Below are positions 1-64,000 of a stretch of 64,000 bases of DNA, one piece after another (within the stretch, counting starts at the first letter, position 1; each line of letters opens with the position of its first letter). This stretch comes from a phage. Under the pieces are notes generated by a model. The model saw nothing but the letters and a program-made list of their open reading frames with translations. It did not search any database and was not told the DNA's origin. The stretch lies in sequence record PZ386965.1, one strand, 5' to 3'. The translations under genes were made by a program, and so were the position numbers.

Positions 1-73
1 TAATTTCAGGGACAACGAGAAGATGTTGTCCGGTTGAATACTCCGCCATTATAAATCTCCGTGTTTAAAGCAA

Positions 74-81
74 TATAAATA
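74..81 (+). promoter_or_regulatory. T4-type late promoter candidate (TATAAATA)
   Basis: Exact TATAAATA 46 nt upstream of the ATG at 127; SD AAGGA at 113-117. Confidence 0.4.
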
Positions 82-126
82 GGTTTATCAATTTATCTGT
101 TGCTGTATCAAATAAGGATTTAGTAA

Positions 127-843
127 ATGAATTATAACTCAATATACGAAAAGCTTATTACCAATGCTAAATCAAGAAGTTTAGATGGTTATACAGAACG
201 TCATCACATTATACCACAATGTTTAGGTGGAAGTGATGATGCTTCAAACTTAGTAGACTTAACACCAGAAGAACATTATTTGGCACATCAACTGTTGGTA
301 AAAATCTATCCAGATAATGCCTCTTTAATATACGCTGCTCGTATGATGACCATATCATCTCCTAAAGCAGATAGAAGCAAAAACAAATTATTTGGATGGC
401 TTCGTCGTAAGAATCAAGAAGTTCAAAAGAACAAAGAATTCACGGCTGAAACCCGTAAGAAAATGTCCGAGTCTGCAAAAAATAAACCAAAGATTACCTG
501 TCCACATTGTGGTTTAACTGGAACTGAAGGAAACATGCGTCGTTGGCATTTTGATAATTGTAAACAAGGTCCAACGCCTAAAATAGTAAAATTATCTGAT
601 GATGAAAAACAGAGGATAAGTTCTAAACTTAAAACAATAGAGTGGAAACTCCACACATGTGTACACTGTGGTCTAGAAGGAAAAGCTTGCAATATAGTTC
701 CTCATGAGAAAAACTGCAAACTTAATCCTAATAGAATAAAACCTAATGTAACAATAGTGGAATGTCCATACTGCTCTAAAAGTGGTTCTATATCAAATAT
801 GAAAAGATGGCATTTCGATAATTGTAAATATAAGCCTCATTAA
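127..843 (+). CDS. HNH homing endonuclease with three C-terminal zinc-finger-like repeats
   Basis: 238 aa; N-terminal ERHHIIPxxxGG..N..EH..AH HNH signature; three CxxC...(R/K)RWHFDNCK-type repeats; ATG with SD; only plus-strand gene in the early region. Confidence 0.75.
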   Translation: MNYNSIYEKLITNAKSRSLDGYTERHHIIPQCLGGSDDASNLVDLTPEEHYLAHQLLVKIYPDNASLIYAARMMTISSPKADRSKNKLFGWLRRKNQEVQKNKEFTAETRKKMSESAKNKPKITCPHCGLTGTEGNMRRWHFDNCKQGPTPKIVKLSDDEKQRISSKLKTIEWKLHTCVHCGLEGKACNIVPHEKNCKLNPNRIKPNVTIVECPYCSKSGSISNMKRWHFDNCKYKPH

Positions 844-2528
844 GAGGCTTTCATCACAGTAAATCGTCCAACTTTGCTCATTTGAAGATGTTGTCCATAA
901 GCTTGTGGGTCATGGTCTCTGTGACTAATTATAAACACGTTTGCATCGGTTAGAGAGTTAAGAATTGTTGAAATAGCTTTAATACCTTCAGAATCAGTCG
1001 CGGAATCCATGACTTCGTCCATAATTAATGTATTGATTCTAACACCAGAGACCTTTTCAGCAATATCTCGCCATGTAAACAACAATGCGATATCGATACG
1101 TGCCTTTTCACCTTGACTAAATGAAGCATAACTGAACTCTTCACGGCCACGTGATTTTATAGATTCATTGAATTCTTCATCAATAGAAAACACGTAATCA
1201 GCTTCCATGATTTTAAGGTAATGGTTAATCTGCTTGTTGAACAGAGGCACATATTTTTTAATGATAGCACCTTTAATACCAGAATCTTTTAACATATCTG
1301 TGATAATACCACGATGGTATTTTTCAAGAACGATATCTGATTTTGTTTTAATGATTTTATCAAGTTCTTTTTGAAGCAAAGCTATCTCATCGGCATGGTC
1401 GATAAATTCCGCCGAGGCTTGTTCTATTGCAGCTTTAACTTTCTTAGCTTTATCAATAGTGGCAATCATTGCTTGTTTCTTGGTACGAATATCAGATGCA
1501 AGGTCCTGTTTAGTCTTAACATTAGCTCTATATTCGTCCACTAGGACACTCAGATTATCTCTGTGACATGTAAGTTGCTCGAATGAGTGATTACATTCAT
1601 GAAGCTTATCGGTAATCTTAGAGACAATAGGATCACCCTGGTGCAACTGTGATGCACAAGTAGGACATGTACCGCCATCATGATACATCTTAATAACTTT
1701 GTTATATGAGTCAATTTTAGATTTAATCAAGAATGCTTCTTGTCCGATCTTGTTGAATGCCTCAGTAGGGTCTTCGTCAAGAACGATATTAAGTAGACGC
1801 TCATTAGCTTCTTCGATTTCTGCTTTTAATGAACGAGCTTCTTTGGCTAGGTCGTCATACATATTCTGTAGACGCGCTACATTATCACCAGATAATTTCT
1901 TTTGACGTTCGATATTCTCGTTATAAATCTTAATTTGTTGGATAACACCATCTTTCTTGGCATCGAGAACTTGTCCCTGGGAATTAAGTTCTCGAACTTG
2001 AGACTTATTGATTTTATCCATTTCAGCAAGTGTGCCGACTTCTAAAAGGTCTTCGACAAGTTTTCTACGAGCAGGGGTGCTAAGAGCCATGAAAGGGGTA
2101 TACCCTGCCGTCCCAAGCACAACGATCTGTTTAAAAGACGCGTATGACATTCCGATGCTACGTTCAAATTCTTCTTGGAAGTCACGACTGCTGGCAGATT
2201 CATCGAGACGAACACCGTCAACGGAGATTTCGAAAATATTGGGCTTTTGGCCACGTTTAATGAAGTATTTTTTATCATCGAATTCCATCCAAAGCTCAAC
2301 TAAGAGCTCTTTCTTGTTCGTGCTATTAATGATTTGTCCTTTCTTAACATCACGAAATGGTTTACCGAAAAGTCCGAAAGTAATGGCTTCTAACATCGTA
2401 GATTTACCACCGCCATTTTTACCAGTGATTAATGTTTTTTGGACTTTATCTAATTGGATATCAATAGGATTCCCACCTACCGACATGATGTTTTGATAAC
2501 GAACACGATTTAATTTAAATGATTTCAT
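840..2528 (-). CDS. 46: recombination endonuclease subunit gp46 (Rad50/SbcC-like ATPase)
   Basis: 562 aa; Walker A GKNGGGKST; length and sequence match recalled T4 gp46; stop codon overlaps the convergent HNH stop. Confidence 0.93.
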   Translation of the reverse strand: MKSFKLNRVRYQNIMSVGGNPIDIQLDKVQKTLITGKNGGGKSTMLEAITFGLFGKPFRDVKKGQIINSTNKKELLVELWMEFDDKKYFIKRGQKPNIFEISVDGVRLDESASSRDFQEEFERSIGMSYASFKQIVVLGTAGYTPFMALSTPARRKLVEDLLEVGTLAEMDKINKSQVRELNSQGQVLDAKKDGVIQQIKIYNENIERQKKLSGDNVARLQNMYDDLAKEARSLKAEIEEANERLLNIVLDEDPTEAFNKIGQEAFLIKSKIDSYNKVIKMYHDGGTCPTCASQLHQGDPIVSKITDKLHECNHSFEQLTCHRDNLSVLVDEYRANVKTKQDLASDIRTKKQAMIATIDKAKKVKAAIEQASAEFIDHADEIALLQKELDKIIKTKSDIVLEKYHRGIITDMLKDSGIKGAIIKKYVPLFNKQINHYLKIMEADYVFSIDEEFNESIKSRGREEFSYASFSQGEKARIDIALLFTWRDIAEKVSGVRINTLIMDEVMDSATDSEGIKAISTILNSLTDANVFIISHRDHDPQAYGQHLQMSKVGRFTVMKAS

Positions 2529-2764
2529 ATGTATTCTCTTCGAATGAAGTCCTCTACATATTTTAACATGTCATCTCTATCAGCAAAATACTCATCTAGT
2601 TCTGCATACATAACAACACCTGGTGCGTACTCACAGGTAACATACATTGTTCCAAAGAAACGAGGAGTTGTCTCCTCGTAATTCTCAGTCCATTCAACGA
2701 TACCAATATAACCGTCACCAATACTAAATTCGTGACGATGGATTTCATAGTCAGTCTTCGTCAT
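2525..2764 (-). CDS. hypothetical protein (46.1-like position)
   Basis: ORF trimmed to in-frame ATG (MTKTDYEIH) with GAGGA SD 8 nt upstream; overlaps upstream gene by 13 nt. Confidence 0.4.
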   Translation of the reverse strand: MTKTDYEIHRHEFSIGDGYIGIVEWTENYEETTPRFFGTMYVTCEYAPGVVMYAELDEYFADRDDMLKYVEDFIRREYI

Positions 2765-3008
2765 TATACGCATCCTCGATACACGCTTCAGCCATTTTAA
2801 GAATAGAGCCAGGAGTATCATTGTCCATTATATTAAAGCTAAATTCAATAGCCCAGTCGGTACAGACATGAACGGCTTTAACTTCATTGCCTTCAACGCG
2901 TAATGGCTCAATCCAATACTTGATAGTGTTCTCGAATCCATCATCATCTTTAACGTCTATTTCAACTTCAAGCCCGAGCCCAGCATTATTAAATTCATCT
3001 AAAGTCAT
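2751..3008 (-). CDS. hypothetical acidic protein (46.2-like position)
   Basis: 85-aa ORF with ATG start, tightly packed between 47 and 46. Confidence 0.45.
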   Translation of the reverse strand: MTLDEFNNAGLGLEVEIDVKDDDGFENTIKYWIEPLRVEGNEVKAVHVCTDWAIEFSFNIMDNDTPGSILKMAEACIEDAYNDED

Positions 3009-4024
3009 TGTGTTGCCTCAATATAAAGTTCGTTGGAATATTTGACCAGCGCTTCTCTGTCTTCGTCTGAGATATCTGGAATAGCGTCAATATATTCTTT
3101 AATGATATCTTGAAGTGATTTAATCTCGATTTCCTGGTCATCATCAGATTCAACACTGTTATCAACTTTAGAAACCATACGAAGAGAGTGAACTACTTTT
3201 TCAAGTTCAGATTCAAACTTAGTCAACTCTGAATCAATTTCTGATACTATAACACGTACGGCTAGATTAGTATAATCAGAATAATTGATTTTGCCTTTAA
3301 ATGGATAAGTGATTCGTCGATGCCATGTTGTTTCATTAGGAATAAATTCCATACGTTCAACATCAGTGTCAAATACCCAGAATCCACGTGGGTCGTTCTC
3401 GTCACCTGCAGTAAGGGTCCATGGTGTCCCAATATATTTGACGTTAGCAGCTTCAGAGATTGTGTGGAAGTGGCCGGACCAGACTTGTTTATAGGTCTTT
3501 AAGAAATCAGGTTCAAGCCCATGGGACTTCATTCCTTTATAGAAATAAAAGCCGTTCAGTTCCCAGTGACCAACACAATACGCAGCAGAAGAAGTCTTGA
3601 TGTGCTCTAAGATTTCACCTGTATTTTCTTCACACATCCATGGAACGATATCAATCAGACATCCGTCAAAATCTACAGTAGTTGGATGCTCGTAAATAGT
3701 AAAGTTTTCAAATTGAGTTAACAATTCAGAAACAGTGTTAGGTGTTATTGTATTCTTAAACGCCATGTCATGGTTTCCTATCGTGACATGAACGTGAATG
3801 CCTGCTTTAGAAATCATATCAACGATTTCACGATTGAATTCCATTGTACGATGTGTTATTGCTTTACGGACGTCAAACCAATCACCGTACTGAATCCAAG
3901 TTTTAATCCCGTGTTTCTTAGAGTATTCAATTGCTTGTCGAATACCATCACGTTGAATATCTTGAACCCATGGGTCGTCTTGTTTGACTCCGATATGGAA
4001 GTCGCCTAAGTGCAAAATTTTCAT
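3005..4024 (-). CDS. 47: recombination nuclease subunit gp47 (Mre11/SbcD-like phosphoesterase)
   Basis: 339 aa; GDxHxG and GNHD phosphoesterase motifs; matches recalled T4 gp47; GAGGA SD. Confidence 0.93.
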   Translation of the reverse strand: MKILHLGDFHIGVKQDDPWVQDIQRDGIRQAIEYSKKHGIKTWIQYGDWFDVRKAITHRTMEFNREIVDMISKAGIHVHVTIGNHDMAFKNTITPNTVSELLTQFENFTIYEHPTTVDFDGCLIDIVPWMCEENTGEILEHIKTSSAAYCVGHWELNGFYFYKGMKSHGLEPDFLKTYKQVWSGHFHTISEAANVKYIGTPWTLTAGDENDPRGFWVFDTDVERMEFIPNETTWHRRITYPFKGKINYSDYTNLAVRVIVSEIDSELTKFESELEKVVHSLRMVSKVDNSVESDDDQEIEIKSLQDIIKEYIDAIPDISDEDREALVKYSNELYIEATQ

Positions 4025-4070
4025 ATTATTTCCTCATTAGTTAATTCATTCTATCATCCGTTTATAAAGC

Positions 4071-4094
4071 AAAAAAGGAACTCCGAAGAGTTCC
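4071..4094 (-). terminator. intrinsic terminator (GGAACTC-loop-GAGTTCC stem followed by T6 on minus strand)
   Basis: 7-bp GC-containing stem 4077-4094 with U-tract from 4071-4076 on the minus strand, directly after a small ORF. Confidence 0.5.
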
Positions 4095-4267
4095 TATCCA
4101 CATAGTACACCATACAGAGGCTCATTTGAACTTTTAAATCGAATTGGCTTGTATGTAATAGTTCCTTCGGCTTTAGCTTTATCATAAGACTCTTTAAAAC
4201 GTCTCATTCTTTCTGCTTTGCCTTTACGGATTTTATCAAAATTTTCAGAAGTCGGGATGTTCGTCAT
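4094..4267 (-). CDS. small basic protein, 57 aa (below ORF-track cutoff)
   Basis: ATG with GAGGTG SD; MTNIPTSENFDKIRKGKAERMRRFKESYDKAKAEG...; stop abuts terminator. Confidence 0.3.
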   Translation of the reverse strand: MTNIPTSENFDKIRKGKAERMRRFKESYDKAKAEGTITYKPIRFKSSNEPLYGVLCG

Positions 4268-4487
4268 GCATAAGCACCTCTCAGAAAATGCCTAAATCGA
4301 TTTCTCTCATCGTTTCCACCATTTCTTAACTTGAAATGAATCAACCCACACGAGTTGTTTTGGGTCTGCCTTTACAATAGGCGGACAAATTTCTGTAATA
4401 GAACCGTCGTGATATTCCTTTTCGGAAATTTTAACACAAAGAGGACCACCCAATTTAATGGTGAACCCTGCGTTCAGCTTCAGACGT

Positions 4488-4811
4488 TTAAACTTTGTTT
4501 GAACTAGCGCCATTAATGATGTCCTCAATAGCTTGACGAGTAGTAACCCACTGGATTTTAATTAACTTGTCATTATATGGTTGTCGTAGAATATCCCGAG
4601 ATTTCTTAATAGCATATTCGTAAGCTTCGAAGTTGTTTTGAATTGCTGCTTCTTGAGCATGAGCATAAAGACGGTTTAGTTCAAAACGGTTCTTTTTAAG
4701 AATCTTTTCGGATTTTTTACGTGCTTCAGCTTCATTTTTCTTTTGGATTTCTTGTAGCATTTTAGCTACTGCATCTTCTGCTTCTTTATTTTCAATAATC
4801 TCGGTAGTCAT
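4488..4811 (-). CDS. hypothetical protein
   Basis: 107-aa ORF, Lys/Glu-rich helical composition; occupies the position where T4 has a-gt region genes. Confidence 0.4.
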   Translation of the reverse strand: MTTEIIENKEAEDAVAKMLQEIQKKNEAEARKKSEKILKKNRFELNRLYAHAQEAAIQNNFEAYEYAIKKSRDILRQPYNDKLIKIQWVTTRQAIEDIINGASSNKV

Positions 4812-4812
4812 A

Positions 4813-5028
4813 TTATCTCATTAAATTAAAATAAAAACGTCCGTCCTCTTCAATACAGAACTCGTACTCAACTGGAGTCCCATTTATCGAAAATGACACG
4901 TCATGCGGGTTCAAAGGGTCGATGTCAAAATTAATTTTAAATTCTCGACCCAACAGTTTTACCAAATAAGGGATTGCTTCGTCAAAAGGTTCTTCTAAGT
5001 AGTTAGAGATGTCAATTGTCATCCTCAT
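4813..5028 (-). CDS. hypothetical protein
   Basis: ORF trimmed to internal ATG to limit overlap with gp55; start uncertain. Confidence 0.3.
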
Positions 5029-5569
5029 ATAAAAAATCCAAACTAGGCGAATCGCTAACAACTTCCTTCTTTTCAGCCCCAGGAGCTTTATAAGCGGATT
5101 CTTCATAATGCGTCATTTTATCGTAGATGTCTTGAATAAACGTTTCATCTACCAACGCTACCATATCATCGTCATGACTGTCGTAGACATTATGAACGAA
5201 GTAACTATATTTCTTTGCAACTTCCTTACGTTCTTTTTTGATACGTTGGACAAAAGCATTAAAACAAGCTCGAGTTATGTATGCATGTGGGTTATTGTAC
5301 TTAGTTTCGTCGAAATTATGAAGTCCCTTAATAGAGGCTTCAATCCCATCTGCAATCATCTCCTGCTTCCAAGACTGGGTATATCCTGAAAAGTTGAAAC
5401 GTTTGGACAGGCCTTCGGCGATAAGCATAATTGCTAAACCGATGGTATCATTCTGACGAATAATTTTGTTTGGGTCTTTATTATTTAAGAGCTCCTTTTT
5501 CCACTCGATTATAGCGGCGAGAAGCTCTTTATTATTCACATAGTTATTTTTAGGTTTTTGTTCAGTCAT
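5012..5569 (-). CDS. 55: late-transcription sigma factor gp55
   Basis: 185 aa from ATG ([17 protein letters not shown]) with AGAGG SD; matches recalled T4 gp55; ORF-track start is a TTG extension. Confidence 0.9.
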
Positions 5570-5641
5570 AAGTACCTCTTGGCTCAATTCATAGGTCTAT
5601 TATATCATAATATTTAGAGGCCTATCTTAAAGCACGAGATA

Positions 5642-5911
5642 CTATCGGAGCAAACAATACGCCTGGAATACTTTTTCCATTAAACGTTTGAACTCATGTA
5701 TATCAATATAAAGCTCGGTTAATCCAGCTCCATAAAGAAAATCTAAAAAGTTCTCATGTGTTTCGTTATAGTCGCCTTCGTTTAATTGAGATACATGAGT
5801 TTCCCAAAAACCGACACCTTTAACAAATGGAAAATACGTAACTTTCATAAAGTTGTCGACGTAAAATTCGCCCAGCTTTTCTTCAGTTATACTGATTCGA
5901 GTTAATTTCAT
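5642..5911 (-). CDS. hypothetical protein
   Basis: 89-aa ORF in 55.x region. Confidence 0.4.
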   Translation of the reverse strand: MKLTRISITEEKLGEFYVDNFMKVTYFPFVKGVGFWETHVSQLNEGDYNETHENFLDFLYGAGLTELYIDIHEFKRLMEKVFQAYCLLR

Positions 5912-6135
5912 TCTAGTTCCTTTGCCGCTTCAAGAGCAGCATCCAATGAATCAAATTGGTCAACGAAATCAATATTCAACGCATCGTCAACCGTAGCATA
6001 TAACCACCATTGTTTGAATTCGTATTCTAGAATAAATCCAAGCCCTTCAATCTGAGAAAGACCTAGACTATTTGTACCAACTTCGTAACCAGCTAGACGC
6101 AGGTCATTAATCAAAGCTTCTGTTAATACGCTCAT
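5908..6135 (-). CDS. hypothetical acidic protein
   Basis: 75-aa ORF, start overlaps upstream stop. Confidence 0.4.
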   Translation of the reverse strand: MSVLTEALINDLRLAGYEVGTNSLGLSQIEGLGFILEYEFKQWWLYATVDDALNIDFVDQFDSLDAALEAAKELE

Positions 6136-6464
6136 TTTACCGCCTTAACAATTTTCAGGTCAACGAATTTTTTCTTACGTTGATTTTTCATACGACGGAT
6201 AGTCTTTTCAGAGATTTCATGTTTCTGATAAGCTTTAGATTCAACACCAAATGCAGCAACGTCAAATTCAGAAAGAATATATTGTACTAGAATTTCACGA
6301 ATAGAATTACGTCCAATTTTCTGGTCGTGTTTTTGCATGATTTCATAAAGACGGAATTCCCAGGCGTCAAGAACTTGAGGAGTAACAATATTGCCAGATT
6401 CCAGAAGAGCAACAACTTTATCGAAAGCGAAAGAATTAACTACGTTTTTGATTTTAGTAGACAT
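6132..6464 (-). CDS. hypothetical protein
   Basis: Trimmed to ATG (MSTKIKNVV) with GAGGA SD; ORF-track N-terminus overlaps the promoter -10. Confidence 0.45.
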   Translation of the reverse strand: MSTKIKNVVNSFAFDKVVALLESGNIVTPQVLDAWEFRLYEIMQKHDQKIGRNSIREILVQYILSEFDVAAFGVESKAYQKHEISEKTIRRMKNQRKKKFVDLKIVKAVK

Positions 6465-6501
6465 ATTATTTTCCTCGGTTATTTTATTATCCAACGAGAG
6501 A

Positions 6502-6530
6502 ATTATACTCATCTCTCAAGAGTTTGTATA
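6502..6530 (-). promoter_or_regulatory. sigma70-type early promoter with hairpin around -10
   Basis: Minus strand TATACA-N17-TATAAT; GAGAG/CTCTC inverted repeat brackets the -10; near-copy at 36992-37020. Confidence 0.45.
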
Positions 6531-6770
6531 TTATTTTTTAAGCATGAAAAGTAAGTAATTTGTATCACGTGGAGTAATATCAACACCCATATCAAAGATG
6601 CCTTTATAGATTGGGTATTTGTTTTCGGTTGTATCGAAGCTGAAACTATTTCCATCACAACTAACAGTAATAGCATCTGTTAAAATGTCATACTCAATCC
6701 TAACAATTGAATCCCCAATTTTAACGTCGAGGTGTTTTTTGAATTTGATAAAATCTAATTCTTGGGCCAT
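6531..6770 (-). CDS. hypothetical protein
   Basis: 79-aa ORF. Confidence 0.4.
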   Translation of the reverse strand: MAQELDFIKFKKHLDVKIGDSIVRIEYDILTDAITVSCDGNSFSFDTTENKYPIYKGIFDMGVDITPRDTNYLLFMLKK

Positions 6771-6833
6771 GATATTTTCCTCATTTTAAGACGATAGGAA
6801 GATAATAACATGTCTTCCTATCGTTGTACATTA

Positions 6834-7046
6834 TTAACCGAACTTTTTAGCGCCTTTCCAGCCTTCGTACATAACTGCACAAGTCAATAGTACAGCATGT
6901 TGGCATTCTTTGTATTTGTAAATCCAGAACCAGCGTAAGAAGTCTTCATCCTCAACACCATTGAGTTTCATGTTGGCAAAGAATTCGGCACGTTCTTCAC
7001 GAAGCTTTTGCGATAACATAGATTCAGGATTCATTTTATATTCCAT
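6834..7046 (-). CDS. hypothetical protein
   Basis: 70-aa ORF. Confidence 0.4.
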   Translation of the reverse strand: MEYKMNPESMLSQKLREERAEFFANMKLNGVEDEDFLRWFWIYKYKECQHAVLLTCAVMYEGWKGAKKFG

Positions 7047-7165
7047 GCCCCATTTTCATCGATGAACTTAATCCAGTCATTTACAGACCATTTAGTTGTA
7101 TCACCCTTTGGATTAACATTTAAAGTATATAATCCCTGCTTAAAAAGCATTCGTTTGATATTCAT
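7031..7165 (-). CDS. small hypothetical protein (44 aa)
   Basis: Internal ATG with GAGG SD; longer ORF-track version overlaps neighbour. Confidence 0.25.
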   Translation of the reverse strand: MNIKRMLFKQGLYTLNVNPKGDTTKWSVNDWIKFIDENGAWNIK

Positions 7166-7172
7166 AATTTCC

Positions 7173-7466
7173 TCAACTGTAACGATAACATTCGTTAGCT
7201 TTACGTTTGGCTTCAGTATGAGAAGTATTATAATCATACTCTTCTTTACTGTAAACATCTTTTTTCAACTTACGAACTTCTTTGCGGAGTTGTCGATTCA
7301 TTTCATTCTTGACTTCAGAATCAACACCTTTCATACGTTTCCATTTATCTGAGCGGAAGATGTTTTCAACCATGTCTTTGTGGCTAACACCATCAGGAGC
7401 TTTACGCTTACCAAAATAGTCGTAATCGCGAACTTTCAAATCTTTACGACGATATGTTTTACCCAT
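7173..7466 (-). CDS. hypothetical basic protein
   Basis: Trimmed to ATG (MGKTYRRKDLK) with GAGG SD; Lys/Arg-rich. Confidence 0.4.
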   Translation of the reverse strand: MGKTYRRKDLKVRDYDYFGKRKAPDGVSHKDMVENIFRSDKWKRMKGVDSEVKNEMNRQLRKEVRKLKKDVYSKEEYDYNTSHTEAKRKANECYRYS

Positions 7467-7473
7467 AAGTACC

Positions 7474-7722
7474 TCAGAGGTTGATTGATACAATGCGTTT
7501 GATAAAATTCACTTCACTTACTGAAAGGTCTTTAAGACCGATTGATTCTAAACGCTGAGTAAGCGTCAACATCGGGATATAATCCCAATGAGTTTTATTT
7601 GCTTGATAAGTACGAACGCCATTAGCAATTTCAACATGCAAATCTGAAATGGTAACGAATACCAGACGCTCATCATTAACTTTAAGGGTTAGAACAACTT
7701 TCTTTGAATCTAAACTAATCAT
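7474..7722 (-). CDS. hypothetical protein
   Basis: 82-aa ORF. Confidence 0.4.
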   Translation of the reverse strand: MISLDSKKVVLTLKVNDERLVFVTISDLHVEIANGVRTYQANKTHWDYIPMLTLTQRLESIGLKDLSVSEVNFIKRIVSINL

Positions 7723-7901
7723 AGTTTAATTTCCTTCGCGATTGAACAGAAGATACCACGGTCACAAAGCAGTTCACCAATTTCTGGATATTTGATTGAA
7801 CGGTACCAAACATCCAGGCTTGAAATTCTGGTTATCTGTATTGCATTACCGTTGACAGAATAGTACTGGTCAACCTTAATTTCTTTATCTTCAATTGACA
7901 T
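7719..7901 (-). CDS. hypothetical protein
   Basis: Trimmed to ATG (MSIEDKEIK) with GAGGA SD. Confidence 0.4.
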   Translation of the reverse strand: MSIEDKEIKVDQYYSVNGNAIQITRISSLDVWYRSIKYPEIGELLCDRGIFCSIAKEIKL

Positions 7902-8068
7902 TTTGTTTTCCTCTGTGGTAGATGATGCTAATCTTAACATATCTATCGAGGATGTAAACTGTTTTATGAAAATATTTTTGATTTGAGAGGGGCACAAGGA
8001 GATAGTGAAGTGAAGATTCTAATGGATTATATTAGAAATAAGGATAAAGAAGACCAGGCGGCACCTGG

Positions 8069-8392
8069 TCAATCTTCTATGATATCAGAGTCGTATCCTA
8101 ATGAAATCAAGGACTTTTTAAACTCTGCAATATTCTTTTGTTTCTTATCATTTAAAAATATGACAGGATAACGAATATTAAGTGAAGTGAATCCTGCACG
8201 TTTAGCAAGAGATACGATTAAAGGACGATCATATTCAATCTTACCATTATTAGTGAGGACTTTATAAAATGTATAAGGAGCATTGAGCTCCTTTAAAAGT
8301 TTTGTAACGGTATAACATCCTGGACAACGTCCAACTTCTTCAGGGATGCCATAGACTTCAATCTTATTCTTTAAGTTCGAGTTTTGTTCCAC
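8069..8392 (-). CDS. thioredoxin-fold redoxin (NrdH/glutaredoxin-like, CPGC motif)
   Basis: KIEVYGIPEEVGRCPGCYTV redox-active CxxC after beta1; no in-frame ATG near the domain, so GTG start at 8392 is tentative. Confidence 0.5.
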   Translation of the reverse strand: MEQNSNLKNKIEVYGIPEEVGRCPGCYTVTKLLKELNAPYTFYKVLTNNGKIEYDRPLIVSLAKRAGFTSLNIRYPVIFLNDKKQKNIAEFKKSLISLGYDSDIIED

Positions 8393-8675
8393 GAGAAATA
8401 ATTCCTTGGTAAGCCCAATAAGGAGGATTAACAGAATCATCACCAGAATTTTCTTCAGGGAAATAAACCTGGATAACGAAGCCGGATTCATCAAAGGTGA
8501 AATAAGTAGTAGGCAGTTCACCTAACAAATCGGCACGAGCGTTGATTTCTTCGAGGTCTTGTTCACGTCCAGCCCAGAAGCTTGGGTTCAGACTACATTC
8601 ATAGAAATAATAGTCATTACCGAACATATCAAACCCCTTCCAACTCTCTACCACGTACTGCTCAAAACTAATCAT
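8364..8675 (-). CDS. hypothetical protein
   Basis: 103-aa ORF. Confidence 0.4.
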   Translation of the reverse strand: MISFEQYVVESWKGFDMFGNDYYFYECSLNPSFWAGREQDLEEINARADLLGELPTTYFTFDESGFVIQVYFPEENSGDDSVNPPYWAYQGIISRGTKLELKE

Positions 8676-8677
8676 AA

Positions 8678-8893
8678 TTAAGCCTTTTTATCAAGAACAG
8701 AATTCAGTTTGTTAGTAATTTTGTCCAGACGCTCATTGAACTCACTAGAAGATAAGCCCTTTTCTGGAGAAATTAAACTAATCACGAAAAATACACCAGT
8801 AAAAGGAATAAGAAAAATAGCTCCAACTGCCATAAACAAAAAGAACGTTACAGTTGTAAGAAAATCAGCTAAACCTTTACGAAATTTATACAT
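8678..8893 (-). CDS. small membrane protein
   Basis: 71 aa with one long hydrophobic segment. Confidence 0.4.
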   Translation of the reverse strand: MYKFRKGLADFLTTVTFFLFMAVGAIFLIPFTGVFFVISLISPEKGLSSSEFNERLDKITNKLNSVLDKKA

Positions 8894-9004
8894 ATTTACC
8901 CTTAATTAATTAACCAAGCGTTGATAAGCAAACAATATTGCGAATAAAATTCTGGACCAAAATGAAAAATCATATCATTTATAGTGTCCATAATGTAATT
9001 CAAT

Positions 9005-9475
9005 TTAATCATGTTTCCACACCCCATCGGTATTTGACCAAAGTCGCTGATTATCTGATCCTCGCCACAACTTTTTGGTCGGAAGATTTTTCTCATACTT
9101 ACCATCAATAATAACATCAACATATTTAAGCATTTCTAGTTGTTTAATATCTTCAAACTTATATCCTGTCCACAACCAAATGCTTTTACTGGGATAAAGA
9201 TTTTTAATAGTTTGAACCACAGAGTGAATCACATCTCTGTTATCAGGATAGAGAGGGTCACCTCCGGTTATAGTCAATCCTTCTATATAATCATTATTCA
9301 AACATTCAATTAATTGTTCTAGTGTCTCTCCGGTGAATGGAGCACCATTTCTAGCGTTCCATGTTGATTTATTATAACACCCTTCGCATTTATGCAAACA
9401 ACCTGTAACGAAAAGAACGACCCTGCAACCAGGGCCATTAACAAAATCGCAAGGATAAAATCTATCATAATTCAT
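9005..9475 (-). CDS. nrdG: anaerobic ribonucleotide reductase activating protein NrdG
   Basis: 156 aa; CxxxCxxC radical-SAM cluster motif (CLHKCEGC); matches recalled T4 NrdG. Confidence 0.9.
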   Translation of the reverse strand: MNYDRFYPCDFVNGPGCRVVLFVTGCLHKCEGCYNKSTWNARNGAPFTGETLEQLIECLNNDYIEGLTITGGDPLYPDNRDVIHSVVQTIKNLYPSKSIWLWTGYKFEDIKQLEMLKYVDVIIDGKYEKNLPTKKLWRGSDNQRLWSNTDGVWKHD

Positions 9476-11289
9476 TGGTGTTTAACCCTATGCATGATTT
9501 CTTTATTTTTACCGAGATTAAATCCGCGTTCGTTCGGATTTCCAAGATAACCGCATGTTCTTCTTATGGTGTTCATCTTTTTAGGATCAGTTTCTCCACA
9601 AACTGAACAAACAAATCCATTTTCAGTAGGAGTCATTTCATGAGTACTTCCGCATGTAAAACATTTATCCACTGGCATATTAACACCAAAATAATCTAAA
9701 TGTTGCGCAGCATAATCCCAGACAGCCTCAAGTCCCTTTAAATTGTTTTTCATATCTGGAAGTTCAACATAAGAAATGTGACCACCTGTCGCAATGAAAT
9801 GATACGGCGCTTCACGAGAAATCTTTTCAAACGGAGTAATATTTTCTTCTACTGAAACATGGAAACTATTAGTGTACCAGCCTTTATCGGTAACATCTTT
9901 TACGCTTCCATATTTTTCAGTATCAAGTTTACAGAAGCGATAACAAAGGTTTTCAGCAGGAGTAGAATATAAACTAAAAGCAAATCCAGTTCTTTCGGTC
10001 CACTGTTTAAGATGAGCATTCATTTTAGTTAAAATTTCTTGTCCAATATCACGACCAACAAGAATATTCAATTCATGAATACCAATGTATCCTAAAGACA
10101 CTGAACTTCTGCCGTTTTTAAATAACTCAATTATATCGTCATCAGGTTTAAGACGAACCCCGAATGCACCTTCTTGGTAAAGAATAGGAGCAACAGTCGC
10201 TTTAACTCCTTTTAAAGAACTAATTCTACACATCAAGGCTTCAAAACACAGATCCATTCGTTCATTAAATAGCTCAACAAATTTCTGTTCATTGAACTGT
10301 GTTCCAATATAAGAATCTAACGCGATACGAGGAAGATTCAGTGTTACAACACCAAGATTATTACGTCCATCAAGAATTTCATTACCAGTCGAATCTTTCC
10401 ATACGCTCAAGAAACTACGGCAACCCATTGGAGAAACAGGAACTGAAGAACCGGTAATAGCTTTATTATTCTTAACAGAAATAATGTCAGGATACATTCT
10501 TTTGCTTGCACATTCTAACGCAAGTTGTTTAATATCATAGTTTGGATCATCTTTATAAAGATTAACACCTTCTTCAACAAACATAACAAGTTTAGGAAAA
10601 ATAGGAGTTATTCCATCACGACCAAGACCTTTAATGCGGTTTTTAAGAATTGCCTTCTGAATCATTCGTTCAGTCCAGTCGGTTCCTGTTCCAAATGTTA
10701 TAGTAACAAAAGGAGTTTGCCCGTTTGAACTAAAAAGAGTATTTACTTCATATTCATAAGCTTGGAATGCATCGTATACGTCTTTTTCCGTTTTAGATTG
10801 AGCATAATTCAACGCATCAGCGATTTGCCATTTTTCTGCATCCTCAATATGTTTTGCATAGGTGCGTTTAACATAGGGAGAAAGTACTTTATCTACATTA
10901 GCAAAAGTCGTTCCGCCGTATTGATGGGAAGCAACTTGTGCAGTAATTTGTGCCATAATTGCAGTAGCAACACCAATCGATTTAGGCGTTTCGATTTGAG
11001 CATTGCCTAATTTAAAACCATTCTCAAGCATCCCCTTTAAATCGACTAAACAGCAATTAGTAAACGGAAGAGCAGGAGAATAATCAATATCATGCATGTG
11101 GATAATTCCACTTTCATGCGCATTCATAATAAAAGACGGGACCGTATTTTTGGCAATGTGCTTAGACACAATACCAGCCATAAGGTCCCGTTGAGTTGGA
11201 AAAACACGAGAATCTTTATTAGCATTCTCGTTCAAAAGATCTTTATTAGTTTTACGAATTAATCCTTCAATTTCTTTTTCAATTTTCAT
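9472..11289 (-). CDS. nrdD: anaerobic ribonucleoside-triphosphate reductase NrdD (uninterrupted, no intron)
   Basis: 605 aa continuous ORF; C-terminal glycyl-radical motif RRTCGYLG; matches recalled T4 NrdD. Confidence 0.95.
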   Translation of the reverse strand: MKIEKEIEGLIRKTNKDLLNENANKDSRVFPTQRDLMAGIVSKHIAKNTVPSFIMNAHESGIIHMHDIDYSPALPFTNCCLVDLKGMLENGFKLGNAQIETPKSIGVATAIMAQITAQVASHQYGGTTFANVDKVLSPYVKRTYAKHIEDAEKWQIADALNYAQSKTEKDVYDAFQAYEYEVNTLFSSNGQTPFVTITFGTGTDWTERMIQKAILKNRIKGLGRDGITPIFPKLVMFVEEGVNLYKDDPNYDIKQLALECASKRMYPDIISVKNNKAITGSSVPVSPMGCRSFLSVWKDSTGNEILDGRNNLGVVTLNLPRIALDSYIGTQFNEQKFVELFNERMDLCFEALMCRISSLKGVKATVAPILYQEGAFGVRLKPDDDIIELFKNGRSSVSLGYIGIHELNILVGRDIGQEILTKMNAHLKQWTERTGFAFSLYSTPAENLCYRFCKLDTEKYGSVKDVTDKGWYTNSFHVSVEENITPFEKISREAPYHFIATGGHISYVELPDMKNNLKGLEAVWDYAAQHLDYFGVNMPVDKCFTCGSTHEMTPTENGFVCSVCGETDPKKMNTIRRTCGYLGNPNERGFNLGKNKEIMHRVKHQ

Positions 11290-11759
11290 TTTAAACTCTT
11301 TCTAAGCTGCTTTTTGAATGAAGCTATTAATTGTGTTTTAGTATCAGATTCATTATATTCAAATCCTCTTTGAAGCATCTCGGCCATCATTTCCTCTTTA
11401 CCTAGTCTTGAGAACTCTTTAGTTTTGTCTGGAACAAAATTAGGATGGATATTATTATCAGAATAATCTTGTTTCAAATAAGCAAGAAGAGCTTCAAGCC
11501 ATTCTAAGTAGTCAACGTTTTGACCTTTCAAACCGGAACGGTTGAACTTATGCTTCATTTGACCTTCTGCTGCGTTGCACAGATTACAGAGTAATCCACG
11601 AACTCTACCGGCTTTTGGCCCATTTAATTCGTGGTCATGGTCAAGATGGTTACCTTGAACATCAGGGTCTAATTCACGGTGGCAAATAGGACACTTACCG
11701 TTCTGTGCATCATAAAATTTTTGTTTTTCTTCTTTATATTTTGCGCCTGATAATAACAT
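11286..11759 (-). CDS. 49: endonuclease VII (Holliday junction resolvase) gp49
   Basis: 157 aa; zinc-binding CPICHR...HLDHDH...CNLCN; matches recalled T4 endo VII. Confidence 0.95.
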   Translation of the reverse strand: MLLSGAKYKEEKQKFYDAQNGKCPICHRELDPDVQGNHLDHDHELNGPKAGRVRGLLCNLCNAAEGQMKHKFNRSGLKGQNVDYLEWLEALLAYLKQDYSDNNIHPNFVPDKTKEFSRLGKEEMMAEMLQRGFEYNESDTKTQLIASFKKQLRKSLK

Positions 11760-11788
11760 GATAAACCCTTACCTTAAATAGATAAGGG

Positions 11789-11796
11789 TATTTATA
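11789..11796 (-). promoter_or_regulatory. T4-type late promoter (TATAAATA) upstream of gene 49
   Basis: Exact TATAAATA on minus strand 30 nt upstream of the gene 49 ATG; gene 49 is known to have a late promoter in T4. Confidence 0.5.
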
Positions 11797-11798
11797 AT

Positions 11799-11978
11799 TT
11801 AGTAAACGTTATAAAAGTCTCGATGGAAACGCTTATACTGACGAATCATTCTTTTAGTAGGACGAGTTTCTGAAATAATTGAAGTCCTCATATTTGGATT
11901 GTTTGGGGCCCCAATCATAATAAATTTCCAAGATTTTTGACCGTTTGTTCTTTCGCCAAAAAATAACGCAGTTTTCAT
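11799..11978 (-). CDS. small basic protein S1, 59 aa (below ORF-track cutoff)
   Basis: ATG start; MKTALFFGERTNGQKSWKFIMIGAPNNPNMRTSIISETRPTKRMIRQYKRFHRDFYNVY; paralog of 12403..12573. Confidence 0.35.
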   Translation of the reverse strand: MKTALFFGERTNGQKSWKFIMIGAPNNPNMRTSIISETRPTKRMIRQYKRFHRDFYNVY

Positions 11979-11987
11979 AATAAGCCC

Positions 11988-12401
11988 TTAACTTAAACGT
12001 CTTTCTAAATATTCAATGTATTCCGCTGCGGCTTGCATCAGATTGCCTTCATAACCGTCATTATTTTCTTGACCAGCTAATTTAGCTAAAGCATAAGAAA
12101 TACGTTCACCTTCGAATTCGCCAAGTCCACCATCACAAACTACTTGGTCAATTTCTTCGAGTTCGTCTATTGAATGGGATTCCCAGAAGCACCAAAGAGA
12201 AGTATCACGGTCATAGATGCAAAGTTTCTCACCTGTGTTCAACATCACTTCGATAATGCCATGGTCGCCATAACCATCTTCGGTAGTAGTACCAATTACC
12301 TTGATGATTGTTCCTTTCTTTAATTCAGGAAACTTGTCTTGTAGTTCTTCGTCTTCTTTAACAATCTTGAACCATTTACCGCGAGTTTCAGAAATATTCA
12401 T
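11988..12401 (-). CDS. hypothetical protein
   Basis: Trimmed to ATG (MNISETRGKWFK); 137 aa. Confidence 0.45.
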   Translation of the reverse strand: MNISETRGKWFKIVKEDEELQDKFPELKKGTIIKVIGTTTEDGYGDHGIIEVMLNTGEKLCIYDRDTSLWCFWESHSIDELEEIDQVVCDGGLGEFEGERISYALAKLAGQENNDGYEGNLMQAAAEYIEYLERRLS

Positions 12402-12402
12402 A

Positions 12403-12573
12403 TCAATATTCTCTATAAAAGTTACGATGAGAACGTTTAGCTTTGCGAAGCTGACGTTTAGTAGGACGAACTGTAAATGGTTGTCCAGAGAAAAAATTCG
12501 GATCGGTTTTAATAAGCAAACACCAATCATGCTTGCCATTTTTTAATAAACGGTACAATAATTTAACTTGCAT
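12403..12573 (-). CDS. small basic protein S2, 56 aa (paralog of S1)
   Basis: ATG with GAAGAG SD; shares K..W..I....P....RPTKR..R..KR.HR.FY pattern with S1. Confidence 0.35.
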   Translation of the reverse strand: MQVKLLYRLLKNGKHDWCLLIKTDPNFFSGQPFTVRPTKRQLRKAKRSHRNFYREY

Positions 12574-12701
12574 AATAATCTCTTCCCATTTCCATATCAA
12601 TTAATTCATTTATTGAAGGTTCATCATAACATGGTTCTTCGTCGTTGTAAACCGTTTCGACGTCTGGCTCGACAGTCTCCCATCGAGCCGAATACCACGG
12701 T

Positions 12702-13058
12702 TTAACCCCGGAGTTTATTGAGCTCTTCATAATCAATCCAGGATTCTAGCCCTGATGGCAGGTCACATTCAATGTTCCACAGAAGCTCTTCAATGGCTTG
12801 CAGGCGATTATATTCTTCAACGGTAATGGTAACCATTGGTGCAACCGGTTCTGCCTTTTTAACCATCATATCGTTCATCAGGACGTAAAGGTCATCACGA
12901 ACGACAGTGTCGTTCCAACCCCATGATTTGGCTTCGTAAGCTAATGACGAAGGGAGCACATTTAAAACTTCAATAATAGATGGAGATTCAGGACCAAGCT
13001 CTGATACACAAACTTCGTATGCATCTTGGAAATCTTTAAGATTTAATGAATATGTCAT
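12702..13058 (-). CDS. hypothetical protein
   Basis: 118-aa ORF. Confidence 0.45.
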   Translation of the reverse strand: MTYSLNLKDFQDAYEVCVSELGPESPSIIEVLNVLPSSLAYEAKSWGWNDTVVRDDLYVLMNDMMVKKAEPVAPMVTITVEEYNRLQAIEELLWNIECDLPSGLESWIDYEELNKLRG

Positions 13059-13077
13059 TTAAAATATTCTCGCAGTT
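13055..13077. repeat. 23-bp direct repeat copy 1 (TCATTTAAAATATTCTCGCAGTT)
   Basis: Identical to 13370-13392; the pair flanks the single gene 13077..13373. Confidence 0.8.
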
Positions 13078-13373
13078 TATTGTTCTACCCAGGCACAGGA
13101 AACTTCGAAATCAGGACCACCGTATTCCCAGTGATATTCACCAACAGGAATCCAGTCACCGTGCTCGTTTTCTTCGTAGTCTTCAGGTTCAAGACCAACG
13201 AATCGCCATTGAACACCTATGATTCGATTACCCATTAATATACGAAATTCACCCCATGGATTATCGATAGCATATTGGATATCGTTCTTAGCACGAGAAC
13301 ACATTTCTTGATATAACAAAGCTTCTAATTCGCCCTGATCATAAGGGCCCGGGAAAGTTAAATCAATACTCAT
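13077..13373 (-). CDS. hypothetical protein (cassette gene bracketed by direct repeats)
   Basis: 98 aa; ATG overlaps nrdC stop (ATGA). Confidence 0.45.
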   Translation of the reverse strand: MSIDLTFPGPYDQGELEALLYQEMCSRAKNDIQYAIDNPWGEFRILMGNRIIGVQWRFVGLEPEDYEENEHGDWIPVGEYHWEYGGPDFEVSCAWVEQ

Positions 13374-13392
13374 TTAAAATATTCTCGCAGTT
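13370..13392. repeat. 23-bp direct repeat copy 2
   Basis: Identical to 13055-13077; here it encodes the nrdC C-terminus and stop. Confidence 0.8.
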
Positions 13393-13633
13393 GGTCAAAT
13401 CCACCAATATGACTTCCGTCAGGAGCAAATACTTGAGGCATAGTCAATCCAACTTGTGATTCACGTCCAAGCTTAACCAGAAGCTCAGCAATTTTTTCTT
13501 CATCGAATACACCTTTTTCTGGCATAATGTTGATAAATTCAAACGGCTGTTTCTTAACAGTCAGCAATCGTTTCGCATTATCGCAATAAATGCATTTATG
13601 AATAGTAGAGTCATACCCGTACACTTTAAACAT
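13370..13633 (-). CDS. nrdC: thioredoxin NrdC
   Basis: 87 aa from MFKVYGYDS...CIYC; matches recalled T4 thioredoxin; GAAAGG SD. Confidence 0.9.
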   Translation of the reverse strand: MFKVYGYDSTIHKCIYCDNAKRLLTVKKQPFEFINIMPEKGVFDEEKIAELLVKLGRESQVGLTMPQVFAPDGSHIGGFDQLREYFK

Positions 13634-14039
13634 TATTTTTCCTTTCATCGATTAAATATGCAACGCCAAATACAATACATGTAATAAAACCTGTGATACA
13701 GATAGAAACCAACAACACTGTACCAAAGAACCAAATCAAGTTATCTTTAGTAGTTTGTTTGATATCCATCTCACGAATTTCTATAGCTATCGTATCACCT
13801 TTATTCAGAAGCGTATAAAATGACGGTGATACACGCCTGTCAAAAACTCGTCCTTGCTCATCTTTATAGACTGCAATAAATTCTAATTTAGAATATTTTC
13901 CTGTAGATTGGCCTGAGATTAATTCCACTACCTCCACAGGAATTACTTTAGTTTCCATGTAAGTATTCTGGCTGTTCCAAATGAATGGAATAATAGCAAA
14001 AACTAAAGCTGCGATAAAACAACGAAGGCTATATCTCAT
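13626..14039 (-). CDS. membrane protein (two hydrophobic segments)
   Basis: 137 aa; N- and C-terminal hydrophobic stretches. Confidence 0.45.
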   Translation of the reverse strand: MRYSLRCFIAALVFAIIPFIWNSQNTYMETKVIPVEVVELISGQSTGKYSKLEFIAVYKDEQGRVFDRRVSPSFYTLLNKGDTIAIEIREMDIKQTTKDNLIWFFGTVLLVSICITGFITCIVFGVAYLIDERKNNV

Positions 14040-14344
14040 TATAATGTTCTCTCAAATTTGTGGAAGCATTTACGGCATTTCAATTTCAAGTTATCAGTGG
14101 TCCAGTTAACCAGTTGGACTTGGATAGTTCCACATTCCGGGCATGGATGTTTTGCTGCCGATTTGGCAGCATTTTCACGTCGTTCAACCATTTTCATTAT
14201 TTCGTTCCATGCTGGAGGAACGAACTCTTCTTCACCGTGGATTTTATCTCGCTGAACAAATTCAATCTTTGAACTATCGTCAATAAACTTAACCAAGCCA
14301 TGATTAGTGCTCATATCAATATCCTCTAAAAGACGTAGGTTCAT
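14039..14344 (-). CDS. zinc-ribbon protein
   Basis: 101 aa; CPEC...CRKC pair. Confidence 0.45.
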   Translation of the reverse strand: MNLRLLEDIDMSTNHGLVKFIDDSSKIEFVQRDKIHGEEEFVPPAWNEIMKMVERRENAAKSAAKHPCPECGTIQVQLVNWTTDNLKLKCRKCFHKFERTL

Positions 14345-15285
14345 TATAACACCTCAATGGCATTTCGTAAACCGTCCGCTTTCGCATTCAGAGCTTTTAA
14401 CGATTTAGTCTGTTCTTTAATCTGAGCTTCGACTTCTTTCAGACGAGATTTGAGATATTCACGTTCTTCGCTCAGGTTATCAACCTTTTCAACTTTAGGT
14501 TCTTTAGGCTTATACTCGTTAGGATTCTTCAGTTTAATTCGAATTCGAGAACTGAATAACATTGAACCGTTATCTTCGGTTTCGTCGAACATTTCAACAA
14601 CATCCATAGTCTGTAACATCACGCAGAGTTTATAAGACAACGAACGAATAGTTTTGTTGTGCTTATTAATTTCTTCGGCTTTCATGGCACCGAGATTACG
14701 TGAGTAGTAATAAGGAACCTGGATATCAATTGATAATGATGCGTTACCATTACCTGTTGGTTTGAATACTGCAGTAACCCAATCTTTAACATGAACTTTA
14801 TTTGTACGATCATCGCCGCCTGTGAATAATTTACGAGAATGTTTAAAAAGCATATTCACTTGGTTATTGAATTCACAAGCAAATTTATCAGCAAATTTAG
14901 TTTCAGGAATGGTAGATAACCAATCAGCCAAATGAGTCTTTTTAACATCATTAACAATAGTGAATTCAACCAAATCGGTTTTAGATGTCACAGATTTAAT
15001 AAAGCTCGGTTTCATAAAGTTTTTAATGTTATCGCGAGCTACAGTAGAAGATAATAAACGAGAACGTTTGAACCATTGAAGCAGCGTCCCTAATGAATGA
15101 GAATATGCATTTTGAGTATCTTTACAGATATGATTTTCTTGGTCCGTGTATGTACCAAAATCTCGAAGAATACCACTTACTACATCTCGGTGTGGAATAT
15201 CAAATCCTAGTGCACCAGAAGCGCGCTGAGCATGAACGTTAGCGATAAGACCGGCAAAGTATTCAATGTAATGTGAACGTGTCAT
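14344..15285 (-). CDS. hypothetical protein with C-terminal coiled coil
   Basis: 313 aa; ATG with GAGGA SD; preceded by promoter 15314-15342. Confidence 0.5.
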   Translation of the reverse strand: MTRSHYIEYFAGLIANVHAQRASGALGFDIPHRDVVSGILRDFGTYTDQENHICKDTQNAYSHSLGTLLQWFKRSRLLSSTVARDNIKNFMKPSFIKSVTSKTDLVEFTIVNDVKKTHLADWLSTIPETKFADKFACEFNNQVNMLFKHSRKLFTGGDDRTNKVHVKDWVTAVFKPTGNGNASLSIDIQVPYYYSRNLGAMKAEEINKHNKTIRSLSYKLCVMLQTMDVVEMFDETEDNGSMLFSSRIRIKLKNPNEYKPKEPKVEKVDNLSEEREYLKSRLKEVEAQIKEQTKSLKALNAKADGLRNAIEVL

Positions 15286-15313
15286 AATATTTTCCTCTCG
15301 TTAAGATAGAAAG

Positions 15314-15342
15314 ATTATACTCTAACCATCCTTGGTTGTAAA
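15314..15342 (-). promoter_or_regulatory. sigma70-type early promoter (CCAAGGATGG-spacer family)
   Basis: Minus strand TTTACA-N17-TATAAT; spacer contains CCAAGGATGG shared with 16334-16362. Confidence 0.5.
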
Positions 15343-15347
15343 CTGAT

Positions 15348-16307
15348 TTATGATTTTAATGCATTCATTGCGTTAAAAAGTTTAGAGTATTGCAACTGGA
15401 GATTGGTCACCACCTGTTGAGCATCACGAAGCTTAGCTTGTGCCTTATCAAGTTCAGCAGACAGTTGGTCTACAGTAGCCTTGATTTGATTGTAATAATA
15501 ATCTTCAGCCGGAAGAAGGTCATTAGAAACATTTAGTTTTACTGCCGACAGTTTGCACACATTTGGCAAACCTTTAAACATACCAGATTGTGCTGGAGAA
15601 TATGCACCTAGAACCTCTGCATTACCGACTGGTGTTGCTGTAATATTGCCTTCAAACAATGCATTTTCCTTTTTAAGATTTTGATAGTATTCAGAGTCTT
15701 TGTGCCACCATGGTGCAGGAACCTTTTTACCAATAGATACACGAGCTTGGATAGCGATATGGCCCTTATTCTTGATAAGGTCGACAATATTAAGCTCACG
15801 AGAATAAATTGCTTTAATCTGGTGGATATTATCACCTAAAACTTCCAACGCTTGGTGGAATACACGAGCAACGTTATCATTCTTAGGTTTATACGTAAGA
15901 GTGAACTCATTCTCACTGATAACCATGATTTCCAACTTATCGTAAGTATATTTCAAATGTTTCATGTTAATTGCTTGAGGACGAATACGAGAAGCAATGG
16001 CCATCAGATTGTTAAGGTTATTCCGGAACTGCTTAGCGAAATATTGTCCTTCACCGCCAATACAAAAATTACGAAGTTTCTGTTTGGCCAGTAAACGACT
16101 GAACTCGCCATTTTTAATGAACTCTTTAACGGGTGTGTTAGTAACGCATTCAAATTGAGTAAACTTACGAGAATTAATCCCATAATACGAACAGATTTCT
16201 TCAATCTCTTCAGGAGTCTTTACAGGCATACGGATAGGATTAGGTCCTGGGGTATATGCGTTCGAGGTAAATTCTTTGATAAGTTCTCTACGTGTAATAA
16301 AAGCCAT
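15348..16307 (-). CDS. hypothetical protein with C-terminal coiled coil
   Basis: 319 aa; ATG with GAGGA SD. Confidence 0.5.
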   Translation of the reverse strand: MAFITRRELIKEFTSNAYTPGPNPIRMPVKTPEEIEEICSYYGINSRKFTQFECVTNTPVKEFIKNGEFSRLLAKQKLRNFCIGGEGQYFAKQFRNNLNNLMAIASRIRPQAINMKHLKYTYDKLEIMVISENEFTLTYKPKNDNVARVFHQALEVLGDNIHQIKAIYSRELNIVDLIKNKGHIAIQARVSIGKKVPAPWWHKDSEYYQNLKKENALFEGNITATPVGNAEVLGAYSPAQSGMFKGLPNVCKLSAVKLNVSNDLLPAEDYYYNQIKATVDQLSAELDKAQAKLRDAQQVVTNLQLQYSKLFNAMNALKS

Positions 16308-16333
16308 TTTATATTCCTCATGTTGAAAAATTT

Positions 16334-16362
16334 ATTATACTCCAACCATCCTTGGTTGTACA
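16334..16362 (-). promoter_or_regulatory. sigma70-type early promoter (CCAAGGATGG-spacer family)
   Basis: Minus strand TGTACA-N17-TATAAT; near-identical to 15314-15342. Confidence 0.5.
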
Positions 16363-17358
16363 TCATTCCTTAAGAAGTTTTACTACTTGAATAAGATTAG
16401 CTCGTTCTGTTTTATTTTTACCATTTAAGCCTGCTAATCGTGAGATTTCATCGTCAGTCTGTTGAATAGTTACATTAAGTTCGTTAATCAAAGCTTCAAA
16501 GTATTTGATTTGCTCAGCATGTTTTGATTCAAATTTCTGAACCGGAATAACGTCTTGGTTTAGTTCGTCAATAAGGTCTTTAAGAGCATCTTCTTGGTTG
16601 ATATCGTATTCAACTTCTTTTATTTCTTCAACTAGCTCGTCTTTATATCTAACGTCTTTTAGTCCTGGTGCTGGTCCTGAAATCTCTTCTTTAAGAGTAC
16701 AAACATACCCAATACGGTATCCAGTGCCGTCTCGCTTGATATCAACTTCGTCGATAAATCCACAATGTTTGAGACCAGAGCCGATTAGGTCAAAATATCC
16801 TTGACGACGTCCTTCAAACGTTACACGAACTACTAAGACAGTTTTGCCTGCAATCTTTTGAAGCTCACATTTATAAAAGTCAGTTGAACCTGAATAACGT
16901 GGATGAGTTTTAAAGTTCATCTGACGATCTAGGCCCATTTGTAAACGTGCTGTTACGGCCATAAAACGTGTTTGGTTCTCGTTAAGATGAGCAACAATCC
17001 ATTTCAAAGGCATTTTACACTGTTCACGACCGAACAAATCAGTACGTCCTAGATTACGCAGGATGTTGTTAGAGTTAATCATCGACAGAACGTTAAGTTT
17101 ATTCAGCGCGCTGAAGATTCCATCAGCCATTGATTTTCCGTAGCCTTTACACGCTTTAATAAGCGCTCGCGGTAGATTAGTATAGATTTCAGACGGCATA
17201 TGAAAATCAAATTTACTAACCAGTAATTGATGAACTTGGATAGCAATTCGTTCATAATTAAGCGCTCTGCGATCATTATGGTCTTTAAACCACACTTTAA
17301 TCTGTGAAGCACATAAACCGTTAATTTCATGTTTTATCGCATCAGATGTAATGCTCAT
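16363..17358 (-). CDS. hypothetical protein with C-terminal coiled coil
   Basis: 331 aa; ATG with GAGGA SD. Confidence 0.5.
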   Translation of the reverse strand: MSITSDAIKHEINGLCASQIKVWFKDHNDRRALNYERIAIQVHQLLVSKFDFHMPSEIYTNLPRALIKACKGYGKSMADGIFSALNKLNVLSMINSNNILRNLGRTDLFGREQCKMPLKWIVAHLNENQTRFMAVTARLQMGLDRQMNFKTHPRYSGSTDFYKCELQKIAGKTVLVVRVTFEGRRQGYFDLIGSGLKHCGFIDEVDIKRDGTGYRIGYVCTLKEEISGPAPGLKDVRYKDELVEEIKEVEYDINQEDALKDLIDELNQDVIPVQKFESKHAEQIKYFEALINELNVTIQQTDDEISRLAGLNGKNKTERANLIQVVKLLKE

Positions 17359-17420
17359 AACTATTTCCTCAGATTGAATTGGAACTCAAAACCATTATAA
17401 CCCGTCCTTGGGTAAAGCGT

Positions 17421-17948
17421 TTATGCGTGAACCGTCTTTAAACGTTCTTCAAATTTCCGAAGAGTACTAATACGTTCTGCTTTCTGTTTTGTATAGTTTG
17501 CAATACGTTCTGAAGTGAGAGCGTATCGTTCGTTTACTGTTTCTTTCATGAAGTCAGGGATTTCACGAGAAGCTTTAATTTCATCAAACTTGTCGAGTAC
17601 TGCCTGGTCTTCAGCGATTAAATTTTCATACATCTCGATATCTTTCTTGATAAACTCGATATCTTCCTGAGTTACTTTGGATAAACGAGATGCTTTATCC
17701 TTTTTGTACTGCTCGTTAGTTTCACGAGACCAGAATAATGTACGTTTTTTGTTAGTGTTTTTGTAGACTTCCACAATTCCAACTGAATCGATGATAACAA
17801 TCCAATTCCAGCGAGATTTGAAAATCTGACCTCCATCCACAGTAATCTCGTTACCATAAGCAACGTCATTAAAGAACTTGCTCTGTGCTTCAGATTTAAA
17901 TTTACCGTCGTTATAATTTACCAGGTTGAAAATATCTTTAGCGTTCAT
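17421..17948 (-). CDS. hypothetical protein
   Basis: 175 aa; ATG with GGAGG SD. Confidence 0.45.
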   Translation of the reverse strand: MNAKDIFNLVNYNDGKFKSEAQSKFFNDVAYGNEITVDGGQIFKSRWNWIVIIDSVGIVEVYKNTNKKRTLFWSRETNEQYKKDKASRLSKVTQEDIEFIKKDIEMYENLIAEDQAVLDKFDEIKASREIPDFMKETVNERYALTSERIANYTKQKAERISTLRKFEERLKTVHA

Positions 17949-17975
17949 GTTTTACCTCCAGTAGTTGATAGGTCT

Positions 17976-18003
17976 ATAATAACATAACCATAGACCTTGT
18001 AAA
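17976..18003 (-). promoter_or_regulatory. sigma70-type early promoter with stem-loop
   Basis: Minus strand TTTACA-N16-TATTAT with TG extension; AGGTCTAT/ATAGACCT inverted repeat. Confidence 0.45.
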
Positions 18004-18006
18004 CAA

Positions 18007-18294
18007 CTAAAAGAAACTTTTTTCGGTATTTTTTCCACTGAACCAAACAGACTTCGGGATTTTTTGTAATTTTTCAGATTTAAGTTTCTCTTCCTGTTCT
18101 TTCTTATATACACTCTTGTCGTACTGGAGCATCTCTATGGCATTCTTTTGCAAATGATCTAAGGTAATTAAGGCTTTAGTTTTTCCTTTCAAGGAAGAGT
18201 CCTGGCGAACCTCCTCGCTATATTGCATTGTAGAACTAACCATACGATGTGCATAGAGTTCGACTGCGGCTTTAATTTTTTGCATAAAATCCAT
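18007..18294 (-). CDS. hypothetical protein
   Basis: 95-aa ORF. Confidence 0.35.
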   Translation of the reverse strand: MDFMQKIKAAVELYAHRMVSSTMQYSEEVRQDSSLKGKTKALITLDHLQKNAIEMLQYDKSVYKKEQEEKLKSEKLQKIPKSVWFSGKNTEKSFF

Positions 18295-18432
18295 AACATA
18301 TCCTCTTTGATTTGTACATCATTATTTTTAAATATTTCTATGCCCTCAGTAGGTTCCTGGTGTCCTTCTTTGAGGTAAGCCATATGATTATTCATCTTTA
18401 TGGCTTTTGTTACCTCAGAACTTCCTATAAGC

Positions 18433-19413
18433 TTATTTCAGTAAAGTAACTTCCGAGATTTCTTCCCAACCATCTTTATCAGTTGAAATAAAATCTGCTA
18501 CATAAAGAGCCGTACGTAATGATACATTGCGAAGACGAGATACGTTAGCCTTCATCCAGGACAATGCTTTATACGTTTCTGCATCCGTCAGACCACGTTT
18601 CTGCATCATGTCAGTAGATAATATTACATCTTCAACTCGAACCATAATCTCTTCATTAGAGTGTACTCCAAGGTCGAGATACACTGAACGAGATACTAAA
18701 GCTTGAAGGTGTGGAGCAAGTTTCGAACCCCGTTCTAACTCTTTATCGATATCAACGTTTGTAATGAAAACGATAGTACCTTCAAACTCAAATTCTTTAT
18801 CAATACCCTTATCCTCGAGATAAGATGACGCAGTGCTCCAACAAACTTTGCGTTTATCTCCGGTATCTAATGCGGCTTTAAGAAGGTTCAGGATGTCCAT
18901 ATCTGAGAATACGTCAACGTCATCGATTAAGAGAACGCTGTCTGCATCACGGTTGAGCCAAAGTTGTTCGTAAAGGCCAATACCAGAGATTTTACCATTA
19001 ATGCTTTTGTATTTGATGAAACCATTATCATTAGCATTACTAAGTGCTTTATCCAGAGAATACGTCTTACCAATACCAGCTGCACCTGAAATAATGAGTG
19101 AACGAATTTTGCCATCGATAATGCCATTCGTCATCATGTTCATTACTTTAAAGCGTTTGTTGATACGAGTTTTCATATCTTCAGTGCTTTCAACAACTGC
19201 AACTGGTGATGTCTCAACTCCTTCCATTACGATGTCTGATTTGAAGACCCATACTCCACGTTCAGAACCATCAATCATAACGAAAATTTTACCGTCACCT
19301 AAGTGAGAACATTCAGGATTAAGCTTTGCCGGGAACCAGGTCTTTGTGGCAACATAAGAACCAGAGATTTCGTTATTACGATAGATACCTTTTTTGATTT
19401 GAACGTTGAACAT
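18433..19413 (-). CDS. AAA+/P-loop ATPase
   Basis: Walker A GAAGIGKT, Walker B VLLIDDVD, sensor-like FITN; start trimmed to ATG with GGAGA SD. Confidence 0.55.
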   Translation of the reverse strand: MFNVQIKKGIYRNNEISGSYVATKTWFPAKLNPECSHLGDGKIFVMIDGSERGVWVFKSDIVMEGVETSPVAVVESTEDMKTRINKRFKVMNMMTNGIIDGKIRSLIISGAAGIGKTYSLDKALSNANDNGFIKYKSINGKISGIGLYEQLWLNRDADSVLLIDDVDVFSDMDILNLLKAALDTGDKRKVCWSTASSYLEDKGIDKEFEFEGTIVFITNVDIDKELERGSKLAPHLQALVSRSVYLDLGVHSNEEIMVRVEDVILSTDMMQKRGLTDAETYKALSWMKANVSRLRNVSLRTALYVADFISTDKDGWEEISEVTLLK

Positions 19414-19451
19414 TTTATTCTCCAATTTACTCATTTCGTTTCGATAGGTCT

Positions 19452-19479
19452 ATAGTATCATATCCTAAAAGCATGTACA
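19452..19479 (-). promoter_or_regulatory. sigma70-type early promoter
   Basis: Minus strand TGTACA-N16-TACTAT with TG extension; GATAGGTCTATAGTA core. Confidence 0.45.
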
Positions 19480-19531
19480 CTACTTTTTAAAAATATTTTA
19501 ACCCCCTAAAGGGACCCGAAGGTCCCCACAT

Positions 19532-19798
19532 TTACTTATCACACTTAGCAACATAATTAGGCATATCACAGAATACGGAGCGTGTAACTACTCGACCCTT
19601 TGACCATGCTTCAGTTGCTTGTCCGGCCGTGCTATTAATATAGCTTGATTTGATATTCTCAATACCCTGAGAATGTGATGCATTTACCGAACCGTTAGAA
19701 GGCGCAGAAGACTGGTTACCACCAGCTCCTGTACCTGTGGTAGCACCAACAGAGAATGCCATCATTACTGCGAATAAACCAATTACTAATTTTTTCAT
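19532..19798 (-). CDS. small secreted protein (signal peptide)
   Basis: 88 aa; MKKLVIGLFAVMMAFSVGA signal-like N-terminus; Ser/Gly/Asn-rich. Confidence 0.5.
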   Translation of the reverse strand: MKKLVIGLFAVMMAFSVGATTGTGAGGNQSSAPSNGSVNASHSQGIENIKSSYINSTAGQATEAWSKGRVVTRSVFCDMPNYVAKCDK

Positions 19799-19829
19799 AT
19801 TTACCTCAAGTTAATGGTTATTTATCTAC

Positions 19830-20819
19830 TTATTTATAGTAAGAATTATGATTTTCGAGATAGACTTGCTCAAGGAAATCATCCCAGAAACTCATATCTA
19901 CTTTTTGTTGCATACCATTCTTGGCAGCTTGTTCTGACGCATGTTCAACTTGGTCAACGATATCTTCTAGGAATTCTTGTACAGTTTTAAACGTATGTTT
20001 ACCAAGCTTAACATCGAGAATAAATGGAGCATCTTGAAGTGGGTAAACCAGGTCGCCGGTTTTGTAAATTTCCAATAATTGAAGTCCACCACGACATGCA
20101 TGACTCAATGCTTTCCAGTCAATACCTTCGTTAGCTTCTGCCTTACGAGCACGTTCACCATAGTTCTCTTCTAGTTTAACCAGGATGGCATTGAACTCTT
20201 TATTGGTTAACGTGTCTTGGAATTTACGGTCTAACAGATTATAGAATGTTTGCTTACCTGTTTTCTCGTTTTCGGTTTCAACCCACGAAGCAAATTCACC
20301 TACAGGCAGAACATTCTTCATATGTGATAAACGAATTACTGCACCATTATCAAAGTATTGTCCCCATTCATTAGAACGTTTAAGGGCTTGACGAAGAACA
20401 GCCAGTCGAGAACCCTTGACACCGTATTTAGAAGCTTGCTTACGGACATACCCTAAATAAGATTTCATGTTAGTGGTATAGAAACGAGACCTGTTATCTT
20501 GAATATACTTCCATACATCAGGCAAATCAGATTTAACTACTAGACTTGGTGGAGTGTGAAGCATATCTAATGCGACGGTTTCACCATCCGCAGCTAGTTT
20601 AAAGAAATATTTGAGACTATACAACTCATGGTCTACGTCGTCTTTTGTGTTCTTAGAAGATGTGTTATTCGTGTTCTTGCTCATGTGTTCTTTAACGTTA
20701 CCGGTCAAGATATCACGAGCATGAGGGACATAAATTTCTTTAAAATCGACGTCAGATTCAGGAGTAGACGTTCCATAAAGGTGGCTACCAAAGTAGCTTT
20801 TCATAATTGTTTTCATCAT
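19830..20819 (-). CDS. nucleotidyltransferase-fold protein (Pol-beta superfamily signature)
   Basis: 329 aa; FGSHLYGTSTPESDVDF matches [GS]-x10-D-x-D minimal NTase motif; start uncertain among several ATGs. Confidence 0.5.
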   Translation of the reverse strand: MMKTIMKSYFGSHLYGTSTPESDVDFKEIYVPHARDILTGNVKEHMSKNTNNTSSKNTKDDVDHELYSLKYFFKLAADGETVALDMLHTPPSLVVKSDLPDVWKYIQDNRSRFYTTNMKSYLGYVRKQASKYGVKGSRLAVLRQALKRSNEWGQYFDNGAVIRLSHMKNVLPVGEFASWVETENEKTGKQTFYNLLDRKFQDTLTNKEFNAILVKLEENYGERARKAEANEGIDWKALSHACRGGLQLLEIYKTGDLVYPLQDAPFILDVKLGKHTFKTVQEFLEDIVDQVEHASEQAAKNGMQQKVDMSFWDDFLEQVYLENHNSYYK

Positions 20820-21289
20820 TTAGCCTTATATTCAAGAGTAGGACAGACTTTTTCTTTACGAGCTTTAAGGTATTCACCTATTAATGATTTCTTACGTTCA
20901 ATAGGTTCAAGTCCATTTTTAATTCGTTCTTGGTTTTGCGCAATGAGCTCAATTTCTTTATAATATTTTCTGTCGTTATATTTGTCTAATAACCAAGATG
21001 GACCAATTACCGCCCCGACAGCAATAAGAACCATTACTGATATTGTTAAAATGCCTATACCAATTGAAGCAGGAACTAATGTCCATAAACTACTAAAGAC
21101 AAAGAATTTAGTTAAAATTTCTTGGCCAATGATTGCGGCACCTGCTAAAGTTGCAAATCCAACAATTGAAACAGCCAATACCGGAATAAACGTTTTCCAA
21201 AAATAAGCACATAATGTTTTCGGACGATTCCATGTACTATTGAACGTGGCATAAATTTTAAAGTGCCAAGAGTTTTCATTGATAATCAT
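20816..21289 (-). CDS. membrane protein (two TM segments)
   Basis: 157 aa; two long hydrophobic helices; start overlaps NTase stop. Confidence 0.45.
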   Translation of the reverse strand: MIINENSWHFKIYATFNSTWNRPKTLCAYFWKTFIPVLAVSIVGFATLAGAAIIGQEILTKFFVFSSLWTLVPASIGIGILTISVMVLIAVGAVIGPSWLLDKYNDRKYYKEIELIAQNQERIKNGLEPIERKKSLIGEYLKARKEKVCPTLEYKAK

Positions 21290-21298
21290 AATAATTCC

Positions 21299-21829
21299 TT
21301 ATTTCAAAGTCGGGATAATAGAATCGAGATAAGCTTTAAGAGCAACTGCTTCATCTTTGTCTAATGTAATGATATGTTGACGAAGGTCGTCAATTTGACG
21401 AATAACTACAACATCACCGTCTTCATAAGAAGGATTAACGCTCAGGACTGTTGTATAGTCAGGGTTGTCCTGATTTGTAATAAAAGCATTACGACATTTA
21501 GCCCATTGAAGTTTGGCCTTTTTGGCTGTTTCAGATTCCATGAATTCTTTCACTTTAGCGACGAATGTTTTCCAATTATTAATAGAAAAACATTCGTCTT
21601 CTGTTTCGATATTAACCCCACTATAAAGTCCGTGATAAAAACGAACTTGAAGGTCTTCATCAATGTTAATTACAGATGCATGGCCTGGTGGATTGAGTTT
21701 CAAAATCTTGTCCAGTTCCATAGGAAGAATAGTAACAGCATCATCTTCTTGCGTCAGAACGTAAGCATAACCGCGTTTTTCAATACATAAATCACCAAAC
21801 AATTCAGTTGTTTCAATTACAGTTTTCAT
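21299..21829 (-). CDS. hypothetical protein
   Basis: Trimmed to ATG (MKTVIETTE), 1 nt after upstream stop. Confidence 0.5.
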   Translation of the reverse strand: MKTVIETTELFGDLCIEKRGYAYVLTQEDDAVTILPMELDKILKLNPPGHASVINIDEDLQVRFYHGLYSGVNIETEDECFSINNWKTFVAKVKEFMESETAKKAKLQWAKCRNAFITNQDNPDYTTVLSVNPSYEDGDVVVIRQIDDLRQHIITLDKDEAVALKAYLDSIIPTLK

Positions 21830-21830
21830 A

Positions 21831-22010
21831 TTATTCACCAATTAAAGTTTCAACAAAATTCACCAAAGCATTCTGGCAAGCGTCAACCTGATTTTCATAA
21901 AAGTCTCCGTTATCATTTACCGCATGATAAGCTACATCATTCAAATCTGAATCGGCTTCACGTAAGTCATGGATAAGGTCCATCAATTTATTAGCTTGTT
22001 CACGGGTCAT
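21831..22010 (-). CDS. small acidic protein, 59 aa (below ORF-track cutoff)
   Basis: ATG start; MTREQANKLMDLIHDLREADSDLND...; stop 1 nt before next ATG. Confidence 0.3.
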   Translation of the reverse strand: MTREQANKLMDLIHDLREADSDLNDVAYHAVNDNGDFYENQVDACQNALVNFVETLIGE

Positions 22011-22145
22011 TTTACCATACTCGTTTCAATAAGATTCACTATGCCGTTTACCATGTTATAAGTAAACATCGGATAATTGTATTGTACTACAACATAAGCG
22101 ATAAGCAAAAGTTTCATTTTGTTCTCCGTTCGTTTTGATAGGACT

Positions 22146-22174
22146 ACTATAACATAGTCCTATCAAGTTGTAAA
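22146..22174 (-). promoter_or_regulatory. early promoter within 28-bp palindromic promoter-stem-loop element
   Basis: Minus strand TTTACA-N17-TATAGT; perfect 10-bp inverted repeat GATAGGACTA/TAGTCCTATC (22137-22164) spans the -10. Confidence 0.5.
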
Positions 22175-22384
22175 CTACCGATTGTGTTTTAAATGTTGAT
22201 AAAGTTCTTCAACTTGTTTAGGGTCCAAAACAATTAAGTCATTTTCTTGACGAAGATAAATCCATCCCTTATCCCCAGGGCCATTTTTACAAAACATCAC
22301 CGTCGTCATATCGTCATCTTCAGCGCTTTCAGGTAAAAGTTCAAGTACACCATCTTCAGATTTTCCAGTATAATCGTAAAGCAT
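22175..22384 (-). CDS. hypothetical acidic protein
   Basis: Trimmed to ATG (MLYDYTGK) with GAGGA SD. Confidence 0.4.
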   Translation of the reverse strand: MLYDYTGKSEDGVLELLPESAEDDDMTTVMFCKNGPGDKGWIYLRQENDLIVLDPKQVEELYQHLKHNR

Positions 22385-22391
22385 AATATCC

Positions 22392-22571
22392 TCACATAAT
22401 CTCGTTAACATACATTTGCAATTCGGTGTGCGTATCAGCCATCTTTTTCATAGCTCTGTTAATGTCGATGTCTCCATCTTCGCAACCATGAGCATTTTCC
22501 CAATCAGATACCGCATTAGCGTACTCTTCAATCAAAAACATTAACTTAGAAATTTTTTCTTTACGTGACAT
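22392..22571 (-). CDS. hypothetical protein
   Basis: Trimmed to ATG (MSRKEKISK) with AGGAG SD. Confidence 0.4.
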   Translation of the reverse strand: MSRKEKISKLMFLIEEYANAVSDWENAHGCEDGDIDINRAMKKMADTHTELQMYVNEIM

Positions 22572-22598
22572 AACGTTCTCCTCTAGTAAGTAAGGTCT

Positions 22599-22627
22599 AC
22601 TATAACACAACCTGAGGAAAAGTAAAC
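22599..22627 (-). promoter_or_regulatory. sigma70-type early promoter
   Basis: Minus strand GTTTAC/-10 TATAGT with 16-17 nt spacer, immediately downstream of terminator. Confidence 0.45.
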
Positions 22628-22638
22628 TGCTAAATGCC

Positions 22639-22666
22639 AAAAAGCCCCAACCTTTCGGAAGGGGCT
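22639..22666 (-). terminator. intrinsic terminator after rI
   Basis: GC-rich hairpin AGCCCC...GGGGCT followed by T5 on minus strand; same hairpin sequence recurs at 38916-38944. Confidence 0.6.
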
Positions 22667-22672
22667 ATTAAA

Positions 22673-22975
22673 TTAGATAGATGTAGGCTCTAATTTTATT
22701 TTCATGAACTCAGCAAATTGTCTGGCGGTTTTTATGCCTTGTTCATGACATTCAAATGCATCATCACAGGGACTATTTTTGTAATGCTTTGCCATATACT
22801 TATAGAATTTTTCAGAATTCTCGACATTTTGAATTTCAAACAAAGTATATACGTTTTTAATCCCTGATTCCATAAAGTTATCAAAATATGGGTCGATATG
22901 TGCAGTACCAACGATAGGAGTTGTTGCTGCAAAAAACCCCAGCATCGCTATGACAGCTATCGCTCTTAAGGCCAT
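22673..22975 (-). CDS. rI: lysis inhibition regulator rI (periplasmic)
   Basis: 100 aa; signal-anchor N-terminus; DPYFDNFMESGIK... matches recalled T4 RI; AGGAGG SD. Confidence 0.85.
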   Translation of the reverse strand: MALRAIAVIAMLGFFAATTPIVGTAHIDPYFDNFMESGIKNVYTLFEIQNVENSEKFYKYMAKHYKNSPCDDAFECHEQGIKTARQFAEFMKIKLEPTSI

Positions 22976-22987
22976 ATAGGCCTCCTG

Positions 22988-23200
22988 TTAATTTTGGCCA
23001 GTATTTATTTTTCGCCTTTGGACGGCCTTAACATCTGTGAGGTATTTTTCCAGCTTGCGCTTGCGTGTATAATCAGCTTTAGAACCAGTTTGACGGATAT
23101 CCTCATTTAAATGAGAAATAGAATGTCCTAATTCTCTTCGGATTTCATCCAATTGGGTTACAGTAAGATTACGAAGTTGTCTTTCGTTTAATTGCTGCAT
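22988..23200 (-). CDS. hypothetical protein (rI.1 position)
   Basis: 70-aa basic helical ORF between rI and tk. Confidence 0.5.
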
Positions 23201-23227
23201 ATATACCTCTTGGTTAGATATTAGTAT

Positions 23228-23809
23228 TTATAACAACCCTGTCAAATCATTCCAATGCTTCCGGCATAATGACACGTATCTATCAGTATCACCAATTTCA
23301 ATTTGACTGCCATCTGTAATTGGAAGTCCGTCTTCCGTGACTCTAGCTACCATTGTGGCCTTTTTACCACAATGACAGACACCTTTAAGTTCAACAAGCT
23401 TATCGGCAATAGCCATTAATGCTTGAGAACCTTCAAATAGATTACCTTTAAAATCTGTTCGTAGTCCATATGCCATTACTGGCACATTGTATACGTCAAC
23501 AATACGACTAAGTTGATACACCTTTTCAGTAGTTAAGAACTGAGCTTCGTCAACAAATACACAATGAATATCCTTTTGTGCTGCAGCCCATTTATAGAAT
23601 TCAAAGATGTCCATGTCTTTTGTAATTATATTGGCATCCTGACGAATACCAATACGAGAGACTATTTCACCTTTTGAATCACGAGTATCAATAGCCGGTT
23701 TAAGAACTAATACACCCATGCCACGTTCTTTATAGTTATGTGCAGCAGTAAGTAATGAAGCAGACTTACCGGCATTCATAGCGGCATATGTAAAAATTAA
23801 ACTAGCCAT
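23228..23809 (-). CDS. tk: thymidine kinase
   Basis: 193 aa; P-loop YAAMNAGKS; zinc ribbon CHCGKKA...C; matches recalled T4 Tk. Confidence 0.95.
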   Translation of the reverse strand: MASLIFTYAAMNAGKSASLLTAAHNYKERGMGVLVLKPAIDTRDSKGEIVSRIGIRQDANIITKDMDIFEFYKWAAAQKDIHCVFVDEAQFLTTEKVYQLSRIVDVYNVPVMAYGLRTDFKGNLFEGSQALMAIADKLVELKGVCHCGKKATMVARVTEDGLPITDGSQIEIGDTDRYVSLCRKHWNDLTGLL

Positions 23810-23818
23810 AAGAGTCCC

Positions 23819-24001
23819 TTATAGTGAATTCACGTAGTCAATGAGTTCTTGTTCTTTCCTGTCAAATGATTCCATCAATGCGTGATATTCTTCGTCCGTC
23901 AAAGGAGCATATTCATCGTACGCATTGGTGGCTGCTTGTTCATCCAATAGGTCATGGATAAGTTCGAACAGTTTAGCTTTCTCTTCTTTAGTTAATTTCA
24001 T
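23819..24001 (-). CDS. hypothetical acidic protein
   Basis: 60-aa ORF. Confidence 0.4.
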   Translation of the reverse strand: MKLTKEEKAKLFELIHDLLDEQAATNAYDEYAPLTDEEYHALMESFDRKEQELIDYVNSL

Positions 24002-24210
24002 TTAGGTTCACCTTCTTTAACGAAATCTGGGTAAGGGTAAAATCCTGAGTAAAATCCTTCACCTTTATGATTGCTACAACCTTTGTTCGAACAGTAACAC
24101 CAATAATCAAAATCACAAGCCATTTCGTCATTGCATAAAGCAAAAACTACAGGCCATTCGCATTTTTCGCATTTAGCACCTGTAAGAATTTTTGTTTGGC
24201 TCATAACCAT
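23998..24210 (-). CDS. cysteine-rich small protein
   Basis: 70 aa with about 10 Cys (CEKCEW...CNDEMACDFDYWCYCSNKGC). Confidence 0.4.
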   Translation of the reverse strand: MVMSQTKILTGAKCEKCEWPVVFALCNDEMACDFDYWCYCSNKGCSNHKGEGFYSGFYPYPDFVKEGEPK

Positions 24211-24428
24211 GTCACCTTTAAGCAGTATTCTTCTACATGCTGTTTACGACCTTTCTTATCAATAAAGGTATATTCAACGAATGTTCCAATGTAGTCTTTA
24301 TCTACGTCATGTGGACTATTAATTGGACATTTAGTACGACAAATGCGTTCCCATTGACGAATAATTACTGCTTTATTTTTAGGATCAAACGGATGTGGGT
24401 AATGCACATTCATAATAATGGTTCCCAA
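24201..24428 (-). CDS. hypothetical protein
   Basis: 75-aa ORF. Confidence 0.4.
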   Translation of the reverse strand: MGTIIMNVHYPHPFDPKNKAVIIRQWERICRTKCPINSPHDVDKDYIGTFVEYTFIDKKGRKQHVEEYCLKVTWL

Positions 24429-24877
24429 TCAACAATCACAATTTCTAGTTTAGTGGAATATGTATCAAGAATTTCTTCAATGATATCCCAGTTTCCACCA
24501 CCTATACCTGCACCAATTCTTGGCATATAAATTACAGGCTTTGTTATCTTATTTTTTCCGAATTCATTTAATTCTATTATACAATTCATTAAAGCATAGT
24601 ACTCAAAATTAGGTCCCGGCTCAAACTGTGTATAAAGATTAAAGCAATAAGCTTTATGGGTCTTAAAATATTTTTCATAAACCGAATAAGTCCCGAGTTT
24701 AGACTCATCTCCGAATTCGGTTTGAAGTTTATCGGCTTCTAAAATTTTTGGATAAGCCTTTGCCAATTGACCTGCTACACCGGCGCCCATTGTATGAAAA
24801 CAATTGCACCCATGAGCAATATTATTACCTTTAGAAAACAGGGCGATATTGTCGCCCTTGATATAGTTTTTAATCAC
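24410..24877 (-). CDS. macrodomain-like protein (putative ADP-ribose binding/hydrolase)
   Basis: 155 aa; N-terminal GxNxxHGCNC..MGAGVAG and C-terminal RIGAGIGGGNW glycine-rich motifs resemble macrodomain diphosphate-binding loops. Confidence 0.5.
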   Translation of the reverse strand: MIKNYIKGDNIALFSKGNNIAHGCNCFHTMGAGVAGQLAKAYPKILEADKLQTEFGDESKLGTYSVYEKYFKTHKAYCFNLYTQFEPGPNFEYYALMNCIIELNEFGKNKITKPVIYMPRIGAGIGGGNWDIIEEILDTYSTKLEIVIVDWEPLL

Positions 24878-25217
24878 TTGCTACAAGTCCTCTAGTATAA
24901 GAGTCAACTAGACGGTCCACCATAGAATTGCATGCTGCCTTATCTTTAGGTTCCGCCACCGAGCATTCTAATATTTGCCATTTTTTATAGTATCTTTTAA
25001 TTAAAGTAGACGCCTTGAACCTACTAGACGCCCCATCTTTTTCTCCGTCTTTATATGCATATAACAATTTTTGTGAAAAATCTACTTTACACTCTTGACT
25101 TTTACCACAATAATCAGACGCCGTTCTGTTTGTATACTCCGTTACATCAGTATATGTAGTATTAGCAAGAGCGTTAAATGAAACCAAGCCAACTATTAAA
25201 GCCAACATTTTGGTCAT
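24870..25217 (-). CDS. secreted protein (signal peptide)
   Basis: 115 aa; MTKMLALIVGLVSFNALA signal peptide; several Cys. Confidence 0.5.
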   Translation of the reverse strand: MTKMLALIVGLVSFNALANTTYTDVTEYTNRTASDYCGKSQECKVDFSQKLLYAYKDGEKDGASSRFKASTLIKRYYKKWQILECSVAEPKDKAACNSMVDRLVDSYTRGLVASD

Positions 25218-25756
25218 TCTTTTATTTCCAGTAGTTTATTTGATTTAAGGTAATTAGCCTTTTCTAGGACTTCAGAAGCATATTTACTTCCAGCACTTGT
25301 CTTCCATCCCGCATTATATGAGGATATAGCTTTTCTTATATCCCCGTTATGTATATTTAACCAATAAGAAAATTCGATATAAGCCCATCTGGTTGAATTA
25401 GACCGCTTAGATAGCATTTTCTTAATTTGGGCATCAGACATATTATAACCAAGCTGGTTAATTCTTGCCCTCATTGTTGGTAGATAATTTTGGAACATTC
25501 CATACGCATGGTGACCTTTCTTATCTTTAAGATTAATACCGGCAGATGATTCCTGCCATAGTATTGCGGCCATTATGTATCCAAGTCCTTTCTTATGCAT
25601 ATTTTCATGCGTTTTAAATTTTCCATCCTTAGAAAACTGTTCCCCAAACTGATAAGCATAATTCAAGTTATCGAGTTGGACATTACTAAAAGTATGCTCG
25701 GAGCTATGTGCTGATAATGAAAGAGCAAATAGACCAGCGAGTAGTGCTTTTCTCAT
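25214..25756 (-). CDS. secreted lytic transglycosylase-like protein (SLT domain)
   Basis: 180 aa; signal peptide; AILWQESS catalytic Glu-Ser and SSYNAGW motifs typical of SLT family. Confidence 0.65.
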   Translation of the reverse strand: MRKALLAGLFALSLSAHSSEHTFSNVQLDNLNYAYQFGEQFSKDGKFKTHENMHKKGLGYIMAAILWQESSAGINLKDKKGHHAYGMFQNYLPTMRARINQLGYNMSDAQIKKMLSKRSNSTRWAYIEFSYWLNIHNGDIRKAISSYNAGWKTSAGSKYASEVLEKANYLKSNKLLEIKE

Positions 25757-25764
25757 GTTTACCT

Positions 25765-26223
25765 CTAGATTTTAATCACTGCTTTAGAAGCTTTTCCTGG
25801 TAGTCGTTTATTGTTAATAATAGCCATTCTGCATTGAAGAGTCTTCATTTTGAATGCTGGATTTTCGCGACAAACTGTAAGTCCTAACCAAAGATTTCCA
25901 TCAGTTATTTCTAAACGGCCTGGGCGATATTCGACACCTTCGACAAAATCTTCATCAACATCTGGACGTGCCGGCATTGATAAAAATTCTGCAACTTCTT
26001 TAACATGATTTTTTACTTTACGAAATAATTCAAAAACGTAATTCTCATCTATTTCTCTCTGGATGGCACGATCTAAGAGATGTTGAGAATACTTGATATG
26101 AAAGCCCGGTAGTCCAAGAGACTTTGCAGCATCTTTTATACTGGCATTTATTTTGCGGAACTCCGTTTCAAAGATTCGACGGAGTTTATTGCGGCGGATA
26201 AAAACGTCTGAATTGATAGTCAT
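25765..26223 (-). CDS. regB: endoribonuclease RegB
   Basis: 152 aa; MTINSDVFIRRNKLRR...YSQHLLDRAIQREIDE matches recalled T4 RegB; GGAGA SD. Confidence 0.9.
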   Translation of the reverse strand: MTINSDVFIRRNKLRRIFETEFRKINASIKDAAKSLGLPGFHIKYSQHLLDRAIQREIDENYVFELFRKVKNHVKEVAEFLSMPARPDVDEDFVEGVEYRPGRLEITDGNLWLGLTVCRENPAFKMKTLQCRMAIINNKRLPGKASKAVIKI

Positions 26224-26251
26224 TTTGATTTCTCCTCTAGTTGACAGGTCT

Positions 26252-26280
26252 ATAGTAACACAACTAGAGGAGAAGTAAAC
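26252..26280 (-). promoter_or_regulatory. sigma70-type early promoter with 12-bp inverted repeat
   Basis: Minus strand GTTTAC-N16-TACTAT; CTCCTCTAGTTG/CAACTAGAGGAG inverted repeat flanks the -10. Confidence 0.5.
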
Positions 26281-26579
26281 TACTCTTTGAAAGGAATTAA
26301 CTTTTTAACTGCTTTAGATACTTCGTCACGAACCTGGTGGAAGTTCTTGAGCTGTTCAAGGCGTTGTTCGTAATACGCAATCTCATCTTCTTCAAGACAA
26401 TCGTCAGCGTCTTCTTTCAGATATGCCTTGTACTCATTAAAGAGGGCCCATAGGCGATTCTCAAAGTCATCAAGGCTTTGAATTTTCTTGTGCTTCGGAA
26501 CAAGGCCAAAAGGATTGCTTTCAGTTATGCGTCGAGATGCTTCATAATGAGTTCCAAAGCCTGATAGGATTTGAGCCAT
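26280..26579 (-). CDS. hypothetical protein (vs.3-like position)
   Basis: Trimmed to ATG (MAQILSGF); 99 aa. Confidence 0.45.
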
Positions 26580-26824
26580 TAGTATTTTTCCTCTGGTTGA
26601 AATACCGCACGACAAGCCCACATACTAGCTTCCTTTAGGCGTTCTTTAGCACAGTTCAATTGGGACAAAGCCGTCAGAGCTTCAGGAGTATTTGCTGATA
26701 ATGCTTCTTCTGCCAGGGCGTCTAGAATAAGTCCTAAACGAACTTCGGCATCTTTAATAGCGTTCACTTTACCGATTTTATCATCGGTATGCGGCTTGTA
26801 GCCTTTGATGTCTTCAATCGACAT
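26579..26824 (-). CDS. hypothetical helical protein (vs.4-like position)
   Basis: Trimmed to ATG ([12 protein letters not shown]) with GAGGAA SD; 81 aa. Confidence 0.45.
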
Positions 26825-27038
26825 AAGGAATTTCCTCATCTGTGGCAAGGTCATATTCGACCAATTGGATAGGCTCATTAATACCATATCCACGTACAGT
26901 GATATCAGTTGTCGGATAGTTTCCAGTAATATCACCCATTCTAAATGCTTCAATGAATGATTGCTCGCCTGAGCAACTAAACCAGGCGGCAAAACATTTT
27001 AAAACATCTTCAGACCCTTCTATAATCAATTTAGTCAT
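26814..27038 (-). CDS. hypothetical acidic protein
   Basis: 74-aa ORF; start overlaps upstream stop. Confidence 0.45.
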   Translation of the reverse strand: MTKLIIEGSEDVLKCFAAWFSCSGEQSFIEAFRMGDITGNYPTTDITVRGYGINEPIQLVEYDLATDEEIPYVD

Positions 27039-27400
27039 TATAGACTCTCGGTAAAGGTACGAGCGATAACGTCGCGCTGCTGTTCCGGAGTCAGAGAGTT
27101 AAAGCGAACTGCATAACCGGATACACGGATGGTCAGCTGCGGATATTTTTCCGGATGCTTAACTGCATCTTCCAGAGTTTCACGACGCAGAACGTTAACG
27201 TTCAGGTGCTGACCACCTTCAATTTTAACTTTAGGTTGATGTTCAATTTCAATTTCACGAGCATTCAAACCGTAGAAAATTTCTGGATCTACAATAGCGT
27301 CTTCTTTAAAAGTCTTAGAGACAATAATCCGGGCTTGAGTACCGTCTTCAAAATAAATAGTGCCTTTATGTTCACCTTCAAGAATTTGATATGCTTTCAT
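27038..27400 (-). CDS. autonomous glycyl-radical cofactor (GrcA/YfiD-like)
   Basis: 120 aa; C-terminal ...[32 protein letters not shown] identical in pattern to E. coli GrcA glycyl-radical domain. Confidence 0.85.
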
Positions 27401-27406
27401 ATAACC

Positions 27407-27715
27407 TCAATTAGAAAATAAATTTATCCAAGTTTTTTCTTTAATCAAAAATGGGTCGGAATTAAACGCCATTAAACTTTGGGTGATTAATCCTTTAAAT
27501 GGCCCATCAATAAATTCCATTTTGAAATGCGGAATACTAGTCATCAACCGTGCATTAGGAGCGGTACAAAGAACCTGCTGCCCTGCGAACGGACCTTTAG
27601 TCAAACGGTATCGTTTAGGTTTAAAATGGTAAATCTCATAATTTTCTACAAGTGCCCTTTTATTGCATACTGGACTGTTATAACAATATTCAAAAACTTC
27701 AATAGTTGTCATCAT
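27407..27715 (-). CDS. hypothetical protein
   Basis: Trimmed to ATG overlapping upstream stop (ATGA). Confidence 0.4.
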   Translation of the reverse strand: MMTTIEVFEYCYNSPVCNKRALVENYEIYHFKPKRYRLTKGPFAGQQVLCTAPNARLMTSIPHFKMEFIDGPFKGLITQSLMAFNSDPFLIKEKTWINLFSN

Positions 27716-28251
27716 TGCATTCCAATCACAAAAAATTGAGGACGAGCAATACCACCGATGCAATATTTGCTTTTGCAACAGTGTTGGACTGTTTTAATAT
27801 GGATGTCGTAAATCTTATCCATATCAGGAGCTTTAATAGGCTCGTCAATTATGTACAGAATACGAGAAAGTGTTAATCCACGGAATTTATGTCCTTCATT
27901 ACCAATAAAACTACGGACAGAATCAGTAAATAAACGGAATCGAATATCATCGCTAGAATATCGAGAAAATTCTTTTTCAATGTTGCCAGCAGAAATTTTA
28001 GCATAAGCTGAAGTATTAGAAAGAACAATAACCGTTCCGCCATCATACAACCAATTAGCAGCAAAATTAGTCACAGCAATTGATTTACCTGATTGTCGGC
28101 CGCCGTCTAAACGAAGTGTACAGTACTGCTTGAGTACGTCTTCAAATGGTGGGACATAACCGTTCTTACAAATTTCTTCTACTCTAGCATCAGAATGGTG
28201 TGTAAAAGCATTCATCAGGGATAGATAAGGTCCAGTTAAAAATGTTCTCAT
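27712..28251 (-). CDS. P-loop-containing protein
   Basis: Trimmed to ATG (MRTFLTGPYL); GGRQSGKS Walker-A-like motif; ORF-track start is GTG. Confidence 0.45.
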   Translation of the reverse strand: MRTFLTGPYLSLMNAFTHHSDARVEEICKNGYVPPFEDVLKQYCTLRLDGGRQSGKSIAVTNFAANWLYDGGTVIVLSNTSAYAKISAGNIEKEFSRYSSDDIRFRLFTDSVRSFIGNEGHKFRGLTLSRILYIIDEPIKAPDMDKIYDIHIKTVQHCCKSKYCIGGIARPQFFVIGMQ

Positions 28252-28423
28252 ATTATTTCTCTTAAGGTTTGGGCCATTCCGTGGCACATGTTAGGTCCTT
28301 CGACTCGCTATGTAAACCCATTACCGCATTGCGCTCGACCTTATTACAGGTTGGAAAAGGTACATCACTCAGAGGACTCGACGTTCATGAGGAGAGGTTG
28401 CGTTTCCCTTTATTAGGCAAGAA

Positions 28424-28753
28424 TTATACTCTAGGCTTTTGAGCTTGTTTGGTATTGGATTCCCATGCGGCTTTGGTAATTTTGTTAGCGGCATAACCAA
28501 AGGCATTAGATAGAACACCTTTAGAGTTGAATACATCCAATCCAATAAGTACACCGGCTGCGTTAAATTTAGGAGCAAAGTACGCATTAGTTTTAGAAAG
28601 AGCTTTTTTCAATTCAGGGTCTTGAACCAAGCCATCAAAAACGCCTTTACTATTTACTTTATATGTTACTTTGGGATTCTTACCTTCTTCGATAGCAGCT
28701 TTCTGTTCCGCAGATAATGTAACTTCAGTGATAAACTCCTGATATGTTTTCAT
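28424..28753 (-). CDS. internal protein (capsid-targeting sequence MKTYQEFITE)
   Basis: 109 aa; N-terminal MKTYQEFI..E leader typical of T4 IPI/IPII/IPIII precursors processed by the gp21 prohead protease. Confidence 0.6.
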   Translation of the reverse strand: MKTYQEFITEVTLSAEQKAAIEEGKNPKVTYKVNSKGVFDGLVQDPELKKALSKTNAYFAPKFNAAGVLIGLDVFNSKGVLSNAFGYAANKITKAAWESNTKQAQKPRV

Positions 28754-28778
28754 TTTGTTCCTATTGTTTTAATTTATG

Positions 28779-29093
28779 TTATTCTTTAGGGAAGTTTTTA
28801 GAGTATGCATCATAAAGTTTATTACCAATACGACGGAAGACTTTAGCTGCAAAACGGTTTTCAGGGTTTTTAATCATGATTTGCATCATGTAAGTTCCTG
28901 CATCCGAAAGAGCTTCTTCATAGTACCCATTAATTTCTTTAAGAGTCCTACGTTTACCACCAGGACCGTCAACAGTAATTTTCCATTTACCTGTAGAAGT
29001 GCGGCTCGGTGGCTCAACTTGTTCAATCCAAATATAACCACCTTCAACGCGTTGGTTGGCGGATTCTGCAATAAATTCTTTATACGTTTTCAT
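28779..29093 (-). CDS. internal protein (capsid-targeting sequence MKTYKEFIAE)
   Basis: 104 aa; CTS leader; own early promoter at 29125-29154. Confidence 0.6.
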   Translation of the reverse strand: MKTYKEFIAESANQRVEGGYIWIEQVEPPSRTSTGKWKITVDGPGGKRRTLKEINGYYEEALSDAGTYMMQIMIKNPENRFAAKVFRRIGNKLYDAYSKNFPKE

Positions 29094-29124
29094 TTTTTGT
29101 TTCCTTGTTTGTTTTGATAGAGTA

Positions 29125-29154
29125 ATTATACCATATTAATACTTAAGCGTAAAC
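29125..29154 (-). promoter_or_regulatory. sigma70-type early promoter
   Basis: Minus strand GTTTACG-N17-TATAAT upstream of internal-protein gene. Confidence 0.5.
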
Positions 29155-29157
29155 AAT

Positions 29158-29418
29158 TTAAGCTTTACCTCCAGAAATAATTCCGAAGTTGTTAAAATCG
29201 TATCCAATATCGTCAACATCTACTTTAGGACTTACTACAACATAAGCAATTTCACTACGTTTTGCATAGGTGTTGATTTCTTTACCATCGCCACCTAAGA
29301 AAGAATACCCATTACGTTTTAATGAGCCAAAGTCTTCCGCATCACCAATGAAAGCTTTAACTTTAAATTTGGGGTCTTTGGCATCTGCTTCAATGATAAA
29401 TTCTTGATACATTTTCAT
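29158..29418 (-). CDS. internal protein (capsid-targeting sequence MKMYQEFIIE)
   Basis: Trimmed to ATG with AAGGA SD; 86 aa. Confidence 0.55.
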   Translation of the reverse strand: MKMYQEFIIEADAKDPKFKVKAFIGDAEDFGSLKRNGYSFLGGDGKEINTYAKRSEIAYVVVSPKVDVDDIGYDFNNFGIISGGKA

Positions 29419-29425
29419 TTTTTCC

Positions 29426-29839
29426 TTAGTAAATTGATTTACCATAGTATTTGTACCAAGACGGCCGTTGAGCAATTTTTTCATCTAAGCGTGCTTGACT
29501 TATCGCAATGGACGCTTCGGACGGGACGTAATTATTACGAAATTCTACAGGAATGTCGGAAATATCCTGGACAGTCGTGTCCTTGATTTTGAAACCACGT
29601 TTCAAGCATTCAGCGATTAGCTCGATTTGACGTAAACGTAAAAATTCGAGTTTGTCGTAAAAGAATGTTACGTGACCTGTGCCTAAGATAAATGTTGGAG
29701 AGATTTTAAAATCCTTTACACGTTTACCGTTTTGAACATGTTTACGGACTGCACCAAATACGCGTGGTAATTCACGATACTCGGCCATAAGATGTTGGTC
29801 GGCCAGTTCAGAAACAAGTGTTAAATTGATACGGGTCAT
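29426..29839 (-). CDS. denV: endonuclease V (pyrimidine-dimer DNA glycosylase) DenV
   Basis: 137 aa from [29 protein letters not shown]; matches recalled T4 DenV. Confidence 0.95.
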
Positions 29840-29866
29840 AATTTCCTCCAAGTAGTTGATGAATGT

Positions 29867-29896
29867 ATAGTATCAAAACTCTTGGAGGAAGTAAAC
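29867..29896 (-). promoter_or_regulatory. sigma70-type early promoter upstream of denV
   Basis: Minus strand GTTTAC-N18-TACTAT. Confidence 0.4.
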
Positions 29897-29897
29897 A

Positions 29898-30179
29898 CTA
29901 TTTTTCTGAAGCGCCTGAAATATATTTTTCAAGACGTTGTTTCATCAGCGAGCCGTTCTTAGCAATTTCTTCCGGTTTATCGCACATGCGCAACAATGCT
30001 TCAAGCTTAACGATATCACTGGTACGTTCAAATTTGCGAGTATCTATCTTACTAGCAAGTTCAGAAATACGTGCTAATAGACTTTCAGCTTCAACCAAAG
30101 CTGCACCTAGCTTAGTTGCAAATGTGTCAGTAGCTTCGTTAAGAATAGATTCTGATAAAAATTCACTATATGTTTTCAT
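29898..30179 (-). CDS. internal protein (capsid-targeting sequence [10 protein letters not shown])
   Basis: Trimmed to ATG; start codon overlaps lysozyme stop (ATGA); 93 aa. Confidence 0.55.
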
Positions 30180-30664
30180 ATATACGCTTTCCAAGTTCCT
30201 GTTTTAAATGTTGAGATTACGCGTTTCGCTCGATTAGGTGTCTGACGATACCATTTAGATTGGGCTAGATTTACTGCCGCCTCGTCCCAACGTTTCTGTT
30301 GAAGCATACGAAGAGAATTAGTAAAACCGGCAACGCCTGCTACACCCATTTGGAAGACCATATTGATCAATGCACATCGACGAACCGCATCTAAAGAATC
30401 ATATACCGGTTTAAGTTTAGCATTACCCAAGATTCCTCGAACGGCTTTATCAACGTCTTCATTAAATAGCTTTTCAGCCTCATCAAGGGTAATTGTACCG
30501 TTGCATTTACGACCGATCATTCTGTCAAGTTCAGCTTTAGCTACGGCTAAAGACGGGTTCTTTGTTACTAAATGGCCTATGCCAATCGTCCAAAAGCCTT
30601 CAGTGTCTTTATATAAAGTCAGTCTAAGACCTTCGTCATTACGAAGCATTTCAAATATATTCAT
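30176..30664 (-). CDS. e: lysozyme (endolysin, T4 e type)
   Basis: 162 aa from [32 protein letters not shown]; catalytic E11/D20/T26 context conserved; matches recalled T4 lysozyme. Confidence 0.95.
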
Positions 30665-30666
30665 AA

Positions 30667-30690
30667 TACCTCCCACGTTTATAGGAGGTA
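30667..30690 (-). promoter_or_regulatory. RBS-sequestering hairpin of gene e with embedded late-promoter-like sequence
   Basis: Perfect 7-bp stem TACCTCC/GGAGGTA with 10-nt loop; the GGAGG SD of e lies in the 3' arm; AATAAATA and TATAAACG late-promoter-like octamers overlap the 5' arm and loop. Confidence 0.6.
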
Positions 30691-30698
30691 TTTATTAC

Positions 30699-31157
30699 TT
30701 ATAGGATGGTAGTGAGCACCTTATATAACGATTTGCCCATTACATATTCCCATTGAGAAGGTTTAATTAAAGCGAATGCATCAAATTCAGGAATCTGACG
30801 TCCGTCTGGGAATGTATGATAGGAATTACAAACACTGTTTCTGAATTGCTCGTGCTCTACAGGGATGGTATATAGGAACAGATGAATATTCTTATTGTCT
30901 GAGTAATGATGTTCACCTAGGTCTTTCAGGAAGGCAGGGTCATATTGTGTAAACCCAGTTTCTTCTTCGCATTCACGAATAGCGGCTTCGATAGGAGATT
31001 CACCTGGCTCGACACGGCCTTTAGGAATATCCCACCGATGAGCTAAAGAACCTTTAGGACGAGAACCAGTTACACGCCCCATGAATAATTCTTTATCTTC
31101 GGTAAGGAAAATAATACCGGCTGATAGTTCTTTCACTTTATTTTTCTTACTCATCAT
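30699..31157 (-). CDS. nudE: Nudix hydrolase NudE
   Basis: 152 aa; Nudix box GRVEPGESPIEAAIRECEEETGF. Confidence 0.85.
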   Translation of the reverse strand: MMSKKNKVKELSAGIIFLTEDKELFMGRVTGSRPKGSLAHRWDIPKGRVEPGESPIEAAIRECEEETGFTQYDPAFLKDLGEHHYSDNKNIHLFLYTIPVEHEQFRNSVCNSYHTFPDGRQIPEFDAFALIKPSQWEYVMGKSLYKVLTTIL

Positions 31158-31383
31158 CTCGGTCCCATGATTTAGCCATTAATTCGGACATAAATTCTTC
31201 AATGCGCGTTTCTTTAGATGGACTTTCACTATTAGAGACCGCAAGTTTGTAATCTGCAATAGGACAGAACATATCAAGGTCCGTATTAAGGTCGTCTTTG
31301 ATTTTTTCTTCTGACACATCTTTATCGTATGTGTACAGATAACTATCACATGATTCTGATTTAATGTAAATTGCTATACTCAT
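31147..31383 (-). CDS. hypothetical acidic protein
   Basis: Trimmed to ATG (MSIAIYIKSE) overlapping upstream stop. Confidence 0.4.
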   Translation of the reverse strand: MSIAIYIKSESCDSYLYTYDKDVSEEKIKDDLNTDLDMFCPIADYKLAVSNSESPSKETRIEEFMSELMAKSWDRDDE

Positions 31384-31871
31384 CTCAAATTCCTGCATTC
31401 GGTAATAAAACGTTCAACTTCATTATTCTTGGCCTTTATCTTGTCTTTACGTTCCTGTAAACTACTTTTAACAAGATTAATAATGATGGCGGCGGTACCG
31501 CCGCCAATGATGCCACCAACAACACTTATGATACTAGATGCTAATAAGATAGCAATAATATCAACAAAACCGAAAGAACTCACCTTAGTACTGAAAAACC
31601 ATACCGACGGTACAAATATAATCCATCCTGTTATCCATTGGCACTTATTGAAAAACTTTTCAAGCTCAGCTTGAGTTGTTCGTATTACTTCATCGATAGG
31701 TTGATATCCATTAATGTATCTGTTCACGATAATACCTGCTGGCTGGTCGATTTTAAATTCTTGGCAAATACGTTTCACTAAGTAGGATGGACATCCTGTC
31801 CAATCTACTGAATAGTATGAAATACCTTCGTTGCCATCGTCTATATTAGACCAATATGTTTTGTTAATCAT
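31380..31871 (-). CDS. membrane protein with C-terminal ERFITECR motif
   Basis: 163 aa; two hydrophobic helices including Gly-rich IISVVGGIIGGGTAAIIINL; ends ...ERFITECRNLR. Confidence 0.45.
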   Translation of the reverse strand: MINKTYWSNIDDGNEGISYYSVDWTGCPSYLVKRICQEFKIDQPAGIIVNRYINGYQPIDEVIRTTQAELEKFFNKCQWITGWIIFVPSVWFFSTKVSSFGFVDIIAILLASSIISVVGGIIGGGTAAIIINLVKSSLQERKDKIKAKNNEVERFITECRNLR

Positions 31872-32557
31872 TACCAGCCTTCCATAGGGAATTCTAGATA
31901 AACTTGAGCGTTGACACGAATTTCATTGGTAATCTTTTTAACTCGGTCTGTATTACGAGATACACGTCCGAACCAACGCCATCCATTACTAATTGCACGA
32001 GAACCAGTGTGCCATGTTTGCCAATCAAACTGAAGAAGAGTACGGTCTGGAGCTTCCCATTTCTCTAGTTCACCTTTTTCAATTTTTTCGAGGACTTCTT
32101 TGTGCCACTGGCGATAGATAAGTTCGCCATCAGGAATCTGACTGAACTCTGCAGTTCCTGTTGCAAAATGAGTAGGACACACGTCAGCGTTAACAAGACC
32201 AAGAATATGTTCAGAATGGTAACGAGGGTTATCATAGTCAGGTTGTCCTGCAGTAATAAAGTGTTGGCCGACTGGAATATCAGGGCGAGGAACATCGTCA
32301 TGGTGGTATCCAGGAATAGCAGGATACCAACCAGGCATAAGCATATGAACACGTGAATCGAATACTACTTCATTAGTGTTCCAGTCATCAGGCAGATTCA
32401 TGATGAAAGAACGAGTGATAGGACCGCCGTTATCAAAAGCAAACTTCAGGTTGCAGTTGAAGAACATAGGCTCATTTTTAATTTTATCATTACTGATACG
32501 GCCAGCGAAACCACCTACTGCACGAGCTTGACTATTAAACACTTTAGAACTATTCAT
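31871..32557 (-). CDS. hypothetical protein
   Basis: 228 aa; His/Asp-rich central region (HHDDVP, HSEH). Confidence 0.5.
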   Translation of the reverse strand: MNSSKVFNSQARAVGGFAGRISNDKIKNEPMFFNCNLKFAFDNGGPITRSFIMNLPDDWNTNEVVFDSRVHMLMPGWYPAIPGYHHDDVPRPDIPVGQHFITAGQPDYDNPRYHSEHILGLVNADVCPTHFATGTAEFSQIPDGELIYRQWHKEVLEKIEKGELEKWEAPDRTLLQFDWQTWHTGSRAISNGWRWFGRVSRNTDRVKKITNEIRVNAQVYLEFPMEGW

Positions 32558-32558
32558 A

Positions 32559-32864
32559 TTATTTTCCTCGACATTCTTTAATGAAATTTTCTAGATTGGT
32601 AGATTCAATAGCTTTTTTACGAGCTTCAGCGTGTTCTTCTTCAGTTAATCTACGTTTAAACTTGACCCAAACATTATGGTCGAAACCTGTTGTCGCGTAT
32701 AATAACAGAGCACCAACGAATAACAAAAACGGTGATAAAAATACACAACCAGGAACACCATCCATATCGTAAGCCTTTTGTAATACTGCAACAGAAAGAG
32801 CTGCGTAAAAAGGTGATGCAAATATTGTTAAAAGACCAATTCGGTTGGTTTCGCCTAATTTCAT
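32559..32864 (-). CDS. membrane protein with C-terminal ENFIKECR motif
   Basis: 101 aa; two TM segments; ends ...LENFIKECRGK; ATG with GAGGAG SD. Confidence 0.45.
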   Translation of the reverse strand: MKLGETNRIGLLTIFASPFYAALSVAVLQKAYDMDGVPGCVFLSPFLLFVGALLLYATTGFDHNVWVKFKRRLTEEEHAEARKKAIESTNLENFIKECRGK

Positions 32865-32892
32865 AATATTCTCCTCATGTTTTAATAGGACT

Positions 32893-32921
32893 ACTATAAC
32901 ATAGTCCTATCTTGTTGTAAA
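32893..32921 (-). promoter_or_regulatory. early promoter within 28-bp palindromic promoter-stem-loop element
   Basis: Same element as 22137-22164 (ATAGGACTACTATAACATAGTCCTATC); TTTACA-N17-TATAGT. Confidence 0.5.
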
Positions 32922-32934
32922 CAGTTTTGTGAAG

Positions 32935-33891
32935 TTATTTGAAAGGTTTTACCATATGAAAATTTTGTTTGAAACGCTTGACGTAATCGTCGTGTCCTAA
33001 GCTTTGATACATACTTACTACTTTGCCATAGTTCTCCCAGGCATACTCACGGAACCAGCCTGATGTGATTGAAGTACAGACCTTTTCTAATGCCATCATA
33101 AAACTATCACGAGGATGGATTTCAAAGCCATTAGGAATCTGAGAACGTTCTAATGCTAGTACACATGATTCTTCGTATACGCCGGCCAATTTGACCATTT
33201 CCGGTAATGATTCGAACTTCTCGCGTGAGGTCATGACTTCAGAACCATCTTTCATATAAAATGTATACGCTGGACGGTCTGTTAGTGCAATGGCTTCGTG
33301 AATAGTATCATGGTCATACGTATAGATGTCATCTTTAAAGAATGCGCTTTTAGAAGTGTCAAGAACCGGGTGAGCATAGTTCAAGGTTTCTTTCTGGCGT
33401 TTCAGCATAATTTCAGTAAGTTCATCGTCCAGTGTAACACCTTTACCACGAAGATACTGAATATGGTTCATAGTCTTTAAAAAGAATGGATTATTTTTCT
33501 TGAAACGATGAGACATCTTAATTGCAAGACACATCTCAGGAGTTGCCCAGTAAAACCCGTTCAAACGGTCTTTAGTCAAATTTTTCTTGGCGTATTTTAA
33601 AAGGTCATAAGAAGACGTGAAATCTTCAGGAGTGAGTTCACCGACTAATTCACGGACATTAGTGATTGCCGGAACAATGTATGCTTCAAAATGAGTTTCG
33701 CGTCCGTTATGGAAGCATTTGAAAACTTGGACATCAGGGTTATCTTGGTGAACATATACACCCATCATTTGATTTTTGAATACATTCCAAGAACCTTGGT
33801 CCGCAATAAAGTCCCAATCACTATTTTTGATAGCGCTAGAATCAATAAGGCCGTGATAGTGAAGTGCACGAGAACCAATAACCAACATCAT
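32935..33891 (-). CDS. hypothetical protein
   Basis: 318-aa ORF. Confidence 0.5.
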   Translation of the reverse strand: MMLVIGSRALHYHGLIDSSAIKNSDWDFIADQGSWNVFKNQMMGVYVHQDNPDVQVFKCFHNGRETHFEAYIVPAITNVRELVGELTPEDFTSSYDLLKYAKKNLTKDRLNGFYWATPEMCLAIKMSHRFKKNNPFFLKTMNHIQYLRGKGVTLDDELTEIMLKRQKETLNYAHPVLDTSKSAFFKDDIYTYDHDTIHEAIALTDRPAYTFYMKDGSEVMTSREKFESLPEMVKLAGVYEESCVLALERSQIPNGFEIHPRDSFMMALEKVCTSITSGWFREYAWENYGKVVSMYQSLGHDDYVKRFKQNFHMVKPFK

Positions 33892-33916
33892 AATAATTTC
33901 CTCGAATTTAGATTAC

Positions 33917-34168
33917 TTAAATTTCGCGACATGCGATATTATATTCATCCCAGAGGTCGTCATGTGAAGCCTCTACCAATGGAACGATTGTGCCGTTTAT
34001 GTCTTCATTATAAGGGCAAATTGTACAGTGCGCATCTTCGAATCGGATGCCTTTGTGTTCAGATTTTTTATAACGCATATCGAATATCTTTGCAAACTTT
34101 TCACGAGTAATAGTTTTAGCAACTACTTCGGTTCCGATACTTTCGTAATAAATCATTGTAGACTCCAT
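33917..34168 (-). CDS. hypothetical protein
   Basis: 83-aa ORF; CTIC...C pair. Confidence 0.4.
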   Translation of the reverse strand: MESTMIYYESIGTEVVAKTITREKFAKIFDMRYKKSEHKGIRFEDAHCTICPYNEDINGTIVPLVEASHDDLWDEYNIACREI

Positions 34169-34184
34169 TTAATTTGATAGGACT

Positions 34185-34213
34185 ACTATAACATAGCCCT
34201 ATCTTGTTGTAAA
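34185..34213 (-). promoter_or_regulatory. early promoter within 28-bp palindromic promoter-stem-loop element (1 mismatch)
   Basis: GATAGGACTACTATAACATAGCCCTATC; TTTACA-N17-TATAGT. Confidence 0.5.
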
Positions 34214-34218
34214 CTGTT

Positions 34219-34416
34219 TTAGCAAGAATAACTAGATGATACCCAGCCTTGAACAGTAATACTATTATTTGATAACGAGATTGCGTCCTGGAGATTAAGA
34301 CCTGCGTTATCTTCAATCCACAATGTAACTTCTTCACGCTCTTCGGTTGCAATCTGGAACAGGTTTTCTAGGGCAGCTACTGCTGTACGTACAGCACAAT
34401 CTAATTCACGAGACAT
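34219..34416 (-). CDS. small protein, C-terminal GWVSSSYSC (paralog family member 3)
   Basis: 65 aa; shares terminal G-x-W-V-S-S-S-x-x-C with the two genes upstream. Confidence 0.45.
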   Translation of the reverse strand: MSRELDCAVRTAVAALENLFQIATEEREEVTLWIEDNAGLNLQDAISLSNNSITVQGWVSSSYSC

Positions 34417-34425
34417 ATGATTTCC

Positions 34426-34698
34426 TTAACAAGTGTGAGAAGATGCAACCCAACCGCCATCTTCAAGGCTCAAGTTGTAGTCGTATTGGTAAACATCGGC
34501 CCATTCAGCATAACCGTTTTTTGTACAACGTTCAAGATCGGCTTTAAGATGTCCTGGCGAATGATAGGTTCCACCCATGCCATAAGCTGGATACAAGTCG
34601 AATGTTGTGTTTTGTTTATCAGCAATTTCTTTGGCAGCCTCAATAGCTGCATAGATTTTTGCTACGGCTTCAGCCAGTTCGGTTTGTTCTTTAGACAT
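34426..34698 (-). CDS. small protein, C-terminal GGWVASSHTC (paralog family member 2)
   Basis: 90 aa; MSK start; YPAYGMGGTY core; terminal Cys. Confidence 0.45.
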   Translation of the reverse strand: MSKEQTELAEAVAKIYAAIEAAKEIADKQNTTFDLYPAYGMGGTYHSPGHLKADLERCTKNGYAEWADVYQYDYNLSLEDGGWVASSHTC

Positions 34699-34707
34699 AA
34701 TGATTCC

Positions 34708-35013
34708 TTAGCACAACGCAGAAGACGAAACCCAAGCACCTTCAGTAATAACGTAACCATTACCTTCACGCTTAACGTCGCCACCATTATTTTCAATTTC
34801 ATTTTTCATCCACTGGGATACGATTTCACCCTTAGGATAATAAGTACGACCGCTACCATAATCACCTACAGAAAACGATACAGCGTATTGGTCTGCGATC
34901 TTTGTTGCTTCTTCTTCGATACGTTCAGCTTGATTCAGAAGTTTATAAATTGCATCTGAAGCGGATTTGGCATCATTAAACTCTGGTACTTTAATTTCAA
35001 TAATCTTACTCAT
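34708..35013 (-). CDS. small protein, C-terminal GAWVSSSALC (paralog family member 1)
   Basis: 101 aa; MSK start; DYGSGRTYYPKGE core; terminal Cys. Confidence 0.45.
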   Translation of the reverse strand: MSKIIEIKVPEFNDAKSASDAIYKLLNQAERIEEEATKIADQYAVSFSVGDYGSGRTYYPKGEIVSQWMKNEIENNGGDVKREGNGYVITEGAWVSSSALC

Positions 35014-35369
35014 TTTCTACATTCCTTAATAAAGTTTTCGATTGTTTCATTTTCACGTCTAGCTAGGAGTTCATTATAACTAATCATTTGAGAAGCGTAA
35101 ACCTTTTTATTTTTCTTGTTATGGTTTATAAAATCGTAGTAAAAATAGACTACAGTACAAAAGGATGCTATTGATGCAAAGGCTTGGGTATACCGTAAGT
35201 CCTGCCATTGGTCTGTGAATCCACCGGTGTTACCTATAAATCCTAACACAACGCCATCAATAAGAAATCCAACTAATCCAAAGGCAAATCCCATGCCAAT
35301 ACTCATAATAAAAATTAGAATGTTCTCGCCAAGAGAAGGCCATACGGTTAAGAGTTGAGGCTTTTGCAT
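35010..35369 (-). CDS. membrane protein with C-terminal ENFIKECR motif
   Basis: 119 aa; multiple TM segments; ends ...ETIENFIKECRK; stop overlaps next ATG. Confidence 0.45.
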   Translation of the reverse strand: MQKPQLLTVWPSLGENILIFIMSIGMGFAFGLVGFLIDGVVLGFIGNTGGFTDQWQDLRYTQAFASIASFCTVVYFYYDFINHNKKNKKVYASQMISYNELLARRENETIENFIKECRK

Positions 35370-35773
35370 CTTATTTCCTTAACGAATTCCATAGCTTCTT
35401 CATATTCATACTTTTTAACAGCTTCAACATACTGAGCTTGGGCTTTTGCGCACTGAACTTTCCACTCGCGAACTCGAGCTCTGTGATGACGGCCTTGGTG
35501 CCAATATCCTGCCCAATTAATAGGCATTAATAAAAACGGTACAATAAGTGGTGCGACGAACATTAATGAAAACGCTGCATCAGACGATATAACTTTATTG
35601 GAATCTAAAATAGCTCCTATAATCATAAAGATTAAAAATGCTAAAGCTAAAATAGGGCCAAATAGTACTTCGTTTGGGATTAATTTACGTTTGTATTCGT
35701 ATGCCCAGGGCTTAATTGGCATGTACAGGGTTGGCTTTGACATATTCTCTACATTCCATAATAAATTGCTCAA
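35348..35773 (-). CDS. membrane protein with C-terminal EFVKEIRCK motif
   Basis: 141 aa; two TM segments; His/Arg-rich cytoplasmic loop. Confidence 0.45.
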   Translation of the reverse strand: MSNLLWNVENMSKPTLYMPIKPWAYEYKRKLIPNEVLFGPILALAFLIFMIIGAILDSNKVISSDAAFSLMFVAPLIVPFLLMPINWAGYWHQGRHHRARVREWKVQCAKAQAQYVEAVKKYEYEEAMEFVKEIRCKSLNS

Positions 35774-36308
35774 GGATTAAATTGTTAGTGAAATTAGGAC
35801 TAACAACCATAGTTTCATAAAGCGCATCAATAGCACTTAAAGCATCAACTCTTTTAAGCAAAGGCTTGCCTTCATACATAGTTTCAGAATCGATGATTAA
35901 CGTAAAGTAATATTTTTTATTATCGACTAGAACTTCTGTATCGATATAAAACATATTAGACCTCAGAAGCTTATCTCTAAAACCATAATAATCTTCTGAA
36001 CGTTCGCTGATATATTCCCATTCAGTGTTTAAACAACAAACAGACCATGTAGGAGCAACGAAATCAGTGAATCTAATATCATGGTCTGCAACTAGTTTAG
36101 CAATAGCTCCGATATCATGAATCATAATACCTGGGGCTAATAAAGATTTTCGGCGATTTGCGTATTCAGTTGTCTCATAAGAAGCTGACCAGTACCATTT
36201 ACGTCCAGTTGCAACATATCGTAATGAATCAACTAAAGACGTAGGTGGATTTACCTTATCTCGGAACTCTTCGAACATTGAGTCAATATCATTATTTTGG
36301 TTTCGCAT
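35712..36308 (-). CDS. hypothetical protein with EQFIMECR motif
   Basis: Trimmed to ATG (MRNQNNDIDS) with AGGAG SD; soluble; motif 8 aa from C-terminus. Confidence 0.45.
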   Translation of the reverse strand: MRNQNNDIDSMFEEFRDKVNPPTSLVDSLRYVATGRKWYWSASYETTEYANRRKSLLAPGIMIHDIGAIAKLVADHDIRFTDFVAPTWSVCCLNTEWEYISERSEDYYGFRDKLLRSNMFYIDTEVLVDNKKYYFTLIIDSETMYEGKPLLKRVDALSAIDALYETMVVSPNFTNNLILEQFIMECREYVKANPVHAN

Positions 36309-36326
36309 GTTAACTCCTTTATTATC

Positions 36327-36349
36327 CAAAAGGAGGACCGGAGTCCTCC
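36327..36349 (-). terminator. intrinsic terminator candidate
   Basis: 7-bp stem GGAGGAC/GTCCTCC with 4-nt loop followed by T4 on minus strand, just after stop of 36358..36951. Confidence 0.45.
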
Positions 36350-36357
36350 GTATTATT

Positions 36358-36951
36358 TTATTTCAAAGAGTTAATATATTCTTGTACATCAGCAGAAGTG
36401 GTTTCGACACCGGCTGGAGTACCATTGAACGTTTCAACACGAGTCAGAGTGTCTTCGATATCAACCTTGGTCAGTGCAGCAATTTCGATCACATCATCGG
36501 CCGTAGAGATACCAAGGGCATTGGCTGCTCGAGTTTCGCGGATGTATTCAAGTTTGATTGCCAGATTCTGACGAGCATCGTCAAGTTCAACCACCTTACG
36601 AGCAATTTCAATTCGCATAGCGGCATAACCGTCAGCTTTTGTATTAAGTTGTTCGGCAGTTCGACGATACAGAAGACCAAGCTTAGCATGCATGGTAACA
36701 TCTTGTCCTTCAGCCAGGAGCTTACGAATTTCACGTTCCTTAGAAGCGGCTTGCTTGTTCTTTTCATTAACAAGTTCGCGAATACGTTTTTCTTCATTAA
36801 TAGATTTAACAGAAGCCGTTTTTAGTTCTTTGATTTGGGTAATCAACTTATCTGCGGCTGCGTTATACTGTTCTTCGACAGTCAGATTTTTAGCCATAGC
36901 AGTACCCAGTTTAGTGCGGATGAATTCAACAAGTTTCTTCAGTGTGTTCAT
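36358..36951 (-). CDS. coiled-coil protein
   Basis: Trimmed to ATG ([10 protein letters not shown]); 197 aa, heptad-rich Ala/Glu/Lys/Arg composition. Confidence 0.45.
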
Positions 36952-36991
36952 ATTATTACCTTTCAATTGGTGGTTTATTATCCATGAGAGC

Positions 36992-37020
36992 ATTATACTC
37001 TGCTCTCAAGAGTTTGTACA
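36992..37020 (-). promoter_or_regulatory. sigma70-type early promoter with hairpin around -10
   Basis: Minus strand TGTACA-N17-TATAAT; GAGAGC/GCTCTC inverted repeat; near-copy of 6502-6530. Confidence 0.45.
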
Positions 37021-37021
37021 C

Positions 37022-37270
37022 TTATTTGTACGAATTAATAATCTCTTCCATTTTATCCAGAACATGGATATCGATTATACGAGGAAGTGCCGAAAGATTA
37101 GAACCGTCGAAAGATTTAAGGTCTTCCAAAATAATATTTTCAATGGCCTTTAAAGCTTCCGCAGATTCTGATGCAGAATTAAATTCAGGAATTTCTCCAA
37201 AAAGACGTAAGAATGAACCAAAGTATTCTGCGGCGATTTCTTTAGCTTGTTCGATATCAGACTTAAACAT
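37022..37270 (-). CDS. hypothetical acidic protein
   Basis: Trimmed to ATG (MFKSDIEQAK) with GAGGA SD; ORF-track start overlaps promoter. Confidence 0.4.
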   Translation of the reverse strand: MFKSDIEQAKEIAAEYFGSFLRLFGEIPEFNSASESAEALKAIENIILEDLKSFDGSNLSALPRIIDIHVLDKMEEIINSYK

Positions 37271-37298
37271 TTTGTTTTCCTCATTTGTTGGTGGAGTA

Positions 37299-37327
37299 AT
37301 CATATCACCATCCTTGGCGTTTGTACA
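37299..37327 (-). promoter_or_regulatory. sigma70-type early promoter (CCAAGGATGG-spacer family)
   Basis: Minus strand TGTACA-N17-TATGAT; spacer contains CGCCAAGGATGG. Confidence 0.4.
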
Positions 37328-37555
37328 TTATTTTTTAATCAAGTTGACATAAAATTCTGCATCTTCAGGGTGCATGCCTTCGCAGTATTCTTCAACCATG
37401 AACTTCTTAACAGCTTCATAAGGACCGCTCAGATTAAGTTCAGTTGTCCAGAACTTGGAATCTTGAACCGAATCGATACGAACTTCAGGGTGTCGGTTGC
37501 GAATAACTTCTTCGGTGTATTCATAATCAACTACATCAATACTAACTTTAGCCAT
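37328..37555 (-). CDS. hypothetical acidic protein
   Basis: 75-aa ORF with ATG. Confidence 0.4.
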   Translation of the reverse strand: MAKVSIDVVDYEYTEEVIRNRHPEVRIDSVQDSKFWTTELNLSGPYEAVKKFMVEEYCEGMHPEDAEFYVNLIKK

Positions 37556-37601
37556 TTTGTTTTCCTCTTGATTTGATGTGATTACTATAACATAAACTTA
37601 C

Positions 37602-37766
37602 TTAGATGTAAATTATTTCAACGTCACCTTTAGCTGCTTTATAACCTTCAGCCCAAGATACAACAGAGTTTTTATCTGAGGATTCAAATTCAGGCATTGG
37701 ACTTTCACCAATATTCACACAGTATGTTTCTTCATTTTCATCGAACCAAATAATTAAAGTAGTCAT
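37602..37766 (-). CDS. small hypothetical protein
   Basis: Trimmed to ATG (MTTLIIWFDENEE) with GAGGAG SD; ORF-track extension overlaps promoter. Confidence 0.4.
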   Translation of the reverse strand: MTTLIIWFDENEETYCVNIGESPMPEFESSDKNSVVSWAEGYKAAKGDVEIIYI

Positions 37767-37796
37767 TTTGTTTACTCCTCTGTAGTTGATAAGTCT

Positions 37797-37825
37797 ATAG
37801 TAACACCGTCCTTGGTGTTTGTACA
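37797..37825 (-). promoter_or_regulatory. sigma70-type early promoter (CCAAGGACGG-spacer family)
   Basis: Minus strand TGTACA-N17-TACTAT; spacer contains CACCAAGGACGG. Confidence 0.45.
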
Positions 37826-37835
37826 TCATTTATTT

Positions 37836-38141
37836 TTAATTTTTCCAACTTAACAACTTGTAGTGTCCTTCATTCGTACGAGGTTTATCCCAAGAAATAC
37901 TAATATATGATTCGCCATCAATAGAAGTCGCCGGGTTTTTCTCTACTGTAAGACCTTCACTTTCCAGCCATTCAATAGTATTTGCGCATAAATCGGAAGA
38001 ACACCTCATCGGAAACTGGCAAGATTTTTCACCTTTAGCTGCAGTGTTATACATCTTTTCTAAAATACGCTTTTGCACGTTTTTAAAAATAGTTTCAGCA
38101 GATTCTTCAGATTTTTTATTCAGTTCAGTGTAAAGACTCAT
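37836..38141 (-). CDS. hypothetical protein
   Basis: 101 aa; ATG with GAGGA SD. Confidence 0.4.
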   Translation of the reverse strand: MSLYTELNKKSEESAETIFKNVQKRILEKMYNTAAKGEKSCQFPMRCSSDLCANTIEWLESEGLTVEKNPATSIDGESYISISWDKPRTNEGHYKLLSWKN

Positions 38142-38169
38142 AACATTTTCCTCATGTTTTGATAGGTCT

Positions 38170-38198
38170 ATAGTAACACATCTATGGAAGAAGTAAAC
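38170..38198 (-). promoter_or_regulatory. sigma70-type early promoter
   Basis: Minus strand GTTTACT-N16-TACTAT; GATAGGTCTATAGTAACAC core shared with 26252 and 19452 elements. Confidence 0.45.
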
Positions 38199-38250
38199 AA
38201 CTTTTTCAGTAAGTTATAGACCCCCTAATGGGGACCGAAGTCCCCATTCT

Positions 38251-38871
38251 TTACTTACGAGTTTTTGCATACTGAGCAGCGTCAGCAGCCAAACGACCTG
38301 CCTGACGAAGTTTTTCTTTAATCTCATCATGAAGTGGTTGAGTATACTTCAAACCTTCGATAGTCAAATAAAGACGATAAAGGTCTGGGGTGTCAAGGTT
38401 GTTGATATGTTGGCCATTACGAAGAATATTGAATTCACGAACGAGTGAAGATGTATCAGATTCAATATCACGAACAAGCGAAGATAGTTGTTTATATTTT
38501 TTTTCCAGGCTAGAAGTATCAAACTTAAGAGCAGGAGCTTTAGGAGCTGCTTTTACTTCCGGCTTAGGCTCAGGTTTTGCTTTAGGGGTCGCAGGTTTAG
38601 GAATGGTAGGAGCAGGTTTTACTTTAGGCGAACCAGATTTAGCAGAAACACCACCACTAACAATATCTTTGAATGCTTTAGAAGCTCTGTAATATTCTTT
38701 TTGGCTGGAAGTGTCGATACCATACATGGCTTGAACGTTTTTGAAAAACTCTGTACTAGTTTTTGTACCAGAAATAGCATCGTAAGCAGCTTGCCATTTC
38801 TCTTTTGTCATGCGTACACCGGCTTCGGTGATTACTTCCGTTTCGGCTAAAAATTCATTAAAAGTATACAT
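38251..38871 (-). CDS. internal-protein-like protein with CTS-like leader (MYTFNEFLAETE) and Pro/Lys-rich linker
   Basis: 206 aa; AAGGA SD; KPAPTIPKPATPKAKPEPKPEVKAAPKAPA low-complexity linker; late promoter 36 nt upstream. Confidence 0.5.
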   Translation of the reverse strand: MYTFNEFLAETEVITEAGVRMTKEKWQAAYDAISGTKTSTEFFKNVQAMYGIDTSSQKEYYRASKAFKDIVSGGVSAKSGSPKVKPAPTIPKPATPKAKPEPKPEVKAAPKAPALKFDTSSLEKKYKQLSSLVRDIESDTSSLVREFNILRNGQHINNLDTPDLYRLYLTIEGLKYTQPLHDEIKEKLRQAGRLAADAAQYAKTRK

Positions 38872-38906
38872 TGATGGTCCTTAGAAAGTAGGTTTATTGT
38901 TTACTA

Positions 38907-38914
38907 TATTTATA
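38907..38914 (-). promoter_or_regulatory. T4-type late promoter (TATAAATA)
   Basis: Exact TATAAATA on minus strand between terminator and the 206-aa CTS gene. Confidence 0.45.
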
Positions 38915-38915
38915 C

Positions 38916-38944
38916 AAAAAAGCCCCAACCTTTCGGAAGGGGCT
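38916..38944 (-). terminator. intrinsic terminator after tRNA/stable-RNA cluster
   Basis: Same AGCCCC...GGGGCT hairpin as 22639-22666, followed by T5-6 on minus strand. Confidence 0.55.
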
Positions 38945-38986
38945 TTATACCTTGTTGGGGTTTCCACCTACTAGGTAAGTGTTTGT

Positions 38987-39078
38987 ACGAAACGCCGGGA
39001 TTTGAACCCGGTTATTAAGTAGTTGACGCTACTCAATATTTTTAAAAGGCCATATCTCGACCATATCCGAACGTTCCG
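38987..39078 (-). ncRNA. tRNA-like stable RNA (perfect 7-bp acceptor stem and T-arm, non-canonical core)
   Basis: 5' CGGAACG pairs with 3' CGTTTCG; T-arm CCGGG-TTCAAAT-CCCGG; D and anticodon arms do not fold canonically; could correspond to T4 species 1/2 RNA. Confidence 0.35.
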
Positions 39079-39246
39079 TCAAAAACGCTACTCGGCTTAC
39101 GGCAAAGATATTTCCTCGAATCGTTAATTAGGTGCGCCGTTTCTGCTGTGATGTAAGGGGATATTAACAAATCGTAAAGATTTATTAAGACCAGTCCTTA
39201 CTCAGGGAACATCAGTCCGACGACTTGCCGGTAGCGACCCGGCTTC

Positions 39247-39591
39247 TTATTTTGGCATATCATCAATTTGCTCTCGACGCCGACGCCATAGATTAATCGC
39301 TTCATAAACACATTCAGCATTTGGTATATGGCGACAATAGTATAGTGATTCGCGTTTCTGGAACCGATGTTGTAATGGAATTTCGTTTAAAAGGTCTTTA
39401 CGGTCAAAGTATTCAAAACTAGTTAACCCGGAACGGTTTTTAAGAAACTTCCAATGTCCGAATTCATTTTTAAAATAAACGTAATCAGCGTGTTGATATA
39501 ACGAATTAATCAACCGGTCGGAAATAACTGTATCTTGTTCGTTAAAATAAAACGTTAAATCATGAACTACTAAGTAAACATTACCTTTCAT
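39247..39591 (-). CDS. hypothetical protein (tRNA-region ORF)
   Basis: Trimmed to ATG (MKGNVYLVVHD) with GAGGAAAA SD; ORF-track extension would overlap tRNA-Arg. Confidence 0.4.
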   Translation of the reverse strand: MKGNVYLVVHDLTFYFNEQDTVISDRLINSLYQHADYVYFKNEFGHWKFLKNRSGLTSFEYFDRKDLLNEIPLQHRFQKRESLYYCRHIPNAECVYEAINLWRRRREQIDDMPK

Positions 39592-39609
39592 ATTTTCCTC
39601 ACTTAAAGT

Positions 39610-39686
<77 letters not shown>

Positions 39687-39692
39687 AATATA

Positions 39693-39766
39693 TGACCCAG
39701 ACCAGATTCGAACTGGTAACCTTTCCCTTATGAGGGGACTGCTGCTAACCATTGAGCTACAGGGCC
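39693..39766 (-). tRNA. tRNA with CAU anticodon (Met or lysidine-type Ile)
   Basis: Manual fold: acceptor 6/7 bp, T-arm ACCAG-UUCGAAU-CUGGU, anticodon loop CUCAUAA; D-stem only 3 bp; no encoded CCA. Confidence 0.6.
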
Positions 39767-39862
39767 TAAATAACTTTCTATTATGAAAGGCACTTGAGGG
39801 AGCACCTTTGGTAATAGAGGGTAGATTAATAATAACACATAATTCTTAAAGCAAATTACGTT

Positions 39863-40153
39863 TTACCGTACCATATTAATGTAGTTATATTCAATGCAAC
39901 GTAATTTCAAAGGGTTCTTGAAAATATCATATTCAAGAGGGCCTGATTCAGTTTCAATAAAGAAATCAAAGTTCACACTATTAAATTTGCGGTCTTCCCA
40001 AAGTAATTTAACCTGTGAAGATGAACGGTCGACGTAAACCTTTTCAACCTCAAAGTTAGTCAGAATACCGTAGTCATCGACTAGTGCTTTAGCTGCACGT
40101 CGGTCACTTTCATATCCATTCTCAACGGATTTTACCTTAGCATAAAGAATCAT
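39863..40153 (-). CDS. hypothetical protein
   Basis: 96-aa ORF with ATG. Confidence 0.4.
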   Translation of the reverse strand: MILYAKVKSVENGYESDRRAAKALVDDYGILTNFEVEKVYVDRSSSQVKLLWEDRKFNSVNFDFFIETESGPLEYDIFKNPLKLRCIEYNYINMVR

Positions 40154-40512
40154 GAATGTTCCACCACTTCGAAGGTATGAGCATCAACAATATGATACCA
40201 GTCAAAATTTTCTTCTGCGTTTTTATAAATTTCGCGAAGAGCATCCACAGTTTTTCCTGTAGCAACAAGGTCGTCAATACCACCAAGAGGATAACAGTCA
40301 TAACCAGCAAACAGAAGGAAATTAATAGTTTCTGTAGGTTCTGGATGCAGTGTACCATTGTCATCGACTACTTCAAAGAACATATAACCAGGCGATTTAG
40401 TTTTAATCCAAGCCCATGCTTGAGCCGCTGAATCAAATGGTCTGCGTATCAAACGACAATCAGTGTCTTTAGAAGGATTTGCTTCAAAATCCGCATATAC
40501 ATGATATTTCAT
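40150..40512 (-). CDS. hypothetical protein
   Basis: 120-aa ORF with ATG; start overlaps upstream stop. Confidence 0.45.
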   Translation of the reverse strand: MKYHVYADFEANPSKDTDCRLIRRPFDSAAQAWAWIKTKSPGYMFFEVVDDNGTLHPEPTETINFLLFAGYDCYPLGGIDDLVATGKTVDALREIYKNAEENFDWYHIVDAHTFEVVEHS

Positions 40513-40719
40513 TTACTCACCTTTTGCAATTTTATCCATAACGATAGCGATTAAGCCGATTAGAAATGCTACTACCAATGAGATAGAATTTTCGGTTGTT
40601 GTCAGTAGTCCGCAAATGAATCCTACAAACATCGAAAAACTAAAAGCCATTGAAGCAATTACTACAGCAACATTACGAATCAGTTCAGCGCGTTTCATTT
40701 TATTTCTCCATTTACTCAT
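40513..40719 (-). CDS. small membrane protein
   Basis: 68 aa; two TM segments. Confidence 0.4.
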   Translation of the reverse strand: MSKWRNKMKRAELIRNVAVVIASMAFSFSMFVGFICGLLTTTENSISLVVAFLIGLIAIVMDKIAKGE

Positions 40720-40735
40720 TTGTTTTGATAGGACT

Positions 40736-40764
40736 ACTATAACATAGTCCTATCGGCATGTAAA
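40736..40764 (-). promoter_or_regulatory. early promoter within 28-bp palindromic promoter-stem-loop element
   Basis: Exact copy of GATAGGACTACTATAACATAGTCCTATC; TTTACA-N17-TATAGT. Confidence 0.5.
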
Positions 40765-40768
40765 CTAC

Positions 40769-41056
40769 TTACAGAAGAGTTTTTGCAATAATTTTAAGTT
40801 GAGCTACAGAAATATGCTTAGCTTTAAACAGTGCGGTCTCTTCAGCCGGAGAGATAACAATAGTAGCGCCATCTTTCTTAGCAGACCATCCATCCCCTAA
40901 GTAAACAGTACCTTTTACTTCTTCGCCGTCAACCAGACTAATCATTGGTTTACCCTCACGGCCTTTGTTTGCTTTAATAACTTCGGAAGTAAGGGTTGCT
41001 TCGGTCAGAGTAGAAACGTTAGCAACAGGTGATATAAATTCTTTATAGGTTTTCAT
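40769..41056 (-). CDS. internal protein I-like (capsid-targeting sequence MKTYKEFI)
   Basis: 95 aa; CTS leader; position between tRNA region and 57B matches T4 ipI. Confidence 0.6.
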   Translation of the reverse strand: MKTYKEFISPVANVSTLTEATLTSEVIKANKGREGKPMISLVDGEEVKGTVYLGDGWSAKKDGATIVISPAEETALFKAKHISVAQLKIIAKTLL

Positions 41057-41090
41057 TTTATTTCCTTGAGGTTGTTTATTTGATAGGATG

Positions 41091-41120
41091 ATAGTAACAC
41101 ACCATCATCCTTATGTAAAC
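41091..41120 (-). promoter_or_regulatory. sigma70-type early promoter with stem-loop
   Basis: Minus strand GTTTACA-N17-TACTAT; GGATGAT/ATCATCC inverted repeat. Confidence 0.45.
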
Positions 41121-41133
41121 CATTTTGTGAAAA

Positions 41134-41819
<686 letters not shown>

Positions 41820-41823
41820 TTTA

Positions 41824-42558
41824 TTACCTTAAGATTGTTTCAATTTTAGAATAAAGCTCTTCTAAAGAGCCGTCGTTTGTAATAACTAAATCGCCTTCTT
41901 CAATAGGCAACCCAGCTTCTGTAATATGTTTATCAGTGGATTCCGTACCAGAGCGAACCACATGAATAACTGTAGCACCCATCGCTCTAGCGGTTTCCAT
42001 TTCATGGACTTGGCGTGTATCGGTTACAACATAGTAATCGAAATCACTTCCAATATAATCCATATAATTTAATGCAAAAAGTTTAACCCAATACATACGG
42101 TCAAATAAATTAACGACAACATCCGTACCGAGGGCTTGCATAAGACGGCGGATTGACCATGTGTCGTTGATATTATTTATAGCTTCACGCAGGGCTTCAT
42201 ATGGTTTAATATCTAGATACGAATATCCACCTTCTAACGATGATAATACTTTAACATTATTAATTGGTAAATATTGACTTTGTAAATAAATTAACGCTTC
42301 TTCCAATAATTCAATAACATCCAACTTATTGAGATTTAATGGCGTTTCACGGTCGTATCCAATGCCTTCAAAGTATTCGTATTTCAACTCTGTGAATACA
42401 TCAGGATTTTCAGCATGCCTACGTCCCCAGGCTATTGCTAGAGCGTCTTTAATCGGATATGCCAATTGGTATTTTACGGATTTAAAGTTTGAATTGATGT
42501 AATCAGCAGTAGTGTCTTTACCACTACGTTTGATGCCGCTTAAAAAGATTAGCTCCAT
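41824..42558 (-). CDS. 1: deoxynucleoside monophosphate kinase gp1
   Basis: 244 aa; P-loop GIKRSGKDT; position and length as T4 gene 1. Confidence 0.9.
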   Translation of the reverse strand: MELIFLSGIKRSGKDTTADYINSNFKSVKYQLAYPIKDALAIAWGRRHAENPDVFTELKYEYFEGIGYDRETPLNLNKLDVIELLEEALIYLQSQYLPINNVKVLSSLEGGYSYLDIKPYEALREAINNINDTWSIRRLMQALGTDVVVNLFDRMYWVKLFALNYMDYIGSDFDYYVVTDTRQVHEMETARAMGATVIHVVRSGTESTDKHITEAGLPIEEGDLVITNDGSLEELYSKIETILR

Positions 42559-42611
42559 AGGTTTTCCTCATATAATTTATGAGTGATTATAACATACGGA
42601 GCTAGAAGCGA

Positions 42612-43196
42612 TTATCGCAAGGAAGGGTGTCTAGAAATGGATTTAGATTCGACTGCTTGACGTGGTTGTTGAGATACAATGACTTCGCCATCCTTTTCTA
42701 TCGTCATATACGCGTAGTGAATAGTTGCTACGCACGTAACGGCAGGGTCAGAGTCTTCAGTGTAACTAAATTCAATTTCACTCAAATCAGAAATCCATGG
42801 TTTATAGAAATTTGCCGTCAAAACTACTTCGGTCTTATTGTTGTTTAAAATGTGCAAAGTAACAAACTCAGGACCATCTGAGTGGGCCGTATTATGTCCG
42901 GTTATATAGTTATTAGTGCTGAGCATCCATTTATACATGTTCATCCAGGACGTCATGTCTTCATCAACTATAAATCGTACAACAAAAGGGTCATATTCAA
43001 ATGTGGTGCCTGCACGCATTGCACGTCCTAACCCCATTGTGCCTGTCACAGTTTCAACAACAGGAATTCTCACACCTGGCAATGGTGCCGTTTGGGCATT
43101 GAGCACAAAACCTGAAGTTCGTGTACTATCCGGGATATCCACAACAAAGTTTGTTATATTTGTTTGGTTAAAAATCTGTCTCGCTGGACGAGTCAT
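42612..43196 (-). CDS. 3: tail completion / sheath stabiliser gp3
   Basis: Trimmed to ATG (MTRPARQ) with GAGGTG SD; gene order 1-3-2-4 as in T4. Confidence 0.75.
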   Translation of the reverse strand: MTRPARQIFNQTNITNFVVDIPDSTRTSGFVLNAQTAPLPGVRIPVVETVTGTMGLGRAMRAGTTFEYDPFVVRFIVDEDMTSWMNMYKWMLSTNNYITGHNTAHSDGPEFVTLHILNNNKTEVVLTANFYKPWISDLSEIEFSYTEDSDPAVTCVATIHYAYMTIEKDGEVIVSQQPRQAVESKSISRHPSLR

Positions 43197-43298
43197 AAGC
43201 ACCTCAAAAACGCTTTAATAAAAATGCAGTATAATGGTTTTAGGTCTCTTCCATTAATCCGGTTCAACAGAATATCAGAAGAACGGAAGAGAATAGAA

Positions 43299-44120
43299 TT
43301 AAGATTTCCAAACAGTATTCGCGGAGAAACGTTTTCCTTTTGACATAAACTGCTGAGTAGGTAACATGATTATGTTAGCCCAGTCTTTAGGAGCTATTTC
43401 TGTTATTGTTCCTCTAATGTGGCCTGGCAGGTATGCTTTAATCATTTTGTCAGCACCTTGAAATCCTTTCACCTTGCTCCAGTCTATCTTCAACTTCGTG
43501 TTATTAGTAATAGTAGTTGTGCTAGCATATTGCTTCAGCAATTCTTCAAGAAACTGTTGTCGTGCTTTAGGTGGGATATAGTGCAAGTTTAACCCATACA
43601 TCAAATTATGTTTACCCAATCCTAAATAAATAATCAAAGGATATCTGTCCCAATACGGCAGAGTATCTTTATGTTTAGCATCATACACGTAAGTATAAAT
43701 TTTGCCTGGCGTAGGCTTGACTACTTTATGACCTTTTACACTTTTCTTAATTGTTTCAACAAACCACTTAGATGATTTGTTGTTTACTGCTGCGCCTTCA
43801 TTTCTAATCTTTTCTCGTATTGAACTGCGAAACGAGTTTATCATCAGAAGTTGACGTTCTTGCTTATTAAGTTTATTTTTAGGTTTAGATTCAAGCGTTT
43901 CAATTTTCTGTGCAGTCTTAATAGATGATGCATATCTAGACATTGCAGATGTAAACGACGAGTATTTTATTCCTTTTGATTCTGCAAATGCTTTTGCAGT
44001 GATTCCTTTCTCTTTAGCTTTCTTGTATTCTAATCCTATCTCAATCCATTTTCTTTCATTCATAGACTGAGCAATCTTAGGGGCTTGTACGCCTTCAGAT
44101 ATAATTTGGAATATGCTCAT
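43299..44120 (-). CDS. 2: DNA end-protector protein gp2
   Basis: 273 aa; length and position as T4 gp2. Confidence 0.8.
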
Positions 44121-44767
44121 TCAACTTTCCTCATTTTACAATTATCACCATGCCAACGTTTATAAGGCGCAGGTTTACATTCTATACCGCAGTATTGGCA
44201 TATCTTATTAGGAGTATTTAAGTATCCTAATCTCATGTTTTCCTTTTCTTCAGGAGTTCTATTTCGTCCCGTAAGAGTATTTTTTATTTTGTCTCTAATC
44301 TCTTTAGGCATTATCCTGCCTCGGCCTGCTTTACCTATTTTAGCTTTATGCTCTTCGGATAATTTCTTACCCTTCTTAGCTAAACTCATTTTCTTTTTAG
44401 ATTCTTCGGAAATAGGACCTAATTTTCTACCTCTGGATGAATCGCCTATTCTTTTTCGCACATCAATAGAACGGCCTCGTCCTCCCTTTCCTCCTAGGTC
44501 TATATTATATGTATCTTCTCTATCCACAAAAGATTGATCAACTAATTCTGCTTCCTTTTGGAAAGCCATTTCTTCATTTAGTAATTCGTCACCGGTATCA
44601 TACACATATAATACTTCTTTTACAAAATTATCTAATCCGTATTTAGCATGGGCTTTTAAGATAATTTTACCTGTTCCTTTATAAGAATCATCCGGGTTAT
44701 TAGTTTTATGAACACCTATATAAATTTTATTATTTACGATGTTAGTTATTTTATATACAGTATACAT
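44117..44767 (-). CDS. GIY-YIG homing endonuclease (seg-like) with C-terminal zinc-finger module
   Basis: 216 aa; N-terminal [16 protein letters not shown] (GIY...YIG) with conserved R and E; C-terminal CQYCG...KRWHGDNCK module shared with the HNH gene at 127-843; wedged between genes 2 and 4 with overlapping stops and starts. Confidence 0.75.
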
Positions 44768-44768
44768 A

Positions 44769-45218
44769 TCATCCCTTATATCCTAAACGACGTAAACCGT
44801 CTTCTGTGAGAATTCTGAATTTAATATTTCTTTTAGCCGCTAATGCTGACGCAGCTTTCCATTTGTCGCAGTTCACAGACCACACGTAGATCTCGTTCAT
44901 ATAACGTTTCTTTGCTGCAGTAGTAAGATTTGCAGGCTTAATAGGCGGTTGAGTTTCTTTCTTTGGTTTTATTTCTACAAAAAACTCTTGACCTGATGCA
45001 TCTTTCATCCATATGTCCATATAGTATCGACGTTTCTTACCTTCTGCGTTACAGAAATATGGAATTACTGCTGTTTCACTACCCCATGCAATAATTTCTG
45101 GATTTTTATCTAACCATTCGAAAAAGAATTTTTCCCAGTTTGAACGATACGTTATTTTGGTATGGTCTCCACGGTATTTTTTTAAATTTTTCGGGACCCA
45201 TTTACCAGAGTAGGCCAT
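44769..45218 (-). CDS. 4: head completion protein gp4
   Basis: 149 aa from MAYSGKWVPKNLKKYRGD with AAGGAGG SD; ORF-track N-terminal extension rejected. Confidence 0.85.
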   Translation of the reverse strand: MAYSGKWVPKNLKKYRGDHTKITYRSNWEKFFFEWLDKNPEIIAWGSETAVIPYFCNAEGKKRRYYMDIWMKDASGQEFFVEIKPKKETQPPIKPANLTTAAKKRYMNEIYVWSVNCDKWKAASALAAKRNIKFRILTEDGLRRLGYKG

Positions 45219-45229
45219 GTTGTCCTCCT

Positions 45230-45237
45230 TATAAATA
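45230..45237 (+). promoter_or_regulatory. T4-type late promoter (TATAAATA) for gene 53 operon
   Basis: Exact TATAAATA on plus strand 43 nt upstream of gene 53 start. Confidence 0.5.
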
Positions 45238-45244
45238 GTATTAT

Positions 45245-45252
45245 TATTTATA
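45245..45252 (-). promoter_or_regulatory. T4-type late promoter (TATAAATA) for gene 4
   Basis: Exact TATAAATA on minus strand 27 nt upstream of gene 4 ATG; divergent from the gene 53 promoter. Confidence 0.5.
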
Positions 45253-45279
45253 CCAATTTCATATTGGAAGGAGACTATC

Positions 45280-45855
45280 TTGTTATTTACATTCTTCGAC
45301 CCAATAGGATATAGTGCTAAAACAGTTGATAAGAATGCACCTACTATTCCTATGACAGACATATTTCGTAACTATAAAGAGTACTTTAAGCGTGTGGCTG
45401 CCAATTATAGATTACGTTCTTATTACATTAAAGGCTCTCCACGTCCTGAAGAACTAGCAAACATAATTTATGGCAACCCGCAATTATACTGGGTTCTTTT
45501 GATGTGCAACGATAACTACGACCCGTATTATGGTTGGATTACATCTCAGGAAGCAGCGTATCAAGCGTCTATTCAGAAATATGCAAATGCTGGTGGAGAC
45601 CAAATTCTTTACCATATTAACGAGAACCGTGAGAAATTTTACAATTTAGTTTCATATCCGGATGAGCCTTTAGTGTGGTATGATAAAGGTGATGAAGCTC
45701 GTAAGTATCCACAATATAAAGGACCTTTAGCTGCAGTAGATACTTATGAAGCGGCAGTATTAGATAATGAAAAACTTCGTAAAATAAAAATTGTTGCAAA
45801 AGAAGATATAAACTCGTTTATTACTGATTTGATTCGTGAGATGGAGATTGCATAA
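45280..45855 (+). CDS. 53: baseplate wedge protein gp53
   Basis: 191 aa; begins at a TTG codon with AAGGAG SD 6 nt upstream (no in-frame ATG upstream); position before gene 5. Confidence 0.8.
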   Translation: MLFTFFDPIGYSAKTVDKNAPTIPMTDIFRNYKEYFKRVAANYRLRSYYIKGSPRPEELANIIYGNPQLYWVLLMCNDNYDPYYGWITSQEAAYQASIQKYANAGGDQILYHINENREKFYNLVSYPDEPLVWYDKGDEARKYPQYKGPLAAVDTYEAAVLDNEKLRKIKIVAKEDINSFITDLIREMEIA

Positions 45856-47588
45856 TGGAAATGATTAGCAGTAGCCTTAATTGGTTCGTGGGTGTTGTCG
45901 AGGACAGAATGGACCCATTAAAACAAGGACGAGTTCGAGTTCGAGTCGTTGGTCTTCATCCGGCACAGAGAGCACAAGGTGATGTACAAGGTATTCCTAC
46001 AGAAAAACTTCCATGGATGACTGTTATTCAACCTATTACGTCTGCGTCAATGTCAGGTATTGGTGGTTCTGTTACAGGTCCTGTTGAAGGAACTCGAGTA
46101 TATGGTCATTTCTTAGACAAATGGAAAACAAACGGGATTGTACTTGGTACATACGGCGGGATTGTACGTGAAAAGCCTAATAGACTTGAAGGTTTTTCTG
46201 ACCCTACAGGTCAATATCCACGACGTTTAGGTAATGATACGAACGTATTAAACCAAGGTGGTGAAGCTGGTTATTATTCAAACTCTAACGTAATTCAAGA
46301 TAACAACTTGGATTATGGTATAAACCCAGATGATACAGATTTAGCAAATATTCCAGAAGATGACGACCCTAATTTTACAATAACAGAAATGTTACGTCGT
46401 GACGAAGGTCTTCGTGATAAAGTGTATTGGGACCATCTCGGGTATCCTACAGTAGGTATTGGACACCTTATCGTAATGGAAAAGACCCGAGATATGTCTC
46501 GAATTAATAAATTGTTATCCGATCAAGTAGGGCGTGAAGTAACAGGAAATCCCGGGACTATTACATTAGAAGAAGCAACAGCGTTATTTGAGAAAGACCT
46601 TGCTAAGATGCAGAAAGACATTCGTTCTAATTCTAAAGTAGGTCCTGTTTATGCTAAAATGAACAGGTCTCGCCAAATGGCATTAGAAAACATGTGTTTC
46701 CAAATGGGCGTTGGTGGTGTAGCAAAATTCAATACTATGCTTAAAGCAATGGCCACAGGTGATTGGAAAACAGCATACAAATCTGGGCGTGATTCATTAT
46801 GGTTCCAACAGACTAAAGGTCGTGCTTCACGCGTAACAACAATTATTTTAACTGGTAACATGGAATCGTACGGTGTTCCTGTTAAAACACCACCTTCACC
46901 AGGAGTCGGTGCCGATTTAGTTACTAGAAATACCGATTCAGAAGACCCGGCCGGTCCTCCTGTTCCATTAGATTCACGTATCCTTTTTAAAGAACCGGAA
47001 TCAAGTTATCGCGGTGAGTATCCATACGTTCATGCTATGGAAACAGAAAGTGGTCATATCCAAGAATTTGACGATACTCCAGGTAATGAACGTTATCGAT
47101 TAGTTCATCCAACAGGGTCATATGAGGAAGTTTCTCCGTCTGGGCGTCGTACTCGTAAAACTGTAGAAGACCTTTTTGACATCACTAATGGTGATGGGAA
47201 CTTCTTGATTTCCGGTGATAAACTTGTTAACGTTGGTGCTAATGAAATATATTATAACATGGCAGACCGCCTCCATCAAATAGACGGCAATGACACAATC
47301 TTTATTCGTGGTAACCAAACTAAAACTGTTGAAGGCGATGGAACTCTTTACGTTAAGGGCAATATCAAAATAGTTGTTGACGGAAATGCAGATATTCTTG
47401 TTAAAGGTGATGCTAAAACTCAGGTTGAAGGGAACCATGATTACACCGTCAACGGAAACGTTAAATGGACTGTTAATGGTAATGTTGATATGACTGTTGC
47501 CGGGGATTGGGCAGAAACGATGTCCACAATGAGCTCAGTAGCTTCAGGACAATACACTGTTGACGGATCTCGTATTGATATTGGGTAA
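45855..47588 (+). CDS. 5: baseplate hub / cell-puncturing tail lysozyme gp5
   Basis: 577 aa; N-terminal OB domain, central lysozyme domain (DEGLRDKVYWDHLGYPTVGIGHL), C-terminal beta-helix VxGxxxxx repeats. Confidence 0.95.
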   Translation: MEMISSSLNWFVGVVEDRMDPLKQGRVRVRVVGLHPAQRAQGDVQGIPTEKLPWMTVIQPITSASMSGIGGSVTGPVEGTRVYGHFLDKWKTNGIVLGTYGGIVREKPNRLEGFSDPTGQYPRRLGNDTNVLNQGGEAGYYSNSNVIQDNNLDYGINPDDTDLANIPEDDDPNFTITEMLRRDEGLRDKVYWDHLGYPTVGIGHLIVMEKTRDMSRINKLLSDQVGREVTGNPGTITLEEATALFEKDLAKMQKDIRSNSKVGPVYAKMNRSRQMALENMCFQMGVGGVAKFNTMLKAMATGDWKTAYKSGRDSLWFQQTKGRASRVTTIILTGNMESYGVPVKTPPSPGVGADLVTRNTDSEDPAGPPVPLDSRILFKEPESSYRGEYPYVHAMETESGHIQEFDDTPGNERYRLVHPTGSYEEVSPSGRRTRKTVEDLFDITNGDGNFLISGDKLVNVGANEIYYNMADRLHQIDGNDTIFIRGNQTKTVEGDGTLYVKGNIKIVVDGNADILVKGDAKTQVEGNHDYTVNGNVKWTVNGNVDMTVAGDWAETMSTMSSVASGQYTVDGSRIDIG

Positions 47589-47591
47589 TAT

Positions 47592-48107
47592 ATGGCACAA
47601 ATACTTCCTTTAAATACCGACTTAGGAGAAGACATGGAAGGGGCGTCTATTGACGTCCTTTTTACTCCACAGTTAGAAACAACCGAAACTTTAGTGTCAA
47701 TAAATATAACAGATTATGAACCGACACAAGGCATTACGGTAGATGGTAATCGTTTATATGGAACATATGAAAGTGTGTTTAGCTTTTCTTCGGATGCATT
47801 GAAATACCGATTAAATGATGATTTTGAAACCGCATCTTCATGGGATGATTTACCGAAAGATGAATCCACACAGTTATATTTGTGGAGAGCTCCTCAGAAT
47901 CTTCGTAAAGTGTTTAGTTATACGGTTGAAATGATTTATAACTACCAAGAAGAAAGTTCATCAGGCGGCACAAGAAGTGACTCTGGTACAGAACCTCCAC
48001 CGGCTCCAGTACAAAAAACTCTTACTAAGGTTTATACAAAAACTATAGTAGGAAATTGGAGCAAATGGGCACAACAATTACGAAACTATGTTTATATGAG
48101 GCCATAA
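47592..48107 (+). CDS. 5.1: hypothetical protein gp5.1
   Basis: 171-aa ORF immediately after gene 5. Confidence 0.6.
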
Positions 48108-48109
48108 AA

Positions 48110-48403
48110 ATGTCTGGCTTAAGTTACGACCAGTGCGTTACAACAGGTCATGAAGCATGGCCTCCTACGGTAATTAACGCTTCTCAATCTAAAGTATTCA
48201 CCGGTGGTATTCCTGTTCTTGTAGCAGGAGACCAAATAACACCTCATACAGAAATTAAAAAACCATACGAGACTCATGGAGGTGTTACTGAACCTCGTAC
48301 ATCTAAAGTATACGTCACCGGTAAAAAGGCCGTTCAAATGGCTGACCCAATTTCATGCGGGGATACTGTTTCTCAGGCCTCGTCAAAAGTCTTTATAAAA
48401 TAG
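48110..48403 (+). CDS. 5.4: PAAR-repeat spike tip protein gp5.4
   Basis: 97 aa from [19 protein letters not shown]; matches recalled T4 gp5.4. Confidence 0.85.
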
Positions 48404-48411
48404 GAATTAAA

Positions 48412-50385
48412 ATGGCAAACACTCCTGTAAATTATCAATTAACCCGAACAGCGAATGCTATTCCCGAGATTTTTATCGGGGGCACATTTGCCGAAATCAA
48501 ACAAAACATTATCGAATGGCTCCACGGGCAGAATGAATTTCTTGATTATGATTTTGAAGGTTCACGCTTAAACGTATTGTGCGACCTTTTAGCATATAAC
48601 ACTCTTTACATCCAACAGTTCAGTAATAGTGCAGTGTATGAAAGTTTTATGCGTACGGCAAACTTGCGTAGTTCTGTTGTACAAGCGGCTCAAGATAACG
48701 GATATCTGCCTTCATCTAAATCAGCAGCACAAACAGAAATTATGCTCACATGTACGGATGCATTAAATAGAAACTATATCACCATTCCACGTGGCACTCG
48801 TTTCTTAGCATACGCTAAAGATACTTCTGTTAACCCGTATAACTTTGTTTCTACTGAAGATGTCATTGTAGTTAAAGACAAAAATAATCAATATTTCCCA
48901 CGTCTTCGATTAGCTCAGGGTCGTATTGTTCGCACTGAATTAACATTTGATAAATTAAAACCTATCATTATTCGTGATAAGAACATTGACCGTAATTTGG
49001 TTAAGTTGTATGTTGACGGGGCAGAATGGATTAACTGGACTCGTAAGTCGATGGTTCACGCCGGTTCTACATCAACAATCTATTATATGCGTGAAACTGT
49101 TGATGGTAACACCGAATTTTATTTTGGTGAAGGCGAAATCTCTATTAACACATCAGAGGGTGCGTTAACATCTAACTATATTGGTGGCCTTAAACCTGTT
49201 CAGGGTTCTAAAATCGTAATTGAGTATATTTCTACTAATGGTGCAGATGCTAACGGAGCTGTAGGATTTTCTTATGCTGATACATTAGCTAATATCACGG
49301 TAATCGATATTAACGAGAACCCTAGCAATAACCCAGACTTTGTTGGGGCTGACGGTGGTGGTGACCCTGAAGATATTGAACGTATCCGCGAATTAGGCAC
49401 AATTAAACGCGAAACTCAACAACGTTGTGTAACCGCTTCCGACTATGACACATTCGTTTCTGAGCGGTTTGGTTCTATTATTCAAGCAGTTCAAACATTC
49501 ACAGATTCATCTAAACCAGGGTACGCATATATTGCCGCTAAGCCTAAATCTGGATTGTATTTGACTTCTGTCCAACGTGATGATATCAAAAATTATTTGA
49601 ATGATTATAACTTAGGGACTATTACACCTGTTGTTATTTCGCCTGATTATTTGTTTATCAAAATGAATATCAAAGTTACATACGCGTTGAATAAACTTCA
49701 AGAATCAGAGCAATACCTTGAAGGACAGATTATTAATAAAATTGACCGTTATTATATCGAAGATGTAGAAATTTTTAACTCATCGTTTGCAAAATCTAAA
49801 ATGCTAACTTATGTCGATGATGCAGATATTTCTATTATTGGTTCTTCGGCTACTATTCAAATGGTTCGCGAAGTACAGAACTTTTATAAAACGCCTGAGG
49901 CCGGTATTAAATACAATAATCAGATTAAAGATAGATCGATGGAATCTAATATATTCTCGTTTGATTCACACAGACCTAATCCAGAAAATGCAAACGAAAC
50001 TATTAAATACGGCGTTCGCATAGTATCTTCTGACCGTAATGACCGTGGCATAGGTCAAGTTATTATTGGTCCATTTGCAGACGGTGATGTTGTTGAAAAC
50101 GAAAATATACAACCTTATACAGGTAATGATTTTAATAAACTTGCTGTTACTGACGGACGAAACAAATACTATTCAATTGGTGAAGTGAATTATCCTGCCG
50201 ATTCGATTTATTGGAACATTGCTAAAATTGACCTCACTTCAGACCGTTTTGAAGTTCAAACAATTGAACTTTATTCCGACCCTGCAGATGATATTATTTT
50301 TACAAAGGATGGTTCTTTAATCGTATTTGAAAATGACTTACGTCCTCAGTACTTAACTATAGATTTGGAGCCTATTTCACAATGA
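48412..50385 (+). CDS. 6: baseplate wedge protein gp6
   Basis: 657 aa from MANTPVNYQLTRTANAIPEIF; ORF-track extension rejected. Confidence 0.9.
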   Translation: MANTPVNYQLTRTANAIPEIFIGGTFAEIKQNIIEWLHGQNEFLDYDFEGSRLNVLCDLLAYNTLYIQQFSNSAVYESFMRTANLRSSVVQAAQDNGYLPSSKSAAQTEIMLTCTDALNRNYITIPRGTRFLAYAKDTSVNPYNFVSTEDVIVVKDKNNQYFPRLRLAQGRIVRTELTFDKLKPIIIRDKNIDRNLVKLYVDGAEWINWTRKSMVHAGSTSTIYYMRETVDGNTEFYFGEGEISINTSEGALTSNYIGGLKPVQGSKIVIEYISTNGADANGAVGFSYADTLANITVIDINENPSNNPDFVGADGGGDPEDIERIRELGTIKRETQQRCVTASDYDTFVSERFGSIIQAVQTFTDSSKPGYAYIAAKPKSGLYLTSVQRDDIKNYLNDYNLGTITPVVISPDYLFIKMNIKVTYALNKLQESEQYLEGQIINKIDRYYIEDVEIFNSSFAKSKMLTYVDDADISIIGSSATIQMVREVQNFYKTPEAGIKYNNQIKDRSMESNIFSFDSHRPNPENANETIKYGVRIVSSDRNDRGIGQVIIGPFADGDVVENENIQPYTGNDFNKLAVTDGRNKYYSIGEVNYPADSIYWNIAKIDLTSDRFEVQTIELYSDPADDIIFTKDGSLIVFENDLRPQYLTIDLEPISQ

Positions 50386-53300
50386 CAGTAAAAGCGCCAG
50401 CAGTCACAAGTCTCAGAATATCCAAGTTGTCCGCTAACCAAGTTCAAATACGCTGGGATGACGTTGGTGCTAATTTCTACTATTTCGTAGAAATCGCTGA
50501 GACTAAAACGGCAGACGGGGAAACAATTCCTCCTGCCAGCTACAGATGGATAAATTTAGGATATACTCCTAATAGCAACTGGTTCGAAAGTAGCTTAGAC
50601 CCATTAACTTCTTATATTATTCGTGTATCAACTGCCGCTGAAGGCTTCGAGAGATCTGATTGGGTATATACCGAAATATTTGAATCATTTCAGACTAACG
50701 CGTATACATTTCAACATATGATTGAAATGCAATTGGCTAACACTTTTATTAGAGAAAAATTTACAAATAACAACACGGCTTATGTCGATTTTAATAACGA
50801 CACTATAATGGCAGCTCTAATGAATGAATCGTTCCAATTTAGCCCTGCTTATGCGGATATTTCATCTATTAAAAATTTCATTATTGGCGAAAATGAGTAT
50901 CATGAAATTCAAGGTTCGATTCAACAGGTGTGTCATGATATAAACCGTGTTTATTTGATGGAATCTGAAGGAATTCTTTATTTGTTTGAACGGTATCAGC
51001 CTGTGGTTAAAGTCTCTAATGATAAGGGACAAACCTGGAAATCGGTTAAATTGTTTAATGACCGTGTAGGGTACCCTGTATCAAGAACAGTGTATTACCA
51101 AACAGGTTATACCACGTATGTTCTTGGGTATGATAAATTATTTTACGGCCGTAAATCAACTGACGTTCGTTGGTCTGCTGATGATGTGAGATTTAGTTCT
51201 CAAGATATAACATTTGCTAAAATTGGTGACCAGTTAAATTTAGGATTTGATGTAGAAATATTTGGTAACTACGCATCATTACCTGCTAACGTATCACGTA
51301 TTGCAGAAGCTATCGTTTGCAACGACGATTATGTATACGTTGCTGCTCGAGATAAAGTTCGTTTTATTAAAACTAGCAATGCCCCTATTGATTCAGACCC
51401 GTTATCTCCGACATATTCCGAACGTTTGTTTGAACAAGAAACATTTAACATCACAGGTAACCCTAAGGCAGTTTGCTATAAAATGGATTCTGTTGGCGGT
51501 AAAATATTTGCACTGATTATCGGCGAAGTTGTTAATCTTAATGACGACCCGAGGACCACTCCTATTGTTGATTCTGCTGATAAGGGCGTTTACGTTCTAG
51601 ACCATGATGCTGGCACATTTAAACGTGTGTTTGGTAATACTGAAGAAGAACGCCGTCGTATTGAACCTGGGTACACCAGTATGTCTACTGATGGTGTTGA
51701 GTTATCTATTTCATCTAGTAATTTTAAATTTCTAGAATCGGATATTGTTGATGACCCAAAAACACAAATCAAGTACGGTTTAATCGGTGCTGTTAAATAT
51801 GAGTATCCTCGCGAATGGTTGGCTGATAAACATTATCATATGATGGCATTTATTTCAACTGAAGACTCTCAATGGGAATCGTTCACTCCCCAACCAATGG
51901 AATACTACGCTGAGCCATTCTTTAGTTATTCTAGAAAGTCTGGTACTCGTTGTTGGATTAATAACTCGGACAAGGCCGTTGTAATTTATTCTGATTTACT
52001 TTACACTAAGGTTATTGAGAATCATCCACTTAGTTCTTCAGACCGTGAAGTTCATGAATATTGGAAGGACGGTGACTGTACAATAGTGATGCCTAACGTG
52101 GATTTCACCGGATTTAAAAAATATGCATCCGGCATGATTTTCTATAAATCATCGGGTGAGATTATTTCTTATTATGATTTTAGTTATCGTGTTAGAGATA
52201 ATGTTTCTATAATTTGGAAGCCTACTAATATATTCTTAACAGCATCGTTACAAAACCAAGAAAAAGATACCACATGGACTCCTGTAGAAGAGAACGGCAT
52301 TGCGGACCCAGATTTACGACCATTGCTCACTACAATGATGCCGGAGTCTTATCTTTTAGATAATACAAACTTCGAAGCATTCTGCGAGGCTTATATTCAG
52401 TATCTTTCTGACGGTTATGGGACCCATTATAACAACCTTTTGAATCTTATTAAAAATCAATATCCGCGAGAAGAACATGCGTGGGAATATTTATGGTCTG
52501 AGATTTATAAACGAAACATTTACTTAAACGCCGAAAAACGCGATTTAGTGTCTCGTTTCTTTGAATCAAGAAGTTATGACTTCTATTCAACTAAAGGAAC
52601 TGAAGCGTCATATAAATTCTTGTTTAAAGTGCTTTATAATGAAGATGTTGAAATTGAAATTGAATCTAGTTCCGGGACCGAATATGATATCATCATTGAA
52701 TCTGATTCGTTGACAGAAGATTTGGTCGGACAAACCATATACACCGCTACAGGACGTTGTAATGTGACGTATATCGAGAGAAGTTACTCTAAAGGTAAAT
52801 TACAATGGACTGTAACAATTCACAACCTCTTAGGTCGTTTAATCCAAGGACAGGAAGTTAAAGCTGAAAGACTCCCGGGTTTTGAAGGTGAAATTGTTCG
52901 TGGTATTAAAGGTAAAGAGCTTTCTCAGAACAACATCGATTACATAAATCGTGGTAGAGCATACTACGTAATGAAGATTAAATCTAAACTTCCATCATCT
53001 CGTTGGAAATCAGACGTATTACGTTTTGTTCATCCGGTTGGATTTGGATTTATCGCAATTACCCTTCTCACAATGTTTATTAACACCGGATTAACACTTA
53101 AACATGTTGAAACCATTATTAATAAATACAAAAACTATAAGTGGGATTCTGGATTACCGACTAAATATGCAGACCGAGTGGCTAAATTAGACCCACAAGG
53201 AAATGTTGAGTTTGACCCTATTACAGGTAAAGCGATATATGAAATAGGCCCTATGGCCGGTCAAGATTATCCATTGCCTGAAGATTATAACGCTGAAAAC

Positions 53301-53480
53301 AATAACTCCATATTTCAAGGTCAACTTCCATCGGAACGACGTAAACTGATGAGCCCATTATTTGATGCGTCCGGAACAACATTCTCTAGATTTAGAGATT
53401 TGGTTGAACAACGGTTAATCGATAATGTAGGAAATCCAAGAGACCCCGTGAATCCACCACAGGTTAAATTAGATGAATGA
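50382..53480 (+). CDS. 7: baseplate wedge initiator gp7
   Basis: 1032 aa, same length as T4 gp7; start overlaps gene 6 stop. Confidence 0.9.
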   Translation: MTVKAPAVTSLRISKLSANQVQIRWDDVGANFYYFVEIAETKTADGETIPPASYRWINLGYTPNSNWFESSLDPLTSYIIRVSTAAEGFERSDWVYTEIFESFQTNAYTFQHMIEMQLANTFIREKFTNNNTAYVDFNNDTIMAALMNESFQFSPAYADISSIKNFIIGENEYHEIQGSIQQVCHDINRVYLMESEGILYLFERYQPVVKVSNDKGQTWKSVKLFNDRVGYPVSRTVYYQTGYTTYVLGYDKLFYGRKSTDVRWSADDVRFSSQDITFAKIGDQLNLGFDVEIFGNYASLPANVSRIAEAIVCNDDYVYVAARDKVRFIKTSNAPIDSDPLSPTYSERLFEQETFNITGNPKAVCYKMDSVGGKIFALIIGEVVNLNDDPRTTPIVDSADKGVYVLDHDAGTFKRVFGNTEEERRRIEPGYTSMSTDGVELSISSSNFKFLESDIVDDPKTQIKYGLIGAVKYEYPREWLADKHYHMMAFISTEDSQWESFTPQPMEYYAEPFFSYSRKSGTRCWINNSDKAVVIYSDLLYTKVIENHPLSSSDREVHEYWKDGDCTIVMPNVDFTGFKKYASGMIFYKSSGEIISYYDFSYRVRDNVSIIWKPTNIFLTASLQNQEKDTTWTPVEENGIADPDLRPLLTTMMPESYLLDNTNFEAFCEAYIQYLSDGYGTHYNNLLNLIKNQYPREEHAWEYLWSEIYKRNIYLNAEKRDLVSRFFESRSYDFYSTKGTEASYKFLFKVLYNEDVEIEIESSSGTEYDIIIESDSLTEDLVGQTIYTATGRCNVTYIERSYSKGKLQWTVTIHNLLGRLIQGQEVKAERLPGFEGEIVRGIKGKELSQNNIDYINRGRAYYVMKIKSKLPSSRWKSDVLRFVHPVGFGFIAITLLTMFINTGLTLKHVETIINKYKNYKWDSGLPTKYADRVAKLDPQGNVEFDPITGKAIYEIGPMAGQDYPLPEDYNAENNNSIFQGQLPSERRKLMSPLFDASGTTFSRFRDLVEQRLIDNVGNPRDPVNPPQVKLDE

Positions 53481-54477
53481 TTCAAGTGTTATCTATCGTG
53501 CAATAGTTACATCAAAATTTAGAACAGAGAAAATGCTGAATTTTTATAATTCGGTTGGGGATGGAGATGATAAGAACTCCATTTATATTACGTTTGGGCG
53601 TTCAGAGCCTTGGGCGTCAAATGAAAATGAGGTGGGCTTCGCCCCACCTTATCCTACAGATTCTGTTCTTGGTGTTACTGATATGTGGACCCATATGATG
53701 GGTACCGTTAAAGTTTTACCTTCAATGTTAGATTCTGTTATTCCTAGGCGTGATTGGGGAGATGTGCGATATCCAGACCCTTACACGTTTAGAATTAACG
53801 ATATAGTCGCATGTAATACTGCTCCATACAACGCGACAGAAGTTGGAGCCGGTTGGTTAATTTACCGTTGTTTAGACGTCCCTGACGTAGGGCTCTGTTC
53901 AATAGAATCTTTAGATAATAAAGATGAATGTCTTAAATTAGGTGGTAAATGGACCCCGTCTGTTCGTTCTATGTCTCCTCCTGAAGGCAGAGGCGATGCT
54001 AATGGGGTTATCGAAACCGGTGATGGATATATTTGGGAATACCTTTATGAGATTCCTGCCGATGTGTCAATTAACCGTTGCACTAATGAATATCTTGTAG
54101 TTCCATGGCCGGAAGAAATTAAAGAAGACCCTACGCGTTGGGGATACGAAAATAACTTAACTTGGCAACAAGATGACTACGGCTTGATTTACCGTGTTAA
54201 AGCCAATACGATGCGGTTTAAAGCATATTTTGATTCTGTTTATTTCCCTGAGGCAGCTTTGCCTGGTAACAAGGGTTTTAGACAGATATCAATTATCACA
54301 AACCCATTAGAAGCTAAGAAAAATCCAAATGACCCTAATGTTAAAGCAGAAAAGGATTATTACGACCCTAGAGACCTGCAACGTCATTCAGGTGAAATGA
54401 TTTATATGGAAAACCGACCACCTGTTATTATGGCAATGGACCAAACAGAAGAAATTAACATTTTGTTTATGTTTTAA
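53473..54477 (+). CDS. 8: baseplate wedge protein gp8
   Basis: 334 aa, same length as T4 gp8. Confidence 0.9.
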   Translation: MNDSSVIYRAIVTSKFRTEKMLNFYNSVGDGDDKNSIYITFGRSEPWASNENEVGFAPPYPTDSVLGVTDMWTHMMGTVKVLPSMLDSVIPRRDWGDVRYPDPYTFRINDIVACNTAPYNATEVGAGWLIYRCLDVPDVGLCSIESLDNKDECLKLGGKWTPSVRSMSPPEGRGDANGVIETGDGYIWEYLYEIPADVSINRCTNEYLVVPWPEEIKEDPTRWGYENNLTWQQDDYGLIYRVKANTMRFKAYFDSVYFPEAALPGNKGFRQISIITNPLEAKKNPNDPNVKAEKDYYDPRDLQRHSGEMIYMENRPPVIMAMDQTEEINILFMF

Positions 54478-54480
54478 TTA

Positions 54481-54504
54481 GGGAGCCTTCGGGCTCCCAT
54501 TTTT
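54481..54504 (+). terminator. intrinsic terminator after gene 8
   Basis: GGGAGCC-TTCG-GGCTCCC hairpin followed by ATTTTT. Confidence 0.65.
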
Positions 54505-54509
54505 GTATC

Positions 54510-54517
54510 TATAAATA
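54510..54517 (+). promoter_or_regulatory. T4-type late promoter (TATAAATA) for gene 9
   Basis: Exact TATAAATA 33 nt upstream of gene 9 ATG, just after terminator. Confidence 0.55.
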
Positions 54518-54549
54518 GAATATAATATCGGACAACAAAAGGCAGAATT

Positions 54550-55422
54550 ATGGCATTTTTTAAGCAAACTCCTAAACAATTAATCGATACCGGCGAAATT
54601 GGTAATGCCTCAACAGGCGATATCTTATTCGACGGTGGTAATAAAATAAATGACGATATCAATGCTATTTACAATGCATTTGGCGATCAACGTAAAATGG
54701 CCGTAGCAGATGGAACCGGACCTACAGGTCAAACTATTCATGCCACAGGTTATTATCAAAAAGGAAAGGCAGCCGATTATCAAACTCCTATTAAACCAGG
54801 CACTATGCATGATATTGATGCTTCTGATGGTGGTGTGATTGTTATTATTGACCGTCCTGAATTAGGTGACTCTGTAGAATTCATAAACTCTAATGGGTCT
54901 ATTTCTGTTAACAATCCTTTAAGTATCCAAGTAACCGATGGTTCGATTAAAGGTGTTCTTAATAATCTTGTTATTTCCACACCTTATACCCATGTTGTTC
55001 TTCGTTGTGTTGAAATTAATGGGCCAACTTCAGTATGGAATTATTCTACTGATAGCATGTTTGGACAGAAAGAATCTCCTGTTGATGGGACTTGGAGTCT
55101 TACAGGAAACACAGTTTCTATTCCTCTGTTTTATCGCACGGATTATAACATGGCTAAATTGCTTGTTACATGCCAATCTGCTGACGGTAGAAAAATAAAA
55201 ACATGCGAAATAAATATTCTAATAGATACAATTAACTCAGAAGTTCTTTCTACCGAATTTGCAGTAATGCGAGTTGGTAATGTGGATGAAACAGACGAGA
55301 TTGCTAATATTAGCTTTAGTATTATTAACAACTTTGCTACTATGACGATTACATCCGATATTATTGGATTACGTTCAGCAGTTAAAATTATCTCAACTCA
55401 GAAAATTGGGGTCGCTCAATAA
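54550..55422 (+). CDS. 9: baseplate protein gp9 (long tail fibre socket)
   Basis: 290 aa; position and length as T4 gp9. Confidence 0.85.
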   Translation: MAFFKQTPKQLIDTGEIGNASTGDILFDGGNKINDDINAIYNAFGDQRKMAVADGTGPTGQTIHATGYYQKGKAADYQTPIKPGTMHDIDASDGGVIVIIDRPELGDSVEFINSNGSISVNNPLSIQVTDGSIKGVLNNLVISTPYTHVVLRCVEINGPTSVWNYSTDSMFGQKESPVDGTWSLTGNTVSIPLFYRTDYNMAKLLVTCQSADGRKIKTCEINILIDTINSEVLSTEFAVMRVGNVDETDEIANISFSIINNFATMTITSDIIGLRSAVKIISTQKIGVAQ

Positions 55423-57227
55423 TGAAACAAAATATTAAAATTGGTAACGTCGTTGATGACGGACAAGGCGATTACCTTCGTCGAGGTGGTGAAAAGATAA
55501 ATGAGAACTTTGACGAAATCTATTATGAATTAGGTGATGGTGAAGTTCCTTATGCCGCCGGCGCATGGAAGACTTATGATGCGGCTGATGGTCTTAATCT
55601 TAATGCTGCTTGGGGTAAATCTTATGCAATTAATACTACTTCTGGACGAGTTTCAGTAAATCTTCCTAAAGGGACAATTGCAGACTATAATAAAGTTATT
55701 CGTGCTCGTGACGTATTTGCAACTTGGAACATTAACCCTGTTACTTTAATTCCGGCAAACGGAGACACGATTAAAGGTTCTTCATCTCCGGTAGAAATTA
55801 ACGTCCAGTTCTCTGATTTAGAATTAGTTTATTGTGCTCCTGGACGTTGGGAATACATCAAGAACAAACAAATTGATAAAATAGTTAGCTCTGACATTAG
55901 TAATGTTGCTCGTAGAGAATATCTGGTTGAAACCCAAGGTCAGACCGATTTCATGGATGTTTTTAACGGGACATCTTATAACGTTAACAACATTCGCGTA
56001 AAACATCGTGGCAACGAATTGTATTATGGCGATGTATTCAGTGATAATAGTGATTTTGGTTCACCAGGCGATAATCCTGGTGAACTGGTTGCACTTGATG
56101 GATTTAATATTAGATTACGCCAACCATGTAACGTTGGGGATACTGTACAAATTGAGACATTCCTAGATGGTGTTTCTCAGTGGCGTAGTTCATATACTCG
56201 TCGCCAAGTTCGCATTTTAGATAGTAAATTGACCGCTAAAAAGTCTATTGACGGAAGTATTTACGTCACTGATTTGAGTACGTTCAGGTCTATTCCATTT
56301 ACAGCATTTGGTATTAACCCTACAGAACCACCTAACCCGAATTCATTAGAAGTTCGCTTCAATGGTATTCTCCAAGAATTAGCTGGTACTGTTGGAACTC
56401 CTATTTTCCGTTGTGAAGGTGTGGATGCTGATTCTGAAGAGTCATGCACTAATCTCGGTGGGACGTGGACTCAATCGTATACAGATTATGCGATTGAATA
56501 TACTGATAATATCCCTAGCGCAATTCTATTTGACCGTCAATTTGAAGACCAAGACATTATTACCATCACATGGTTTAATAACGATTTAGGAACTCTTCTT
56601 GAAATGGAAGAAATCCTTGATGTCGCTGATGAGAAATATGTTTCTCAAGGGTCTAACATTGAAATTACTGGTGACGTTGCATTAACTGATTTCGATAAAA
56701 TTGGATGGCCTAATGTAGAACCTGTTCCTAAGTATGAACGTGAATTCTCGACTATCTCAGCAATATTTGATACAATTTATCCTGTCGGGACTATTTACGA
56801 AAATGCGGTTAACCCTAATAATCCGGCCACTTATTTAGGTTTTGGTTCGTGGAAAATTTGGGGACAAGGCAAAGTATTAGCCGGTTGGAATGATGACGCA
56901 TCGGATCCTAATTTTGCATTAAATAATAATGACCTTGACATCAATGGTAACCCTACTCATACCGCAGGTGGTACCGTTGGTGTAACAACTATCACATTAG
57001 AAAATGCTGATTTACCAGCTACACAAACCGATGAAAAGGTTCTTATTTCTGATGATAATGGTACAGTAATTATAGGCGGTTGTCAATATGACCCAGATGC
57101 AGAAGGTCCTATTTACACTAAATATCGTGAAGACCATGCAAAGACTAATGGATCTCATGTTCCAGCACGTTCTATAACTAATATTCAGCCATCTATAACT
57201 GTATACCGTTGGGTAAGGATTGCATAA
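55422..57227 (+). CDS. 10: baseplate wedge / short-tail-fibre attachment protein gp10
   Basis: 601 aa; position and length as T4 gp10. Confidence 0.9.
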
Positions 57228-57886
57228 TGACTGTACTTAATACAAAGGCGGGAGTTATTTCCCGTCATGCTGATTTTTTGAATTACAGAAAAAATCCAGC
57301 TCAAATCGATGTTTTAAACAACCAAGCTGTAGGTTCCGTGACTATTTCTCAGTTAGCTCGCGGTTTTTATGATGCTAACGTAGAATCTGCAATAAATGAT
57401 GTCCATAATATGGCACGAGCTGATATTGGTACTGTTGTCACAAACACTTCAGGCGTATCGCCTGAAGGTGCAGCACAAGTTGATTATTGGACTTTTTCCG
57501 GTGATGTTCTCGACGATACTTTGGACACTGGAACGCCAGTCGTTATTAACGTATTTGGACTTGCCGTTAAAGCAACAATCGGTATGACTGATAACGAATT
57601 AACGGCACAAGTTCGTATAGCTTTACAAGAGGCCATTGCTAATCAAATCGCTATTTCTTCTTATAAAGACCATCCAACTGAAGGTAATAAACTTCAGGTG
57701 ACATATTTAGATAACCAACGTCATGTGTTGCCAACATATGCTTCGTTTGGTGTAACAATTTCGCAAGAAATTTTGTCTGAAGCAAAATCCGGATACGGAA
57801 CATGGAATTTATTGGGTGCCCAAACGGTTACTCTTGATAACCATGATACTCCTACCGTTTTCTACCACTTTGTGAGAGCCTCATGA
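57227..57886 (+). CDS. 11: baseplate wedge protein gp11
   Basis: 219 aa from [18 protein letters not shown]; ATG overlaps gene 10 stop (TAATG). Confidence 0.9.
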
Positions 57887-59466
57887 GTAATAACAATACA
57901 TACCAACACGTTTCAAACGAATCCATTTACGTTGAATTCGACCCTACGGGGACGAATTTTCCAGATACAGTCACTAATGTCCAAGCCGCATTAGCTGCTA
58001 TTTCTCCTTCAGGTGTTAATGGTGTACCGGAAGCAACAACTACTACACCAGGAATTATTCAAATAGCTACTCCACAAGAAGTTATTGATGGATTAGATAA
58101 TAATAAAGCTGTTACTCCAGCATCACTGAATGCTCGTCTACAATATCCTAATGCAACCGAAACTCAATATGGCTTAACTCGTTATGCTACTGAAGATGAA
58201 GCAGTAACCGGAACTATTGACGATGCATCAATTACTCCGCTTAAATTGAATCAAAAAATAGACAATGTATTTCAGACAAAAGTGTCAACAGAAGCAACAA
58301 ATGGTGTAATTAAAATTTCAACTTCTGCTGCCGCATTAGCTGGTTCTGATGATACAACGGCAATGACTCCGTTAAAAACGCAACAATTAGCAATTAAACT
58401 TATTTCACAAATTGCTCCAAATAATAGTGACGCCACCGAATCTATTACAGGTGTTGTTCGTTTGGCTACAGTTGCTCAAGCACAACAAGGCACCCTGCGT
58501 GAAGGCTATGCAATTTCGCCTTATACCTTTATGAATTCAGTAGCATCAGAAACTAATAAAGGCGTCGTTAAACTAGGGACACAGACTGAAGTAAATAGTA
58601 ACAACTCTTCAGTTGTAGTGACCGGCGCAACATTAAACGGGCGTGGGGCTACAACTTCTTTACGTGGAGTTGTTCGTTTAACTACACAAGCGGGTAGCCA
58701 ATCAGGTGGTGATGGTTCTTCTGCTCTTGCTTGGAATGCTGATGTTATCCACCAACGAGGCGGACAAACTATTAATGGCACACTTCGCATTAATAATACG
58801 TTGACGGTTGGTTCTGGCGGCGCTAATATAACTGGTAATGTCAATATGACAGGTGGTTATATTCAAGGCAATCGTATTGTGACTCAAAATGAATTAGACC
58901 GAATTCTTCCAGTTGGCGCTATTACAATGTGGGCTGCAGATAGTTTACCGAGTTCCGACTGGCGCTTCTGTCACGGTGGGACTGTTTCTGCTTCAGAATG
59001 TCCAGTATATGCTTCCAGAATTGGGACACGATATGGTGGTAGTTCTTCTAACCCAGGCTTGCCTGATATGCGTGGATTATTTGTTCGTGGCTCAGGTCGT
59101 GGCTCTCACTTAACAAATCCAAATGTTAATGGTAATGACCAGTTTGGTAAGCCTAGATTAGGTGTAGGTTGTACTGGTGGATATGTTGGTGAAGTACAGA
59201 AACAACAGATGTCTTATCATAAACACGCTGGCGGATTTGGTGAGCATGATGATTCTGGAGCATTCGGTAATACCCGTAGATCAAATTTTGTTGGTACACG
59301 TAAAGGACTTGACTGGGATAACCGTTCATACTTCACCAATGACGGATATGAAATTGACCCGGCATCACAACGAAATTCCAAATATACATTAAATCGTCCT
59401 GAATTAATTGGAAATGAAACACGCCCATGGAACATTTCTTTAAACTATATCATTAAGGTAAAATAA
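57883..59466 (+). CDS. 12: short tail fibre protein gp12
   Basis: 527 aa, same length as T4 gp12; N-terminal repeat-rich shaft and C-terminal receptor-binding region with HxH-like motifs. Confidence 0.9.
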
Positions 59467-60914
59467 TGGCTGATATATCTCTGGTAGATTTACCATATGT
59501 TGACGGCCCGCCAGACGCGGGTCAGAGTCGTATTGAATGGATTAAAAACGATGAAGAAATAACAGGTGCCGACACAAAATACGGTTCTGAAGGTGTAATG
59601 AACCGTCCTATTGTTGAAGTTCAACGTAACGTAGAAGCGTTAGATGTTAATATTAAAACTATAGCATCTTCTTTGAATACGGCCAATGAAGATATCAAAG
59701 TTATTCAAGGTATTTTAGATGTTTCTGGGGATGTTGATGCTCTTGCACAGATAGGCCAGAACACCCAAGATATCGATGTCATTAAAGTCACAGTTCAAAC
59801 TCATGCCAGTGAATTGAATGATTTGAATGAACATATTGATGCGAATACTGATGATATTGGTGTTTATAATCAGGAAACAGATTCAGTTTATAGAACGGTT
59901 CGTAATGACCTGCTTTGGATTAAAAATGAATTAGGACAATATACTGGTCAAGATATTAATGGGGTTCCTACTCCAGGAAATGATAGCACTGGTATGAAAC
60001 GCCGTATTATGACTAATAGCTCCGTAATTGTTGACCACGGCGTTCGATTAACTGATTTAGAAACTAAATTTGCTGATTCTGACGTCGGCTCTTTAACTAT
60101 TGAAGTCGAACGCTTACGCGAAGAAATGGGACCTCGTACTTCTTTCACTACTCCAGTGTTTAGTCGTCTTTCCGGTATTGATTTAACCTTGTCGCGTCAA
60201 AATGCTGACTTGGACGGCATTAAACAGTCTATTGGATATCCTAATACGACTTCTATTATTACTACCACTAATGCAAATAGTTCAGCAATAAATGACATTA
60301 ATCTTGAGCTCAATCAATCAGGTGGTATTAAACCTCGTTTGACTACAGTAGAAACTGCCATTGGCGCTGATGATTTGCCTACTACAATCCAAGGTCGTAT
60401 TAAACTCAATACTGATGCTATCGGAGCATTGAACACTGTTGTCGGCTCTGATTCTTCGTCAGGATTGCGTTTTAATGTGTCATGGTTAAATAACGTAGTT
60501 GGTGTTGACGCTTCAGGTGGGAAACCGGAACCAGCCGGCTCTTTGCTTTATCGTACTCGAGAGCTTGAAGGAACTATCAGTGGGATGAGTAATGACATTC
60601 AGAACATTCAAACTGATGTTGGGACTACTACCACAGGAATTAAGGGTTCTGTAAACACATTAAATACTCTTATAAATGGCACCAACCCAAATGGTTCGAC
60701 TGTTGAAGAACGCGGTATATTGCCTACAGTTAAAAGTCATGATACGACAATTAATAGTTTAACTTCTAGAATTGCTACTCTTGAAACTGATTTGGCCGCT
60801 GCAGAAGCTGAAATCCAAACTCTTAAGGAAGCTGGATATATTGAAGATGCTCCTTCAGACGGTAAATTCTATGTTCGCAAAGATGGTGCATGGGTTGAAC
60901 TTCCTACAGCTTAA
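59466..60914 (+). CDS. wac: fibritin (whisker antigen control, neck whiskers)
   Basis: 482 aa coiled-coil; C-terminal foldon-like GYIEDAPSDGKFYVRKDGAWVELPTA. Confidence 0.9.
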   Translation: MADISLVDLPYVDGPPDAGQSRIEWIKNDEEITGADTKYGSEGVMNRPIVEVQRNVEALDVNIKTIASSLNTANEDIKVIQGILDVSGDVDALAQIGQNTQDIDVIKVTVQTHASELNDLNEHIDANTDDIGVYNQETDSVYRTVRNDLLWIKNELGQYTGQDINGVPTPGNDSTGMKRRIMTNSSVIVDHGVRLTDLETKFADSDVGSLTIEVERLREEMGPRTSFTTPVFSRLSGIDLTLSRQNADLDGIKQSIGYPNTTSIITTTNANSSAINDINLELNQSGGIKPRLTTVETAIGADDLPTTIQGRIKLNTDAIGALNTVVGSDSSSGLRFNVSWLNNVVGVDASGGKPEPAGSLLYRTRELEGTISGMSNDIQNIQTDVGTTTTGIKGSVNTLNTLINGTNPNGSTVEERGILPTVKSHDTTINSLTSRIATLETDLAAAEAEIQTLKEAGYIEDAPSDGKFYVRKDGAWVELPTA

Positions 60915-60946
60915 TGAAAAGGGCCTTCGGGCCCTAAAGGATTTAT

Positions 60947-61873
60947 ATGTCAGGTTATAATGCACAAAACCCTAAAGAATTAAAGGACGTAATATTACGT
61001 CGTTTAGGCGCTCCTATTGTAAATGTTGAATTAACTACAGACCAAATTTATGATTGTATTTCACGAGCGTTAGAACTTTATGGCGAATACCATTTTGACG
61101 GGTTGAATAAAGGTTTCCATGTATTTTTTGTTGATGACGAAGAAAAATACCGTCACGGCGTATTTGATATGCGTGGTTCTAATGTATTTGCTGTAACAAG
61201 AATTATAAGAACAAATGTTGGCTCTATTACTTCAATGGATGGTAATGCAACTTATCCATGGTTCACTGATTTCCTTTTAGGAATGGCAGGTGTTTCAGGT
61301 GGTATGGGTAGTAATTGTGGTAAATTCTACGGACCGAACGCTTTTGGCGCTGACCTCGGGTATTATTCTCAATTAGTATCTTATATGGGTATGCTTCAAG
61401 ATATGATTGCTCCTATTCCGGATTTTTGGTTTAACTCTGCAAACGAGCAATTAAAAGTAATGGGTAACTTTAGACAGAAAGATGTCATTATCGTTGAATC
61501 GTACGTTCGCTCTTATATCGAGACCCATAAGATGGTAGGAAATACAGTAGGGTACGGTCAGGTAGGTCCTCGTGATTCATGGTCTATTTCTGAACGTTAT
61601 GATAATCCGGACCATAATTTGGTCGGACGACGAGTTGGTGAAGATCCTGCAACTAAACAAGGCGCATATAACAACCGCTGGGTTAAAGATTATGCAACTG
61701 CATTAGCTAAAGAGCTTAATGGACAAATTCTTGCTAAACATCAAGGTATGATGTTACCGGGTGGCGTCACTGTTGATGGTGTTCGATTAATTGAAGAAGC
61801 TCGTTTAGAGAAAGAAGCTTTACGAGAAGAGTTATATTTACTGGACCCTCCTGCAGGTATTTTGGTAGGTTAA
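60947..61873 (+). CDS. 13: neck protein gp13
   Basis: 308 aa; position and length as T4 gp13. Confidence 0.85.
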
Positions 61874-61874
61874 T

Positions 61875-62639
61875 ATGGCAACTTATGATAAAAATCTTTT
61901 CGCCAAACTAGAAAATCGTGGTGGGTATTCTCAGACAAATGAGACCGAAATCCTCAATCCATTTGTCAATTTTAATAACTATGAGAATAGTCAGACATTA
62001 GCCGATGTTCTAGTGGCAGAAAGCATACAGATGCGCGGTATTGAATGTTTTTATGTTCCACGTGAATATGTTGCCGTGGACCTTATCTTTGGTGAGGACC
62101 TTAAAAATAAATTTACTAAAGCATGGAAATTTGCTGCATATCTGAACTCTTTTGAAGGTTATGAAGGAGCGAAATCGTTCTTCAGCAACTTCGGAATGCA
62201 AGTTCAAGACGAAGTTACATTATCTATTAACCCGGGTCTTTTCAAACACCAGGTCAACAATCAGGAGCCTAAGGAAGGTGATTTAATATACTTCCCAATG
62301 GACAACAGTTTGTTTGAGATTAACTGGGTTGAACCATATGACCCATTCTATCAAGTAGGTAAAAATGCGATTCGTAAAATTACTGCAGGCAAGTTTATTT
62401 ACTCTGGTGAAGAAATCAATCCGGTGCTTCAGAAAAATGAAGGTATCAATATACCTGAATTTAGTGACTTGGAACTTAACCCTGTTAGAAATCTTGACGG
62501 TATCCATGACATTAATATCGATGAATATTCTGAAGTTGAGCAAATCAATTCAGAGGCAAGTGAATACGTTGAGCCGTATGTAGTAGTTAACAACCGTGGT
62601 AGACAAAATTCACCATTTGATGATGGGTTTATGAATTAA
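61875..62639 (+). CDS. 14: neck protein gp14
   Basis: 254 aa; position and length as T4 gp14. Confidence 0.85.
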
Positions 62640-62688
62640 TAAATAGATAAGATAAAGCAAACACCGGTCGAAAGGCCGGTTAGGAGAA

Positions 62689-63513
62689 ATGATGTTTGGT
62701 TATTTTTACAACTCGTCGTTCAGGCGATATATCACAATGATGGGCGATTTGTTTTCAAATATCCAAGTTAACCGTCAATTGTCTACAGGCAATAAATTAA
62801 TTAGAGTTCCTATTACGTATGCATCTAAAGAGCACTTTATGATGAAACTTAATAAATGGACCTCTATAAACTCACAAGAAGATGTGGCTAAAGTCGAAAC
62901 TATTCTACCACGTATAAATCTCCAAATGGTAGATTTCGTTTATAACCCAACGTTTAAAACGAATATATTGAATAACTCTCTTTTGAGTAAATCGACTAAG
63001 GATATTGTAGACCAATACAACCCATCACCAATTAAAATGATTTTTGAACTGAGCATCTTTACTCGTTATGAAGATGATATGTTCCAAATCGTTGAGCAAA
63101 TTATTCCATATTTTCAGCCGCATTTTAATACGACTATGATTGAGCAATATGGGCAGGATATTCCATTTGAAAGGGATATTAAAGTCGTATGGATGGCAGC
63201 AGCAATGGATGAACAAATAGACGGCGATAATTTATCTCGTCGACGTTTAGAGTGGTCATTAACATTTGAAGTAAATGGATGGATGTATCCTCCGGTAGGC
63301 GCAGCTGAAGGCCTTATTAAAACGACTTATCTTGATTTTCATGCTAATGAACGAGACCTTCAAACAGCCGCCAGTGTTTTTGAATCAGTTGATACAGAAA
63401 TTAAACCGAGAGACGTTGAAGCACAAGATTGGAATGGCGAAGTTGAACAAACTTATACTCATGATATTCCAATCCCGACTCCACCAACCCCTCCTGGTCC
63501 TAGAAAACAATAA
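62689..63513 (+). CDS. 15: tail sheath stabiliser / tail terminator gp15
   Basis: 274 aa (possibly from second Met); MFGYFYNSSFRRY; position as T4 gp15. Confidence 0.85.
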   Translation: MMFGYFYNSSFRRYITMMGDLFSNIQVNRQLSTGNKLIRVPITYASKEHFMMKLNKWTSINSQEDVAKVETILPRINLQMVDFVYNPTFKTNILNNSLLSKSTKDIVDQYNPSPIKMIFELSIFTRYEDDMFQIVEQIIPYFQPHFNTTMIEQYGQDIPFERDIKVVWMAAAMDEQIDGDNLSRRRLEWSLTFEVNGWMYPPVGAAEGLIKTTYLDFHANERDLQTAASVFESVDTEIKPRDVEAQDWNGEVEQTYTHDIPIPTPPTPPGPRKQ

Positions 63514-63522
63514 GAGGTAAAT

Positions 63523-64000
63523 ATGGAAGGTCTAGATATTAATAAGCTTTTAGATATCTCTGACCTCCCTGGAATATCTGGGGAGGAAGTAGAGGTATAT
63601 GCTCCTTTACAATTGGTGGAAGTTCAGAGTAATCCTCAAAACCGCACCCCGGATTTGGAAGATGACTATAGCGTTGTTCGTAAGAATATGCACTTCCAAC
63701 AACAAATGTTAATGGACGCTGCCAAGATTTTTCTTGAGACGGCTAAAAATGCCGATTCTCCTCGTCACATGGAAGTATTTGCAACTCTTATGGGGCAAAT
63801 GACTACGACGAACAAAGAAATACTGAAGCTTCATAAAGATATGAAAGAAATCACATCTGAACAGGTTGGCACTAAAAGTACTGCTCCATCTAGTCAGATG
63901 AATATCCAAAATGCTACAGTGTTCATGGGCTCTCCAACAGAATTAATGGAAGAAGTAGGAGATGCTTACGAGGCTCAAGAAGCTCGTGAGAAGGTGATTA
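63523..64000 (+). CDS. 16: terminase small subunit gp16 (3' partial, runs off window)
   Basis: ATG at 63523 with GAGG SD; [22 protein letters not shown]...; ORF continues past window end. Confidence 0.8.

Follow-up and report, generated by a model that had tools for sequence, protein, structure and literature searches.

The DNA analysed here, a window of 64,000 nucleotides (nt), comes from a Mosigvirus and is about 98% identical to the DNA of many RB69-like coliphages. Gene e, for the soluble lysozyme (endolysin), lies on the minus strand at 30176..30664 and encodes 162 amino acids with the N-terminus MNIFEMLR. Its product matches the Pfam family Phage_lysozyme (E = 2.3e-13), and residues 1-161 align with residues 1-161 of T4 lysozyme (E = 1.8e-89). 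By these alignments e is the T4 lysozyme orthologue. The gene upstream on the same strand is nudE (30699..31157; Nudix hydrolase; Pfam NUDIX, E = 2e-16), and downstream there is a small internal head protein gene and next denV. The nudE-e adjacency is as in T4, and the entire neighbourhood is as in RB69. In the minus-strand mRNA the nudE stop codon UAA (30701..30699) is followed by GU, AAUAAAUACCUCCUAUAAACGUGGGAGGUAUU and then the e start codon AUG (30664..30662).

Two other starts have been given for e or its RB69 counterpart. A mechanical open reading frame call begins at GTG 30676 and gives 166 amino acids, but this codon sits within the 3' arm of the hairpin described below and was rejected as the start of e. 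The RefSeq record for RB69 (NC_004928, locus L077, 65200..65673) annotates e from an internal ATG at codon 6, giving 157 amino acids. This start was rejected as well, because the T4 lysozyme alignment begins at Met1. The ATG at 30664 (MNIFEM) is taken as the start since T4 lysozyme aligns from its Met1 and since the Shine-Dalgarno (SD) spacing is right only there. By the same homology and spacing, the true start of RB69 e would lie 15 nt upstream of the RefSeq ATG. The RefSeq start obscures how the SD hairpin and the start codon are related.

The leader of e folds into a hairpin of 12 bp in both the RNAfold minimum free energy and centroid structures. Its 5' arm is AAUACCUCCUAU (30692..30681, minus strand), its loop is the tetraloop AAAC (30680..30677) and its 3' arm is GUGGGAGGUAUU (30676..30665). 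The nine outermost pairs are perfect Watson-Crick pairs (AAUACCUCC/GGAGGUAUU), and pairs 10-12, toward the loop, are U.G, A-U and U.G. The 3' arm holds the SD and the complete spacer between SD and AUG, and the stem begins 6 nt after the nudE stop codon. A sequence-only reading of this DNA had described a perfect 7-bp hairpin at the e SD, formed by TACCTCC (30690..30684) and GGAGGTA (30673..30667), 10 nt apart. Both segments are present and pair in this way, but the stem is 12 bp rather than 7. The same reading had placed a GGAGG SD in the 3' arm, 4 nt before the ATG, and this is correct: GGAGG can be read directly from the sequence at 30673..30669. In the long leader the paired probability of this SD is 1.00.

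How unusual is such a structure? The 12-bp hairpin has a free energy of -16.3 kcal/mol. An 81-nt segment that contains it folds at -19.6 kcal/mol (z = -2.69); among 200 dinucleotide shuffles, 2 fold equally well. When the region from -45 to +12 was folded for each of the 119 genes called in the window, the e start region was the second most stable (-16.3 kcal/mol, SD paired, vs a mean of -6.8 with a standard deviation of 3.9). On the other hand, the window contains eight perfect inverted repeats with arms of 9 bp or more and a loop of 3-12 nt, vs 3.5 +/- 1.65 in shuffled sequence, and for this reason the lone hairpin at e is only mildly unusual. The weight of the evidence therefore falls on the placement of the hairpin over the SD and on its conservation across lineages, not on the hairpin alone. 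No Rfam covariance model matched either strand of 30000..31400 at E <= 1. As a separate observation, the most stable fold among the 119 starts (-19.8 kcal/mol) belongs to the dNMP kinase gene, gene 1 (41824..42558, minus strand; leader about 42559..42603), where AGCUCCGUA, 45 nt upstream, pairs with UAUGGAGCU across the start codon.

Adjoining and overlapping the 5' arm of the e hairpin is the octamer AATAAATA (RNA AAUAAAUA; 30696..30689, minus strand), a putative gp55-type late promoter and the A(-13) variant of TATAAATA. It occupies the position of the upstream e late promoter of T4, and its last 4 nt are the first 4 nt of the 5' arm. With the octamer taken as -13..-6 (PMC1524935), the start of transcription is expected 6 nt past it, which puts the predicted +1 at 30683, roughly +/- 2 nt. 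In the predicted late transcript, UAU would be all that remains of the 5' arm, 9 of its 12 nt having been lost. In folds of the window leader, the long form reaches -18.8 kcal/mol with an SD paired probability of 1.00, vs -1.6 kcal/mol and 0.23 for the predicted late form.

The departure of AATAAATA from the canonical octamer is of a common kind. In T4, 32 of 50 late sites are perfect and 9 of 50 have A(-13), the commonest variant (Geiduschek and Kassavetis, PMC2988020), and in RB69 and its relatives there is little conservation of T(-13), the base being commonly A or T (Nolan et al., PMC1524935). Within the window, eight of the nine copies of TATAAATA precede a gene start on the same strand by 24-45 nt. 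The figure for AATAAATA is three of eight, the genes being e, rI (lysis inhibition; 26 nt) and gp15 (tail sheath stabiliser; 46 nt). The gp15 site is the RB69 promoter Pl:97979 predicted by Nolan and colleagues. Their 2006 hidden Markov model (HMM) scan lists 31 RB69 late promoters and none near e, at 65.7 kb (PMC1524935). The absence of e from the list is probably due to their 43-nt model, in which G+C-rich sequence such as the CCTCC after the e octamer would be penalised. CCTCC lies just downstream of AATAAATA here and likewise in T4, where the promoter works. In sum, AATAAATA looks like a credible late promoter on sequence grounds. Elsewhere in the window, two canonical TATAAATA boxes stand back to back in one intergenic region, at 45230 (plus strand) and 45252 (minus strand). 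They face a 191-amino-acid open reading frame at 45280..45855 (plus) and one of 149 amino acids at 44769..45218 (minus), presumably genes 53 and 4 by position. These boxes are probably Pl:80613 and Pl:80684 of the RB69 list, a match by approximate coordinate offset only.

The sequence-only reading had proposed two late-promoter-like octamers, one overlapping the 5' arm and one the loop. Both are found at these places, but AATAAATA appears to be the sole credible promoter of the two. The other, TATAAACG (30683..30676, minus strand), lies at the position of the second (loop) late promoter of T4. It is degenerate and not conserved, and it differs from TATAAATA at the last two positions, which the upstream box keeps invariant. 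A start 6 nt past it would fall inside the SD and give GGUAUUAUG, a transcript essentially without an SD. The two other gene-adjacent copies of TATAAACG in the window are in what look like middle-type promoter contexts, the one upstream of gp47 being TGCTTTA-N12-TAGAAT. The lack of conservation, the start inside the SD and these contexts led to its rejection as a late promoter. It is probably inactive, whether it is a decayed equivalent of the T4 loop promoter or one that never functioned. No second late promoter was found in the loop here: only the T4 group has TATAAATA at that position, and no conserved promoter-like loop sequence was seen outside that group among the T4-like leaders compared. 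In other words, the loop promoter is a trait of T4 and not part of the mechanism. A third octamer, the near-consensus TATAAGTA (30703..30696, minus strand), overlaps the nudE stop codon and carries an A-to-G change at an otherwise invariant position. It was judged non-functional. It is also irrelevant to the hairpin because, with a start at 30690, the 5' arm would still have 10 of its 12 nt and the stem 10 of its 12 pairs. The gp47 context just mentioned is itself a MotA-box-like middle promoter (4066..4030, minus strand; gp47 at 3005..4024) in which TATAAACG is incidental, and a similar middle-type context is found upstream of gp2, at 44164.

The system that this arrangement recalls is gene e of T4, a textbook example of translational timing since 1986. 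The mechanism was reportedly shown by experiment in that year, by McPheeters et al. in Nucleic Acids Research. In T4, early transcripts extend into e, and a structure that sequesters the SD cuts lysozyme synthesis about 100-fold, according to a review by Uzan and Miller (2010, PMC3014915). The review states that transcription from either of two late promoters just before the ribosome binding site (RBS) yields transcripts that are free of the 5' strand and well translated. It adds that close T4-type phages are predicted to have similar leaders, in each of which the DNA for the 5' strand contains a T4-type late promoter. RB69 would be among the phages of its Figure 5, by inference from being in none of its exclusion lists.

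The likeness between the two phages extends to single bases. The genes are orthologous, nudE lies upstream in both and the leaders (T4 TTTTATAAATACCTTCTATAAATACTTAGGAGGTATTATG vs AGTAATAAATACCTCCTATAAACGTGGGAGGTATTATG here) are homologous base for base, including the stretch AAUACC...GGAGGUAUUAUG. Both leaders have a late-promoter octamer at an equivalent position, overlapping the foot of the 5' arm, and the two do not differ in SD or spacer. The RB69 e leader is identical to that of the window from the octamer to the ATG. However, there are differences. T4 has two canonical TATAAATA boxes, in the 5' arm and in a 10-nt loop, whereas the present phage has AATAAATA and the decayed TATAAACG. The stem here is 12 bp at -16.3 kcal/mol with a 4-nt loop; that of T4 is 11 bp at -13.3 kcal/mol with the 10-nt loop. 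In addition, the T4 mechanism has been shown by experiment, whereas the present case is known from sequence and in silico folding.

Conservation was examined in leaders from other T4-like phages. A scan of IMG/VR with the e protein returned 75 loci, of which 33 T4-like ones were kept together with T4 and the window. These yield 18 to 23 distinct leaders, depending on the length of flank included. A MAFFT/RNAalifold consensus of 18 leaders gave a meaningless structure of five pairs and was set aside. The consensus failed because the register of the stem shifts by 1 bp between lineages, and folds of each sequence anchored on the SD core were used instead. In these, all four SD-core bases are paired in 18 of 18 distinct leaders, and the hairpin free energies range from -8.7 to -16.6 kcal/mol. 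The layout of T4 gene e as given in PMC3014915 is present in all 18, and the suggestion in the sequence-only reading that the locus matches the known T4 mechanism holds up well.

Two stem registers reach the same sequestration of the SD. In the type I register, found in T4, RB69 and the JS98-like, VR-like and S16-like phages, positions 5-8 of the octamer pair with the spacer UAUU. The type II register has the spacer UCCU and leaves the octamer unpaired, and its stem reaches further toward the loop (CUCCUAUC/GAUAGGAG). At two places in the stem both partners have changed in a compensatory way: one lies within the SD (U-A/C-G, in the CCCC/GGGG phages) and the other toward the loop (A-U/C-G). The T4-like leaders also show several G.U changes that affect one side alone. 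Classic covariation is thin in the e leader, since the 3' arm is constrained as an SD and the 5' arm is constrained in part as a promoter. Folds across the leaders repeat the pattern of the window, with -14.5 to -23.6 kcal/mol for the early forms vs 0 to -6.8 kcal/mol for the predicted late ones. With 56 nt of the leader as query, 153 Mosigvirus phage records were found, and 61 of these match it exactly. Six of the variant records were sampled; in these and RB69 the commonest difference falls in the last nudE codons, and the same set contains two substitutions in the stem, U.G to U-A and C-G to U.G, both of which keep the pairing.

The octamer region shows a conservation of its own. In 23 octamer-anchored leaders ATAAATA-C, that is octamer positions 2-8 and the next C, is invariant (23 of 23). 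Octamer position 1 carries 0.58 bits (A in 13, T in 5 and G in 5), and the 20 columns upstream of the octamer carry 0-0.8 bits. The octamer lies outside the stem in about 10 of the 23 leaders and ATAAATA-C is still invariant. Pairing is therefore no explanation for the invariance, and the promoter reading explains it. With regard to position 1, it has been reported that the -13 base is A or T in the coliphage relatives, with a/g only in the distinct consensus of Aeh1 (PMC1524935, PMC2988020). In the present survey, G at -13 (GATAAATA) occurs at the e late-promoter site, about 33 nt upstream, in IMG/VR loci L015-L017, L020, L026 and L027. As for the group as a whole, the comparison moderately favours a Tevenvirinae design that consists of a single NATAAATA box, with A, T or G at -13, and a hairpin of two registers, the two promoters being peculiar to the T4 group.

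Taken together, the hairpin and AATAAATA very probably constitute the Mosigvirus (RB69-type) version of the translational timing device of T4 gene e. The core of the T4-type interpretation offered in the sequence-only reading is in this sense supported by the sequence comparisons. The proposed course of events is as follows. Early in infection, host RNA polymerase would start at early or middle promoters further upstream, cross nudE and continue into e. In the long transcript the 12-bp hairpin (about -16 kcal/mol) would hide the SD and the spacer, so that 30S subunits could not bind and no lysozyme would be made. After the start of DNA replication, polymerase programmed by gp55, gp33 and gp45 would initiate at AATAAATA (30696..30689). 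The late mRNA, beginning at about 30683, would have a 5' arm shortened by 9 of its 12 nt, leaving the SD single-stranded and the lysozyme message open to translation. The early read-through, the promoter activity, the position of +1 and the effect on translation are all carried over by analogy with the experiments on T4; a literature search for transcript or translation data on the regulation of RB69-type e found none.

Where might the long transcripts begin? A consensus scan found same-strand sigma-70-like matches upstream of e at 32921, 34213 and 35101. The nearest sigma-70-type candidate is TTTACA-17-TATAGT with an upstream TG (32893..32921, minus strand; 10 of 12 matches), and it is a possible source of the read-through transcripts. 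A scan of the same strand between these upstream promoter candidates and e found no convincing terminator. A 24-nt palindromic element, TAGGACTA-TGTTATAG-TAGTCCTA, occurs in four copies on the minus strand (5' ends at 22162, 32909, 34201 and 40752), one of them a variant, TAGGGCTA. At least the copies at 32909 and 34201 overlap the TG-TATAGT -10 element of a TTTACA-17-TATAGT promoter candidate before a small gene. The element, which may be a promoter-associated hairpin or operator, is unrelated to the e hairpin and supplies three of the window's eight perfect inverted repeats of 9 bp or more.

Could the hairpin serve nudE rather than e? It might be mainly a Rho-independent terminator or attenuator, or a stabiliser of the 3' end of the early nudE transcript, with sequestration of the SD incidental. 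Several Mosigvirus entries in GenBank annotate it as a terminator. The PhAPEC2 record (L078, 2571..2607) labels the hairpin a 'putative terminator determined with ARNold', and the records of NBG1 (L083, 34..81), ATK47 and KAW3E185 carry similar labels; the PhAPEC2 and NBG1 features correspond to about 30655..30700 of the window. The stem is indeed G+C-rich and comes directly after the nudE stop codon, with A+U-rich sequence behind it, and to that extent it shares the form of intrinsic terminators. However, a terminator should have a U-tract and this hairpin has none: the tail AUGAAUAU has 3 U in 8. Nor do the relatives conserve one. The 8-nt tails hold 2-3 U in 20 of 23 leaders and up to 5 in the remainder, and in the type II leaders the tail begins GUCC. 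Unlike intrinsic terminators, the hairpin overlaps the RBS and start codon of the following gene, and a scan of the window for terminators did not call it. What is conserved is the pairing of the SD and the abutting promoter, not a terminator tail. Moreover, early transcripts are reported to run into e in T4 (PMC3014915). A terminator function was rejected on the lack of a U-tract here or conserved in relatives, and as the main role of the hairpin it is quite unlikely, although a minor attenuating side effect might still exist.

A different doubt concerns the promoter. What if both T4-type e late promoters have decayed or are non-functional in Mosigviruses, and the SD on long transcripts is freed in some other way? 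For example, an endonucleolytic cut might fall in the 5' arm or loop, or the stem might be melted by ribosomes terminating at nudE (coupling). Both AATAAATA and TATAAACG deviate from TATAAATA, and the HMM scan of Nolan et al. has no entry at RB69 e. Just 6 nt separate the nudE stop codon from the stem, so that ribosomes terminating there might transiently loosen its base. However, A(-13) is a normal alternative, and the same octamer stands upstream of bona fide late genes in this phage. The invariance of ATAAATA-C in all lineages, even where it is unpaired, would be unexpected for a decayed promoter. With regard to coupling, T4 has a similar gap of about 7 nt between the nudE stop and the stem, and its early mRNA is reportedly poorly translated. 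Decay of the promoters is on this evidence highly unlikely. Finally, the hairpin might be a chance inverted repeat with no function, given that a shuffled 64-kb window has about 3.5 perfect short-loop repeats of 9 bp or more and that the anti-SD-like CCUCC is a short motif. The odds of this are almost negligible. Several Tevenvirinae lineages, represented by 18 distinct leaders, retain the hairpin, and where it differs between them, compensatory changes and shifts of register maintain the pairing of the SD; the e start region ranks second of 119 in fold stability; and variants in sequenced isolates preserve the pairing. The comparative data effectively refute this last possibility.

The same logic, in which the length of the transcript sets its translatability, is found in other genes whose hairpins are not homologous to the e leader. 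The review PMC3014915 describes T4 genes 49 (endonuclease VII), soc and I-TevI as having a sequestered RBS with a late promoter inside the structure, and Aeh1 mobE as having its RBS sequestered on long early/middle transcripts. The window contains an e-like design at gene 49 as well (endonuclease VII, phrog_423; 11286..11759, minus strand). At 11759..11800 a canonical TATAAATA (11796..11789) is followed by a 10-bp SD hairpin (ACCCUUAUCU/AGGUAAGGGU), in which the paired probability of the SD is 0.93.

The principle at work in gene e is already known from T4, and the RB69-type copy adds no new one. Its value is in part one of annotation: the 'terminator' label on the hairpin, the start codon of RB69 e and the missing RB69 e late promoter all deserve correction. 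The additions to biology are small. A single promoter with a free -13 base would, on the moderately favoured reading given above, be the rule in Tevenvirinae and the second promoter of T4 the exception, and the stem comes in two registers. As for the phage itself, the device would prevent an enzyme that degrades the cell wall from appearing before progeny are assembled, and for this the length of the transcript would suffice, with no dedicated regulator.

Follow-up and report, generated by a model that had tools for sequence, protein, structure and literature searches.

Five minus-strand genes of an RB69-like T-even phage end in related peptides, and the reading that we favour (with a probability of about 60%) is that these peptides form a C-terminal module at the level of the protein. 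This module would be an amphipathic helix with a basic tail, which is carried by the e.5 protein and by membrane hairpin proteins and would interact in the cytoplasm. As to its role, we would most readily infer that this cytoplasmic helix serves docking or assembly.

Related C-terminal peptides in the e.6-to-nudE/e cluster

The window, i.e. the whole 64 kb stretch of DNA that was analysed, belongs to a Mosigvirus. The five ORFs are homologues of T4 e.5, e.4, e.3 and e.2 and an ORF133c-like gene, which is found in Mosigvirus only. These genes and the nearby elements are as follows:

36332..36349, minus strand: terminator-like hairpin in the e.6/e.5 interval (PhAPEC2 has an annotated terminator in the same place)
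35712..36308, minus strand: e.5 homologue (198 aa, soluble; phrog_2607; precomputed PF26876 on its homologues)
35748-35771, minus strand: motif codons of e.5, tail ...LILEQFIMECREYVKANPVHAN
35348..35743, minus strand: e.4 homologue (131 aa, two transmembrane (TM) segments, tail ...EEAMEFVKEIRCKSLNS; phrog_2604)
35369-35386, minus strand: motif variant FVKEIR of e.4
35375-35380, minus strand: Shine-Dalgarno sequence (SD) of e.3, AAGGAA, in the K-E codons of e.4 (e.3 ATG at 35369)
35010..35369, minus strand: e.3 homologue (119 aa, membrane protein, tail ...ETIENFIKECRK; phrog_2330)
35016-35039, minus strand: motif of e.3
35022-35027, minus strand: AAGGAA in e.3, SD of the next gene
35010-35013, minus strand: stop/start overlap ATGA, e.3/ORF139c
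32893..32921, minus strand: early-promoter-like TTTACA-N17-TATAGT within a PeSL-like stem-loop, just upstream of ORF133c
32559..32864, minus strand: RB69 ORF133c-like gene (101 aa, two TM segments, tail ...NLENFIKECRGK; phrog_9798)
32568-32591, minus strand: motif of ORF133c
R-G-K codons of ORF133c, minus strand: SD CGAGGAAA of the following gene (ATG at 32557)
31380..31871, minus strand: e.2 homologue, long form (163 aa; phrog_2203)
31392-31415, minus strand: motif of e.2
R-N codons of e.2, minus strand: SD AGGAA of the following gene
31380-31383, minus strand: stop/start overlap ATGA, e.2/ORF130c

The start of the e.4-like gene is most likely the ATG at 35743 and not that at 35773, as judged by homology with the annotated start of T4 e.4. 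The long form of e.2 consists of an N-terminal soluble domain and a TM hairpin, followed by the tail ...EVERFITECRNLR. The distance between the motif and the true C-terminus ranges from 0 to 25 residues across the copies; six residues follow FVKEIR in e.4 (tail ...MEFVKEIRCKSLNS), and in the e.5-like tail ...EQFIMECREYVKANPVHAN the motif lies 11 residues before the end.

The initial annotation had recognised these ORFs by their related ends, and the five tails, all on the minus strand, were confirmed as it gave them. The motif occurs far above chance. The form E-x-F-[IV]-x-E-C-R has four matches in the six frames of the 64 kb, each near the C-terminus of these genes, compared with an expectation of ~0.001 in residue-shuffled ORFs for E.F[IV].E[CI]R, the strict pattern with which all six frames of the window were searched. 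The core [FW][IV]..C[RK] was likewise matched four times in 243 ORFs (≥40 aa), each time within 11 residues of the C-terminus, versus 0.18 such matches expected in residue-shuffled ORFs (Poisson P ~4e-5). Once the e.4 variant is included, the motif can be generalised to Φ-x-x-F-[IV]-x-x-[C/V/I]-[R/K], and the broadened consensus is Φ-x-x-F-[I/V]-x-x-[C, rarely V/I/S/M]-[R/K]-(basic).

Altogether 33 copies were found in 10 T4-like genera (Mosig-, Tequatro-, Dhaka-, Gapriver-, Karam-like, Kanagawa-, Jiaoda-, Teguna-, Biquarta- and Pseudotevenvirus) and in at least 13 PHROG families, and every one of them is located downstream of e.6, within the e.6-to-nudE/e cluster. In the whole genome of T4 the general motif is present in e.3, e.4 and e.5 only and the core is restricted to e.3 and e.5; an HMM of the C-terminal module revealed no further member there (best non-member 6 bits versus 23-28 bits for members). 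The soluble carriers comprise the e.5-type proteins of 180-316 aa and proteins of 93-102 aa from Karam-like, Kanagawa-, Jiaoda- and Tegunavirus phages.

The motif genes are spread over three transcription units, two of which have T4-type early-promoter-like sequences upstream, and the PeSL-like element at 32893-32921 has identical copies at 34185-34213 and 37584-37612. Together with the overlapping stops and starts, the early-promoter-like sequences support the co-expression of the motif genes.

Conservation of the peptide and not of the DNA

The conserved Cys is encoded by TGT and TGC in equal numbers (13 each), Phe by TTT (23) and TTC (8), and Arg by both the AGR and the CGN families (AGA 11, AGG 3, CGA 6, CGT 6, CGC 3), synonymous change being seen at every conserved codon. 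Moreover, the motif is retained in e.5-type and other soluble proteins in which the next ATG is 14-71 nt distant. It follows from this codon usage and from this retention that selection acts on the peptide rather than on the DNA. Within the individual families, identity reaches 0.47-0.63 in the nine motif columns versus 0.25-0.37 elsewhere, as estimated from shallow alignments of 2-5 sequences each. Over the 10 genera the motif is conserved, although identity in the remainder of each protein falls to 20-35%.

According to one alternative, the SD, spacer and ATG context were copied as a nucleotide junction cassette serving coupling or microhomology for shuffling, and the peptide is a by-product. 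It would account for the ATG lying ≤10 nt from the Arg codon in 24 of the 33 copies with the SD inside or directly after the motif, for the identity of the window e.3 and ORF133c tails at 20 of 24 nt, and for the position in a region of T4-type genomes that is hyperplastic and mosaic. The exact nucleotide runs common to the window copies, however, are ~6-8 nt at most, synonymous sites are free, and F, I, C and R are conserved although the SD sits on the variable positions. The motif is also unchanged where the ATG is 14-71 nt off and codons 3-4 have no SD character, the deletion breakpoints in LF82-1 lie away from it, and the known shuffling elements are separate intergenic sequences. A junction cassette as the origin of the motif is hence improbable. 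The derivation of F, I/V, C and R from a copied DNA junction does not agree with such short runs and with the exchange of Arg codons between AGR and CGN.

The shuffling elements in question are the promoter-early stem-loop (PeSL) cassettes of T4-type phages (Arbiol 2010, PMC2839356; Comeau 2014, PMC4122927), whose early-promoter consensus is TTTACW-N17-TAYWAT (PMC4122927). The resemblance lies in short repeats at gene boundaries of hyperplastic T4-type regions, and PeSL-like copies do flank modules in this locus. PeSL elements, however, combine an intergenic promoter with a stem-loop and are conserved in nucleotides, whereas the motif is coding, conserved as a peptide and synonymously variable. 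The motif was rejected as a PeSL cassette, being located inside ORFs and devoid of promoter hexamers, and, in view of the short shared runs and the synonymous variation, also as a segment for homologous recombination. The role in module shuffling that had been proposed for it was not borne out, as the PeSL-like elements near the motif genes are separate and intergenic.

Translational coupling through the variable codons

The variable codons of the motif, or its Arg codon together with the next one, serve as the SD of the downstream gene. If the ATG is located between -1 and +5 nt relative to the Arg codon, motif codons 3-4 provide the best SD (AAGGAA, GAGGAA, AAAGGA, AGGAGC, AAGGAGGT), with anti-SD duplex energies from -5.4 to -11.9 kcal/mol, except for four copies that have little or no SD at this place (Mosigvirus e.5, -3.3 kcal/mol; MY742/PEi20 FI[KR]NVR, -2.7 kcal/mol). 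When the ATG is +8 to +10 nt away, the Arg codon and its successor supply the SD (CGAGGA, AGGAAT, AGAGGT), and where the ATG is 14-71 nt away codons 3-4 are not SD-like (Mann-Whitney p=0.007 for the SD use of the variable codons). Since the genes are packed stop to start, the SD falls in the variable codons, which explains the frequent K-E, E-E, K-G and R-G residues.

The junctions themselves are somewhat looser than the immediate stop after the motif that had been reported in three cases: one to three residues intervene before the stop, which then overlaps the next start as ATGA (e.3, e.2) or precedes it as TAA-T-ATG (ORF133c/ORF132c). Genes e.4 and e.3 overlap by 22 nt, and e.5 and e.4 by 32 nt. 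ATGA ends and an SD within the last upstream codons, as in e.3, e.2 and many orthologues, are familiar from the coupled overlapping genes of T4 and other compact phages, but coupling accounts only for the variable residues; F, I/V, C and R do not vary and are also kept at uncoupled junctions. Thus, the earlier proposal of a coupling cassette stands as far as the motif overlaps the initiation region of the next gene and contains its SD, but leaves F, I/V, C and R unexplained.

In most membrane members the motif adjoins a stop/start overlap, which might also suggest a cis-acting nascent peptide that tunes termination and re-initiation at tightly coupled junctions. Such an effect is very improbable, as anything from 0 to 25 residues separates the motif from the stop, and as uncoupled junctions with gaps of 30-70 nt are preceded by the motif as well.

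Paralogy, topology and the terminal helix

Hydropathy gives ~2 TM segments in each of four proteins and none in e.5, which agrees with the earlier view that four of the five are small membrane proteins. Their description as otherwise unrelated sequences has to be revised. Profile comparison by HHalign linked E3 with E4 (P=9.5e-8 over 45 columns), with E2 (P=7.5e-7) and with ORF133c (P=5.7e-6), and E2 with JY1_8580 (P=1.5e-5 over 77 columns), in profiles of 2-5 sequences for which reversed-sequence controls gave P≥0.005. The homology among the membrane families of the window covers the C-terminal 19-45 columns, and the membrane members are homologous throughout from the last TM segment to the motif. 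Because of this, e.4, e.3, the C-terminal half of e.2 and ORF133c are probably diverged paralogues.

In the membrane members, K/R-rich N- and C-flanks enclose an acidic, K/R-poor loop, so that by the positive-inside rule the tail is cytoplasmic. Their predicted common architecture therefore comprises two TM segments in an N-in/C-in hairpin and a cytoplasmic helical tail. The motif is hydrophobic in columns i-3, i, i+1 and i+4, and its hydrophobic moment is highest at 100-110 degrees, as in an amphipathic helix. AlphaFold2 (AF2) models show a helix at the motif in both e.5, where it lies within the last helix (177-192), and e.4, which has TM1 at 24-48, TM2 with a cytoplasmic helix at 54-111 and a short terminal helix at 114-122. 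The low pLDDT at the motif (~60 in e.5, below 50 in e.4) fits an element that depends on a partner, but also fits simple ignorance on the part of the model.

Whole-tail descent among the membrane members, the amphipathic pattern with its basic end, and the replacement of Cys by V, I or M in e.4-type tails, which suggests plain hydrophobic packing, are consistent with a role purely in cis. The tail end would then pack on its own hairpin or membrane interface, or set topology or stability, with no shared partner or hetero-complex. We regard this as unlikely, since soluble proteins of other folds (180-316 aa and 93-102 aa) end in the same motif, the same packing helix is hard to justify for unrelated folds, and AF2 does not confidently dock the terminal helix of e.4 on its hairpin. 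Between the membrane proteins and e.5 or the small soluble carriers only 8-15 columns were aligned (P about 1e-4 to 1e-3), and no PHROG or Pfam family was found in common. For e.5 and the membrane proteins the similarity extends over 8-14 columns (P about 4e-4 to 1e-3), so that a common descent of this part is possible at most. The Aeromonas and Cronobacter proteins at the e.5 position have a weak link to e.5 or none.

Possible role of the motif

Short C-terminal peptides that dock unrelated T4 proteins on one hub are known from the gp45 clamp, and the corresponding tails were read in the T4 genome (gp43 ...SLDFLFG, gp55 ...SLDFLYEAND). The likeness is one of concept, a short C-terminal peptide common to otherwise unrelated proteins; the sequences differ (S-L-D-F-L-[FY] versus Φ-x-x-F-I-x-x-C-R) and the motif carriers are mostly membrane proteins. 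As the motif lacks S-L-D-F-L-[FY], it was rejected as a clamp-binding tail. The membrane proteins had also been put forward as candidates for superinfection exclusion or lysis timing. Imm, Sp, RI, RIII and holin T, the small T4 membrane proteins that serve exclusion and lysis control, resemble the motif proteins in being small, early or nonessential membrane-associated T-even proteins, but the site of action of RI and Sp is the periplasm, and the tails of the e cluster are predicted to be cytoplasmic. No similarity was found between the motif proteins and other T4 ORFs, including imm, sp and rI, nor did any Pfam or NCBIfam family turn up in this comparison.

The motif might also be a C-terminal tag by which a protease, a chaperone or an insertion factor recognises the proteins (e.g. 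a degron that sets the time at which early proteins are removed, or a membrane-targeting signal). This would suit its C-terminal, cytoplasmic position and basic end on early proteins, and C-terminal tags of such size are well established (ssrA, the MuA tail). Yet the motif is unlike known ClpX or SspB C-motifs, its distance of 0-25 residues from the true C-terminus is unusual for end-recognised degrons, and membrane targeting is not needed by the soluble members, all of which makes such a tag rather implausible.

Under the favoured interaction module, soluble e.5-type proteins and fast-diverging inner-membrane hairpins (e.4, e.3, the C-terminal half of e.2, ORF133c) would carry the helix as an interaction element at the cytoplasmic face of the membrane. 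The co-expressed proteins may assemble together, with e.5 docking onto the hairpin proteins, or all carriers may bind one common partner. A more specific version can be put forward only tentatively, in which the peptide is a phage short linear motif by which e.5 and up to 4-5 hairpin proteins per genome dock on one hub or form a hetero-oligomeric early inner-membrane complex. If true, T4-like phages would possess a hitherto unrecognised early system of several subunits, whose components are e.2-e.5, genes that have been functionless for decades.

The early genes e.2, e.3, e.4 and e.5 are conserved yet functionless in T4, the best-studied phage, and they reside in a hyperplastic region, a typical place of anti-defence and host-takeover genes. 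The selected peptide unites them, with the other families and genera, into one set, which is probably also a functional one, and its residues F, I, C and R offer an experimental handle. The locus is, moreover, a clean case of dual coding, in which conserved motif residues are interleaved with variable codons that form the next ribosome-binding site, and this is relevant to the recoding and engineering of T-even genomes.

The family may have grown by tandem duplication or by reuse of a hairpin-plus-tail module. T4 e.2 has retained the N-terminal domain alone, and LF82-1 e.2 and JY1_8580 consist of the hairpin and tail alone. The e.4 lineage does without Cys, so the role of this residue is not universal, and some natural Mosigviruses have lost most of e.3, which indicates that at least e.3 is dispensable.

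Locus and gene content

The C-terminal peptide common to five genes of the window is an undescribed feature of a conventional kind, namely a conserved protein motif by which a set of phage-specific paralogues is defined. These genes lie in a region (31000-36500) that is approximately 95-97% identical to Mosigvirus (RB69-like) phages such as Mizar, Shf125875, and PhAPEC2, and their names were assigned from the PhAPEC2 and T4 annotations.

Motif-carrying genes of the window
35712-36308, - strand, e.5
35348-35743, - strand, e.4
35010-35369, - strand, e.3
32559-32864, - strand, RB69 ORF133c
31380-31871, - strand, e.2, long form

All genes at the locus are on the - strand, and the five are bounded by e.6 (36358-36951) and nudE/e (30176-31157). 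In T4, e.5, e.4, e.3, and e.2 are contiguous, whereas in Mosigvirus a block of approximately 3 kb, ORF139c-ORF132c, is inserted between e.3 and e.2. The five related tails listed in the initial annotation were recovered with small corrections to the start of e.4 and the tail ends of e.4 and e.5. The start of e.4 is most likely ATG 35743 and its motif variant is FVKEIR followed by CKSLNS, while in e.5 eleven residues separate the motif from the C-terminus.

Occurrence of the motif

A six-frame scan of the 64 kb matched the pattern E.F[IV].E[CI]R exactly four times, each time in one of the five genes. The core form [FW][IV]..C[RK] was matched by four of the 243 ORFs, always within 11 residues of the C-terminus, compared with 0.18 matches in shuffled-residue ORFs (P about 4e-5; strict form, 0.001). 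Across the whole T4 genome, only e.3 (...KEFVIDCRKIK) and e.5 (...EKFVKECREYVKAITIPSK) have the core form; T4 e.4 ends in ...MKFVKESRCKSQS, and T4 e.2, a short form, lacks the tail. Residue shuffling and these whole-genome scans rule out a chance origin of the motif. An HMM of the tail detected no additional member in T4 or the window, with members scoring 23-28 bits and the next ORF 6. A 60-aa ORF ending in QECRK (29404-29586, + strand), antisense to denV (29426-29851, - strand), was rejected as a spurious 'ECR' match.

The region downstream of e.6 was also fetched from other T4-like genera, which gave 33 motif copies across 10 genera, window and T4 included.

Motif copies per genus or phage
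Window, 5
T4, 3
Dhakavirus, 3
Gaprivervirus, 4
Karamvirus-like Enterobacter phage, 4
Kanagawavirus, 4
Jiaodavirus, 5
Tegunavirus, 3
Aeromonas Biquartavirus, 1
Pseudotevenvirus, 1 (variant KFIHSCKK, 25 residues before the C-terminus)

The consensus is Φ-x-x-F-[IV]-x-x-C-[R/K] (Φ, hydrophobic), with V, I, S, or M in place of Cys in the e.4 lineage, and is followed by basic residues. Three kinds of protein carry it: soluble proteins of the e.5 type (180-316 aa), hairpin proteins with two TM segments (84-197 aa), and small soluble proteins (93-102 aa); together they span at least 13 PHROGs. In two related phages, the gene in the place of ORF133c, ahead of the ORF132c homologue, encodes a TM protein (L006 7829-8260, L009 11561-11968) with a degenerate form of the motif at its end, ...GFAGEIKKVTGGHKLV and ...GFASQVRK, respectively. 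For ORF133c itself, 5.8 billion proteins yielded no more than 7 clusters, each with at least 77% identity. Searches of Pfam, NCBIfam, PHROGs, and PDB sequences returned no shared or named family for the carriers, the Pfam and NCBIfam models giving zero matches; the precomputed Pfam labels on homologues differ, PF26876 (e.5) and PF26873 (e.4) being separate families. A literature search on the e.2-e.6 gene names, which did not include the Miller 2003 T4 genome review, found nothing. The motif brings together genes of T4-like phages that have long been orphans, and it is directly testable. Protein P0022, an e.4 homologue with 86% identity, comes from a 508-bp contig and bears the database title 'sulfurtransferase [Xanthomonas pisi DSM 18956]', a record that most likely reflects phage contamination and misannotation; the 'sulfurtransferase' label has been propagated for e.3 and e.4 in several phage records.

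Selection on the peptide and overlap with the Shine-Dalgarno sequence

Codon usage across the 33 copies indicates what is conserved. Phe is encoded by TTT (23) or TTC (8), Cys equally by TGT (13) and TGC (13), and Arg by AGA (11), AGG (3), CGA (6), CGT (6), and CGC (3), with six codons in use at the Ile/Val position. The AGR/CGN switching and the equal use of TGT and TGC are as predicted by selection on the peptide, and not by selection on an RNA or DNA element. Moreover, within each family the nine motif columns have a pairwise identity of 0.47-0.63, compared with 0.25-0.37 elsewhere, and the motif is kept in e.5-type proteins and in soluble proteins of Jiaodavirus and Tegunavirus, where the downstream ATG is 14-71 nt away. 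The feature is, then, a peptide motif under selection.

The motif also encodes part of the Shine-Dalgarno sequence (SD) of the next gene. The next ATG is located within 10 nt of the Arg codon in 24 of the 33 copies. With the ATG at -1 to +5 nt, anti-SD pairing upstream of it is strongest on motif codons 3-4 in most copies (for example AAG GAA, GAG GAA, AAA GGA, AGG AGC, or AAG GAG GT; -5.4 to -11.9 kcal/mol); the four exceptions with little or no SD are the Mosigvirus e.5 (-3.3 kcal/mol) and the FI[KR]NVR proteins of MY742/PEi20 (-2.7 kcal/mol). When the ATG lies at +8 to +10 nt, pairing shifts to the Arg codon and the codon following it (CGA GGA, AGG AAT, AGA GGT), and when it is far, codons 3-4 have no SD character (D-Q, A-E, K-Y, and others). 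SD pairing at codons 3-4 differs between near and far ATGs (Mann-Whitney p=0.007), which indicates that the variable motif positions are shaped by the downstream ribosome-binding site.

The motif had been proposed to double as a junction and translational-coupling cassette used in module shuffling. The SD overlap in the variable codons is real, but a pure DNA cassette as a rival explanation is not supported, since synonymous codons vary and the SD does not explain the conserved residues; codon usage together with the near/far comparison rules out an SD-only or DNA-cassette account of these residues. No evidence was found for shuffling via the motif: exact nucleotide runs common to its copies reach only about 6-8 nt, and the e.3 deletion in LF82-1 has its breakpoints away from it. 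Where E-C is encoded by GAA TGY, an ATG arises out of frame, at 35019-35024, 35751-35756, and 31395-31400 (- strand); in e.3 and e.5 it reads ATG TAG (start-stop), and in e.2 it begins the ORF130c frame five codons before the likely start. Since GAA is the Glu codon preferred here, these ATGs are probably incidental.

Expression context

Sequences resembling promoter-early stem-loops (PeSLs), established shuffling elements (PMC4122927), are intergenic and separate from the motif.

Elements neighbouring the motif genes
36332-36349, terminator-like hairpin at the e.6/e.5 boundary
32893-32921 (wider, 32885-32930), - strand, PeSL-like repeat, GTTTACA-N17-TATAGT
34185-34213 (wider, 34185-34235), - strand, PeSL-like repeat, near-identical
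37584-37612, - strand, PeSL-like repeat, near-identical

Two of the copies were read directly, and in both an imperfect hairpin (ataggRctatgttatagtagtcctat) encloses the -10 box. These promoter/stem-loop cassettes bracket the ORF135c/134c module and precede ORF133c. A T4-type early-promoter-like sequence (TTTACA-N17-TATAGT) precedes the unit that holds e.6, and similar ones precede the ORF135c/134c unit and the unit ORF133c, ORF132c, e.2, ORF130c, nudE. Immediately upstream of e.5, e.4, and e.3, no promoter was identified. Inside the transcription units, stops and starts of adjacent genes overlap; together with the promoter-like sequences, this suggests that the motif genes are probably early, co-transcribed, and translationally coupled.

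Relatedness of the carriers

Relatedness was assessed by profile-profile comparison with reversed-sequence controls, which gave P of at least 0.005. The e.3 protein matched e.4 (P=9.5e-8, 45 columns reaching from the TM2 end as far as the motif), e.2 (P=7.5e-7), ORF133c (P=5.7e-6), and the Tegunavirus pair (P=2.7e-5, 44 columns), and e.2 matched the 98-aa Jiaodavirus protein JY1_8580 over hairpin plus tail (P=1.5e-5, 77 columns). Compared with the controls, these values point to a homologous tail, in places hairpin plus tail, common to the membrane members, which are best read as diverged paralogues. Four of the proteins had been described as transmembrane and otherwise unrelated; hydropathy bears out the TM segments, but the homologous tails contradict the unrelatedness. 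The hairpin-plus-tail module stands alone in LF82-1 e.2 and JY1_8580 and is lost in T4 e.2, which has the N-terminal domain only. In LF82-1, a natural Mosigvirus variant (L003 4990-5090, 8288-8635), e.3 is mostly deleted, so that only its last 30 codons remain before ORF139c, and the 47 N-terminal codons of e.2 are missing. A duplicated e.4-tail/e.3-tail chimera in OLB35 (L005 5000-5360) was not used as evidence because the record is UNVERIFIED and looks like a mixed assembly.

The e.5-type proteins form their own superfamily. E5 matched orf125 of Dhakavirus and Gaprivervirus (P=7e-8, 99 columns), and PHROGs 2607, 13418, and 16253 are interlinked, with a weak link to the Aeromonas protein. Their match to the membrane proteins covers only 8-14 motif columns (P about 4e-4 to 1e-3), and an e.5 profile search of 1.84 billion representative proteins gave only 8 relatives, none informative.

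Predicted structure and possible role

By hydropathy, e.4, ORF133c, and e.2 each have two predicted TM segments, and e.3 has one or two. Acidic, K/R-poor loops and K/R-rich N- and C-flanks predict an N-in/C-in topology with a cytoplasmic tail. In the AF2 model of e.4 (pLDDT 75), TM1 spans 24-48, TM2 runs on as a single long helix to 111, and the motif occupies a short low-confidence helix (114-122); in the mediocre e.5 model (pLDDT 60), it lies in the last helix (177-192). The motif thus sits on a terminal helix predicted to face the cytoplasm. Relative to the Phe column (i), hydrophobic columns are at i-3, i, i+1, and i+4, with a hydrophobic moment peak at 100-110 degrees in column hydropathy; they form one face of an amphipathic helix that is followed by Arg and further basic residues. 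Replacement by V/I/M in e.4-type proteins suggests that the Cys is probably a small hydrophobic, not a reactive, residue. Foldseek found no credible PDB fold for the e.5 model (best TM-score 0.16). Small alarmone synthetases (RelQ/SAS1, RelP) took all five top places, with full-length alignments (best E=3.7e-3), but at TM-scores of only 0.16 they offer a very weak lead at best.

The motif helix may be a docking or assembly element. It could join the co-expressed proteins in a bundle, the hairpin proteins recruiting e.5, or all carriers could bind one common partner. The initial annotation named superinfection exclusion and lysis timing as candidate functions. The T4 proteins gp43 and gp55 are a precedent, since one C-terminal peptide is common to both (tails checked), although its sequence differs from the motif. 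That peptide binds the clamp. The docking or assembly role in its specific form is a tentative reading, with a probability of roughly 0.3-0.4. At the peptide level it competes with an in-cis structural role, with a degron or targeting tag, and with a nascent-peptide regulator.

Other conserved C-termini at the locus

Directly downstream of e.3 lies a second tandem paralogue family (34219-35013, - strand), of which each genome encodes 3-6 small soluble members (65-118 aa; phrog_899 and phrog_4882). Their C-termini end exactly in G-W-V-[SA]-S-S-x-x-C with an invariant terminal Cys, as GAWVSSSALC, GGWVASSHTC, and QGWVSSSYSC in the window, with the variants WFSSSMSC, WYPSSC, and WQPSSC. The family is also present in loci of related phages (L004 5351-6593, L006 4966-6589, L009 8716-10330, L012 8553-9576). 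The ORF132c-like protein (228 aa, 31871-32557), which has zero Pfam/NCBIfam matches, ends in the 32 residues GRVSRNTDRVKKITNEIRVNAQVYLEFPMEGW. These are almost invariant among Mosigvirus, Dhakavirus, Gaprivervirus, Karam-like, and Kanagawavirus phages, far above the conservation of the neighbours.

Follow-up and report, generated by a model that had tools for sequence, protein, structure and literature searches.

Several nucleotidyltransferases (NTases) of the pol-beta fold act on a hydroxyl group of a small partner protein: GlnD modifies PII, GlnE glutamine synthetase and MntA HepT, each at a tyrosine, and CitX/MdcG modify the acyl carrier protein at a serine. The MenT enzymes, which are the closest solved relatives of the phage protein described here, modify the 3' ends of tRNA and not proteins, and the ANT and Lnu enzymes modify small molecules. 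The MenT/AbiEii (DUF1814) toxin–antitoxins include MenAT1-4 of M. tuberculosis and AbiE of Streptococcus. The Ser/Thr phospho-acceptor of the MenT proteins is conserved and precedes the catalytic Asp by two residues; it is T39 in MenT1 and S78 in MenT3 (PMC10435456). MenA1, a short protein encoded together with MenT1, blocks the enzyme by direct binding and induces its auto-phosphorylation (PMC10435456, PMC11375011).

The DNA analysed here is a 64-kb stretch (the window) from a Mosigvirus, an RB69-like T-even phage. Phages of the T-even type are among the best-studied viruses. Though it is present in such phages and ranges from enterobacterial T4-likes to jumbo phages, the gene module described below is uncharacterised. 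Its proteins are clear members of PHROG 899, PHROG 4882 and Pfam DUF7277 and DUF7275, all four of which are annotated as 'unknown function', and the literature searched contained no paper that names these families or connects the small ones with the DUF7275 protein. The early-protein toxicity screen of Mosigvirus AV110 tested only proteins with T4 homologues and therefore did not cover the small genes and the NTase. The NTase fold and pairs of an NTase with a small partner are known, whereas no counterpart has been described for the tail tag, the fold of the partner or the multi-copy layout of this module.

Three small genes and their common tail

The three small genes lie on the minus strand between the lysozyme (e)/nudix genes on one side and the tRNA genes on the other, in the e-tRNA region to which an earlier note on this DNA had assigned them. 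The region is 96-98% identical to that of Shigella phage Shf125875, Escherichia phages JS09 and 55, and many more. Gene 1 (34708-35013) encodes a protein of 101 aa (pI 4.7) that ends in GAWVSSSALC and matches phrog_899 (E 1.8e-22). Gene 2 (34426-34698; 90 aa, pI 4.7) ends in GGWVASSHTC and matches the same family (E 4.8e-19), and gene 3 (34219-34416; 65 aa, pI 4.05) ends in QGWVSSSYSC and matches phrog_4882 (E 1.1e-36). The ORFs thus lie exactly where the earlier note had put them, with the lengths and endings that it gave.

In protein 1, a long N-terminal helix is followed by GDYGSGRTYYP, an acidic hairpin and the tail W94-V-S-S-S-A-L-C101 (codons 34711-34734). Protein 2 has an AYGMGGTYH core and the tail W-V-A-S-S-H-T-C (34429-34452), and protein 3 ends in W-V-S-S-S-Y-S-C (34222-34245) and is devoid of the YG.G.TYY loop. 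The MSK start and the Y..G.GGTY-like core that had been attributed to two of the proteins were also seen: the proteins start with MSK, MSK and MSR, and the core reads YGSGRTY in gene 1 and YGMGGTY in gene 2. As the codons of the tail differ between the copies (tgg gtt tcg tct tct, tgg gtt gca tct tct and tgg gta tca tct agt), the repeated element is a peptide motif and not a copied block of DNA, which bears out the earlier note. These three are the only ORFs of the window with the ending W..[SA]S..C, and 8 of its 387 ORFs of at least 50 aa end in Cys. The chance of one such ending, estimated from residue frequencies, is ~1e-6 per ORF. A chance motif was rejected as the origin of the shared tail.

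The earlier note had allowed for the triplet being frameshifted pieces of one gene or an assembly artefact. No support for this was found. Each gene has its own ribosome-binding site and start, a TAAGGA stop/Shine-Dalgarno junction is present at each of them, and the start of gene 1 and the stop of the membrane-protein ORF before it overlap in ATGA. The pN/pS values against Escherichia phage 55 (0.05 for gene 1 and 0.03 for both gene 2 and gene 3) indicate that all three are coding genes under purifying selection. Furthermore, more than 130 phages that were sequenced independently have the three ORFs at 95-100% identity, and hundreds of clusters contain single-copy homologues of 70-135 aa. The Mosigvirus Bas47 of the BASEL collection has the genes as well. 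The probability of an artefact is practically negligible, and we conclude that the triplet consists of real, selected and translationally coupled genes that are not pieces of one gene.

Translational coupling also links gene 1 to the two overlapping small ORFs just upstream of the triplet (35010-35369 and 35348-35773, minus strand; phrog_2330 and phrog_2604, unknown function), which look hydrophobic and correspond to genes annotated in phage 55 as encoding putative transmembrane proteins. In other lineages, the conserved module does not include these two ORFs. A perfect GC-rich hairpin of 7 bp with a T-run behind it (36332-36349), terminator-like on the minus strand, comes right after a T4 e.6-like gene (36358-36993) and precedes a 205-aa ORF, the first of the genes that run into the triplet.

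As regards function, the earlier note had assigned none, and the databases offer none: all names are 'hypothetical', Pfam and NCBIfam gave nothing informative for the three small proteins, and PADLOC, which covers known anti-phage defence and candidate systems, gave no match better than E 0.01. Structure prediction, which had been proposed as a check, yielded a confident AF2 model of protein 1 (pLDDT 90.5, falling to 63 at the terminal residue), and no solved structure matches this predicted fold.

The three proteins had also been called paralogs. This stands for genes 1 and 2, whose bodies align even with the tails removed (hhalign 99%, E 2.6e-18) and whose products match each other in BLASTP (protein 2 against protein 1, E 9e-5). 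It could not be upheld for gene 3, since its tail-less body reached only 1.5% in hhalign against gene 1 and 14% (E 0.002) against gene 2. PHROG likewise places genes 1 and 2 in family 899 and gene 3 in family 4882. Judging by these alignments, genes 1 and 2 are true paralogs, and gene 3 has demonstrably only the tail in common with them, so that the tail itself unites all three and appears to behave as a portable tag. Copies without the tail were observed as well: P0002 (RB69ORF139c, 71 aa) and P0046 (75 aa, phage mar005P1) are versions of gene 1 and gene 2 that are truncated or frameshifted. Individual copies can thus decay, which is compatible with redundancy among the paralogs.

For the family as a whole, a profile of 24 diverse members was used in an exhaustive HMMER search of 1.84 billion cluster representatives (E<=1e-3). 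The search matched 786 representatives, and nearly every match extended to the last residue of a protein of 68-175 aa. Cys was the last residue in 193 of the 204 members fetched and was followed by a single residue in seven more. Among the 193 members ending in Cys, W(-8) was present in 192, S(-5) in 193 and S(-4) in 192. Upstream of the tail, a long helix leads to 'ADEy.h.F', then to a (G/A)-(D/x)-Y-G-x-G-x-T-Y-Y loop and a variable, very acidic linker. The family is therefore one of phage-specific small acidic proteins (about 60-145 aa) defined by the tail W-x-[SA]-S-S-x-x-C-COOH, and its invariant element is the tail and not the body. No recognisable N-terminal domains were found in the longer members (126-175 aa); a match to UvrB in P0164 was set aside, as the gene call seems to be chimeric. 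Sequence searches of the PDB with the profiles of the small family and of the enzyme described below gave no relative.

Two members or possible relatives deviate from this pattern. P0066 (134 aa, metagenomic) is one of the few members with a Cys neither at the C-terminus nor adjoining it; it consists of two modules, with W-A-A-S-S-Q-S-C in an internal position followed by a second helix-plus-loop unit ending in '...CVWDHSGCAF'. Meanwhile, T4 tk.1 (L002 10349-10549, minus strand) weakly matches the helix and 'F.ISSEYGDAETYY' part of the family profile (E about 0.02-0.03) and does not have the tail at its C-terminus; it may be a distant relative that lacks the tail, or the similarity is due to chance.

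CaaX-like lipidation was ruled out as a role of the tail, its Cys being terminal and not at -4. An S-x-x-C arrangement near the C-terminus recalls lanthionine and AviCys-forming cores. The Ser-Ser-x-x-Cys end might accordingly be cyclised or processed through a thioether or a decarboxylated Cys, giving a peptide natural product, and several precursor genes beside one enzyme would be a RiPP-like layout. However, no dehydratase, cyclase, YcaO, radical-SAM or flavoprotein decarboxylase domain was found in any neighbourhood, the supposed core is conserved and the leader variable, which is the reverse of RiPPs, and the proteins are confidently predicted to fold and have an NTase as the partner. We consider such a precursor role very improbable.

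Linkage of the small genes with a DUF7277+DUF7275 gene

On the contigs of three very divergent members of the small family (a 40-kb contig, an 87-kb contig and a 362-kb jumbo phage), a protein of ~300-325 aa with Pfam DUF7277 and DUF7275 is encoded a few genes downstream. The window has the same protein two genes downstream of the triplet (32935-33891, minus strand; E 1.8e-78 and 3.3e-27), a neighbour that the earlier note had not taken into account. It is a predicted NTase of the pol-beta superfamily, 318 aa long, with DUF7277 in its N-terminal part and DUF7275 in its C-terminal part. The intervening ORF of 83 aa (orf83; 33917-34168, minus strand; phrog_3723) belongs to neither family and is lineage-specific: it is missing from other phage lineages, in which the small genes abut the enzyme gene.

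The linkage was examined from both sides. With the enzyme as the seed, one to four small-family ORFs (E<0.01) were found in 26 of 30 viral loci, all of them upstream and on the same strand, and three of the four remaining loci contain divergent ORFs ending in W.SS(0-2)C at the same place, which raises the count to 29 of 30. At the enzyme locus L016, there was no small gene within 8 kb. With the small proteins as the seed, a DUF7275 gene was present directly downstream on the same strand, often only 3-60 nt away, in 37 of 39 viral loci, a sample biased towards the YGMGGTY subfamily that served as the seed; the other two contigs end before that point, so that all 37 informative loci are linked.

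The number of small genes varies from locus to locus. Among 62 distinct enzyme loci, five had none, 23 had one, 22 had two, three had three, eight had four and one had five, and 109 of the 113 small genes were upstream and on the same strand; as the counting HMM included all three proteins of the triplet, the detection of gene-3-like members is partly circular, and the tail regex gives the same picture. In a raw scan, the largest array was seen on a 9.4-kb viral contig (L055 413-3418), where six tail-tagged ORFs, five upstream and one downstream, surround a single DUF7275 gene. The linked loci range from T4-like phages through phages of 40-100 kb to jumbo phages of 360 kb. When the enzymes were grouped into 28 lineages at <60% identity, the small family was present in 26 of them and the next genuine co-occurring family in 8, and no other gene family was consistently linked to the small genes and the enzyme in these lineages. 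A pattern-based scan of 185,579 bacterial and archaeal species genomes, limited in sensitivity, gave five matches, all of them MAG contigs with the same arrangement. The earlier note had also proposed a comparison with the e.x ORFs of T4, which proved empty: when the whole T4 genome (168,903 bp) was scanned in six frames with the HMM and the regex, neither a small-family member nor a DUF7275 protein was detected.

Taken together, these results show that the triplet is the variable-copy half (one to six genes, in tandem) of a two-gene phage module, the constant half of which is the NTase gene downstream. The small proteins are probably functional partners of the NTase. In 6 of the 28 lineages, the module was seen near tRNA-repair genes (Rnl1-type RNA ligase, PNKP) or adjoining a NAMPT-like NAD-salvage gene, as on a jumbo-phage contig (L005 1-2249) and at L004 4323-5990.

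In this phage, an early promoter and the extra gene separate the triplet from the enzyme. The promoter (34177-34214, minus strand) is of the T-even early type, GTTTACA-17 nt-TATAGT with TG (10/12 with TG in the promoter scan), and is embedded in a 26-nt imperfect palindrome of repeat family D1; the early-type promoter itself runs from 34214 to 34185, between the triplet and orf83/NTase. The palindrome, ATAGG[G/A]CTATGTTATAGTAGTCCTAT, overlaps the spacer and the -10 element of early-type promoters. It occurs in four copies in the window against 0 expected (22138-22163, 32885-32910, 34177-34202 and 40728-40753), all on the minus strand. The copy at 32885-32910 lies directly 3' of the enzyme gene. 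The earlier note had placed the triplet between two copies of this element. One of them is indeed found at 34177, just downstream, but on the upstream side the nearest copy is at a distance of 5.7 kb, and the tight pair (34177 and 32885) brackets orf83 and the NTase gene, not the triplet. Thus, the triplet and the NTase gene both sit among early-type promoters. Looser promoter-repeat families are present at 37012-37834.

This separate transcription context in Mosigvirus would suit small proteins that act on their own. They might, for example, inhibit a protein of host defence or housekeeping or serve as acidic decoys or sponges for it; the tail would bind a host target or a metal, and the NTase would be adjacent because of a shared pathway or co-inheritance. 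Their small size, acidity (pI 4.0-4.7), early-region location, multiple copies and fast-diverging bodies are also typical of anti-defence or host-takeover proteins. Nevertheless, the adjacency to the NTase gene on the same strand is near-obligate in 28 lineages that have diverged deeply, no other feature of the surroundings is conserved, and both partners are absent together from T4. We consider independent action of this kind quite improbable.

The nucleotidyltransferase and its relation to MenT

The enzyme family is large, with 2,201 matches in a protein database clustered at 90% and 734 phage genome records from many host genera. In the alignment of its members, three elements are invariant: G6-S7 at the junction of strand 1 and the following helix, D25-x-D27 in strand 2, and E69 in a strand further along. 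Along with the alpha/beta core, these correspond to the features of the pol-beta superfamily, in which strand 1 is followed by hG[GS], strand 2 contains [DE]x[DE] and a later strand supplies the third carboxylate. This pattern is the classic signature of pol-beta NTases; the catalytic triad is intact, and the enzyme is predicted to have the NTase fold with an intact active site.

The DUF7275 half is even more conserved: K125, H128, R165, E168, H174, H194-D195, H198, E240-E241, C243, E248-R249 and C272 are invariant or nearly so, as is the 'KVCTSITSGWFRE' stretch. The best structural matches of the enzyme were the tRNA nucleotidyltransferase toxins MenT1, MenT3 and MenT4. Compared with the MenT/AbiEii enzymes, the helical domain DUF7275 is much larger and very highly conserved, and its His/Asp/Glu/Cys set was not found in MenT1 by alignment. 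The aminoglycoside and lincosamide O-nucleotidyltransferases ANT(2'')-Ia and LnuA act on small-molecule substrates, have no partner proteins and are about half the size of the phage enzyme.

The structural matches raise the possibility that the phage enzyme nucleotidylates RNA 3' ends in the manner of MenT/AbiEii, with host or phage tRNA as an example of the substrate, and that the small proteins are inhibitors or specificity regulators whose tail plugs or repositions the active site. The small proteins would then be analogous to the short antitoxin MenA1 (PMC10435456, PMC11375011), and the order of the genes, small gene first and enzyme second, equals that of antitoxin and toxin. In this phage the module also lies in the tRNA region, and in the jumbo-phage locus L005 it lies beside the Rnl1 and PNKP tRNA-repair genes.

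Other results argue against such a role. None of the 32 enzyme members examined matched the DUF1814/AbiEii Pfam profile at E<=1, DUF7275 and DUF7277 being the only profiles to pass, so that the phage enzyme stands outside DUF1814 by sequence. The position two residues before D25, which holds the phospho-acceptor in MenT, varies in the enzyme alignment (N, F, K, L, Y, V, P and others), and the conserved Ser/Thr is absent. The module is phage-encoded, and one to six divergent copies per enzyme would be unusual for an antitoxin. The partners, moreover, have a different fold that resembles no solved chain, MenA1 included, together with an invariant C-terminal tail, and the tail-less truncated copies P0002 and P0046 are tolerated. 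On balance, we regard an RNA-directed enzyme with small regulators as unlikely, though it is the main alternative to the reading given below. If the small proteins did regulate a MenT-like tRNA-modifying enzyme, phages would be using a toxin-type tRNA editor, which would bear on the tRNA-centred arms race between phages and bacterial defence.

A possible role of the tail

The analogy that we favour is with GlnD–PII, GlnE–GS, MntA–HepT (HEPN/MNT) and CitX/MdcG–acyl carrier protein, in which an NTase-fold enzyme is paired with a dedicated small protein having an invariant hydroxyl residue. A dedicated small protein of this kind is encoded beside the phage NTase (S(-5) in 193/193 and S(-4) in 192/193 members). 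The differences are that no sequence or fold similarity to PII, HepT or CitD was found in the small proteins, that the proposed site lies in a C-terminal tail and not in a loop, and that there are multiple putative substrate paralogs.

By this analogy, we tentatively propose that the tail may be the docking and modification site of the enzyme, which is the likeliest of the readings considered. The tail would serve as a portable tag by which the NTase engages the small proteins, and the reaction would be protein O-nucleotidylation, in which a nucleoside monophosphate passes from an NTP to the hydroxyl group of either invariant serine. Among the possible reactions, transfer of NMP to an invariant serine seems the most likely because of the precedent of GlnD–PII, GlnE–GS, MntA–HepT and CitX/MdcG–ACP. 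As MenT and ANT/Lnu act on tRNA and small molecules, the real acceptor could instead be an RNA or a metabolite, and the small-gene-then-enzyme order also resembles an antitoxin–toxin pair.

The terminal Cys might anchor or position the tail, possibly against Cys243 and His174 of the enzyme, and the variable acidic bodies would be the effector or decoy parts. The small proteins would appear early in infection and would have diversified through duplication, in keeping with an action on different host targets. Combined, these steps would amount to a phage-specific system of tag-directed protein nucleotidylation, or a protein–nucleotide carrier system, with one NTase, a universal W-x-x-S-S-x-x-C tag and diversifying effectors used early against host targets, and with Cys243/His174 and the tail Cys as the docking site (a metal or disulfide clasp). 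In this complete form, the scheme is rather doubtful. Should the tail be a modification tag, it would represent a new substrate class for pol-beta nucleotidyltransferases and a handle on the host effects of early proteins, and tag-directed nucleotidylation, if true, would represent a novel type of post-translational tagging by viruses.

The residues proposed to face the tail were compared between enzymes with and without the partner. C243 and H174 are invariant in the 32 aligned partner-bearing enzymes. Four distant DUF7275 homologues without a W..SS..C partner, namely Gordonia ClubL gp16, Streptomyces TunaTartare gp209, Brevibacillus Sundance gp087 and Curvibacter P26059A_0052, keep the catalytic residues and H194-D195-H198 and have lost both C243 and H174; C272 is lost in two of them. 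The joint loss of C243/H174 and the partner suggests a partner-specific Cys/His site, with the comparison comprising four very distant sequences and being confounded by their divergence.

Other small-protein ORFs follow distant DUF7275 homologues in Gordonia, Streptomyces and Curvibacter phages (L080 4872-5354 and 5279-5794; L081 4621-4965 and 4838-5308; L083 4861-5235). There are one or two per locus, in tandem in L080 and L081, and they share 'G[WY]Y.S[WYF]DG..[WY][DE]G ... TI.V'; these proteins may be an alternative partner family. In the Brevibacillus phage Sundance, an acidic ORF directly upstream of the DUF7275 gene (L082 3231-3536) ends in a duplicated 'EEEEYSSSYYEE' segment, in which an aromatic residue and a Ser run in an acidic context recall the W-V-S-S-S tail.

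Follow-up and report, generated by a model that had tools for sequence, protein, structure and literature searches.

What does the 206-codon open reading frame (ORF) beside the tRNA cluster of a T4-type phage encode, and is its product carried in the virion? We addressed this question by computational analysis of a 64,000-nt stretch of phage DNA (sequence record PZ386965.1), referred to here as the window. The window comes from a T4-type phage of the genus Mosigvirus (RB69/JS09/HX01 group), and the 2 kb around the ORF are 95–97% identical to many such genomes. An original prediction, made from the sequence alone, had described the product as a two-domain protein with a capsid-targeting (CTS) leader and its own late promoter. 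The gene and its immediate flanks are laid out as follows.

38871..38251, minus strand: target ORF, ATG start, 206 aa, N-terminus MYTFNEFLAETEVITEAG
38882..38878, minus strand: Shine-Dalgarno sequence AAGGA, 6 nt before the target ATG, read directly off the sequence
38227..38248, minus strand: UUCG-capped hairpin ATGGGGAC-UUCG-GUCCCCAU and then UAGGGGG, directly after the stop codon (38251-38253)

The gene falls within one of the two ip regions of T4, flanked by ipI and the tRNAs on one side and by the e.x genes on the other. Its protein has no paralogues in the window. The hairpin behind the stop codon has a predicted RNA folding energy of -15.5 kcal/mol (z = -2.0). The coding strand lacks a U tract there, and the opposite strand is terminator-like; the hairpin is likely a 3' end or stabilizer of the transcript. 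A very similar UUCG hairpin is found right after the stop codon of the distant Marfavirus orthologue (Klebsiella phage Marfa, locus L002, just after 3073).

Upstream on the minus strand, the order is tRNA-Met, tRNA-Arg, a homolog of RB69ORF150c, rnaD, rnaC, a hairpin, a late promoter box and the target ATG, which confirms the predicted position beside the tRNA cluster.

39610..39766, minus strand: tRNA-Arg and tRNA-Met (tRNA-Arg at 39610-39686)
39131..39250, minus strand: homolog of T4 rnaD (stable species 2 RNA), a member of the tRNA operon; blastn identity 86.8% over 121 nt
38986..39123, minus strand: homolog of T4 rnaC (stable species 1 RNA), the last gene of the tRNA operon; blastn identity 98.6% over 138 nt
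38916..38946, minus strand: intrinsic terminator of the tRNA/rnaD/rnaC operon; stem AAAGCCCC..GGGGCUUU, GAAA-capped inner stem, U6 tract
38914..38907, minus strand: T4-type late promoter box TATAAATA; exact match, 35 nt between box and ATG

An Rfam scan over the rnaC and rnaD homologs (38986-39250) gave no family matches because no Rfam family covers either RNA. A 42-aa ORF from the ORF finder list (39042..39170) falls inside rnaC/rnaD and is surely spurious. The RB69ORF150c homolog is a protein-coding gene inserted between tRNA-Arg and rnaD, where T4 has no gene; the ORF finder placed it at 39247-39639 (minus strand) with a TTG start at 39639 that overlaps tRNA-Arg, and its proper start is the ATG at about 39591 (MKGNVYLVV). 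The T4 homing endonuclease gene segB lies upstream of tRNA-Arg.

The hairpin in front of the target gene (38946..38919, with the U6 tract reaching 38916) combines a GC-rich stem with a U tract. Its predicted RNA fold is -19.2 kcal/mol (z = -4.2 relative to shuffles). An internal 2x2 mismatch in the stem hid it from a simple terminator scanner. Because the hairpin is homologous to T4 sequence downstream of rnaC, we take it to terminate the stable-RNA operon; RB69 has the same sequence up to the cassette breakpoint.

The number of TATAAATA sites in the window (9, compared with 7.8 expected from shuffles) is not significant when taken alone. About eight of the nine sites are correctly oriented and stand 13–55 nt ahead of a start codon, and an xATAAATA box precedes the orthologous gene by 28–38 nt at all ten loci compared, in nine genera (four with TATAAATA, four with GATAAATA, one with CATAAATA and one with AATAAATA). 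This placement and conservation therefore make the observation more than chance despite the unremarkable count. The box is a putative late promoter for RNA polymerase carrying gp55/gp33, and transcription from it would be late. The original prediction of a promoter directly after an intrinsic terminator agrees with both elements; the box is exact as claimed, and its distance from the ATG is 35 nt rather than 36. Read this way, the terminator would shield the gene from upstream transcription and the late box would be its only promoter. A sigma70-like promoter (GTTTAC...N17...TAnnnT) instead precedes T4 ipI, ipII and ipIII, three of six RB69 ip-type genes (p156, ipI and p124) and the window CTS ORFs at 41056 and 29093, and TATAAATA does not occur within 120–150 nt upstream of the canonical ip genes of T4, RB69 and the window. 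Of the Ip-type genes that we examined, the target alone has upstream signals arranged for late-only transcription.

The N-terminus of the protein suggests where a late product might go.

38824..38871, minus strand: codons 1-16, capsid-targeting leader MYTFNEFLAE followed by TEVITE; gp21-type sites LAE (residues 8-10) and ITE (residues 14-16)

Genetic work on the T4 CTS assigns targeting to residues 4 and 7 and processing to residues 8 and 10; the motif of the prohead protease gp21 is L/I-X-E, and a foreign protein needs only the first 10 residues to be packaged (PMC9026906). All 672 Met-started frames of 40 codons or more in the window were scored over their first ten residues against MKTYQEFIAE, with BLOSUM62 and no gaps. 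The target leader scored 33 against a background mean of -1.6 (sd 7.4) and ranked 6th; the next unrelated frame below it scored 21. The five frames that outrank it are all of the Ip type and lie at the two T4 ip loci: one is IPI at 41056, and the other four are found at 28.4-30.2 kb. PHROG 'internal virion/head protein' families are matched by three of the five, and three homologues of the five are annotated as internal proteins in RB69. MYTFNEFLAE is identical to MKTYQEFIAE at six of ten positions and similar at three more. Phe4, Phe7, Leu8 and Glu10 are present, and the leader thus has the aromatic residue at position 4 and the Phe at position 7 of the Ip class. The target allele departs from the T4 CTS at position 2 (Tyr instead of Lys); Dhakavirus orthologues have the canonical leader MKTYNEFLNE.

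Both LAE (8-10) and ITE (14-16) are L/I-X-E sequence motifs of the kind that ends such leaders. Glu16 is invariant in 17 of 17 aligned family members, including the most distant, and the leader end follows the pattern [I/L]-x-E-[A/S]. The same ITE|A also ends the longer T4 IPI leader. Purifying selection clearly acts on the leader and on Glu16 across nine genera, while the adjacent N-domain falls to 20–40% identity. To judge from its sequence, the leader is a real CTS variant, as originally predicted.

Including the target, six ORFs of the window bear a CTS; they start at 41056 (IPI), 38871 (target), 30179, 29418, 29093 and 28753. Those other than the target occupy two minus-strand regions, 28424-30179 and 40769-41056. 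The ORFs at 29093 and 28753 are paralogs with near-perfect CTS leaders, and both belong to PHROG 3966 ('unknown function').

Beyond the leader, the target belongs to a small family of its own. It matches PHROG 2280 ('unknown function', E = 8e-58) and no other PHROG, and has no match in Pfam or NCBIfam. A profile search found only 13 matches among 1.84 billion representative proteins. Every named PHROG 2280 member is annotated 'hypothetical protein', and the family is confined to T4-type phages that infect enterobacteria. Its members are found in Mosigvirus, Dhakavirus (JS98 orf135), Winklervirus, Kagamiyamavirus, Kanagawavirus, Tegunavirus (fHe-Yen9-01), Karamvirus and Marfavirus, and in nine genera the family gene sits directly downstream of the tRNA cluster. 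As in the Ip class, the protein is small and basic (pI 9.7), and its gene is polymorphic, non-essential and located in the ipI-tRNA hot spot.

We considered and rejected a divergent IPIII. Alignment of the family with the IPIII family (PF26861) by hhalign covers columns 1-28 only, at 55% probability, and the overlap (26-28 columns) consists of the leader and a 'K-D-x-W' stretch. A Pfam scan of the target gave no match to IPI_T4 (PF11634), which the neighboring ORF matches at 1e-50. The target thus lacks mature-region homology to either the IPIII or the IPI family. The other Ip-type ORFs of the window and T4 IPI and IPII match the family profile only at the leader. Yersinia phage fHe-Yen9-01 encodes both an IPIII homolog and a PHROG 2280 member. 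Leader-only similarity and this co-occurrence therefore indicate a separate family that shares a delivery signal, and PHROG 2280 is best filed as a separate, previously unlabelled family in the known class of CTS-bearing internal proteins.

The family is present in 139 phage records. About 72 records carry the target allele at 90% identity or more, and about 156 Escherichia/Shigella-phage records carry the Mosigvirus-specific ORF003c; therefore roughly half of Mosigvirus carries the target allele. A link to DNA arabinosylation, an idea prompted by overlap with the genera listed in PMC13326640, is unsupported with the RB69 ORF003c transferase as marker. The transferase occurs only in Mosigvirus, Acinetobacter phages and one Tegunavirus, whereas the family is found in Dhaka-, Karam-, Winkler-, Kanagawa- and Marfaviruses and, among Mosigviruses, in no more than about half.

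No family member was found in T4 across the syntenic 14 kb. RB69 has a divergent member in the same slot, split by a frameshift into ORF149c and ORF148c (NC_004928 73428-73990; 13429-13991 of the locus); the repaired 183-aa protein matches the family profile over its full length (50.7 bits), and the split marks a pseudogene unless the reference genome contains a sequencing error. Relative to RB69, the window carries unrelated sequence at 38156..38907 and becomes homologous again at 38908, on the border of the promoter box. In fHe-Yen9-01 (locus L001, 2501-3616), two family members stand in tandem: gp154 (189 aa) is followed after 9 nt by gp153, a protein of 178 aa with the leader MLEYSEFLKE that scores 36.8 bits against the family profile. 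The arrangement indicates local duplication and then divergence. Yersinia phage phiR1-RT lacks the family gene. Its unannotated gap between g133 and g132 holds a 14-codon remnant, SEATERMTKDKWQA (locus L011, 3834-3875), that matches residues 9-22 of the CHI14/EcS1 proteins at 100% identity and points to a recent deletion. A literature search found no virion proteome or transcript mapping of a family member; the relevant phiR1-RT virion proteome comes from this phage without the gene, and a preprint on the Mosigvirus AV110 contains no transcriptome.

What could the rest of the protein do? The original prediction of two domains separated by a linker agrees with an AlphaFold2 model of the target, built on a 10-sequence alignment, and the linker measures 40 residues rather than the 30 proposed.

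38647..38823, minus strand: codons 17-75, small helical N-terminal domain; three model helices; W26, F42, A66 and K68 invariant
38527..38646, minus strand: codons 76-115, Pro/Lys/Ala-rich basic linker, predicted disordered, net charge +7
38254..38526, minus strand: codons 116-206, three-helix C-terminal domain, the best conserved part; motif LRNGQHINNLDTPDLYxLYL..LKYTQP

The model places N-domain helices at residues 23-31, 39-50 and 57-71 (block-mean pLDDT 81-88) and C-domain helices at 120-151, 162-175 and 178-204 (block-mean pLDDT 78-87), the latter forming a coiled-coil-like helical hairpin. The linker, SAKSGSPKVKPAPTIPKPATPKAKPEPKPEVKAAPKAPAL, is disordered in the model (pLDDT 34-38). It is always present in the family; its length and sequence vary and its composition is kept. 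Further V/I-x-E motifs (residues 144-146 and 184-186) fall within helices that the model predicts with confidence. A signal peptide or membrane protein is not suggested, as the N-terminus is acidic and there is no hydrophobic segment.

The precursor is 23 kDa. Without its first 16 residues, the predicted mature form is 21.1 kDa with a pI of 9.73 and a charge of +13, nearly equal to mature T4 IPIII (20.4 kDa, pI 9.65). T4 IPIII is 193 aa long, and the target is therefore not twice as long as typical internal proteins, as had been claimed. Structure prediction of the C-terminal domain, proposed earlier as a check, yielded the three helices and no informative fold match. Foldseek searches with the target model gave only E > 1 against PDB and only family members against BFVD, and the best hit of a profile search of PDB sequences was an uninformative occludin coiled coil (E-value 0.016). 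In the Pfam, NCBIfam, PHROGs, PDB and BFVD searches, no homology or fold match supports a biochemical activity.

Comparisons within the family show a mosaic. Two metagenome proteins, P0020 and P0024, are identical at 71 of 75 positions through the N-domain and diverge at the linker; their C-domains have no detectable similarity (no BLASTP match at E <= 100), and the PHROG match of P0024 ends at residue 96. Compared with the window protein, fHe-Yen9-01 is 20% identical in the N-domain and 65% in the C-domain, and Enterobacter phage Q7622 (locus L009, 1501-2112) is 42% identical in the N-domain and at noise level in the C-domain. The main C-domain type is 65–78% identical across six genera. Relatives with a replaced C-domain retain the N-domain, and the alternative C-domain (GMKVFSNGKYG...LSYTI) likewise matches nothing in Pfam or NCBIfam. 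The mosaic of per-domain identities and the P0020/P0024 pair thus identify the linker as a recombination joint between modules, with a conserved carrier part on one side and an exchangeable C-terminal part on the other.

Taken together, the target is probably a late-made, CTS-targeted, processed and packaged internal protein, and the packaging proposed in the original prediction is a reasonable inference. We infer late transcription, packaging, cleavage, injection and the target in the host from conserved sequence signals and the T4 precedent. Early and middle transcription from the tRNA/rnaD/rnaC operon would stop at the terminator (38946..38916). Late in infection, gp55/gp33-modified RNA polymerase would start at TATAAATA and make a short, probably monocistronic mRNA. 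The CTS leader would carry the 23-kDa precursor into the assembling prohead core, and gp21 would cut after Glu10 (LAE) and/or the invariant Glu16 (ITE|A), removing the leader. The mature protein (about 21 kDa, pI about 9.7) would stay with the DNA and enter the next host before phage gene expression. There it would most likely neutralize a host factor, which by analogy with Ip1-3 would be a nuclease attacking modified-cytosine DNA. The C-terminal helical domain would be an exchangeable specificity module, and the N-domain and basic linker a conserved carrier or DNA-associated part.

The rank of the leader, the Glu16 site, the size and charge like those of IPIII*, the ip-region location, the polymorphism, the late box and the terminator all speak for this reading. 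Two observations count against it: canonical ip genes have sigma70-like promoters, from which the regulation of the target differs, and position 2 of the leader is Tyr instead of Lys. Within the packaged reading, an anti-defence role is a tentative possibility. The Ip1-3 precedent and the swappable C-domain favor such an effector; the conservation of the C-domain (65–78%, six genera) exceeds what would be expected of a fast arms race with variable host nucleases and counts against it. We regard as doubtful the more ambitious proposal that PHROG 2280 is a modular injection platform, in which a conserved late promoter, CTS, gp21 site, N-domain and rigid basic linker would be combined with interchangeable C-terminal 'warheads' recombining at the linker, analogous to polymorphic toxin/effector systems.

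The conserved main C-domain (65–78%) and the basic linker leave room for a general DNA-associated role. The packaged protein might be structural rather than a specific inhibitor, its linker binding DNA in the manner of histone H1 and condensing or organizing the genome or escorting its ends at ejection. Such a role would suit the charge (linker +7, mature protein +13), the constant position of the gene in nine genera, the strong conservation of its C-domain, the late expression alongside head proteins suggested by the late boxes, and a modeled helical hairpin that, being coiled-coil-like, could oligomerize. We nevertheless consider it unlikely. The gene is dispensable, being absent from T4 and phiR1-RT and frameshifted in RB69; its C-domains have been swapped for unrelated ones, which fits an adaptive module better than a structural one; and the linker is conserved in composition only, not in sequence. 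A prohead-core component of the scaffold type, cut by gp21 and expelled like gp22, gp67 and gp68 with nothing functional injected, is very improbable. The V/I-x-E motifs at 144-146 and 184-186 could serve as further cleavage sites, but they are inside confidently predicted helices, and T4 and many relatives build the same head without the gene. The C-domain is helical and coiled-coil-like as in scaffolding proteins, and the late boxes suggest co-expression with head genes. The target is nonetheless basic, like the retained Ips; the degraded scaffold proteins are acidic.

Packaging itself could also be wrong. The target may be a late cytoplasmic protein, such as an assembly helper or late regulator, whose CTS-like leader is a relic of recombination among ip-type cassettes. 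A promoter type unlike that of canonical ip genes and the departure from the T4 CTS at position 2 speak for this reading. We find it quite improbable, since the leader and Glu16 are under purifying selection over nine genera next to an N-domain of only 20–40% identity. Because the first 10 residues are enough to package foreign proteins in T4 (PMC9026906), a late-made protein carrying a CTS would be expected to enter proheads.

As a packaged internal protein, the target would belong to a class that is already known; what is new is an unannotated family, an unusual late-only promoter and a modular build. To a T4 specialist this may be unsurprising, yet it offers a concrete candidate for an injected counter-defence protein. 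T4 Ip1, Ip2 and Ip3 are all injected inhibitors of distinct GmrSD-type (type IV) restriction enzymes (PMC12373910), and each uncharacterized CTS protein is therefore a candidate for anti-defence activity that precedes phage gene expression. The family occurs in many Mosigvirus, Dhakavirus, Karamvirus and related phages under development for therapy, where recognition of its probable packaging would improve annotation of 'hypothetical' genes and point to a host-range determinant. The leader and linker could be a natural template for loading foreign cargo into T4-type capsids. If the modular platform were real, it would give T4-type phages with non-glucosylated (e.g. arabinosylated) cytosine DNA a strictly late-loaded counter-defence channel for the first minute of infection.

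Comparison with known systems places the target close to the T4 internal proteins in its delivery signal and apart from them in regulation and build. Ip1-3 share only the leader and no other sequence among themselves (PMC12373910), and homology therefore cannot decide whether the target is an inhibitor. Because Ip1-3 are themselves injected inhibitors (PMC12373910), the original contrast of a packaged effector with a scaffold-like IP is a false one. IPIII resembles the target in its CTS followed by an L/I-X-E gp21 site and in mature size and charge; it is a non-essential protein whose gene lies in an ip hot spot, and after entering the host with the DNA it inhibits a GmrSD-type restriction enzyme (PMC12373910). 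It differs in having no homology to the target past the first ~28 columns (hhalign), no evident Pro/Lys/Ala linker or two-domain architecture, and a sigma70-like promoter without a late box where the target has a late box. T4/RB69 IPI (PF11634) has a longer bipartite leader that ends in ITE|A, like target residues 14-16; the window IPI (41056..40769) lies about 2 kb upstream of the target and IPI is an injected GmrSD inhibitor. In contrast, IPI* is a single domain of 76 residues with no similarity to the target outside the leader, and its promoter is of the early type.

In the accounts of Repoila et al. (1994) given in PMC12373910 and PMC4122927, the polymorphic CTS-bearing internal proteins of T-even phages are unrelated, small and basic, with only the leader in common. 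Cassette exchange at ip loci, with breakpoints at regulatory sequences, is described in PMC4122927, citing Repoila 1994. The breakpoint between target and RB69 is likewise at a regulatory sequence, the promoter box. Unlike those sporadic genes, the target family keeps one syntenic slot over nine genera, is driven by a late promoter and is itself modular, its C-domain being swapped at the linker. The PeSLs of T4-like phages are promoter/stem-loop cassettes with early sigma70-type promoters (PMC4122927, PMC2839356). The target shares their order of stem-loop, promoter, Shine-Dalgarno sequence and start codon, marking the edge of a swapped segment, but its promoter is of the late TATAAATA type and its stem-loop is the terminator of the stable-RNA operon.
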